Positions 1 to 64,000 of a stretch of DNA of 64,000 nucleotides are shown here, piece after piece. Source of the stretch: Prorocentrum cordatum (Eukaryota); assembly GCA_963575745.1 (NCBI GenBank), contig CAUYUJ010000280.1:1-64000 (forward strand), given 5' to 3'. A program made the translations under genes and the position numbers. A model generated the notes under the pieces. It was not told the origin of the DNA and searched no databases. It saw nothing but the letters and a program-made list of their open reading frames with translations. How positions within the stretch are numbered: position 1 is the stretch's first letter; every line of letters starts with the position of its first letter.

Positions 1-10565: not shown

Positions 10566-13100
10566 GTTCCCAACCATCCTGTGGTGTTGGGTCCTCGTTT
10601 TGAAGAGACGGTGCCCCGCGTTCTTCTCCTCTCCTCTCCTCTCCTCTCCTCTCCTCTCCTCTCCTCTCCTCTCCTCTCCTCTCCTCCCCTCTCCTCCTCT
10701 CCTCCCCTCCTCTCCTCCTCTCCTCTTCACCCACCCAGTACACCGTTTCGCGGCTCCATAGGGAGCTCCACCGAAGGCCCCAGTTCCCGCGCCCGCATGC
10801 GTCACCCACACCCATTTCGGCACACCCCTCACACGCTTCGTGGCTCCATAGGGAGCTCCACCGAAGGCCCCAGTGCCCGCGCCCGCATGCGTCACCCACA
10901 CCCATTTCGGCACACCCCTCACACGTTTCGTGGCTCCATAGGGAGCTCCACCGAAGGCCCCAGTGCCCGCGCCCGCATGCGTCCCACGCCCATTTCGGCA
11001 CACCCTTCACACGTTTCGTGGCTCCATAGGGAGCTCCACCGAAGGCCCCAGTGCCCGCGCCCGCATGCGTCACCCACACACATTTCGGCACACCCCTCAC
11101 ACGCTTCGTGGCTCCATAGGGAGCTCCACCGAAGGCCCCAGTGCCCGCGCCCGCATGCGTCACCCACACCCATTTCGGCACACCCCTCACCCGCTTCGTG
11201 GCTCCATAGGGAGCCCCACCGAAGGCCCCAGTGCCCGCGCCCGCATGCGTCAGCCACACCCATTTCGGCATACCCCTCACACGTTTCGTGGCCCCATAGG
11301 GAGCCCCACCGAAGGCCCCAGTGCCCGCGCCCGCATGCGTGGCCCACGCCCATTTCGGCACACCCTTCACACGTTTCGTGGCTCCATAGGGAGCTCTACC
11401 GAAGGCCCCAGTTCCCGCGCCCGCATGCGTCAGCCACACCCATTTCGGCACGCCCCTCACACGCTTCGTGGCTCCATAGGGAGCTCCACCGAAGGCCCCA
11501 GTGCCCGCGCCCGCATGCGTCAGCCACACCCATGTCGGCACACCCCTCACACGTTTCGTGGCTCCATAGGGAGCTCCACCGAAGGCCCCAGTGCCCGCGC
11601 CCGCATGCGTCACCCACACCCATTTCGGCACACCCCTCACACGTTCGTGGCTCCATAGGGAGCTCCACCGAAGGCCCCAGTGCCCGCGCCCGCATGCGTC
11701 ACCCACACCCATTTCGGCACACCCCTCACACGTTTCGTGGCCCATAGGGAGCTCCACCGAAGGCCCCAGTGCCCGCGCCCGCATGCGTCACCCACACCCA
11801 TTTCGGCACACCCCTCACACGTTTCGTGGCTCCATAGGGAGCTCCACCGAAGGCCCCAGTGCCCGCGCCCGCATGCGTCACCCACACCCATTTCGGCACA
11901 CCCCTCACACGTTTCGTGGCTCCATAGGGAGCTCCACCGAAGGCCCCAGTGCCCGCGCCCGCATGCGTCCCCCACACCCATTTCGGCACACCCCTCACAC
12001 GTTTCGTGGCTCCATAGGGAGCTCCACCGAAGGCCCCAGTGCCCGCGCCCGCATGCGTCACCCACACCCATTTCGGCACACCCCTCACACGTTTCGTGGC
12101 TCCATAGGGAGCTCCACCGAAGGCCCCAGTGCCCGCGCCCGCATGCGTCACCCACACCCATTTCGGCACACCCCTCACACGTTTCGTGGCTCCATAGGGA
12201 GCTCCACCGAAGGCCCCAGTGCCCGCGCCCGCATGCGTCAGCCACACCCATTTCGGCACACCCCTCACACGTTTCGTGGCTCCATAGGGAGCTCCACCGA
12301 AGGCCCCAGTGCCCGCGCCCGCATGCGCCAGCCACACCCATTTCGGCACACCCCTCACACGTTTCGTGGCCCCATGGGGAGCTCCACCGAAGGCCCCAGT
12401 GCCAGCGCCCGCACGCGTCAGCCACACCCATTTCGGCACACCCCTCACACGCTTCGTGGCTCCATAGGGAGCTCCACCGAAGGCCCCAGTGCCCGCGCCC
12501 GCATGCGTCAGCCACGCCCATTTCGGCACACCCCTCACACGCTTCGTGGCCCCATAGGGAGCTCCACCGAAGGCCCCAGTGCCCGCGCCCGCATGCGTCA
12601 CCACGCCCATTTCGGCACGCCCCTCACACGTTTCGTGGCCCCATATGGAGCTCCACCGAAAGCCCCAGTGCCCGCGCCCGCATGCGTCAGCCACACCCAT
12701 TTCGGCACACCCCTCAAACGTTTCGTGGCCCCATAGGGAGCTCCACCGAAGGCCCAGTGCCCGCGCCCGCATGCGTCAGCCACACCCATTTCGGCACACC
12801 CCTCACACGTTCGTGGCCCCATAGGGAGCTCCACCGAAGGCCCCAGTGCCCGCGCCCGCATGCGTCAGCCACACCCATTTCGGCACACCCCTCAAACGTT
12901 TCGTGGTCCCATAGGGAGCTCCACCGAAGGCCCCGGTGCCCGCGCCCGCATGCGTCAGCCACACCCATTTCGTCAACTCCCTCACACGTTTCGTGGCCCC
13001 ATGGGGAGCTCCACCGAAGGCCCCAGTGCCAGCGCCCGCATGCGTCCCGCACACCCATCCCCTTCACACGCTTCTTGGCCCTATAGGGAGCCCCACCGAA
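10566..13100. repeat. Satellite-bearing element: 40-bp hairpin-containing head, (CTCCT)n, then about 26 copies of a 90-bp unit
   Basis: Unit ...CATAGGGAGCTCCACCGAAGGCCCCAGTGCCCGCGCCCGCATGCGTCACCCACACCCATTTCGGCACACCCCTCACACGTTTCGTGGCTC repeated near-identically over ~10745-13100. Head GTTCCCAACCATCCTGTGGTGTTGGGTCCTCGTTTTGAA is shared with 31266. Confidence 0.9.
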
Positions 13101-13325
13101 ATTGGTAGTGTCAACTGCGGTATTCACACCTGCACATGGCTGGGTCCTTCGTCAGGCTATTTAAAGATATCTTAACTTTTTCAAGTCGCCCGTCTCCTCC
13201 TCCATCCTCCTTCCTCCCCCTCCTGCCCCCGCCTCCTCATCCGCCTCCTCCCTCGCCCTCCTCCTGCAGCCGTTTTGGCTTCGTGTGCGCCGACCTCGCC
13301 AGCTAGTGTGACGTGTTCAGAGCAG

Positions 13326-14642
13326 ATGGGCAAGCGCAAAGCTGCGGTCGCTGATGGCGACGCGGCCGAGGCCGCCGAGCCGCCCAAGGTGACCGTCGAG
13401 CAGGAGCCGAAGGGCCGCCAGGTGCAGCTGTGCCTTGCCCAGCTTGGGATATGCGCCAAGTCCCAGCAGCACGAGGCCGCGGCGCCTGTCGACGGCCCAC
13501 CCCCGCGCAAGGCCGCGGCGCGCGCCAGCGCCCCCAGGCGCCCCAGCCGCATGCCACCTCAGGCCGCGGCGCGCGCCCCCGCCGAGCCCAAGGCCGCGGC
13601 GCCCGCCATCGCCCCAGTCCAGCCCAAGGCCGAGGCGCCTGACGGCACCGACGCCGGGGTCGGCCCGACGCCCCAGGAAGTCGAGCCGCCGTCGGGTGAG
13701 AAGAACGCCAAGAAGCTGCAGAACGATTTCCAGAACAACATCAAGTCCACAAAGACCCCAGCATGGGTGAAACAGGCTTGGGAGGAGGTGAAGACGAAGA
13801 AACAGAAGGAACCCGAGCGCGTCCGCTTCGCACTTGAGGTGGCGAGCGTTGTCAACAAGCAGTTCGATGAGAACGAATACCTCAGCTCGACTTTCAAGGT
13901 GCAGCAGACCATGGCGGAGACTAGCAAAGAGGGAGTAAAGGGCAAGTGGACGTCCTACGACAATGCCGCGTCAAAAGAGGGCAAGGCAGTCATCGACGAG
14001 ATGGTTCGGTTGAAGACCGTCGAAACTCGCTTGCACAAAGGTCTGCGCGAGGGCCACAACGTGCCGCGGCCACAGTGCCTCGAGCTGAAGCTTGGCAGGG
14101 ACGTGTTCTCCGACATGACAGGCGTGGAGAAGAAGATCCAACTCGACGTCGAGGGGGCGGCAGATGCAGCCGACCGCGAGTTTCTTCAGAACTCGATGCG
14201 CTTGCAGGCGCGTCCCCGCGATTCGGGGGCACCAGGAGCCTTGGTGGCGCCATCGCCGAGCTCGCCGAAGACTGATGCTGCCGATGGGGCCATCCCCAAA
14301 ACACTCCTGGACGCCTCCCTCAAGAACGTGTCAATCGCCCGCTCGCAGTGGGATCGAGCCGCGCGCATTTGGAAGACGACGATCAGCATGAGCGAGAAGA
14401 ACAGCCGCACCAAAGATACCGAGATGCTCAGGGAGCTCCATGAGATCATCGATGGCGGCGCCGAGATTGATAGGAGACTCGTTGCGTTTGACACCTTGGC
14501 GAAAAACCCCAACGAGCAGATTACGAATGCGATGCACGAGGAGGCCAAGAAGCTCTGCACGGGCGTCTTCCAGAAGAAGAAGGACGGCGGCATCAGGTCT
14601 AACATGCTGATGGCGTGGATTCGCATGAAGGAAGCTTCTTGA
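13326..14642 (+). CDS. Transposon ORF-C, hypothetical protein (Ala/Pro-rich N-terminus, helical C-terminus)
   Basis: Intact intronless 438-aa ORF (MGKRKAAV...WIRMKEAS*) with strong GC3 bias. SL-like motif AGCCGTTTTGGCT at 13268-13280 upstream. Confidence 0.75.
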   Translation: MGKRKAAVADGDAAEAAEPPKVTVEQEPKGRQVQLCLAQLGICAKSQQHEAAAPVDGPPPRKAAARASAPRRPSRMPPQAAARAPAEPKAAAPAIAPVQPKAEAPDGTDAGVGPTPQEVEPPSGEKNAKKLQNDFQNNIKSTKTPAWVKQAWEEVKTKKQKEPERVRFALEVASVVNKQFDENEYLSSTFKVQQTMAETSKEGVKGKWTSYDNAASKEGKAVIDEMVRLKTVETRLHKGLREGHNVPRPQCLELKLGRDVFSDMTGVEKKIQLDVEGAADAADREFLQNSMRLQARPRDSGAPGALVAPSPSSPKTDAADGAIPKTLLDASLKNVSIARSQWDRAARIWKTTISMSEKNSRTKDTEMLRELHEIIDGGAEIDRRLVAFDTLAKNPNEQITNAMHEEAKKLCTGVFQKKKDGGIRSNMLMAWIRMKEAS

Positions 14643-15135
14643 GGGGTCAGATCGGCTTCAGCTGAATCGGCGGCGCGCGCTTCGGGAATTGCGCGGTTTT
14701 CTTGGCGCCATTCGTATCCTCCCCCTCCTCCCCCACAGCATCCCTCTCATCATACTCCTCATCATTATCCTCCTCCGCCTCTTCCTGCTACGCATTGGAT
14801 GCAATGCGATTGCGCATATGTAGTTGAATACCTGTTGGGGCCTCTTGTCAAAACCAATCGTCCCCGACCCAATCTTGGCACCGCGGTTGCGCTGGGCATC
14901 ACCGTTGCCATCAACACCGCATGCTTCGACGTTGCCACCATCATTATCGCAAGCACTACTTGCGTCGCTCACAATCCATACCGCTACCCGGCGCAAATTG
15001 CACGGCCATGGCTCGCCTTCTCGGCAGGGCTGCAGCTCGCCTTCTCGGCAGGGCTGCAACTCGCCCTGGCTCGCCTTTTTGGCAGGGCTTATGCTTGCCT
15101 CGCCCCTCCCCCCTCATCTCATCCGCAGCCGTTTT

Positions 15136-16922
15136 ATGGCTTCGCTATTCGCGCCGCTTTTCGCCCCGCTGCAGGACCACTCATCGAGTAAGCGGGGTGG
15201 TGGATGGCGCCAGCGAAGCCTCGCTGAGGAGACTGCGGCCATCGAAGCGAGAACGCTCAGCCCGCGCCGAGAGACTTGTGAAAGTTGTTTGTTGTATCTC
15301 AAAAATTGGGGCTCTGGCATTGCTTCCGCTCCCCTCACGTGGCTCCACGTGGACACGCTGCTGCGCGATGGCTTCGACCACCCTGGCTTGCGGCGGATGC
15401 ACGCGATCGCCCGCCACGAGGGTGATCAGAATGCGCACGCTGGCTTGATCAAGTTAGTGGGCCGCACTTTGGGATTCGACAAAATGACGCTCGGTGTTCT
15501 GGACAGCTCTGTTTCCCAAGTCATCCCCCCCAGCTAATATGGTCAGTATCCTACACAAGCACGACCGCTACAAATTCCAGCGCGTGTTCGGCGCCACTGC
15601 TGCGATCCGTCGTTTCTGGGAACAATTATTTGCCACGCGGGATGGGCGAGGGTTGCGCTCGCTGCGCCCGCATTTGATGGGCAAAACTCCAGAGGACTTG
15701 AAATGGACCGTCCCGTGCACAATACGCGAAGATGCAGCCCCGCACAGTAAACGGCTCTCAACGTCAGTTGTGTCTTGGTCGTCGGTGCTCGGCCAAGGCA
15801 AGGAGATCGAGTGCAATATTGTCCACCATGCCGAGATCAAGATCAAAGGCCAGGCGATCAATTCTGCCGCCCCTGCGTGGGCGTCACTGTTCACATCGTT
15901 CGATATGTTAGCTCGTGGCCAACACCTGGACGGGGAACCCGCCGCAGAGGACCCAGACGGCACCATTTGGAAGTTCGCGCTTTTGTTCGGCAAGGGCGAC
16001 ATGGGGCAATTGATGAGGTGGGGACACAGGTCATACAATGCCTCTGTTTCGGTGTGTTCGGGGTGCGATTGCGACCGTGACGAAAAGCCATCTACGTCAT
16101 GATGCACCTTGGAGGGCCTCCGTGAACGTCGACAATGCGACATACATTGGCCGAACGAGCAGTGGCCATCCTTTGCGTGATTCAATGTATTTCAACAAGT
16201 ATTTCTTCAGATACGATGTGATGCACGTCATGGATCACCATGGGTTGACGGCTGTTGCTGCGGGAGGTATACTGATGCGTCTCGTACGGTCAGAGCGCCG
16301 CTTGGGGGCCAACCAACTAGAGCGCCTTAGCAACATAAGCAGTTTCATTAAGGTGCATCAGGGCAACCATAACGTGACATCTATAATACCAGAGTTGCGA
16401 CTTAAAGACCTTACCGTGGACGGCTGGGACGAGCTAGGGGGAACCTTAATCAAAGCTGCTAACACGCGTTGTTTGGTGCCTGCATTGGTGGAGCTTTCGA
16501 AACAATATTTTGGCGACCCCTGCGATGGCCTTCATATAGCAATGAGGGGGTTCATCTCGGCAATCAATGAGGTGTACAATGTACTGTACAGCGCCTCTGC
16601 GTTTCTGACATCAGACCAGAAATCTGAATTGGAAGGCGCTGTTCTCAGTATGGGCGTTTTCCACATGCAGTGCCGCCAGTTTTCGGCGCACGCAGGCGTG
16701 AATGCGTTCCCTGTGCGCCCCAAGGCGCACTACGCCCAACACATTCCACAGCAGTGCAAGCTCATTAACAGTCGGTTTCTTCAATGTTATTCAGAGGAGA
16801 GCATGATGGGCGTAGTTGTTCGCATCTACAAACGTACATGCGCGGGCCCATATCACAAGCGCGTTCAGCGCAGCGTCCTTTTCAAGTACCTGAGCTACTG
16901 GTGCGTGGAACTGAGGTTGTAA
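15136..16922 (+). pseudogene. CMC/EnSpm-like DDE transposase with two frameshifts
   Basis: Three overlapping frames join at ~15530 (C7 run) and ~16095. Motifs in order: TIREDAAP (D1), LFGKGD (D2), CSGCDC, YDVMHVMDHHG (DxxH), RPKAHYAQH (KxH), CYSEESMMG (E). This order resembles CACTA/Mirage-type transposases. Confidence 0.75.
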
Positions 16923-18194
16923 AAAATCATCATCATTGTCATCATCATCATCATCATCGTCATCATCATCACCATCATCATCATCATCACAACCCCCTCC
17001 TCCTCCTCCCCCTCCTCCCCCTCGTCCTCCCACGCGTCTTCCTTCCCCTCGTCCTCCTTGTCCTCCCCTCTCTCCTCCTCCGTGTGCGTGCGTGTGTATA
17101 TATACATATGTATTAACTAGAGATATGCATGTTTATATAGAATTGTATATATATATATATATACGGCCATCGTGAGAACGATAACTATAGCGAAAACGTA
17201 CATACGTATAACGTAGTTTTCTTTAGCGCTAGCGAAACATGATCAGCGTCGGAGTACAAACGCTTCGCGCATAACGCCAATTTCGTTAACGTTTCGTTAC
17301 GATTTGGGGCGCTAGTGTAATCTTTATAAATCTAGCTGAATGCAGAGTCTGGGCTAGGCACGCCCACCCAACAGACAAGACCGCGAGGCAGGAATCAGGA
17401 ACCAGACGGCACGAGAGAAGAGGAGAAGGGAACACAGGAAACAGGAGAAGGAGGAGAGGAGAGGAGGAGGAGGAGGAGGAGGAGGAGGAATTCCCAGAAT
17501 TCCTTTTTTAAACAAAAAAAAAAGTGGGACTCCGACTAGGAGATCCCACACATCCCCTGACATCTGGCCGGTACCGCGCCTCCCGGCTTCCCGGGGGGCC
17601 CCCAAGACGCCCAAGGACAGCCCAAGACGACACCAAGGAGCCCCCAGAACGTAACGAACGGCCCAACACGCTCCCGCGCAGCCCGAGACACCCTTCCGAC
17701 GGCTCTCCAGGCCTCCAGGAGGCCTCCAGAACCCCCAGGGGGTCCGGAAGATCCCACACCCCTGAGGGGCCCGGCTAACAAAACCCGCGAGGCACAACCA
17801 AAGAACAGCGCCGAACAGCGCCAAGGAAATGGAAATTCATGGAAATCCAACAATTCCTTCTTTTTTTGTTTCAAGTTTGGCCCCGGTCTATTCTTGCACA
17901 ACAGACCACAATTCAGACCCCCTCACCTCCCAAAGAAAAACCCAGGAAGCCGTTGAGAGCCCCAAATCGTTAAATACCCAAAGGAAATTAATGTTTGTTG
18001 CGTTTCCGCATTTCCCCTTCTATGCGATTCCGAGGCTTGCGCAGGGCCTCCAAGGGAGCCCCTGGACGCAAGAAGCGACCAAAACGAGATTTCATGAGTT
18101 GACTGATCAAGCCTAGCTAGAACTTGAGCGCGCGCGAAGCGCGCGCGATGGTTCTAGTGTATATATATACACACACGTACACAACAATAGGACG

Positions 18195-18255
<61 letters not shown>

Positions 18256-18269
18256 GTAATCAGAATATC

Positions 18270-18304
<35 letters not shown>

Positions 18305-18555
18305 TAGTACTATTATTAATAATAGTATTGTTAATACGAATAATACTGATAACACTACTGGTACTAATATCAGTAATAACATTGTTACGAATAACAATAC
18401 ATGCATAATAGCGAGATTGATCTTGATAATCAGAGTGATGATACCGATGAGAACAATACTACGAATCCTGATAATCTATATGTCGTCGACGTGTGGTCCA
18501 CTCCAGGCCGGCGTCCCCCCCCCTGAGGCCAGCACCCCGCTCTCGACCCCCTCAG

Positions 18556-18676
18556 GCCGCGAGCAAGCTGCAGGCGCTGCTCGCCAAGGGCAGCGAGTTC
18601 CGCCCGCTGATCGTCTTCTCCGTCGGGCGGAGCTTCTGCCGCCAGCTGGCAGAGATGACATCCGGGCGCCTGCGGG
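18556..18676 (+). CDS. Exon 2 of helicase fusion gene (RecA2 motif IV)
   Basis: AASKLQALLAKGSEFRPLIVFSVGRSFCRQLAEM matches the Mtr4/Ski2 PVIVFSFSKxxCExxA motif. Acceptor CAG|G at 18555/18556, phase 0 with exon 1. Donor G|GCAAG at 18676/18677 preferred; alternative 18665/18666. Confidence 0.8.
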
Positions 18677-18867
18677 GCAAGCTCCGCACGTCGTGCGAGC
18701 ACGGCGCTCTGCGTGGGCTCTGCGTGGAGACCCTCTGAGGGCCACCCAGAAGGCCGTATGGCATGCCCTCGGGGCCCCAAGAGCCGTCGTACGTGACACT
18801 TCGTCTCCCCCAGACCTCCGGGAGCCGCAACATGCAGCAGCTTCGAATAAGACGAAGCCACGTAAAC

Positions 18868-19015
18868 ATAAACTTTTGGCGCTCCGCACGGATTTCTCGG
18901 ATCCGCGCTGGGCCCCCCTAGCGGCGCCTCCGGCGCCGCCCCTGGCGCGCTCCGCGCGCCAGGGAGGGGGCCCAGCGCAGATCCAAGAAATCCGCGCGGA
19001 GCGCCAAAAGTTTAT
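18868..19015. mobile_element. Hairpin MITE family B (long inverted arms)
   Basis: ATAAACTTTTGGCGCTCCGCACGGATTTCTCGGATCCGCGCTGGGCCCCC pairs with GGGGGCCCAGCGCAGATCCAAGAAATCCGCGCGGAGCGCCAAAAGTTTAT (about 50-bp arms, few mismatches). Relatives at ~49922-50038 and ~50563-50710. Confidence 0.8.
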
Positions 19016-19439
19016 AGTTATGCGGGTTTTTTCTTCTCCCACAGCTCGTTTCCCCAGTCGCGAGGGGGCCACGCTTGACACGCGACAGTTGGTTGTCATA
19101 TGGCCCGAGTGGCCGTAGCATGTGAAAGCTCGCCCTCCCAGGCCCACATGGTTGCAAACATGTTGTCGCACAACGCTTGTCGTGCATCGTTAATCGCCCC
19201 CACCATTACGAATACCGCCCCGTGGCCAATGCTACCTCAAGGGCGGGCGAGTCGATTTCCCTGCGCTTTACTGGAACAGAGAGCCACGGTCTTCAGATAT
19301 TCCACTCCTCATTCCAAAGGATACTTGTGCGGTGCGGAGAAAGTGTTACTTCCTGAACAGTATGGTGCTACCATCATCGAACTTCAATGCTGCGCGTGTG
19401 CGCCTAGAAGAGGCGACAACATGAACATGATGTCATCGA

Positions 19440-19744
19440 TCTGATCACCATCATCACCATCAGCGTCATTAGCAGCGTCATCATCAACAACACCATCCTC
19501 ATCATCACCATTCTCACCACCACCGTCGTCAACATCAGCATCGTCATCACCGTCTTCATCACCAACGCCATCAACATCTCCAGCATCCTCCTCATCATCG
19601 TCACCATCACCATCATCGTCATCAGCTTCAGCATCAGCATCATCACCTTTATCCTCATCATTATCGTCATGACCATCATCATCATGTCGTCTTCATACCA
19701 TCATCATCAACATCATCATCATCACCATCGTCATCATCAGCATG

Positions 19745-19791
<47 letters not shown>

Positions 19792-19860
19792 ATTCATCAT
19801 CATAATTAGCATCATCACATTCAGCACTATCATCATCATCGTCATCATCGTCATCATCTA
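19440..19860. repeat. Degenerate (CAT)n microsatellite
   Basis: Direct reading. Confidence 0.9.
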
Positions 19861-20920
19861 CGCCATGGTAGTGCGCAGGCAAGCAACAGGAAAGCTAAAG
19901 GCCAGCTGCCTGGTAATACTAACGCGAGCGAGAAGAAGGCTAAACTCAATCCCAAACGAGTCAAACGTAAGCTAGAGGTAACACAGTACTGAGAAACTGC
20001 GGGCGATATGATCTTGGCGAGCTAACAGCAACCCGAATCGAAGCTACATGCAAGCAGCAAGCCAGCTCAGGGCAAGCCACGGTCAATATGACAACAAATC
20101 AAGCATGCATTATGAAGACAATGCGCGGGCTATGTCAAAACAAGAGAAGGACATGCGAAACGCATTGGCGTAATAGGTCTGAAGTGATCCACGGACACGG
20201 TTCAAGACAAGCAGTCGGCTTCCCCGAGGAACCAGAGAAGTGTGGCCGAAGGAGACAGGAGTATTGTTCCCAAGAGCCCTTATTCGGCATGGCTTCCTGC
20301 ACAATGTAAGTCAGGAGTCTTCGAGCAAAGCCAGTTAGGAGTTAGTGGCACGTTGTGAAACAATCGCAAGGTGCTGGATTGATTTGCGACCCAGTCGCAT
20401 CCTTGAGGGCTTCGTCGAAGATTCTACGAGCCTCATGAGCGGTTCGGGTGGACTTTTGGGGGGTCCGTCTTGAGCTCTCTTTGGGGTATATGAGGCAGGT
20501 GGCCTTTGGGCCACGTCTTGGGCCATCCTGGGGCCGTCTTGGACGTCGTGGGAGCGCCTTTGCCGCTCCCTGGGCCGTTGGGACCGCTGGGAAGGCGCCT
20601 GGGGGGTGGGATCGGGGGGGGGCTGCGGCTCGCGGCTGGGCGGCACCAATCAGGCGATCGCAAACATGGATTAAAGGGGGCGTGGAGTATCGACGGGTCC
20701 CGTTTCCATGGGAAATCGCGGATTTCCGCCGCCGAACGACGCCGCACTTGCCGCATGTTGGAGAGGGTACCTCCCCCGATCCATGGATTTGGCGACCGCG
20801 CGCCAAACCCATGGATCGCTAATCCATGCTTGCGCGCCCCCGAGTGAAGGAAAGGGGGGCTGAGCCACAGAAGCACGGCCAGTGAGCACAGAAGCATCGT
20901 GCGATGCCACTGCGTGCCAG

Positions 20921-21921
20921 GAGGGCACGGTGGCGGATACACCTGGGGCTCTAGCAACATATTGGTGAGCTCGGATCACCGGTGTGTCGTCGAACGGCGA
21001 GTCGATCACCTTCTGCGGAGGCACAGGGTGGCTGTGGACTTACCTCAAATGAAAGAGGTAATGCAATACTGGTTCGCCGGCATCGGTCTCCACCACCGCG
21101 GCCTCTTGCCCATTGCCCGCGAGGTGACGGAGATTCTCGCCCAGGAAGGCTTGCTCGTTGTGCTCTTCGCGACCGAGACGTTTGGCCTGGGTATGAATGT
21201 GCCTGGCCGCGCTTGCTTCTTCCACTTCAGGCCTGGCTTTCCCCTCGTAAAGTTCGACGGCAATGGAAAGCGCCCCATGCAAGCCAAGGAGTACTGCCAG
21301 ATGAGTGGACGTGCAGGACGCCGAGGTCATGATGAAACTGGCCACGCCATCGTATACCTCGACACCCGCGTTGACGCCGAGCATGTCAGGCGCGTCATGT
21401 GCAGCCCGCCCGAGCCACTGGAGAGTGCGTTCCGCGTTTCCCCGAGCACAGTGCTCGAGTCCACTGGCCACTGTACCCGCACGTGGATGGACTGGCTCTG
21501 CTCGCAGACCCTGCTCACCTTCCAGGGCGGCGGGGGGCATCTCATCGACGACGTCTCGAACATGTACGCCCTCCTGTGGGAATGCAACCTGCTGTCTTCG
21601 AATGGTCGGTCTCGAACCCGCAAAGGTCGAGCTGCATCCGTGCTGGATATAGGGAACGGGCTGCTCTTGGTGGAGGTGCTCTATGACCAGGAGGTGCACG
21701 CCTTGCCAGTCCACAAGCTTGTGGGCATGCTTGCCGCGTTCACGATTGAAGAGAGCCATCAGATCAATGATGGACATGCCATGACGGCGGTCCTTGACCT
21801 TGTCGACGAGAAGATTAATCGCCTTCAAGAAGTCTACAACCGTCACAACATTGCTTGGCGAGGCTTCCGGTTGGCGCGCGGCTTCGCGGGTGCAGTCCAG
21901 CGATGGTTGGAGAAGTCCACG
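20921..21921 (+). CDS. Exon 3 of helicase fusion gene (RecA2 motifs V-VI, winged helix, start of helical bundle; arch absent)
   Basis: LPQM...GIGLHHRGLLPIAREVTEILAQEG, VLFATETFGLGMNVP (V), KFDG, EYCQMSGRAGRRGHD (VI), PLESAF, KGRAA...LLLVE. Acceptor CAG|G at 20920/20921 (alternative TAG|C at 20954/20955). Donor ACG|GA at 21921/21922. Confidence 0.88.
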
Positions 21922-22298
21922 GACTTCACCGCTACGCCACCCCCTCCCACAGTAAACCCATTGAAACTAGCGTCCCAAAACCTTCCCGACCACCAATTTC
22001 CCCAAACAGTGCTTGCACTTGGGGGTTCCGTCTTGGTTTCTGAGACATCTCATGGGTGTTTCGAGAACTCGCCACGTTCCGGCTTATTTCATGAGGCTTC
22101 GCCACGTTCCGGCCCGTGGCAGCTCGTTGCCGGTCGTCGCCGCCTGTGGGGGTGTCCCGAGGATTCGCCGCGGTCCGGCCCGTTGCAGCTCGTTGTCGGT
22201 CGTTGCCGCCTGTGGGGCTGTCCCGAGGATACTCGCCGCGCTCCGGCCCAGAGGCGCCTGGAAGCCTCCCAAACGGTGCTCGCACTCAGGGGTTCTTA

Positions 22299-22486
22299 CG
22301 GCAGGTTCGTGTCGTGTCGACCGGCGGCGACCCCAGCGTGGGCGTTCAAGGTTGAACGCCGCCGGCGACCCAGAATCGGTCGATGCTGAAGGATCGCACG
22401 TCTCGGAAAGGGCCGATCGTTCAAGGTGGAACGATCCCCGAGGTGACAGAAACCGTCGCTGGGGTCGACACGACGCGAACCTGCCG
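22299..22486. mobile_element. Tc1/mariner-like MITE family C copy 1 (TA TSD)
   Basis: TA-CGGCAGGTTCGTGTCGTGTCGACC ... GGTCGACACGACGCGAACCTGCCG-TA: 24-bp TIRs flanked by TA. Confidence 0.8.
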
Positions 22487-22862
22487 TATCCGGTTTACTC
22501 CAGGAGCTGGATGGGTTCCCGGGGTCTGCCGGGTCTTGAGCGGGCGCCCGGTGGGTGGGTGCACCTCCTGTCAGGAGGGAAAAAAACACACAGACACAAT
22601 TAATCGTCGATTTCCCAGAAAATATAAGAAAATATGGGAATTGGGCGGGAAGACAAAAACCAAGAAAATATGGGAAAATATGGGGAATAATTTGACTTGT
22701 GTGTATTTATTTGTTTGTCCTGGGGCCCCTTCACTCCTGGGCACCCCCTGGGCGCCTCGTGGGCGCCCCGCGCTCGGGTGGGTTTCCGGAGGTTTCGCCC
22801 GGTTCCCGCCCGTGGGCGCCGTGTGGGCGCCACGTGGGCGCCCCGTGCGCTTGTACCTCATA

Positions 22863-23051
22863 CGGTAGGTTCGCGTCGTGTCGACCAGCGGCGACCCCGC
22901 CGCCGACGTTCAACGTTGAACGCCGACGGCGGCCCAGAATCGGTCGATGTTGAACGATCGGACGTTGCGGAGACGGCCGATCGTTCAAGGTTGAACGATC
23001 CAGCGCGGTGTCGGGAACCAACGCCAGGGTCGACACGACACGAACCTGCAG
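22863..23051. mobile_element. Tc1/mariner-like MITE family C copy 2 (TA TSD)
   Basis: TA-CGGTAGGTTCGCGTCGTGTCGACC ... GGTCGACACGACACGAACCTGCAG-TA; internal sequence similar to copy 1. Confidence 0.8.
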
Positions 23052-23982
23052 TAACTTGCACAACATATGGTAGCGTGCACCGCTCGGCTTGCGACGCATG
23101 ATTTACATCACGCAGCTCACACAGCATGAGCTAAACCACGCAGCATGTGCAACATGGCTCCCATCACGTAGCTCACACCCCATGTGTTACACAACATGGC
23201 TCACACCATGTAGCTCGTAGCACATAACTTACACGACATAGCATACACCACACAACGTACACATTACACACCATCTAGCTTATTTTCATAGCATGGCTCA
23301 ACTCACATGGCTTACACAGCATAGCCTGCATCACATAGCCCACACATGAAAGCCTGCACAACATAGCTTGCATCGCATAGCCGGCACAACATAGCTTACA
23401 TCGCATAGCTGGCACAACATATCCTTCACCCCACTGGGCAAGAACTCACTTTTGGGGTTCCACGCTGGCTGATAGCAGGCCCCCTCTCATTTTCAATGCT
23501 TTATTATCCCAAATAGGCTTGCCCTCTAGGAGTCCGAGCTCGAACCCTACGGCTTGGTCCGTTGCCCTGCCCCCCCTCTTAATTCCTGTGCTCCCCCACG
23601 AATTCCTATGGCTCTGCCCATGCCTATGCCCATCCCCCCCTTTTTTTCCAATGCCCCCCCCCTCCTTATGTATGCTTGCTTGCTTGATTGCGCGCTCGTT
23701 TGCTTGCTTGCTTGCTTGCACGCTTGCTTGCACGCTTGCTTGTTGCTTGCACGCTTGCTTGCACGCTTGCTTGCACGCTTGCTTGCACGCTTGCGCGCTT
23801 GCTTGCTGAGTTGTGGATTCCAAGCAGGCTCGATTCCTCTGATTCCGTGATTTGAGTCGTCTAATCGATTCGGAGTCAACGCTGGCTGACATCCTGACCC
23901 TTGCATCTCCAAGCCACTTTCCCTTCCATGCCGTTCCCTTCGAGTGGCCGCCGTGGACGAGGGCTCTCTTGGCAGCCCGGAG

Positions 23983-26900
23983 GACTTCGACGCCCTGCTG
24001 AAGGACTCCAGGCTGGAGGCAGGCATCGCGGTGCGCGGGCTGCAGCGCCTGGACAGGCTGCTGGGGCAGGCCTCCGCAGCGCTCGGAGAGCTTCAGCTGA
24101 CGACCCCGCGGAGCTCGCTGGACGCCCTGCGCCCAGTTCTGCGGGCACGGGCCCCGCTGGCGTTCATGCCGTCTCTCCTGCACGACGGCCTCGCCGAGGA
24201 GGAGGAGGCGGCCAGGCTGCCCGGGGAGGATCAAGTCTTCACGGAGGCGCCGCCCGAACTGCGGCGCAGGCCGGACGGTGAAGGCTGGGCTCCAGACAGG
24301 GATGGGTGGTTTGTGGAGCTGGACCCTCATGAGGTGGGCTTTTCGCACAACACGATCAGCTGCAAGTTTTCGGACGGGCGGCGTCTGGAGGATACCGTGG
24401 CCGAGCTGGTGGAAGATGAAGAGCTCTGCTACCAACTGGCGAAGGACATGCGCGTCGTCTACTTCCAAGGGAGGCCGTATACACTCGGGAACCGCAGGCT
24501 GGCCGCATTCCGCCTCGCATGCCAGCGCGCACCCCAGAGGCTGAAAAAGCTGTGCTTCCAGCTCGCAGACGAGGCGGCTGCGCTCAGGTGGAAGTGGTGG
24601 AGCAAGTTCAGCACGGGCCACTTCCTCGGCATGCGGGCCGTTGTCAACACCACGGGTTGCGTTGTCGGCGAGTCTGCTGCGGCCACGAGGTTCTGGCCGA
24701 GCGGTGAAGATGTGCCCGGGCGCGGCTACGCCGCTGCGGCGGCCCAGTGCGCAAGGATGAACCTCGAGCTCCCCCCACCTGCGACGAGCCAGCCACTCAC
24801 GCTGATCCTGCCTGACGTCCTGTCTGGGCAAAGCATCCGTATCTCCGAGGCCACTCTCGCCAGGGCCATCTGCGGGCTGGACCCCCCAGAGAAGCGCAAG
24901 CCAACAAAGGGCCGGAAAGCTGCTCCAGACCTGGACTTGCGAGAGCGGCCAGCAAGGCGGTTCGGCATTTCCACATTGGCCAAGATCCCTGCTGTGTTTC
25001 CAACGTTGGAGGCCTGGACCACAAGCTTCGGCGGGCCCCTCCTTGCAGAAGTGGAGGAGCAGATTTTGGGCCGTTGCTCCGACGATGCGGAGGGCAAGGC
25101 GAAGGAGCCGATCGTGTACAGGAAGGCGTGGCTTTCAGGAGTTCGCGACGAGGAACGCGACGATATCGAGGACCAGGCGATCAACCATGAAGATGGCGAC
25201 GTCTTCAAGATTGATGCAAACGGAGTGACTCTGTCGAATCTGAAGGATTGGCTCCCTTTCTCTGTCTTGCACCTGCGGATACCAGGCATGGCATGTCAAT
25301 TTGGTATAGTCGCCCCTCAGGGCTCAAATCAGGAAGGGTCTCTCTACCTACGTACCAGGAAGCTGCCTGTCCTGCAGTCACTCGTTCAGCAAGCGGAGCA
25401 ATCAGTCGAGGTAAAGGCTGGTTTCGTTACTTGCATCCTGACGGAACTCCGCATTTGCCGAGCGATGGAATCACCGAGCCAGCATTGCCCGGTGTTCTGG
25501 CCCTCCATTGCGGGTGCAGACACGCAAAAGATTTCCCTCCGAGCCCATGGGACACAGCAGGCACTAGTCAGTGACATTCGTCAGCACGAGGCGGCCTTGC
25601 AGAGGTCCAGCCTCAACCAGCCACAGATAGGTTCTGTGCTGACGACCCTGCGAAGAAAAGAAGGGGTGGTGCTCATCCAGGGCCCGCCAGGCACGGGCAA
25701 GACAAAGACACTCTCCGTGCTCCTTGACCGGTGCGTGGCGGTACGGCAGCGGTGCCTCGTGGTGGCCCCGACCAATACCGCGGTTCAGGAGTTGCTCAGT
25801 CGAGTTCTTGAGCATGTTGCTGCCTGGCGCATCGGCTACGTGGCCCACCCGCTTACTGCTGAGGTGGCCCGGGATCACGACTTGGCGTGCGTACTAGCGG
25901 ACCACCGCGTAGCTCAGTTGCACGAGCTCGCAGCCGATGTTGCATGGACCGTCGATAACTGGTTGCAGGCGCCAGCGAGGCAACCACCAGACTCCGACGA
26001 TGAGTACGCCCCGGGGAAGGCAAAGGGCAGGGGCAAGCTGGGGAAGGGCAAGGTCAAGGGGAAGTCCGCGGGTGAGGAGCGCCGTGCCAGGCGTGCGCAG
26101 CGTCGGGAGGACTGGGGCTCGAAGCTGTTTGCGCATGCCGCCCAAGTTCGTAGCGAGCTGCGCCACTTCCAGAAGACTCTCGAGCGGTGGCGCTCCCAGC
26201 TCCTCCTTCTGCCGCCAGAAGATTCTGGAGTCTACCTAGATCCAAACCGGGAGCCGAGCCCGGCGGCGTCGGCGATCGAGCAGCGCGAGGAGGAGGCCAT
26301 GGGCCAATTCGGCAGGCTCCGGGACCAGCTTCAGAGCTCGCAGCTCCCCGAGGAGCTGAGCCTCCTGCACCGCCGTCTGGAGGCGAACGTCCCCCGGACG
26401 TGGGCAGAGGCAGTCGCAAACCCGGAGAAGCTGTACGAGTGGCTGCAGGGCTTCGTCCGCCGTCCCACTTGCAACGGCTACAAGGGGGGCCTCGGCTGGG
26501 GCTGCGGCAGCCTGGGCAGGTCGGGCAAGGGCAGGGCGCCGTTCGGTCCGGGTAGCAAGGGCTCGGCCGCGGCTGGTCCCAAGGGCAAGTGCAGCAGTGA
26601 TGTGGAGAAGGCAACGGCCGTCCTCAGAGCACTTCGCGAGGCTGCGCGTGACGCCGCCAGCGTCAAGCCGATGGACCTGCAGGACGCGCTGCTCCGGCGG
26701 TGCGAGCTCATTTTCTGTACCGCGGCGGTCGCAGGTCGTGGTGCCGTGCAGAGGCAGTGGGTGCAGACAGTGCTCATCGACGAGGCCTGTCAGCTTGCGG
26801 AGGCCGTCACGATTGTGCCCCTCCGCTCCAGCATTCAGCGCCTCGTGCTTGTTGGCGACCCGCGCCAGCTCCCTGCGTTGGTGCTCTCGCGCGCCGCGGA

Positions 26901-27471
26901 GCACGCTTCGTATGGTCGGGGGATGTTCCAGAGATTGGTCTCCATTGGTGAGCGCCCCGAGGTCCTCGAGATCCAGTACCGCATGCACAGAGACGTCGTT
27001 GCTTGGCCAGCGAACCATTTCTACCGCCTCGACGGTATACAGCTTCGCACCGGGCCATCGGTCATCGCTCGGGACGAGCTCCAAGCACCACCGCTGTTGG
27101 GCCCGGCTCGTTTCGTGCATGTCAGTGGCGTCGAGCAAAGAAGTGGCCACTCGTGGCTGAACGAAGACGAGGCCGCCCTGGTTGTTGAACAGGCGAGGTT
27201 GCTTCGCGCCCTGCACCCAAGCTTGAGTATCGGCGTGATCACGCCCTACCTGAGCCAGGTGAAGGAGGTGCAGTGGCGCTTGGCGGACGCTGACCTCACG
27301 GACGTTCAAGTCAGCTCCGTCGACGGCTTCCAGGGTGACGAGCGCGATGCGATTCTTGTTTCTCCCGTGCGCTCGAACTCGAAGCAGCACATCGGATTTG
27401 TTGGCGACGCGCAGCGCCTCAACGTTGCCGTAACGAGGCCCAAGCACTTTTTGTGGATCTTCGGCAACAAG
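23983..27471 (+). CDS. Exon 4 of helicase fusion gene: DSHCT, ParB/Srx-like domain and Upf1/Sen1(DNA2/NAM7)-family SF1 helicase
   Basis: DFDALLKDSRLEAGIAVRGLQRLDRLLGQ...LAFMPSLL resembles the Mtr4/Ski2 C-terminal FxxI...EGxxxRxxxRLxELLxQ...IxFAxSLYL. Next is FSHNTISCKFSDG...YTLGNRRLAAF. Then LNQPQ, IQGPPGTGKT (25681), VAPTNTAV, IDEACQ, VGDPRQLP, QYRMH, GVITPY, SVDGFQGDE, RLNVAVTRPK. Acceptor GAG|G at 23982/23983; donor AAG|GA at 27471/27472. Confidence 0.9.
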
Positions 27472-29403
27472 GAGAGAGAGAGAGAGAGAGAGAGGGTAAA
27501 CCGCAAGTTCGCAGCGGCACGACAGTGAGCGTTTAGTGCTCGTTTCGCGAAGGGGGGATGTGGGGGGGTTTGGGGCGGGCGGAGGGAGTACAGATTGGAG
27601 CGCGAAGTAGTTCCGATGCCCCCTGCGGCGTGAGTGCCGCCATTGATGTGTGCAATTGTGTGCTCGTGTCTACGATCGCTCCTGTATATGTTTGTGGGCA
27701 TACCTGCGTGCCTGTGAGCAGTGCTGTTACCTGTACCCGTCGGTCGTTGTGTGTATGTATGTTTGTATGTCTGTCTGCATGTCTGAGTGTCTTTATGCCT
27801 GCATGTCTGTATGCCTATTTGTCTGTATGCCTGTACGCCTGTATGTCAGCATGTCTGTATGTCTGTATATGTCTGTATGTCAGTATGTCTGTATGTCGGT
27901 CTGCCGGTATGCCGGTATGTCAGTATGTCGGTATGTCTGCATTTCTGCATGAACTTATGTATGTATGTATGCACGTGTACATGTGTATATGTACACATAT
28001 AGATGAGGCGTTGAAGTAAGGGCCTCGTCTTCGAGGATCGAAGGGTTTGCAGTCTCTTCTTCGGCGGACGGCGGCAGAAGGCTGGGGGAAGGCGGCAGAC
28101 GTAAAACGAGGCCGCCTCCGCCGGAGGAAGGCCGGCGGAAGCCGGCGGATGCAAGAACTGGCTCCTGGAGAGATGGCAAGGTTCAGGCAAATGGACTCGT
28201 GTGTTCAGTGTGCCCCCTATGCATGCATGTATATGTAAATGTAGATCTCTATGTAAATGCATATGTATATGAATATGTGAATGTAAGTGTATATGTACAG
28301 GTATACGTATGTGCATATGCAAATGTATAACCGGGCTTCCCCCTCTGCCGCCGGCCTCCTTTTTACAATCGCGGGCGGCTGCGCTGGGGCATCGTTGGGG
28401 CCTCTTGGGGTCTCCTTGGGGCTTCTTGGGGGCCTCTTGGGGGTCTCCTTGGGGCCTTTTGGGGGTCTCCTCGTGGCCTCTTGGAAACATGTTGGGTTTC
28501 TTGAGTGTCTCCTTGGGTGTCTCCTTGGGGGCCTCTTGGGGGCCTCTTGAGGCCTCTTGGGGACCTTGTTGGGGCCTCCTTGGGCCATCTCGGGGCGGAA
28601 AGTTCGAGTTTTCGGTTCGTGGACTCCCTCTTGGGCCGCTCTGGGGACCGTCTTAGGGCCCTTTTGGGCCGTCTGGGGCGCCTCTTGGACCGTCCGTCTT
28701 GGGGCCCTCTTCGGCCGTCTTCGGGCCGTCTTGGGGCCTCTTAGGCCGTCATGAAGGCTTCTAGGGCCGTCGTTGGGGCGATCTTGGGAACCTCTTGGTT
28801 CGTCTCGGAGCGTCGGAAAGCCGAAAAGGCGAGAAGGCCAAAAACCTTCAAAAACGGTAGGACAAGATTTGATTGTTGCTTCGTGGGGCCCTCTTGGGAG
28901 GCCTCTCGGAGGCCTCGGGGGCCGTCTTGGGAGCATCTTGGGCCGTCTTGGGGCCATCGTGTGACATCTTGGGGCCATCTTGGGCCGTCATGGCCTCCTG
29001 AGGCTCCCTGCGGAGCCTCGTCGGGCAATATTGGAGGCCTCTCGGGCCGTTCTGGCCCCGCGGTGTCGTCACCATGAGAATCCTCGGGTGGCCCGGAGTA
29101 GCCTGGATATGAGGTTCACGCCCCCCGGTTGGCTGCTTGGTGGCGCGGCGGGGCCCCTTATCAGGCAATAAACAGAAGGCAGGAAACAGGACTGGAGAGA
29201 CATAAGGCCAAACAACAAATGACAGCACATAACACATGACAGCAGGCCGCACACATCTTCGCAGCCTTGCGCCCCCGGAGGGGGCCGGCGGATATGAGTG
29301 TATATATTTACAAACATACATACACATATGTGTATATATAACTATATAGAGATATGCATGTTTGTGTATATGTATGTACATGTAAATATATGTATACGTA
29401 TAC

Positions 29404-29441
<38 letters not shown>

Positions 29442-29659
29442 CCAGAAGGGCTTCGCACATCGCCGCCGGCCCCCCTCTCTGCAAGAATGTGAGATCTCAG
29501 CAATTACAGCCGATGCGAATCCATCTGAAGATGCCGCGGTCTGCGCTTTCGTGGGGAAAACACGGCCCGAGATCCGCCCGATCCGGGGCCCTTCCCGGAG
29601 CCCCGCCGCTCGGCTTCTTCCCGCTCTCGCCCCCGCGAGCTGCGCCGGCGTCGAGAGGT

Positions 29660-29691
29660 TTTGCCTGCGCGCACACGCGCACACACACAGG

Positions 29692-29726
<35 letters not shown>

Positions 29727-29960
29727 GCACACACACATGCGCAAATACGCACACACACACACGCACACACAGGCACACACACACACGCACACACACACAC
29801 ACACGCACACACACACACGCGCGCACACACAACACACACAACACACACATGCATAGGCACACGCACACAGGCACACGCACACGCACACACGCACACACGC
29901 ACACACGCATAGGCACACGCACACAGGCACACGCACACGCACACACGCACACACGCACAC
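29660..29960. repeat. (CA)n/(CACG)n microsatellite
   Basis: Direct reading. Confidence 0.9.
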
Positions 29961-31265
29961 AGTTGTGTACGTCGCAGCGCGGCAGAAGCAATCCGCAGGC
30001 GCGTCCGGGCGAGACCGCTGCGAGCACACACGAGCACACACAAGCACACACACATTCACGCGCACATGTTTGCGTCGGCTGCTAGGCAGAGTAACTGCGC
30101 TGGCGGAGGGCTACCTTAATGGGGGTACCGTTGTAGCGCATTGTGCCACCATGCAGGACACACACACATGCTCACACACATGCATACATACACGCATGCC
30201 AACATACACGTTCACAGACATACATACATCAATGCAGACATACGTGCCTACATGCATACATATGTGCTTACGTGCGTAGCTACATACTTACACACTACAT
30301 ACATACATGCATGCATCCATACACACATACATACATACATGCATGCATGCATTCATGCACACATGCAAACATACATACATACACACATGCATACGCATAT
30401 ACAACCATACATGTATGCATACATACATACGTACATATATGCACAGATGCATCCATGTAGACATGCATACATACATACATATATGTATACACATGTACAC
30501 TTAGACATACATACATACTCACATACATATATACATACATGCATGCATGCATGTATACATACATGATTGCATGCATGCGTACATACATGTGTCTGGCACT
30601 GTATGCTACATGCGTGCCCTTTTCACAGGTACACGCATTCACACGCACACACACAAATATATATATATATATATGCACATAGAGAGATACGCACAGCTAC
30701 GATCGTCATCATAACAGTAGACTCGAATACACGTCATAGCCCCGATCCAGAGCTGAGGAGCCGCGTCTACACCAAACGCCACTACCTGACAATCACAGCG
30801 CGCCTGCGAACAATCGCTTGTTAATTGATCTATTACGTTTTTTCTGGAAGTGCTTCAATTCTTGCGGGCACGAGGTTTGTTGGTGGAGATGAGCACCTGA
30901 GGTCAGGCTCCATGGGAAGCCACCCCCAGATCATTGAAGAATTCCCTCGCTGGTTCCGTTAACATCCCCCGCTCTCCCCAGTCTCGGTACCCCGACGATT
31001 TTTCCCACTGCACCATTGCATTAAATAGCGTTGCGCTAGATGGCATGGCATAGCAGCGCACACCGTGGCACACCAGAGCGCATTCCCATACCACAGCATT
31101 GCACAGCAAAACCACAACCTTGCACGGCAAAGCACAGCATTGCATAGCGCGGCATGGCGATGTATGGCGTGGCATGTATGCACTGCCACATCATCGCAGA
31201 TCGCAGAGTGCACCACACACACATATATATGTATACATTGCACATCGTTGCGTGTGACATCTAGT

Positions 31266-32834
31266 GTTCGCAACCATCATGTGGTGTTGGGTCCTCGTTT
31301 TGAATCCGCAGCGCCGCGTCCGTCCGTCCTCCCGTTCCTCCTCCTTCCCCTCTGTTCTACACGTGTCCATTCCCCTGGATTTTCATGGCTGCACAGGGAG
31401 CTCCACATAAGGCCCCACTGGGTGAGTACGCATGCGGCTCCCCGCCCATTCCGGCACACCCCTCACACGCTTCGCGGTCTCACAGGGAGCTCCATGTAAG
31501 GCCCCAGCGCGTGCGTCCACATGTGGGTCTCCACACATGTCGGCACACCTCTCACACGTATCGTGGCTGAGGGAGCTCCACCGAAGGCCACATGGGGTGC
31601 GTCCATATGCGGCTCCCCGCCCATTAGGGAGCCCTACCTGCGTCCCCATGCGGCCCCACGCCAATGTCGGAACACGCCTCACACGTTTCGTGGCCCCATT
31701 GGGAGTTCCACCTACAGCCCCAGAGGGTGCGTCCACATGCGGTTCACCGCCCTCTCCGGCACACCCCTCACCACTTCCGTGGCCCCGCAGGGAGCTCCAC
31801 CGAAGGCCCCAGTGGCGGCTCCCTGCCCATTTCACATGCTTCGCGGTCCCGTCTGACGTGCACCTCTGACGTGCACGGCGCCCTCTCTCTCGCGGTCCCG
31901 TCCGAGCTCCACTTTGAGGCCCCAGCAGCTGCGCCCACATGCGACACCCAGCCCACTTCGGCACACCCCCTCCCACGCTCCGCGGCCCCAGACGGAGCTC
32001 CACCGAGGGCCCCCGTGGGTGCGCCCGCGTGCAGCTCCCCGCACATGTCGACAGGCACCGCACACGTTTCGTGGTGCCCCTTCCGGCACACCGCCCACGC
32101 ATGCCGTGGCTCCATGGGGAGCTCCACCCAAGGCCCCAGCGGGTGCGTCCACGTGCGGCTCCGCGCCGATTTCGACACACACACACACACACACACACCT
32201 CACGCTTCGTGGACCCAAGTGGAGCTCCACACAAGGTCCCAGTGGGTGCGTCCACGAGCGACTCCTCGCCCATGTCGGCACCCCTCACAAGCTGTACGGC
32301 TCCATATTGAGTTCCACCTAGGGCCACAGTGGGTGCGTCCACATGCGGCTCCCCGCCCACCGCGGTACACCTCTCACACGCTTCGCGGTCCCTTTGGAGC
32401 TCCACCGGCCCCAGTGGTTGCGTCCACATCCCGCTCCCCGCCTATTTCGGCACACCCTTCACACGCTTCGCGGTCCCGTTGGGACTCCACCGAAGGCCCC
32501 AGTGGGTGCGTGCACATGCGGCTCTCCGCCCACTGCGGCACACCCTTCGCACGTTTCGCGGTCCCGTTGGGACTCCACCGAAGGCCCCAGTGGTTGCGTG
32601 CACATGCGGCTCTCCGCCCATTGCGGCACACCCTTCGCACGCTTCGCGGTCCCTTTGGAGCTCCACCGAAGGCCCCAGTGGGTGCGTGCACATGCGACTC
32701 ACCGACCATTTCGGCACACTTCGCACGCCTCGTGGCCCAACAGGGAGCTCCACCGAGGCCCCAGTGGGTGCGTCCATATGCAGCTCCCCGCCTATTTCGG
32801 CACACCTCTCACACGCTTCGTGGCCCCATAGGGA
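31266..32834. repeat. Older, diverged copy of the satellite-bearing element at 10566
   Basis: Same head (GTTCGCAACCATCATGTGGTGTTGGGTCCTCGTTTTGAA, 2 mismatches) followed by degenerate ~90-bp units containing GGAGCTCCACCGAAGGCCCCAGTG. Confidence 0.8.
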
Positions 32835-33549
32835 GTCTTACTTCGTCCTACCTGCCTTGCTGTACTCACACTTGCATTCGGTTGCATCCTTCGCCAGGGT
32901 AAGTTATTGGGCGTAGAGAGTCATAACATGGGACAGGTTTACAGACCCCCTTGGGCAGCAAACGCCGTAATATGTGACAGCTCTGTTCTTCAGGGAAGGC
33001 CCGCCCAGAAGACCGTAAGATGTGTTACTTCTCTTGCTTGGGTCCCCGAGGGTCATACATACCATGTGAGCTGTGTTCCATTTGACACGGAAAGGCGTGA
33101 TATGCGACAGTTCGGCTGCATTTGTGGGAACAGGACTACCCCTACGCGGGGCCAGGCCGGTCTCAATAGGCAGGAGAGGAAGGCAAGAGTTCACGATCAT
33201 ACATTCGCGCATGCACGACAGTCGTACACGCACGCACACGCTTGTTGCTATTGTTGACCAGTGCCTGCATCTGTGCGTTGAACTTAGCAAGTCGATACCA
33301 GCACGCATGCGAGTACATCACATGAGTCTTACACGTAAAACTTGGCGCACCAACGTTGCACCTTTATCACAGCACGATAATGTGAGTCGGCAGGCATCAT
33401 GCACAAGTGGCATGATCAAAACAAAGCCATACTACGCGTTCGCTCTGAAGTGGCACGGCTTACGGCGGCACGATCTGTGATGCAAGAGCTTGAGCACCGT
33501 ACAAGTAGAGCAAGCAGAGCCTTGCAAGCAATCAGCGTCTCATCGCCAG

Positions 33550-34200
33550 GAAACCCTCGGCGGCAGCGAGCATTGGTCCTCCTTGCTTGAATTCTACGAG
33601 GAGAAGGGCTGGATCGTCGCTGCCAGTGACCTCAAGGCCAAGGCCAAGGGGAAAGGAGGGGGCAAGAGCAATGCCAAGGGAAAGAAGAGAAGCGTGGCCG
33701 CGGCAGGCTCCCCAGACACTGGCACCAACAGCAGCCGCAGTCCTCTCCATGGAAAGGCGCGGGTCGATGCTGCCGTGCTGGAGCTGACACGGCGCGGGGA
33801 TTGGACAGGCGCACGGCGCGCGGCGAAGGGTTGTGTGGTCGCGTGGGTCGCGCGCGGCAACTTGCTCGACACCCTGGGCTTCCGGCCCAGCCTCGCCCAC
33901 GTTCAGCGCTGCGTCTTCGCGGAGGCGCTTGCCGACCTGCAGGCTTCGGTGCACGCGGAGCCGTCTCTGGCGCCGACGAAGCAAGCCTGGGAGGCGCTGC
34001 AGAGCTACTGCCGGACGGGGAATGCTTGCCACTTGCGGGCCATGCCAGAGGACCCATCGGTGTTTTCCGCTCGCGGCGCTGCGATCGCGATCCGGGCGAG
34101 CCATGACCCTGCTGACCAGGTCCTGGCTGCGATGCGCAAGCTGGCCCGCGACGGCGCTGCACATGCCGCAGCCGACGCACTTGGCTGGCGCGGTGCCCAG
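33550..34200 (+). CDS. Exon 5 of helicase fusion gene (end of SF1 domain and start of C-terminal region)
   Basis: Joining exon 4 gives LWIFGNK|ETLGGSEHWSSLLEFYEEKG, the usual SF1 C-terminal GNxxTLxxxxxWxxL motif. Acceptor CAG|G at 33549/33550, phase 0; donor CAG|GT at 34200/34201. Confidence 0.85.
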
Positions 34201-34372
34201 GTCAGCTCGCGGGCTACACAAATTTTGTGTCTGGGGGTTCAGAATGCAGAGTGGATGTGTTTGCGCAGGTTCCCGGTAAGGGCTCGGGCCCAGGGCTCTC
34301 TGCCAGTTTGCAGGCCAAAGGCCTTGCACCAGAGGGGTGTCGAGCAGAGGCGACGGAAATGGACTCGTGAAA

Positions 34373-34830
34373 ATACGTGTGCGGAGGGGTGGGGTCTCCA
34401 GCATGAGCATCGGCACGCGTGCGTTCGGCACGTGTATTCGCGCGATCCGTGCCACGACGGGGCCGCAAGCGAGGGACCCAACTGGCAAGTGCCGAAGTCC
34501 TGCGCCAGAAATGGGCACGTAGAGATACGTGTGCGGAGGGGGGTGGTCTCCAGCATGAGCATCGGCAAGCGTGCGTTCGGCACGTGTATTCGCGCGGTTC
34601 GTGCCACGATGGGGCCGCAAGCGAGGGACCCAACTGGCAGAGGCCGAAGTCCTGCGCCGGAAGTGGGCACGTAGAGATACGTGTGCGGAGGAGGGTGGTC
34701 TCCAGCATGAGTCTCGGCACGCGTGCGTTCGGCACGTGTTTCATGCGTTTCGGGTCACGACGGGGCCGCAAGCCAGGGACCCAACTGGCAGACGCCGAGT
34801 TCTTGCGCCGGAAGTGGACAGCCGAGGGAC
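34373..34830. repeat. 152-bp tandem repeat, 3 copies, followed by more degenerate CGCGTGCGCG repeats to ~35970
   Basis: ATACGTGTGCGGAGG at 34373, 34525 and 34677. Confidence 0.85.
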
Positions 34831-35972
34831 CAAACTTGCAGGTGGGTGGCGAATTCTGCTACAACTAAAATACTTGTGCAAAGGGGGGGGGCAACATGCC
34901 AAAGGGCGCGTGCGCGCGTGGCACGTTTTGGCCAATTTTCTTGCGCGTGCACTTGCGTGCGCGGACAGCGCGGGCCAAACGGAGGGGATGCCAAACATGC
35001 GCCTGGCGCGTGCGCGCGGAGCATGTGTTTTCACGTGTCCAGGGGGGCCCAAGGGGGACCCTACGTTGGGACGGAGAGTATTTGGCAAGTAAAAATGCAT
35101 GTGCGGAGAGGGGTGCACAACATGCCCCTAGCGCGTGTGCGCGGGGCACGTGTTTTCACGTGTTTTCGCGTTTGCCCAATGTTTTACGTGTACCACTGCG
35201 TGCGCGGAGAGCGCGGGCCAAACTGAGGGGGGGGCCCGACATGCGCCTGGCGCGTGCGCGCGGAGCATGTGTTTTCACACTTTTCGGGCCACGACGGGGC
35301 CGCAAGCGAGATGTTCAATTTGTAGGTGGCGAATTGCTGAAAACGTAATCATTACGTGCGCGGGGGGGGGAATTGCCCCTGGCGCGTGCGCAGGGGGCAC
35401 GTGACTTCACATATCCACGGGGCCCCAGGGGAGACCCAATTCGGGGGCGGAGAATTCTTCCTGCGTGGAATTGAGGGTGGGGGGGGGGGGATTGCTCGCA
35501 CGTGTAATCGCGTGCGCGGAGTGGGGTGGGGGGAGGGGGGCAACGGAGGGGGGGGGCAACATGCGGTTGGCGCGTGCGCGCGGGGCACGTGTTTTCACGC
35601 GCTTCGGGCCACGGCGGGGCCGCCAGCGAGGGGGGACCCAACCTGGGAGCGCAGAGCTCTCTGCCCGCCGAACAGGCGTTCGCGGAGGGGGGGGGGGGGG
35701 GGGGCAACGTGCCTTTGGCGCGCGCGCGCGCGTGGCACGCGTTTTCACGTGTCCACGGGGCCCCTGGGGGGACTCGGCTCGGGGGATGGCGAATTTGTTG
35801 CACGCAGAAGCCCGCACGCGGAGGGGTGGGCCCAACGGAGGGGGGGGGGCCGACATGCGCCTGGCGCGTGCGCGGGTCGCCAGCGAGGAACCCAACTTGG
35901 CGCAGAATTGCTCGCCCGCTGAAAATGCGTGCGCGGAAGGGGGGGCAACATGCGCCTGGCGCGTGCGCGCGG

Positions 35973-36072
35973 AGAGGAGGAGGAGGAGGAGGAGGAGGAG
36001 GAGGAGGAGGAGGAGGAGGAGGAGGAGGAGGAGGAGGAGGAGGAGGAGGAGGAGGAGGAGGAGGAGGAGGAG

Positions 36073-36103
<31 letters not shown>

Positions 36104-36290
36104 GGGAGGACGACAAGGACGAGGAGGAGTATGAGGAGGAGGACGAGGACGAGGAGGAGGACGAAGACGAGGACGAGGACGAGGAGGAGGACGAGGAGGA
36201 GGAGGAGGAGGAGGAGGAGGAGGAGGAGGAACAGCAGGAGGAGGACGACAAGGAGGAGCAGGAAGAGCAGGAGGAGCAGGAGGAGCAGGC
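35973..36290. repeat. (GAG)n microsatellite
   Basis: Direct reading. Similar GAG/CCT tracts at ~48520-48790, 49460-49600, 51175-51610 and 60880-61230. Confidence 0.9.
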
Positions 36291-37179
36291 CGTGCAGGCG
36301 GTCGCCGCTGCAGATCAGCAATCGGAAAATGTCTCACGCTTTACACTCGAAAGTTTGACTCCAGTTCCTTACCGGGCCCGTGGATCCTTCAAGTCTATAC
36401 ATGCTCACGGCCTCTGAAAAAGAATTTCACTATCGTAGACCTCCTCGAGAGCCCTGGGCGGGGGGATTTTACTCCGAACCGGCGCGGTGACGAATCGATT
36501 GGAATTGCTCGGTTTAAACATACATACGCACAATGTCGTCCTCGTCCGTTCGTTTTCTGGCCCGTCTGTCCACCCGCGTTCGCTGTCGAGCCCGTGCCTC
36601 TGAGGTACGTCGGTTTGAGACTGTTCTTTGATAGGCTCCAGGGATAACTCGCGTGTTACCCCCCAGGCCCCCACTCCAGTAACGACCCCGCCTGGAAACC
36701 ATTCACAGGCGTCAATCCCTGCAGCTTTCAAGGGGCCTTGTAGAGACCCCCTCAGAAACAATAGCAACATACAGTCTACGAGTCGTAACCGGATTCCGTA
36801 GAGCCATCCGTTGGAAGTCGAGGTGGAGTGAGGAGGAGGAGGACGAGGACGAGCAGGAAGAGGAGGAGCAGGAACAAGATGAGGAGGAGGACAGGAGGAG
36901 AAGGGAGGAGGATGAAGACAAGGAGAGATACCAGAGTAAACCCAAGCTTCTTTAACGATGGTGCAGTAAACCTTCTCTCCAATTCCCATTTTCGCAATTC
37001 CCCACAAAGATGTGTTTCAACTGCGGGAAGTGCTCCGTTGGAAGACAATCGCCTATAGATATGCAACCACGCCGAAGCACCATAAGACAATTTCTCGGAG
37101 TGCAACATCGCAAACCAACGTGACTGCCGCGGCGTGACACTCCTAAACCGTGCCGAACACCCTTTCTGGAGCGTCAGCA

Positions 37180-37620
37180 ATAACAACTTCTGAAACTGCT
37201 GTGAGCGGTTGCGGCGAACGTGCGCCGCGATCGGGCCAGCGCCACGCTTTGATAACGGCCCGCCCTCCAGCCGCGAAGCCTCTGCGAACCTTTAAGGCGA
37301 ATGCGCGCGGCGCTGAGGCGAGAACCACACTGTGAAAACGGTCCGCCCTCCGTCCGCGAAGCCCTCGCGAACTTTTCGGGCGAATGCGCGCGGGCCCCTA
37401 AGGCGAGCACCGCACTGTGAACACGGCCCGCCCTCCGTCCGCGAAGCTCTCGCGAACTTGTCGGGCGAATGCGCGCGGCGCTAGGGCGAGAGCCACATTT
37501 TGAACACGGCCCGCCCTCCGTCCATGAAGCCCCTGCGAACTCTGACGACGACTGCACGCGTCGCGAAGTCGAGAGCCACGCTTTGAGAACGGCCCGCCCT
37601 CCGTCAGTGAAGCTGCTGCA
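37180..37620. repeat. Degenerate ~85-90-bp tandem repeat
   Basis: ACGG(C/T)CCGCCCTCC...GAAGC...GCGAAC recurs about 5 times. Confidence 0.65.
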
Positions 37621-38308
37621 AACTCTCGGCTTCGGGATCACAGATGCTGGTGAAGTCTCGGGCGAAACGCCAGGCCCGCCCGACCGACCCGTCTCGGGGT
37701 GCGACAGGGAGGAGTTGTTTTTACAAACGAATATAAGGAGGAGGAAGAGAGGGGGGGAGGTGAGGAGGAGGAGGAGGAGGAGGAGGAGGAGGAGGAGGAG
37801 GAGGAGGAGGAGGACGACGACGACGACGACAACCGACGAGGAACGGATGCTTCCGAAGGTGCACAGGCATTATGGTGCACACAGGCATTGAGGTGGTGTG
37901 AGGCAAACTGTTGCCGATGTTGCACGAGTCGCACGCAGGCGGGGTGGTGCACATGCGTTGTGATGTACACAGGCGCAGTGGTGCACGCAGGCACTCTGGT
38001 GTACACAAGCGCTGTGATGCTCGTGGCTGCTGTGGTGTTTCTGGGCATTGCATTGTGCACCGGTTTTTTTTGTGCACGCAGGCGCCGTGTCGCCGTGGCG
38101 AACACGGCTGCTGTGGCACCGCTGTGGTGTGGACAGGCGCTGTGGTGTACACAAGCGCCTTGGTGCACGCAGGCGTTGTGTACATTAACGCTGTAGGTCG
38201 CACGACCGCTGTGATGTGCGCAAGTGCCGTAGTGTACGACAACGGTCTGGTGCACGCAGGCGCTGTGGTGTACACAGGCGCTGTTCCGCGCACGGCTGCA
38301 GCGGTGCG

Positions 38309-38330
38309 TCCGTAGCCATTTTGGCTCAAG
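38309..38330 (+). other. Perfect dinoflagellate spliced-leader sequence (genomic, retroposed copy)
   Basis: TCCGTAGCCATTTTGGCTCAAG equals DCCGTAGCCATTTTGGCTCAAG, 22/22. It is followed by AT rather than a GT donor, so it is not an SL RNA gene. Confidence 0.95.
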
Positions 38331-38464
38331 ATGCCACGTCTCCCGCGAGGCGGCGTGGACACCGCTAGTCTGCGGCCATACCCTGCAGTTGTTTCCTCGG
38401 TCGAGCTGCGCGCTGCCGAGTGGTCTCGCTCCCCCCAGTTTTGCTCCAGGACATCTGGCCAGCG

Positions 38465-39508
38465 ATGTTTTTCTGGAAGTGCGGTGGGTGCGGTGTCTTC
38501 AACCCGCAGGGGCAGGCCAAGTGCGCGTTCTGCGAGCAGGGGCGGCCCTGGCGCTACTGGTCGCAGGGTCGCCGCCGCGGCGCGGGCGGCAATGGCGGCG
38601 GTTCGGGCGGGGGCAACGGCGGCCAGGGTGGTCGGAAGCCCTCGGCGCCGTGGGCTCGGGGTGCCGACGGCCAGCGCCCCACCACCAACGCGTGGCACCC
38701 GCCGCGCGTGGACGACAAGCAGCTCCAGTGCGCGGTCGAGCTGTCTGCCGAGAAGTGGGAGGCCGCCAAGGAGCTCTTTACGCAGGTGCAGGTCGACGAG
38801 GTCGAGGCCAGGAGGGCTGCCCGTGCCAACGGCCTCTGCGCCGCCCGCGATGCCACCGCTGAGCGCGAGCGCGTCGGCAAGAAGCTCGAGGCGGAGGAGG
38901 GCAAGGAGCAGCGCATGGCGGCCGACCTCGCGGACCGCCTGCTCAAGCTGGACGCCCAGCAGGCGCTCGTTCGCGCCCTCCGCGAGTCGCGCGAGGAGGC
39001 CCGTGCGGCTGCCGCCTCGGCCTCCCCTGGCGTGGCCCAGCCCCCCTCGGCGGAGCTGCTCGAGAAGGTCACCGCCCTTAGCACCTCGGGCAAGGACCCC
39101 GCGACCCTCGTCATGGAGCTCCTCGAGCAGGTCGCGGCCTTCGCCATGGCCTCAGCTGCGCCGCCAGCTGCCGCCTCCGCCGACGTGCCCATGGGTGGCG
39201 CAGGCGGAGAGGCGGCTGCCCAGCCGCAGCAGCCCGCAGTCCCACCGGTTGCGGCCCAGGGCGGGCTCAAGCCCGAGGTGGACGCCAACCGCCTCAGGGC
39301 GGTCCTGTCTGCGGCAGACCCTGCTGGCCTTCTTTACCACACTACTGACGGTGAAGAGCGCAAGCGGCTCGGCGACGCGATGGCCCTCTTGCGCGAGCAC
39401 GTCGGCAAGAAGTTTCGCGGCGGCCCTGGGCCCGCAGGCTCCGCCGACGGCCCAGCAGCAGCTGCAGCGCCCCCCGCGGCTGCAGCCCCCGCCGCCCCCC
39501 AGAGCTAG
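38465..39508 (+). CDS. LINE ORF1: RanBP2-type zinc finger, Gly-rich segment and coiled coil
   Basis: MFFWKCGGCGVFNPQGQAKCAFC fits W-x-C-x2-C-x3-N-x6-C-x2-C. Followed by a GGNGGGSGGG tract and an E/A/R-rich helical region. Intact 347 aa. Confidence 0.85.
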   Translation: MFFWKCGGCGVFNPQGQAKCAFCEQGRPWRYWSQGRRRGAGGNGGGSGGGNGGQGGRKPSAPWARGADGQRPTTNAWHPPRVDDKQLQCAVELSAEKWEAAKELFTQVQVDEVEARRAARANGLCAARDATAERERVGKKLEAEEGKEQRMAADLADRLLKLDAQQALVRALRESREEARAAAASASPGVAQPPSAELLEKVTALSTSGKDPATLVMELLEQVAAFAMASAAPPAAASADVPMGGAGGEAAAQPQQPAVPPVAAQGGLKPEVDANRLRAVLSAADPAGLLYHTTDGEERKRLGDAMALLREHVGKKFRGGPGPAGSADGPAAAAAPPAAAAPAAPQS

Positions 39509-39509
39509 G

Positions 39510-42500
39510 GGGCAGCCAGCCGACGGCAGCGTCTGGCGTGGCCTCTCCTTGAATGCGAATGCGTTCGTTCGCCGCGCTGGACCAGCTTTTGTGCAAGGGC
39601 GACCTCAGGCAGTGCGACTTCGTCGCCGCCCAGGAGACTCACCTCTCCACCGATCGCGCTGGCGAGGTTGCAGCTCGACTGGGCCGCCAGGGCTGGCAGG
39701 CCCTCGCCGCCCCCGCCGCCGACGCGGGCGGCGGCCACCCAGGCCATGGAGGCCTGCTCAGCCTCGCCCCCAGGCACCACGGCCTCGGGCGCTTCGAGGT
39801 GGACGGGCTGCGCGGCGGCGTGCTTGTCCCAGGTCGTGCGGCCATCGCGCGCCATAGCGGCGTCATCAGAGGGGTCTTCGTGTGGGTCAACGTGTGCCTC
39901 CACACCGCCGAGGGCCTCTCGGCCGCCAACCTCCTCATCCTGGACGCGGTGAGGTCGGCCGTGCAGTGCCTCGGCCCCCCCTTCATCATCGGCGGTGACT
40001 TCAACATGGCGCCGCAGAAGCTGTCCGAGGCCACTTGGCTCGGGCAGATCAACGGTGTGGTCATCGGCCCGACGGTCGGCGCCATCAGGCCCTCGGAGCG
40101 CGTAGTCGACTTCTTCGTGGTCTCGCCGTGCCTCGCTTCGGCCACCGCCGCCGCTCTCCTCGACTGGGACTTCGGGCCGCATCGGCCAGTTCTCCTCGAG
40201 GTTGCCACCCAGAAGGTCCAGCCCTGGATCCAGGTCGTGCGAGCGCCCAAGCCATTCCCGCGGCCGCTCCCTCTGGGCTGCTGCTCCCAGGACTACGGGC
40301 CAGCCTGGGCCGACGTCCACTCCAGGATGACCAGCGCTGCCTCTGTGGACGAGGCTTGGAAGGAGGTCATCAGGATGACTGAGACGGTCTTGATCGATCG
40401 GTGCGGCCTCAGCGAGCAGGGCAGCAATAACTGCGTCAGGGAGGAGCCGCCCACGCTGCAGTGGGTGCTCGCCAGCAAGCCCAACCTCCCCAGGCACCCC
40501 GAGCTGGATTCCAGCGCACAGTGGATCCCCCAGTGGGTCTTCGAGTCGCGCAGGGCCGCCTCGCTGAGCACCGCGCGCTCGCGCCTCGACGGGCTGCTCA
40601 GCCAGCGCAGGCTCAGCGCCAGGCTGCCGCCCAACACCGACGGGGACATGGCCGACCAGCAGCGGCTCAACGTGTGCACGGCGCTGGCGCTCATCGGCAG
40701 CGTCTCCGATTCTTTCGACGTGCCTTCAGCAGGGTGCCTCGCGGAGCTCGTCGGCGCCATTTCCAAGCAGCGCATCGAGGGCGCCATGAAGTTGGCGAGG
40801 AAGCGCTTCGACAGCTGGATCGACCAGCAGCACGCGCCGGGCGGCAAAGGGCTGCGCGCCTTCACGCGCGAGCCCATGCCTTGGCACCCTCGCCCGCTGG
40901 CCGCCGACGCGCCCGACGGCGAGGACGGGCCGCCGCTGCTCGTCGAGGAGTGGACGCGCCATTGGAACGTCGGCGCCCCCGTGGCGCCGCCGCGGTGGCC
41001 CGCCGACCTCGGCGAGCGGCCTCCGCGGCCATCCGTCGCCCGCATGCGCGAGGTCTTCCGCGGCGTCGCCGCCGCCGCGGGCGCGAGCTGCGACGCGTTC
41101 TGCCCCCGCGACTTCGACGCCTTCGACGACAGCGGCGTCGAGGCCAACATCGGCCTGCTCCTGAGGGTCGAGCAGGAGTGCTGCTGGCCCCCCTTCATCA
41201 GCAAGCTCGCGTTCATCAGCAGGAGGGAGGGTGGCGGAAGGCCCATCGCCCTCCTCGCCGCCCTGGTCCGCGCCCACGGGCGCCCGCGGCGAGACGTCGC
41301 GGCCGCCTGGGAGAGGGCCCACCCCAGGGCTTTCTGGTGGGCCTGCGCAGGCAAGGCCTGCGAGCGCGCGGTCTGGCAGCAGCTGGCTTGGAGCGAGCGG
41401 CTCAAGGCCAAGCGCGGCGAGATGCCCGACCTTGACTGGAGCTCGGTGGCGGTCATCCTCGACTTGTGGAAGGCATTCGAGGAGCTGAGGCACCTGCACC
41501 TGATCGACGCCGCCGTGCAGCACGACTTACCTGTCTGGGCGGTGAAGCTCCAAATCTCCTTCTACCGTTTGCCTCGGGCGCTGGAGCTCAACGGCGCGGC
41601 CTCGGACCTCACCGAGGTGCAGCGGACGGTCCTCGCTGGGGACATGTGGGCCCCACTTTCTTCATGAAGCTCATTCTCCTCAGCCCACTCGACCGCGCAC
41701 TGCGGGCCTCGCCGAGCATCGCCCCGTCGGTCGTGGTCGACGACCTGGTCGTCCAGCGGGTTGGAGGCAGCAGGCGCGCGACCGACGACCTCGTCGCCAG
41801 CGTCGCCAGCGTCGTCGGCGAGCTGCGCACGGTGGACATCCACGTCGCCACCAAGAAGTCGCTCCTGCTGGCCGGCACGCCCGCAGCGGCCACGACGCTC
41901 GAGAGCCGCCTGGCGCAGGCAGCCAAGGCGCTGCCAGTGGGGGCCGCCCGCAGACTTGGGGTGGACTACGCCCTGGCTGGGCGGGCGCCCAGGCTCGTCC
42001 GTCGGCGTCGTCTCAAGCAGGCCGCGCGGCGGTTCCCTCGCCTCAGGAGGCTCTTGGGCCCAGGTCGCCGCCGCTGTGTCGCGGCGAGGAACTTCAAGCA
42101 GGGAGTCGAGGCCAGCTTCGCCTACGGCGTCTGCTGCACGGAGCTCAGCGACACCGACCTCAACGTCGCGCGCGCTGGCGTTCAGGTCGGTCCAGATCAG
42201 GCCCTCTGGCAAGAGCCGCACCGCCGTCCTCGCCACCACCGGCAGGGACTACGACCCCGTGTTCAGGGCGACGCACGGCCCAGCGCGCACGCTGCACAGG
42301 GCAGTTTGGGAGCAGTGGCTCCCCAGGCAGGCCCTGGACAAGGTCTTCGCGGCGGCCCTTGCCTCTTCGGGCAGCTGGACAGACTGCCGCGGCCCCGTGG
42401 GGGTCGCTCCCCCCTCCATGCGCCGCGTGGGCTGGGAGGCGGCTTCGCTGGACGCGTGGACCACGCGCGACGGCTTTCACCGCGGCGTCAGCGACGCGAG

Positions 42501-44520
42501 CCCGTGGCTCACCAAGAAGCTGCTGGGCCGCAGCTGCGAGAACTGGCAGGCGAAACAGCTCGGCAAGCACGACGCCTCCTGGCTCGACGTCGGCATCAAC
42601 GTCGGCCAGCTTCGGCGGTGGACGGCCAGCGGTCGTGGCACCTCCCAGGAAACGCGGGGCTGGCCCAGCCCCAGCAGCGAGCAGCGCGGCTACCTCAGGT
42701 CCTGCATCGTCGACGGCCAGTGGACCAACGCCAGGACGCACGGCAACAACCCGAGGTGCGCCCCCTCGGACCTCTGCGAGCTCTGCCCTGACCAGGTCGG
42801 CGACATCTGGCAAATGCACCTCTGCTGCAGCGCCATTCAGGACCACGGCCTCAGCCTCCCGCGCGAGATCGCCTTGTTGCTGCCGCAGAAGGACAACGCG
42901 GTCGTCAAATACATCGTCGGGCGCGTCCTCGTTCCAGCCCCACGGCTCCAGTGGAGGTCTCCCGGCGGCGGCTTCCTCGACCACCTCCGCTGGTGCTGCG
43001 GCGAGCCAGGCGAGCCCTTCGTCGGCCAGCCGCTCTACTGCGACGGCTCGCTGTGCGACGCGCAGCTTGCCGAGTGCCGTGGTGCGCAGGCCGCGGCAGC
43101 GGTCGTCGAGCTTCCTCCAGGCACCGAGGAAGTCGACCCAGGCGCTGGCAGCCGCACCAAGGCGCTGGGCGCGCCTCTGGTTGGGCCCTGGCAGAGCATC
43201 GAGGGCGCGGAGCTGCTGTCGGTGCTCATCGTCCTGCGGCGCGCCGCCCCGCCCATCGAGCTGCACTGCGACGCCAGCTTCGTCGTCGACGGCATCAACC
43301 TTCGGGGCGAGGCCCGCGCCACGCTGGCGTCTTCAGCGTGGGGGCATCCCTGGCGGCAGGCGTGGCAGGCGCTCCACGACTTCGGCGGCGTCGGCCCCGC
43401 GGGGCTCACGATCGTCAAGATCAAGGGCCGCGCCGCCCTCGCCCACGTCGCCCGCGGCGTCATCACGAGGACGCAGCACCGCGGCAACTACGAGGCCGAC
43501 CACGTCGCAGGCGGGATCGCCTACCACCTGCGCGCCCCCATGGCCGAGAGGCAGCGGCAGCTGCGCGCCCAGCTCTTCGTCGACGGCGCCACGCGCTGGG
43601 CGGCCACGGCCGGTGCCCCCGCGGCTGCCGACAGGCTCGACAGACCCGCGGCTATGTGGCCCGCGACGAGGCCAACAAGGACCGCCTCCATCTCGCCGAG
43701 CACTCGTTCGGCACGCTCGCCTCGGGCCACTGGCGCTGCACGGTTTGCCTGCGCACGGCGCGCACCACGAGGTCGAAGCAGGTGCTGTGTCGGACCCCGT
43801 GCGCCCCCAAGATCGCCTCGGCGGCCGGGGGGGCGGCGCCGTCCAGCTTGGCAGCAGGCGCGGCCCTAGCGGCGGCGGCGGCGGCGGCGACTGCTGCAGC
43901 CCCCGACGGCGCCGACGGCCGACCAGGAGAGCCCGGCCCAGATCGGAGCCAGGACCCCACGCCGAGTGCGGCGGGGCAGGCGCCCGCGACCGCAGGCGCG
44001 CTCGGCTCGGCCCGCGGCCGGGGCCCAGCGCCGAGCAGGGGGGGGGGGCAGCCGCCCGCCCCCGCGCGGGCCACCGCGACCCAGGGCGCCACCGCGGCCA
44101 GCGGCCAGGTCGGGGCCGGACCCCCCCCAGCGAGCAGGCCTCGGAGGATGCCGCGAGGTCCCGATCCCCACGACTCGGCCGCCAGCCGCGCCAGCCGTCG
44201 GCGGGCCCAGCGGTGCCCCTTGGGGGCGAGCCTGACGACGAGGACTGCCCGCCGCGGGCGCGCGACGCCTTCGGCCACGTCGCGCAGCGCGCCTTCGGCT
44301 ACGCACTGTGCGCGCGGTGCCACGCCCACGCCAGGGAGCACCTCGGCAGCGTCAAGGCCCTGGCATCCCAGTGCGCCCCACACGTGGGCGAGGCGGGGCG
44401 CGTCCGACGTCTTCGGGCTGACCGCATTCGCAGAGGCCAGCACCCCGCCAGCTCGGCGCGCCTCGTGGACGGCGCGGCGGCTGCCGAGCGCGGCCGCCCC
44501 CGCCGCGCGGCCGCGCTAGC
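39510..44520 (+). pseudogene. LINE ORF2 (AP endonuclease, reverse transcriptase, Cys/His finger, RNase H, C-terminal CxxC motifs), multiple frameshifts
   Basis: APE: LSLNAN, AAQETHL, IIGGDFNM, VDFFVVS, PHRPV. RT: GGRPIALL, ILDLWKAFE, VVVDDL, RRLG. Finger: CELC...HLCC. RNase H: LYCDGS, GAELL, LHCDAS, GNYEADHVA. Also WRCTVC and LCARCH. Frameshifts near 39565, 41650, 42180, 43650 and ~44150. Confidence 0.88.
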
Positions 44521-45758
44521 CGCGCGGCCCTTCGGCGCCACCACCGCGCCCCCAGCGCCTCGACGGCCCCGCGTCGTCGGCGGCTGCCCCGCGCCGCGAC
44601 GGCCCACGCGTCGTCGGCGGCTGCAGGCCTCCGCGCGCCCGTGGCGCGCGCGGGGGGCGTCGGTCAGCGCCGTCCTCCTGGGGCTTTGCGAAAAAAAGAG
44701 GCTGCAGCGGTGCATAGGGGCACAGTGGTGTACGCAGGCGACGTGGTGCACGCGCTTGCCCTTGGTGTGCAGAGGTACTGCGGTGTACACGGGCGCTGTG
44801 GTGCACGCAGGCGTTGTCGTGTACACAGGTATGTCGTGCACACAGGCCGCTGCTGGCGCGCCTCGGGGGTGCACGCCGCAGCCGCCGTTACTGTTACTGC
44901 CCCCCGCCGACCCTCCACCCCCCCGTAACACAAAATACCCCATGTGGACAACATGACGATCTCTTTGTCCATTTCTATTCACCAATCCTCTACGACTCAG
45001 GATGTCTGGGTGGCTCTCCGAACATCCCCTTTTGTGTTGGCTGGTTAGAATGTTCTGCTTCGTGATTTGTGGATCACAGCGCATTGTTCGCGATTCGTTC
45101 GTAGTTAATTGCCAGTGTTTTGTACGCCGTGGCGTGTGACCCGTCATTTGTGATTTTCGCCCCTTGGCCTGCGGTTTGTGATCCGTGGCTGGTGTGTGGC
45201 TTGTGGCACAGGAGGTTTCGTGGCTTGTGGCTCGCTGTTAACGACTCTTTGTTCGGGCTGGTTCGTGGATCTTGGTTCTTGGCACTTGCTTCATGATTTG
45301 CGCCTCGTGGCGCGTGGTTCTTGGTCGGCTCGTTGTTGGTGGTCCCTGGTTCTCGCCTGAGATTTGTGGCTGGTGGTGCGTAAATTTCAGTTCGTGGGTA
45401 GTGATTGCCGGTTCTCGTTTCGTGCAGCTTATTTCGTGTCTCGTAATTGGTGCCTCCTGTTTGATTGATGGTTCGTAGCTCATTGCTTGTGATCCGTGGC
45501 CTGTGCTGTACTGATCGATATGCCTCATTCCATCATCGGTTGCTTCGCCGGCGCCCCGTGCGCTGGCTGGAATTTCTGTGTTTTCGGCTGGTGCTTGGCC
45601 GTGGGCTTCTCGCGGGAGCCGTTGGGATTGCCCAAGTCGGGTGGCGGCCAACGCAGTTCTTATCAGTGCAGGTGCGTCTGGGGAAGGTGCATCCTCGCAT
45701 GCCTCTTCAGTGACACCTCTTGTGTGAGAAGCTGCCAAGCGTTCCCCCTTCCCCCGAG

Positions 45759-60735: not shown

Positions 60736-62539
60736 GAGGAGGAGGAGGAGGAGAAGGTGGAGGTAGTACGAGCAGCGCTGATTGGCGCTGCTGGGGGAAC
60801 CAGGTGCTGGGGCCGCTGTTCTCTGGCCCGCCCTCCCTCCTCTCACCCGCCTCCCTTGCGCAGCTCGTCACCGAGGGGAGAGGAGGTGGAGGAGGAGGAG
60901 GAGGAGGAGGAGGAGGAGGAGGAGGGGGAGGAGGAGGAGGAGGAGGAGGAGGAGGAGGAGGGAGGAGGAGGAGGAGGAGGAGGAGGAGGGAGGAGGCGGA
61001 GGGAGGAGAGGAGGAGGAGTGAGGCGGAGGAGCGGAGGAGCATGATGATGAGGAGGAGGAGCAGCAGGAGGAGCAGGAGGAGGAGCAGGAGGAGTAGGAG
61101 GAGGAGGAGGAGGAGGAGGAGGAGGAGGAGGAGGAGAAGGCGGAGGATGAGGAGGAGGAGCAGGAGCAGGAGGAGGAGGAGGAGGAGGAGGAAGAGAAGA
61201 AGGATGATGATGAGGAGGAGGAGGAGGGGACCTGGTGAAGGCGCACGGGCGCTTCTGCGGATCGCGGGCGCTCGAGGCTTCTGCGAAGTGCTTCCTGCGT
61301 TTGGCGGCATTTGCTGCGGTGCTGTCGTCGACATACTGTGTAAGGACGTGGCAGCAGATGGTCGGGGGTTGGGACCTGGCCGAAACCTGGCGTGGCCTCG
61401 CGAGGGCCAGGGCACGTCTTGGTTGAGCGGGCCACCTCTCGTCGGGAGGGGGCTGGGGCGTTCCTCGGAGTTCGATCGCTCCCCGGCCTTCGGCCACGAG
61501 TGTGCCGACGCCCTGGCTGCTGGGACAGCAGAATCAGCGTGGACCGAATTCACACCGGCTCCGATGCCACACGCGGGTAGGAGGGACGCTGCGGCGGCCT
61601 TGGTCCGACGGCGGGCGCGGAGAGCCCTGGGAGCGCCCATCCAGGCCGTGCTGCGGCCCTCGGAGCGCCCCCTCCGCGAGGGGGGCCCTCCTTGACCGAA
61701 GGTGGCTCGGGCTTCGCAGGCCTCCGTTCTTCAGGGGGGTCAGGCAGGGACCATGTTCTCCAAAGAAGTTCCAGTTCAAACCCTACTAATTGGTCTGTTG
61801 GCCCCCCCCTAATTCCGACGTCCCCACCTAGTTCCTGTGGCCACTGACGCAGCTGCTGGGCCGCACGGCCCAGTACGTTATACAGCACAGTGGACTGGAG
61901 TGTGCGCGTGTGGAAAACAGGATCGTCCTCATCGTCATCAGCATCGTCAGCATCACCATGTCAACGCTGGCTGATATTTGTTTGTCGCAGGTGGGATTGA
62001 AATTCGAATCCAGATTCGATGTGCCAGCTGTGCGAGACGCGGTCAGAGGGCCGTAGCCCTGGTGAAGCTTCTTCTTCTTCTGCAGGGCCCAGACTAGTAG
62101 GGGGGAAGGCCCCCCATCCCGATCGCACGCTTCAGTCTTGGATGCGGTTCGGCCTCGCATTCCACGGCACCTCCGGTAAGACTTGCACGACCGACAGCCG
62201 GCGGCTCGCGAAACCGCGCATTCCGACCCCCAAGAGGCGAGTATCACCTCGCCCGAATCCGTGCACGCAGGTGCCCTCACCCCCCGGGGCCTCCGCGAGC
62301 CCTCAAGCTGCAGAAGGGCAGCGGCTCTGCGCTTAGCTCCTGAAGTTGTTCTATATTGCCAGTCCGCTTGGCTTCGTTACCCTTGCTTGAGTCAGCGTAG
62401 TGCACAGTTGCATAGTCCTGCGTCGCCCCCGCGTTCTTCCCCTGCCCCCTCCCGCCTCCCCCTCCTTCCCCTTCCCTCCCCCCCTACCTCAGCCATCCCT
62501 TCCCCTTAGATCAGGGGACAGACATGGAAAGGAACAGGA

Positions 62540-62820
62540 GAACGACGACGACGACGATGACGACGACGACGACGACGACGACGACTGCTACGACGACCAG
62601 CGACCGCGATGGAGATTGCGACGGCGACGACGAACGACGGCGGCGACGACGACGAGCGGCGACGCCAGCGGACGCAGACGCCGACGACGACGCGACGGCG
62701 CTGACGACGACAACGCTCACGACGAATAGCAACCGCGACGGCAACGGCGACGGCGACGGCGGCGACCACGGCGACGACGACGACGACGACGACGAACAGC
62801 GACGAATAGCGACGGTGTTA

Positions 62821-62851
<31 letters not shown>

Positions 62852-63370
62852 ACAGCGACGACGACGACGAACAGCGACGACGACGAACAGCAACGACGAA
62901 CAGCGACGGCGACGGCGACGACGAGTGGCGACGACGACGCACAGGCAGGGCCCGAAGCGACGGCGACGGCGAACGGCGACGGCGACCGCGACGACGAGCG
63001 GCGTCGACGAACGGCGGCGGCAACAACGGCCTGCAGCGACGGCGAACGTCCACGGGCGGCGGCTCCCTCCCCCGAGGCGCCTGCGCGGCCGGGGCGCTGC
63101 TGTCCACGTGCGGGGCCTTCGTGCCGGGCGCCCGCGTGGCGGTAGGAGAGCGGCACGGCTCCCGGCGACGAGGGGGCGACGCGGCGGCGGCGACGGCGGC
63201 GCGCTGGCGGTCGCGGCGGCGGCCGCGGCCGCAGCGGCGGCAGCCAGCGACGGCGGGCGGCGACGGCGGGGGCAACGGCGGCGGCGCTGACGGCGGCGGT
63301 GCCCTTCGGCGGCCTCCGGCGGCCCGTTCAGCGGCGCGGCGGCGACGACGACGTCGGCGACGGCGACGGG
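62540..63370. repeat. Degenerate (GAC/GGC)n trinucleotide region
   Basis: Direct reading. Confidence 0.85.
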
Positions 63371-64000
63371 GCTCTCGAAGCGTTGCGAGGCGTCCCTGGG
63401 GGGCCCTGGCTTGGGGGATCCTGGAAATTTGTCGGGCCTTGGGATAGCTTCTGGCAGCTGCACCTCGTCGAGAGCCGGGGACGCCGGGCTCCCCCTCCGG
63501 GGGGTCCCTAGCTAGAAGGGGGGGGGGCTTAGGAGCTACCCCCCCCTGCCTCCTTTTTCCGGTCACGGGGTAAGCCCGGGCTCTCCTTTTCAAAGGGGGG
63601 GGGAGGGGGGGAGCCGAAACCAAAACCGCCCTATGTGGCACCTAGAACATTTGCATCTGGCACCTCGAATTTGTCCGTTGGCTTCGACGCAGCGAAGCCT
63701 TGAGCCGATGAGGACGCAGCTTTCTTGGACAGAACCCTGGCGATATCTTGGGACCATAGGGGTCATCTTGGAGCCATGAGGATCGCCAGGGCCCCTCTCT
63801 TGGGCCGTCTTGGGGCCATCTTGGGCCGCGATGCCGCGCTGGGGCCGCTGGGGTCATCCCGCCATCTTGGGCTATGCCTGCGGGGGGCCCGGCCCGGGGT
63901 CTCCAGGCAGGTCTCAGAGACTCGCCGCAACGGCGGGGAACGTCAAGGCGCTGGAGGCCAGGACCTGGTCACACTTGGGACCATAATGGTCCCAGGTGTG

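What the first reader, a model, noticed from the sequence alone, without database searches (positions are those of the whole stretch)
38294..44713. Full-length LINE whose 5' end is an intact spliced leader plus one extra G
Seen: TSD (GGCTGCAGCGGTGC, 38294-38307), then G (38308), then perfect DinoSL (38309-38330), 5'UTR, ORF1, ORF2, A-rich tail and TSD (44700-44713). The SL abuts the TSD, so it was part of the copied RNA. A weaker SL-like remnant (CCAGTTTTGCTCCAG, 38435-38449, 12/15) precedes ORF1. Established: dinoflagellate mRNAs receive this SL by trans-splicing, and an extra 5' G on full-length retroposed copies is attributed to reverse transcription of the cap. Inference: this LINE family uses host SL trans-splicing to cut a capped unit-length RNA out of read-through (here sense intronic) transcripts, needing no internal promoter. 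It may be the type of RT that generates SL-relic retrogenes. This differs from SLACS/CZAR/NeSL elements, which insert into SL RNA genes.
Basis: partly seen in the sequence, partly recalled or inferred. Interest (0 to 1): 0.85.

Follow-up and report, generated by a model that had tools for sequence, protein, structure and literature searches.

The report
LINE copy starting with spliced leader
A dinoflagellate jumping gene (a LINE) was copied back into the genome from an RNA that carried the host's trans-spliced leader and cap, which suggests these elements borrow the host's mRNA-capping step to make their transposition template.

Summary
A 14-bp target-site duplication (38294-38307 and 44700-44713) encloses G, a perfect 22-nt DinoSL, a 134-nt 5' UTR, ORF1, an APE-RT-RNase H ORF2, and a short A-rich tail. 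The insertion sits in an 18-bp satellite. The satellite's phase continues across the site only if one copy of the duplication is kept, so the duplication is real and the leader was part of the copied RNA. This copy is full-length in extent but dead: ORF2 has at least two frameshifts. The 'weaker SL remnant' is barely above chance.

New support: one of 25 distantly related LINE loci from metagenomes (L009, about 29% identity in ORF2) also starts with G plus a perfect DinoSL. It also has a statistically solid older leader relic 185 nt further in, so it passed through at least two leader-capped rounds and captured upstream flank.

Not shown: that most full-length family copies start this way, the intronic position, expression, the absence of a promoter, or a role in making retrogenes. 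No whole genome or RNA run was available.

None of the papers I searched or the passages I read describes this for dinoflagellate LINEs, although related hints exist. Verdict: a real feature, and a new variant of a known kind.

The parts
38294..38307 (+). 5' copy of the 14-bp target-site duplication, GGCTGCAGCGGTGC
   Evidence: Satellite phase test.
38308..38308 (+). Extra G between the duplication and the leader, read as a copy of the cap or a cap-dependent addition
   Evidence: the base after the 3' duplication copy is A, so this G is not part of the duplication. L009 has the same G at position 74. The cap reading comes from passages in PMC11702581 and PMC4038843.
38309..38330 (+). [quoted passage not shown]
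   Evidence: The leader consensus is as printed in PMC7245778 and PMC5585692.
38331..38464 (+). 5' UTR of 134 nt. It starts with an out-of-frame ATG and holds a weak leader-like remnant at 38435-38449.
   Evidence: Remnant test: 240 of 5000 shuffles reach its score.
38465..39508 (+). ORF1, 347 aa, intact. It has an N-terminal RanBP2-type zinc ribbon followed by a charged, helix-like stretch.
   Evidence: Pfam Zn_ribbon_RanBP, E=0.0014, below the curated cut-off.
39553..41640 (+). ORF2 part 1 (coordinate frame mod3=1): APE endonuclease and the N-terminal half of the reverse transcriptase
   Evidence: Pfam Exo_endo_phos, E=1.6e-4, 21.9 bits, below the cut-off. tblastn alignments to P0001-3 and to L009 ORF2.
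41640..42175 (+). ORF2 part 2, shifted to frame mod3=0: reverse transcriptase catalytic region (VVVDD)
   Evidence: In run X1, 2 of 2 contigs lack 2 bases at 41651, which is where the frame changes.
42100..43566 (+). ORF2 part 3, back in frame mod3=1: thumb and linker, a Cys motif, and the RNase H domain (about 43000-43510)
   Evidence: tblastn to P0001 residues 876-1352, which include its Pfam RNase_H domain.
43512..44519 (+). C-terminal Cys-rich region of ORF2 and the 3' UTR start. The frame is uncertain (weak match in mod3=0) and GC is 77-81%.
   Evidence: P0003 C-terminus, E=3e-6. Composition.
44690..44699 (+). Short A-rich tail, GAAAAAAAGA
44700..44713 (+). 3' copy of the target-site duplication
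37950..38293 (.). 18-bp satellite array, left part: the target of the insertion
   Evidence: Very abundant in run X1.
44714..44852 (.). 18-bp satellite array, right part

Best explanation
This is a retrotransposed copy of a non-LTR retrotransposon. It has an ORF1 with a zinc ribbon and an ORF2 with APE endonuclease, reverse transcriptase and RNase H. Its RNA template was a mature, capped mRNA trans-spliced with the DinoSL.

Shown: the whole unit (G, leader, 5' UTR, ORFs, A-tail) was inserted at one staggered break in an 18-bp satellite, as in target-primed reverse transcription. The cDNA reached the very 5' end of the RNA.

Inferred: the element's primary transcript was made by read-through from upstream, or from a weak start site. 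The host spliceosome joined the 22-nt leader to an AG acceptor just ahead of what is now position 38331. That gave the RNA the cap it needs for translation and a defined 5' end. The same RNA was then copied into DNA.

L009 shows that this can happen repeatedly in a lineage. The new leader can be added upstream of the old 5' end, so a piece of flank becomes new 5' UTR.

The window copy has since lost its ORF2 frame, or was copied from a defective RNA, or carries assembly indels.
For: - Structure and duplication.
- Satellite phase restored only with one duplication copy: 61/144 against 38/162 and 37/144.
- No second copy and no terminal repeats in the window; the only blastn hit is the element itself.
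- Domains: Exo_endo_phos in the window (E=1.6e-4) and in L009 (25.7 bits, above the cut-off). RVT_1 in L009 (E=1.1e-4). RNase_H in the relative P0001 (E=1.6e-9). A family profile hits R2 reverse transcriptase (E=3.8e-4), retroviral RNase H (3.8e-4) and L1 ORF2p (0.03).
- Multi-copy family: 913 contigs of a related organism's DNA run lay on the stretch at 85% or more, an unknown share of them on the abundant flanking satellite rather than the element. There are 2100 representative proteins at E<=1e-3, and the nearest fragments are 73-82% identical.
- Second instance: L009 has G plus a perfect 22-nt leader at 74-96, ORF1 at 396-1718, and an intact ORF2 frame to 7290. Its older relic at 282-302 is reached by 1 of 5000 shuffles.
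- An extra G at full-length L1 junctions is attributed to the cap (passages).
- The element is co-oriented with the upstream + strand host genes.
Against: - Only two elements show the pattern. L009 has no detectable target-site duplication: its 5' flank and its last 300 bases share no 7-mer. Its 3' end may lie beyond the contig.
- The other 24 of 25 related metagenome loci have no leader on the LINE strand (at most 4 mismatches in 21). Of the 5 loci with more than 2 kb upstream of the ORF2 match, only 1 has it. For the other four, the organism and the 5' completeness are unknown.
- No RNA evidence: no RNA run was listed.
- The 5' ends of other family copies were not visible (tables were cut; no genome).
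- This copy cannot have mobilised itself in its present state, because of the frameshifts.
- In 852 kb around 152 other DNA-encoded leader sites there was no LINE of this clade. Leader sites are therefore not generally LINE 5' ends.
Confidence: 0.8

Rival explanations
1. One-off event. The family normally transposes from transcripts that start at its own internal promoter and carry no leader. This copy, and L009, are rare retrocopies of trans-spliced read-through by-products, in the same way that any host mRNA becomes a leader-tagged retrogene.
For: - 24 of 25 related loci lack the leader.
- This copy is coding-dead, as expected for an RNA mobilised in trans.
- Retrogenes with leader relics are common in dinoflagellates (PMC5585692 and PMC12014239, passages).
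Against: - Two unrelated LINE lineages (no DNA similarity; ORF1s unalignable) show the same G plus leader start.
- L009 carries two successive leaders, which means repeated rounds.
- Most of the 24 negative loci do not reach far enough upstream to be informative.
Confidence: 0.25
2. The DNA-encoded leader works as a portable core promoter. Its TTTTGG provides the TTT(T/G) motif proposed for dinoflagellate promoters, so each new copy arrives with a start signal, like an internal LINE promoter. Read-through would then not be needed. This is compatible with the main explanation for how the leader was acquired; it differs on how copies are expressed next.
For: - The hypothesis, and the conservation of TTT(T/G) in leader relics of retrogenes, are in PMC5585692 (abstract and passages).
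- The leader is intact in both elements.
Against: - In L009 the newer leader was added 185 nt upstream of the older one, so that transcript began upstream of the old leader and not behind it.
- No promoter assay exists for this.
- If transcription started downstream of the encoded leader, the progeny would lose it unless it was re-spliced on.
Confidence: 0.2
3. Template-switch chimera. The reverse transcriptase reached the 5' end of a leaderless LINE RNA and jumped onto a spliced-leader RNA or another mRNA's 5' end, as in U6/L1 chimeras (mechanism recalled from general knowledge, not from a call).
For: The junction cannot be told apart from a splice junction without the parent locus.
Against: - The leader is complete and ends exactly at its exon boundary, with no intron bases of the leader RNA and no bases of another mRNA behind it.
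- The same exact boundary is seen in L009.
- A jump would rarely land precisely at the exon end twice.
Confidence: 0.04
4. The element inserted next to a pre-existing leader (a leader RNA gene, as for SLACS/CZAR/NeSL, or a retrogene relic), or the junction is an assembly artefact.
For: Leader relics occur elsewhere in the window, at 7303-7323.
Against: - The duplication lies outside G plus the leader, and the satellite phase closes with one copy.
- The leader is followed by ATG, not by a GT intron.
- No RNA family was detected.
- The endonuclease is APE-type.
- There is no N near the element; the only N run is at 60636-60735.
Confidence: 0.02

Closest known systems
DinoSL-tagged retrogenes of dinoflagellates (mRNA recycling; Slamovits and Keeling 2008 as cited in the papers read; Song et al. 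2017, PMC5585692)
   Same: A DNA-encoded spliced leader at the 5' end marks reverse transcription of a mature trans-spliced mRNA. Successive relics mark repeated rounds, as in L009.
   Different: - Here the copied RNA encodes its own endonuclease and reverse transcriptase, so this is retrotransposition and not retroposition of a host gene.
- The leader is full length with an extra G and a clean target-site duplication.
- The relics are not adjacent: the newer leader lies 185 nt upstream of the older one in L009.
- Song et al. noted the GO term 'RNA-dependent DNA replication' enriched among leader-tagged genes but read it as gene activity.
[quoted passage not shown]
L1Tc/ingi (Pr77 promoter and ribozyme) and R2 (HDV-like ribozyme): LINEs that free a unit-length RNA from co-transcripts
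   Same: They face the same problem: a LINE in a genome with polycistronic or read-through transcription needs a defined, translatable 5' end.
   Different: - Those elements use an internal promoter that yields unspliced transcripts (PMC1874656 title and abstract, PMC8190864 abstract) or a self-cleaving ribozyme (recalled, not from a call).
- Here no ribozyme was detected, and the 5' end is the host's trans-spliced leader.
SLACS / CZAR / CRE / NeSL-1: LINEs that insert into spliced-leader RNA genes
   Same: A LINE physically joined to spliced-leader sequence.
   Different: - Those elements interrupt the leader gene at a fixed site and carry a restriction-like endonuclease (recalled, not from a call).
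- Here the complete leader is part of the mobile unit, the target is a satellite, and the endonuclease is APE-type.
Spliced-leader-bearing retrotransposons suggested in Schistosoma mansoni (PMC5832876)
   Same: The authors found six genome-encoded leader exons merged to transposable elements. [quoted passage not shown]
   Different: - A different phylum and a different leader.
- The authors could not exclude assembly chimeras and showed no duplication or cap base.
- Here the insertion boundaries are resolved to the base.
Human L1 full-length insertions with an extra 5' G
   Same: An untemplated G at the 5' junction, attributed to the mRNA cap (PMC11702581, PMC4038843). Both also have a target-site duplication, an A-tail and an APE plus reverse transcriptase ORF2.
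   Different: - L1 transcripts start at an internal promoter, whereas here the first 22 nt come from another RNA by trans-splicing.
- ORF2 here has an RNase H domain.
- The nick site is not T-rich.

Membership tests
APE-type non-LTR retrotransposon (LINE) | Reverse transcriptase of the non-LTR type | tested here: met
   - Family profile A2 hits R2 reverse transcriptase (E=3.8e-4) and L1 ORF2p (E=0.03) in the PDB.
- RVT_1 in L009 at E=1.1e-4, below Pfam's cut-off.
- The window piece itself gave no Pfam reverse-transcriptase hit; it aligns to the relatives by tblastn.
APE-type non-LTR retrotransposon (LINE) | N-terminal apurinic/apyrimidinic-like endonuclease | tested here: met
   Exo_endo_phos: window E=1.6e-4 (21.9 bits; cut-off 24.5). 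L009 scores 25.7 bits, above the cut-off.
APE-type non-LTR retrotransposon (LINE) | Target-site duplication and 3' A-rich tail, with no terminal repeats | tested here: met
   A 14-bp duplication, an A7 tail, and only a self-hit in blastn against the window.
APE-type non-LTR retrotransposon (LINE) | Placement in a named clade (L1, Tx1, RTE, I, Jockey and others) by reverse-transcriptase phylogeny | not testable with these tools
   No reference set of LINE reverse transcriptases was available. A single-sequence search of the PDB found no LINE.
LINEs that insert into spliced-leader genes (SLACS/CZAR/NeSL) | Insertion at a fixed site inside a spliced-leader RNA gene | tested here: not met
   The leader is complete and lies inside the duplication. 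It is followed by ATG and not by an intron. The target is an 18-bp satellite. No RNA family hit.
LINEs that insert into spliced-leader genes (SLACS/CZAR/NeSL) | Restriction-enzyme-like endonuclease (feature recalled from general knowledge) | tested here: not met
   An APE-type domain is found instead.
DinoSL retrogene (retroposed host gene) | DNA-encoded leader relic upstream of the coding sequence | tested here: met
   Perfect 22-nt leader 134 nt before ORF1.
DinoSL retrogene (retroposed host gene) | The copied gene does not itself encode endonuclease or reverse transcriptase (definition in PMC5585692) | tested here: not met
   It encodes APE, reverse transcriptase and RNase H.
LINEs with 5' ribozyme processing (R2, L1Tc, RTE) | HDV-like self-cleaving ribozyme at the 5' end | tested here: not met
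   No Rfam match at E<=1 in 37500-45500 other than a chance snoRNA hit. Divergent ribozymes could still be missed.

The most novel reading that the evidence does not exclude
Dinoflagellate LINEs of this clade have no fixed promoter or 5' end. They live inside the unidirectional host gene arrays and are transcribed as passengers. They are turned into capped, translatable, unit-length RNAs by spliced-leader trans-splicing at whichever acceptor lies upstream. Each round can therefore capture a piece of flank as new 5' UTR, as in L009. The same endonuclease and reverse transcriptase, which copy leader-capped RNA right to the cap, would be the long-sought machinery behind the thousands of leader-tagged retrogenes.
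Probability: 0.3. Interest if true: 0.8.

Novelty: new variant of a known kind. Interest (0 to 1): 0.62.

Why it matters
LINEs need a way to make a full-length, translatable RNA wherever they land. The known solutions are internal promoters, 5' ribozymes, and insertion into host genes such as rDNA or leader genes. A LINE whose 5' end is supplied by host trans-splicing would be a further solution, fitted to a genome where mRNAs are cut out of long transcripts.

It also bears on an open question stated in the dinoflagellate literature. [quoted passage not shown] The review PMC6050394 favours LTR elements. Here an element of the target-primed type is caught copying a leader-capped RNA to its cap, with duplication and tail, which makes LINEs a concrete candidate.

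On the practical side, leader-based retrogene screens may be counting LINE copies.

Tried and rejected
- Whole genome of the window: not held.
- Earlier notes of this scan, by sequence, by words and by place: nothing.
- Sequencing runs: no RNA holder was listed. There was only one weak DNA holder, X1 (share 0.19), plus two runs of the same study.
- Laying them at 85%:
  - X1 laid 913 contigs, X2 laid 0, X3 laid 14 (mostly the bare leader or short pieces).
  - The tables were cut, and no listed row shows an X1 contig crossing 38308/38331, so the family's 5' ends stayed unseen.
  - Depth was low over 38.4-39.3 kb and 43.5-44.6 kb. Contig depth cannot rank parts, and those parts are the most GC-rich, so I draw nothing from this.
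  - The joints between 38284-38306 and 44720-44783 are satellite-to-satellite, not a true empty site.
- L009 target-site duplication: none found.
- Leader scan of all 25 metagenome loci allowing 4 mismatches, plus best ungapped matches upstream of ORF2. Only L009 has it on the LINE strand. L004 and L023 have weak matches on the opposite strand, and L023 looks bacterial.
- Exact leader search in viral contigs (119 stretches, 80 fetched) and genome contigs (20 stretches): 152 distinct sites. No relative of this LINE lies within 4 kb downstream or anywhere in the 852 kb.
- LINE relatives in viral contigs: none.
- Handle search on L009: record not held.
- Searching the protein collection with the alternative reading frame that runs across flank, leader and 5' UTR, to catch other copies' junctions: no hit.
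- Grep for leader-encoded peptides in the 153 fetched proteins: none.
- ORF1 of the window against ORF1 of L009: no similarity.
- NCBIfam: nothing useful.
- Retrogene-like relic at 7303: no duplication found, only low-complexity matches.
- Literature: five full-text searches and passages in 13 papers. I saw no description of a dinoflagellate LINE that carries the leader. Supplements were not opened, and subscription papers are not in the library.
Full report
**Observation.**
- GGCTGCAGCGGTGC at 38294-38307.
- G at 38308.
- TCCGTAGCCATTTTGGCTCAAG at 38309-38330.
- A 134-nt leader region, then ORF1 (38465-39508), then a long ORF2 region.
- GAAAAAAAGA at 44690-44699.
- The same 14-mer again at 44700-44713.

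The leader core is unique in the window as an exact match. One further site with 3 mismatches lies at 7303, and no shuffle gave two matches. The 14-mer occurs only at these two places at up to one mismatch. The G is not part of the duplication, because the base behind the 3' copy is A.

**Is the duplication real?** The element sits in an 18-bp satellite. Identical words in a satellite could be repeat units rather than a duplication made by insertion, so I tested this in two ways.
- At up to 3 mismatches, only one other unit of the flanking array resembles the 14-mer.
- I removed the element together with one copy of the 14-mer. The 18-nt register of the left array then continues into the right array: 61 of 144 positions match the unit consensus. 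Keeping both copies gives 38 of 162, and keeping none gives 37 of 144, both near background.

The pre-insertion site therefore had one copy. G plus the leader lies inside the inserted unit.

**What the element is.**
- ORF1 (347 aa) begins with a RanBP2-type zinc ribbon (Pfam E=0.0014, below the cut-off), followed by a charged, helix-like region.
- ORF2 starts at 39553 with an APE-type endonuclease (Exo_endo_phos, E=1.6e-4).
- ORF2 aligns along its length with long proteins from public data that carry APE, reverse transcriptase and RNase H (P0001-P0003, about 30% identity).
- A profile of six family members finds R2 reverse transcriptase (E=3.8e-4), retroviral RNase H (3.8e-4) and L1 ORF2p (0.03) among solved structures.
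- There are no terminal repeats and no second copy in the window.

So it is an APE-type non-LTR retrotransposon. Its clade could not be placed, because no reference set was available and a single-sequence PDB search found nothing.

The clade is large. phmmer over 1.84 billion representatives gave 2100 hits at E<=1e-3, 601 at E<=1e-10 and 45 at E<=1e-30. The nearest hits are fragments 73-82% identical, which NCBI names as unnamed products of Prorocentrum cordatum. A DNA run of a related organism laid 913 contigs on the stretch at 85% or more, most of them 85-95% identical. An unknown share of these lie on the flanking satellite rather than the element; ORF2 itself is covered at depth 8-34. This fits a diverged multi-copy family.

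**State of this copy.** ORF2 is not intact.
- The alignments to relatives run in frame mod3=1 to 41640, then in mod3=0 to about 42175, then in mod3=1 again to about 43566. There is a weak continuation in mod3=0.
- At 41651, two of two contigs of run X1 lack two bases, exactly what would restore the frame. The window copy therefore carries an insertion there, by decay or by assembly error.
- A perfect leader and duplication (36 bases in all) do not prove youth. At the indel density seen, zero substitutions in 36 bases is not unlikely (my estimate, not a computation).

**The weak remnant.** The leader-like stretch at 38435-38449 matches 12 of 15 bases. 240 of 5000 shuffles of the 5' UTR do as well. 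I do not rely on it.

**Other copies and relatives.** No genome is held, and the read tables did not show the family's 5' ends. I therefore looked at relatives.

A scan of metagenome contigs with an ORF2 alignment returned 25 loci with 25-37% identity. Exactly one, L009, holds the leader on the LINE strand. Its layout is:
- G at 74 and a perfect 22-nt leader at 75-96;
- ORF1 at 396-1718 (zinc-finger-like motifs and coiled coil);
- an uninterrupted ORF2 frame to 7290 with APE, reverse transcriptase and RNase H.

L009 shares no DNA similarity with the window element, and its ORF1 is unalignable to the window's ORF1. It is therefore an independent lineage with the same 5' anatomy, including the extra G.

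L009 also holds a second, decayed leader at 282-302. It matches 18 of 22 bases with one deletion, and 1 of 5000 shuffles reaches its score. This relic includes the first bases of the leader, so it once was a 5' end. The newer leader was added 185 nt further upstream. The simplest reading is this: a parent copy was transcribed from upstream of its own 5' end, the leader was spliced to an acceptor in the flank, and the longer RNA was copied back.

L009's own boundaries are not proven. No duplication was found, and the contig ends in a 20-nt tandem repeat that may still be element.

**Results against a general rule.**
- 24 of 25 loci have no leader. Of the five with more than 2 kb upstream of the ORF2 match (L002, L005, L009, L016, L022), only L009 has one. 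For the others I cannot tell whether they come from dinoflagellates or include their 5' ends.
- Around 152 other DNA-encoded leader sites from two collections, no LINE of this clade was present at all. That set says nothing about LINE 5' ends, but it shows that leader sites are mostly something else.

**Mechanism.**
- Shown: the RNA that was copied began with the leader, and the cDNA reached its end. The extra G is what full-length L1 insertions show and is attributed to the cap (passages in PMC11702581 and PMC4038843).
- Inferred: the leader was added by ordinary trans-splicing, since it ends exactly at the exon boundary in both elements and is followed by unrelated sequence. A template jump onto leader RNA would have to land on that boundary twice.
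- Inferred from L009: the 5' end is not fixed by an internal start site but by the acceptor used.
- The element points the same way as the three recognisable host genes upstream: a DEAD helicase domain at 1159-2091, DSHCT at 20848-22386, and AAA_11/AAA_12 helicase at 23890-27525, all on the + strand. This fits read-through. An intronic position was not shown.
- A competing idea for the next step is that the encoded leader acts as a core promoter through its TTT(T/G) motif, as proposed for retrogenes (PMC5585692). L009's upstream re-splicing speaks against the old leader having been the start site there.

**Comparison with the literature.** I ran five searches and read passages in 13 papers. 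None describes a dinoflagellate LINE that carries the leader. The nearest statements are:
- Song et al. 2017 found 'RNA-dependent DNA replication' enriched among leader-tagged genes. They took it as a sign that retrotransposons drive retroposition, and said the machinery is unknown.
- The review PMC6050394 favours LTR elements.
- In Schistosoma mansoni, six leader exons merged to transposable elements were suggested to be trans-spliced retro-copies, with assembly chimeras not excluded (PMC5832876).
- Trypanosome L1Tc makes unspliced transcripts from its Pr77 promoter (PMC1874656, PMC8190864; listings and abstracts).

The element is not of the SLACS/NeSL type (see the membership rows).

**Verdict.** The feature is real and its core reading is sound: a LINE copy made from a leader-capped RNA. 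That this is the clade's regular way of life is plausible, and it is supported by a second lineage with two successive leaders. It rests on two elements and no RNA data. Given that dinoflagellate mRNAs are generally trans-spliced, the result is what one might predict. Even so, it appears undocumented, differs from how LINEs in other trans-splicing organisms behave, and gives a concrete candidate for the retrogene machinery.

Noticed in passing
window 7303-7323 (+), with ORF 7280-8428 and an A9 run at 8762: A second, decayed DinoSL (18 of 21) lies in front of a 383-aa open frame with no Pfam hit, with an A-run about 1.4 kb downstream. This is possibly an older leader-tagged retrocopy. No target-site duplication was found.
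   Followed up: partly
Loci L026-L105 (IMG/VR giant-virus MAG contigs), for example L036, L037, L045, L048, L053, L056, L060, L066; L049:4001-4121: Exact DinoSL copies sit directly behind very AT-rich, recurring promoter-like motifs (…TTTTTATTTTTAAATATAAATTTTA then the leader) in front of many different sequences on both strands of contigs binned as giant viruses. In 136 of 151 sites the leader starts with A, and in 112 that A is preceded by T. L049 has three copies 50 nt apart. This could be viral genes with a genome-encoded host leader, or dinoflagellate DNA mis-binned as virus.
   Followed up: no
Loci L145-L164 (bacterial MAGs in genome contigs): Twenty stretches in MAGs labelled as bacteria carry the exact DinoSL. 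This is most likely dinoflagellate contigs binned into bacterial MAGs.
   Followed up: no
L005 about 914-960, L016 about 6176-6250, L022 about 6512-6580: LINE relatives have a 2A-like motif, (I/V)GEA(T/S)NPGP, at the start of the ORF2 region. L009 has a degenerate version (GQAKHPGP).
   Followed up: no
window 37950-38293 and 44714-44852: The 18-bp satellite (unit about GCGCTGTGGTGTACACAG) that received the insertion is extremely abundant in the DNA run of a related organism: summed contig depth is above 1500 in both flank bins.
   Followed up: partly
window 38330 joined to 44249, in one contig of run X1: One contig of the related organism joins the 22 bases of the leader to sequence resembling the element's 3' part from 44249. 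An AG lies 7 nt upstream, at 44241-44242. It could be a retrocopy of an RNA trans-spliced at an internal site, or a chance match in GC-rich sequence. The contig itself could not be seen.
   Followed up: no
window 37212-37626: An 83-bp tandem repeat of about 5 copies lies just upstream of the satellite.
   Followed up: no
window 52183-55700: A long stretch of 9- and 12-nt periodic repeats, open in several frames on both strands.
   Followed up: no
window 1159-2091, 20848-22386, 23890-27525 (all +): Host helicase domains (DEAD; DSHCT of Ski2/Mtr4-type helicases; AAA_11/AAA_12 of Upf1/Sen1-type helicases) all lie on the + strand, as in a unidirectional gene array.
   Followed up: partly
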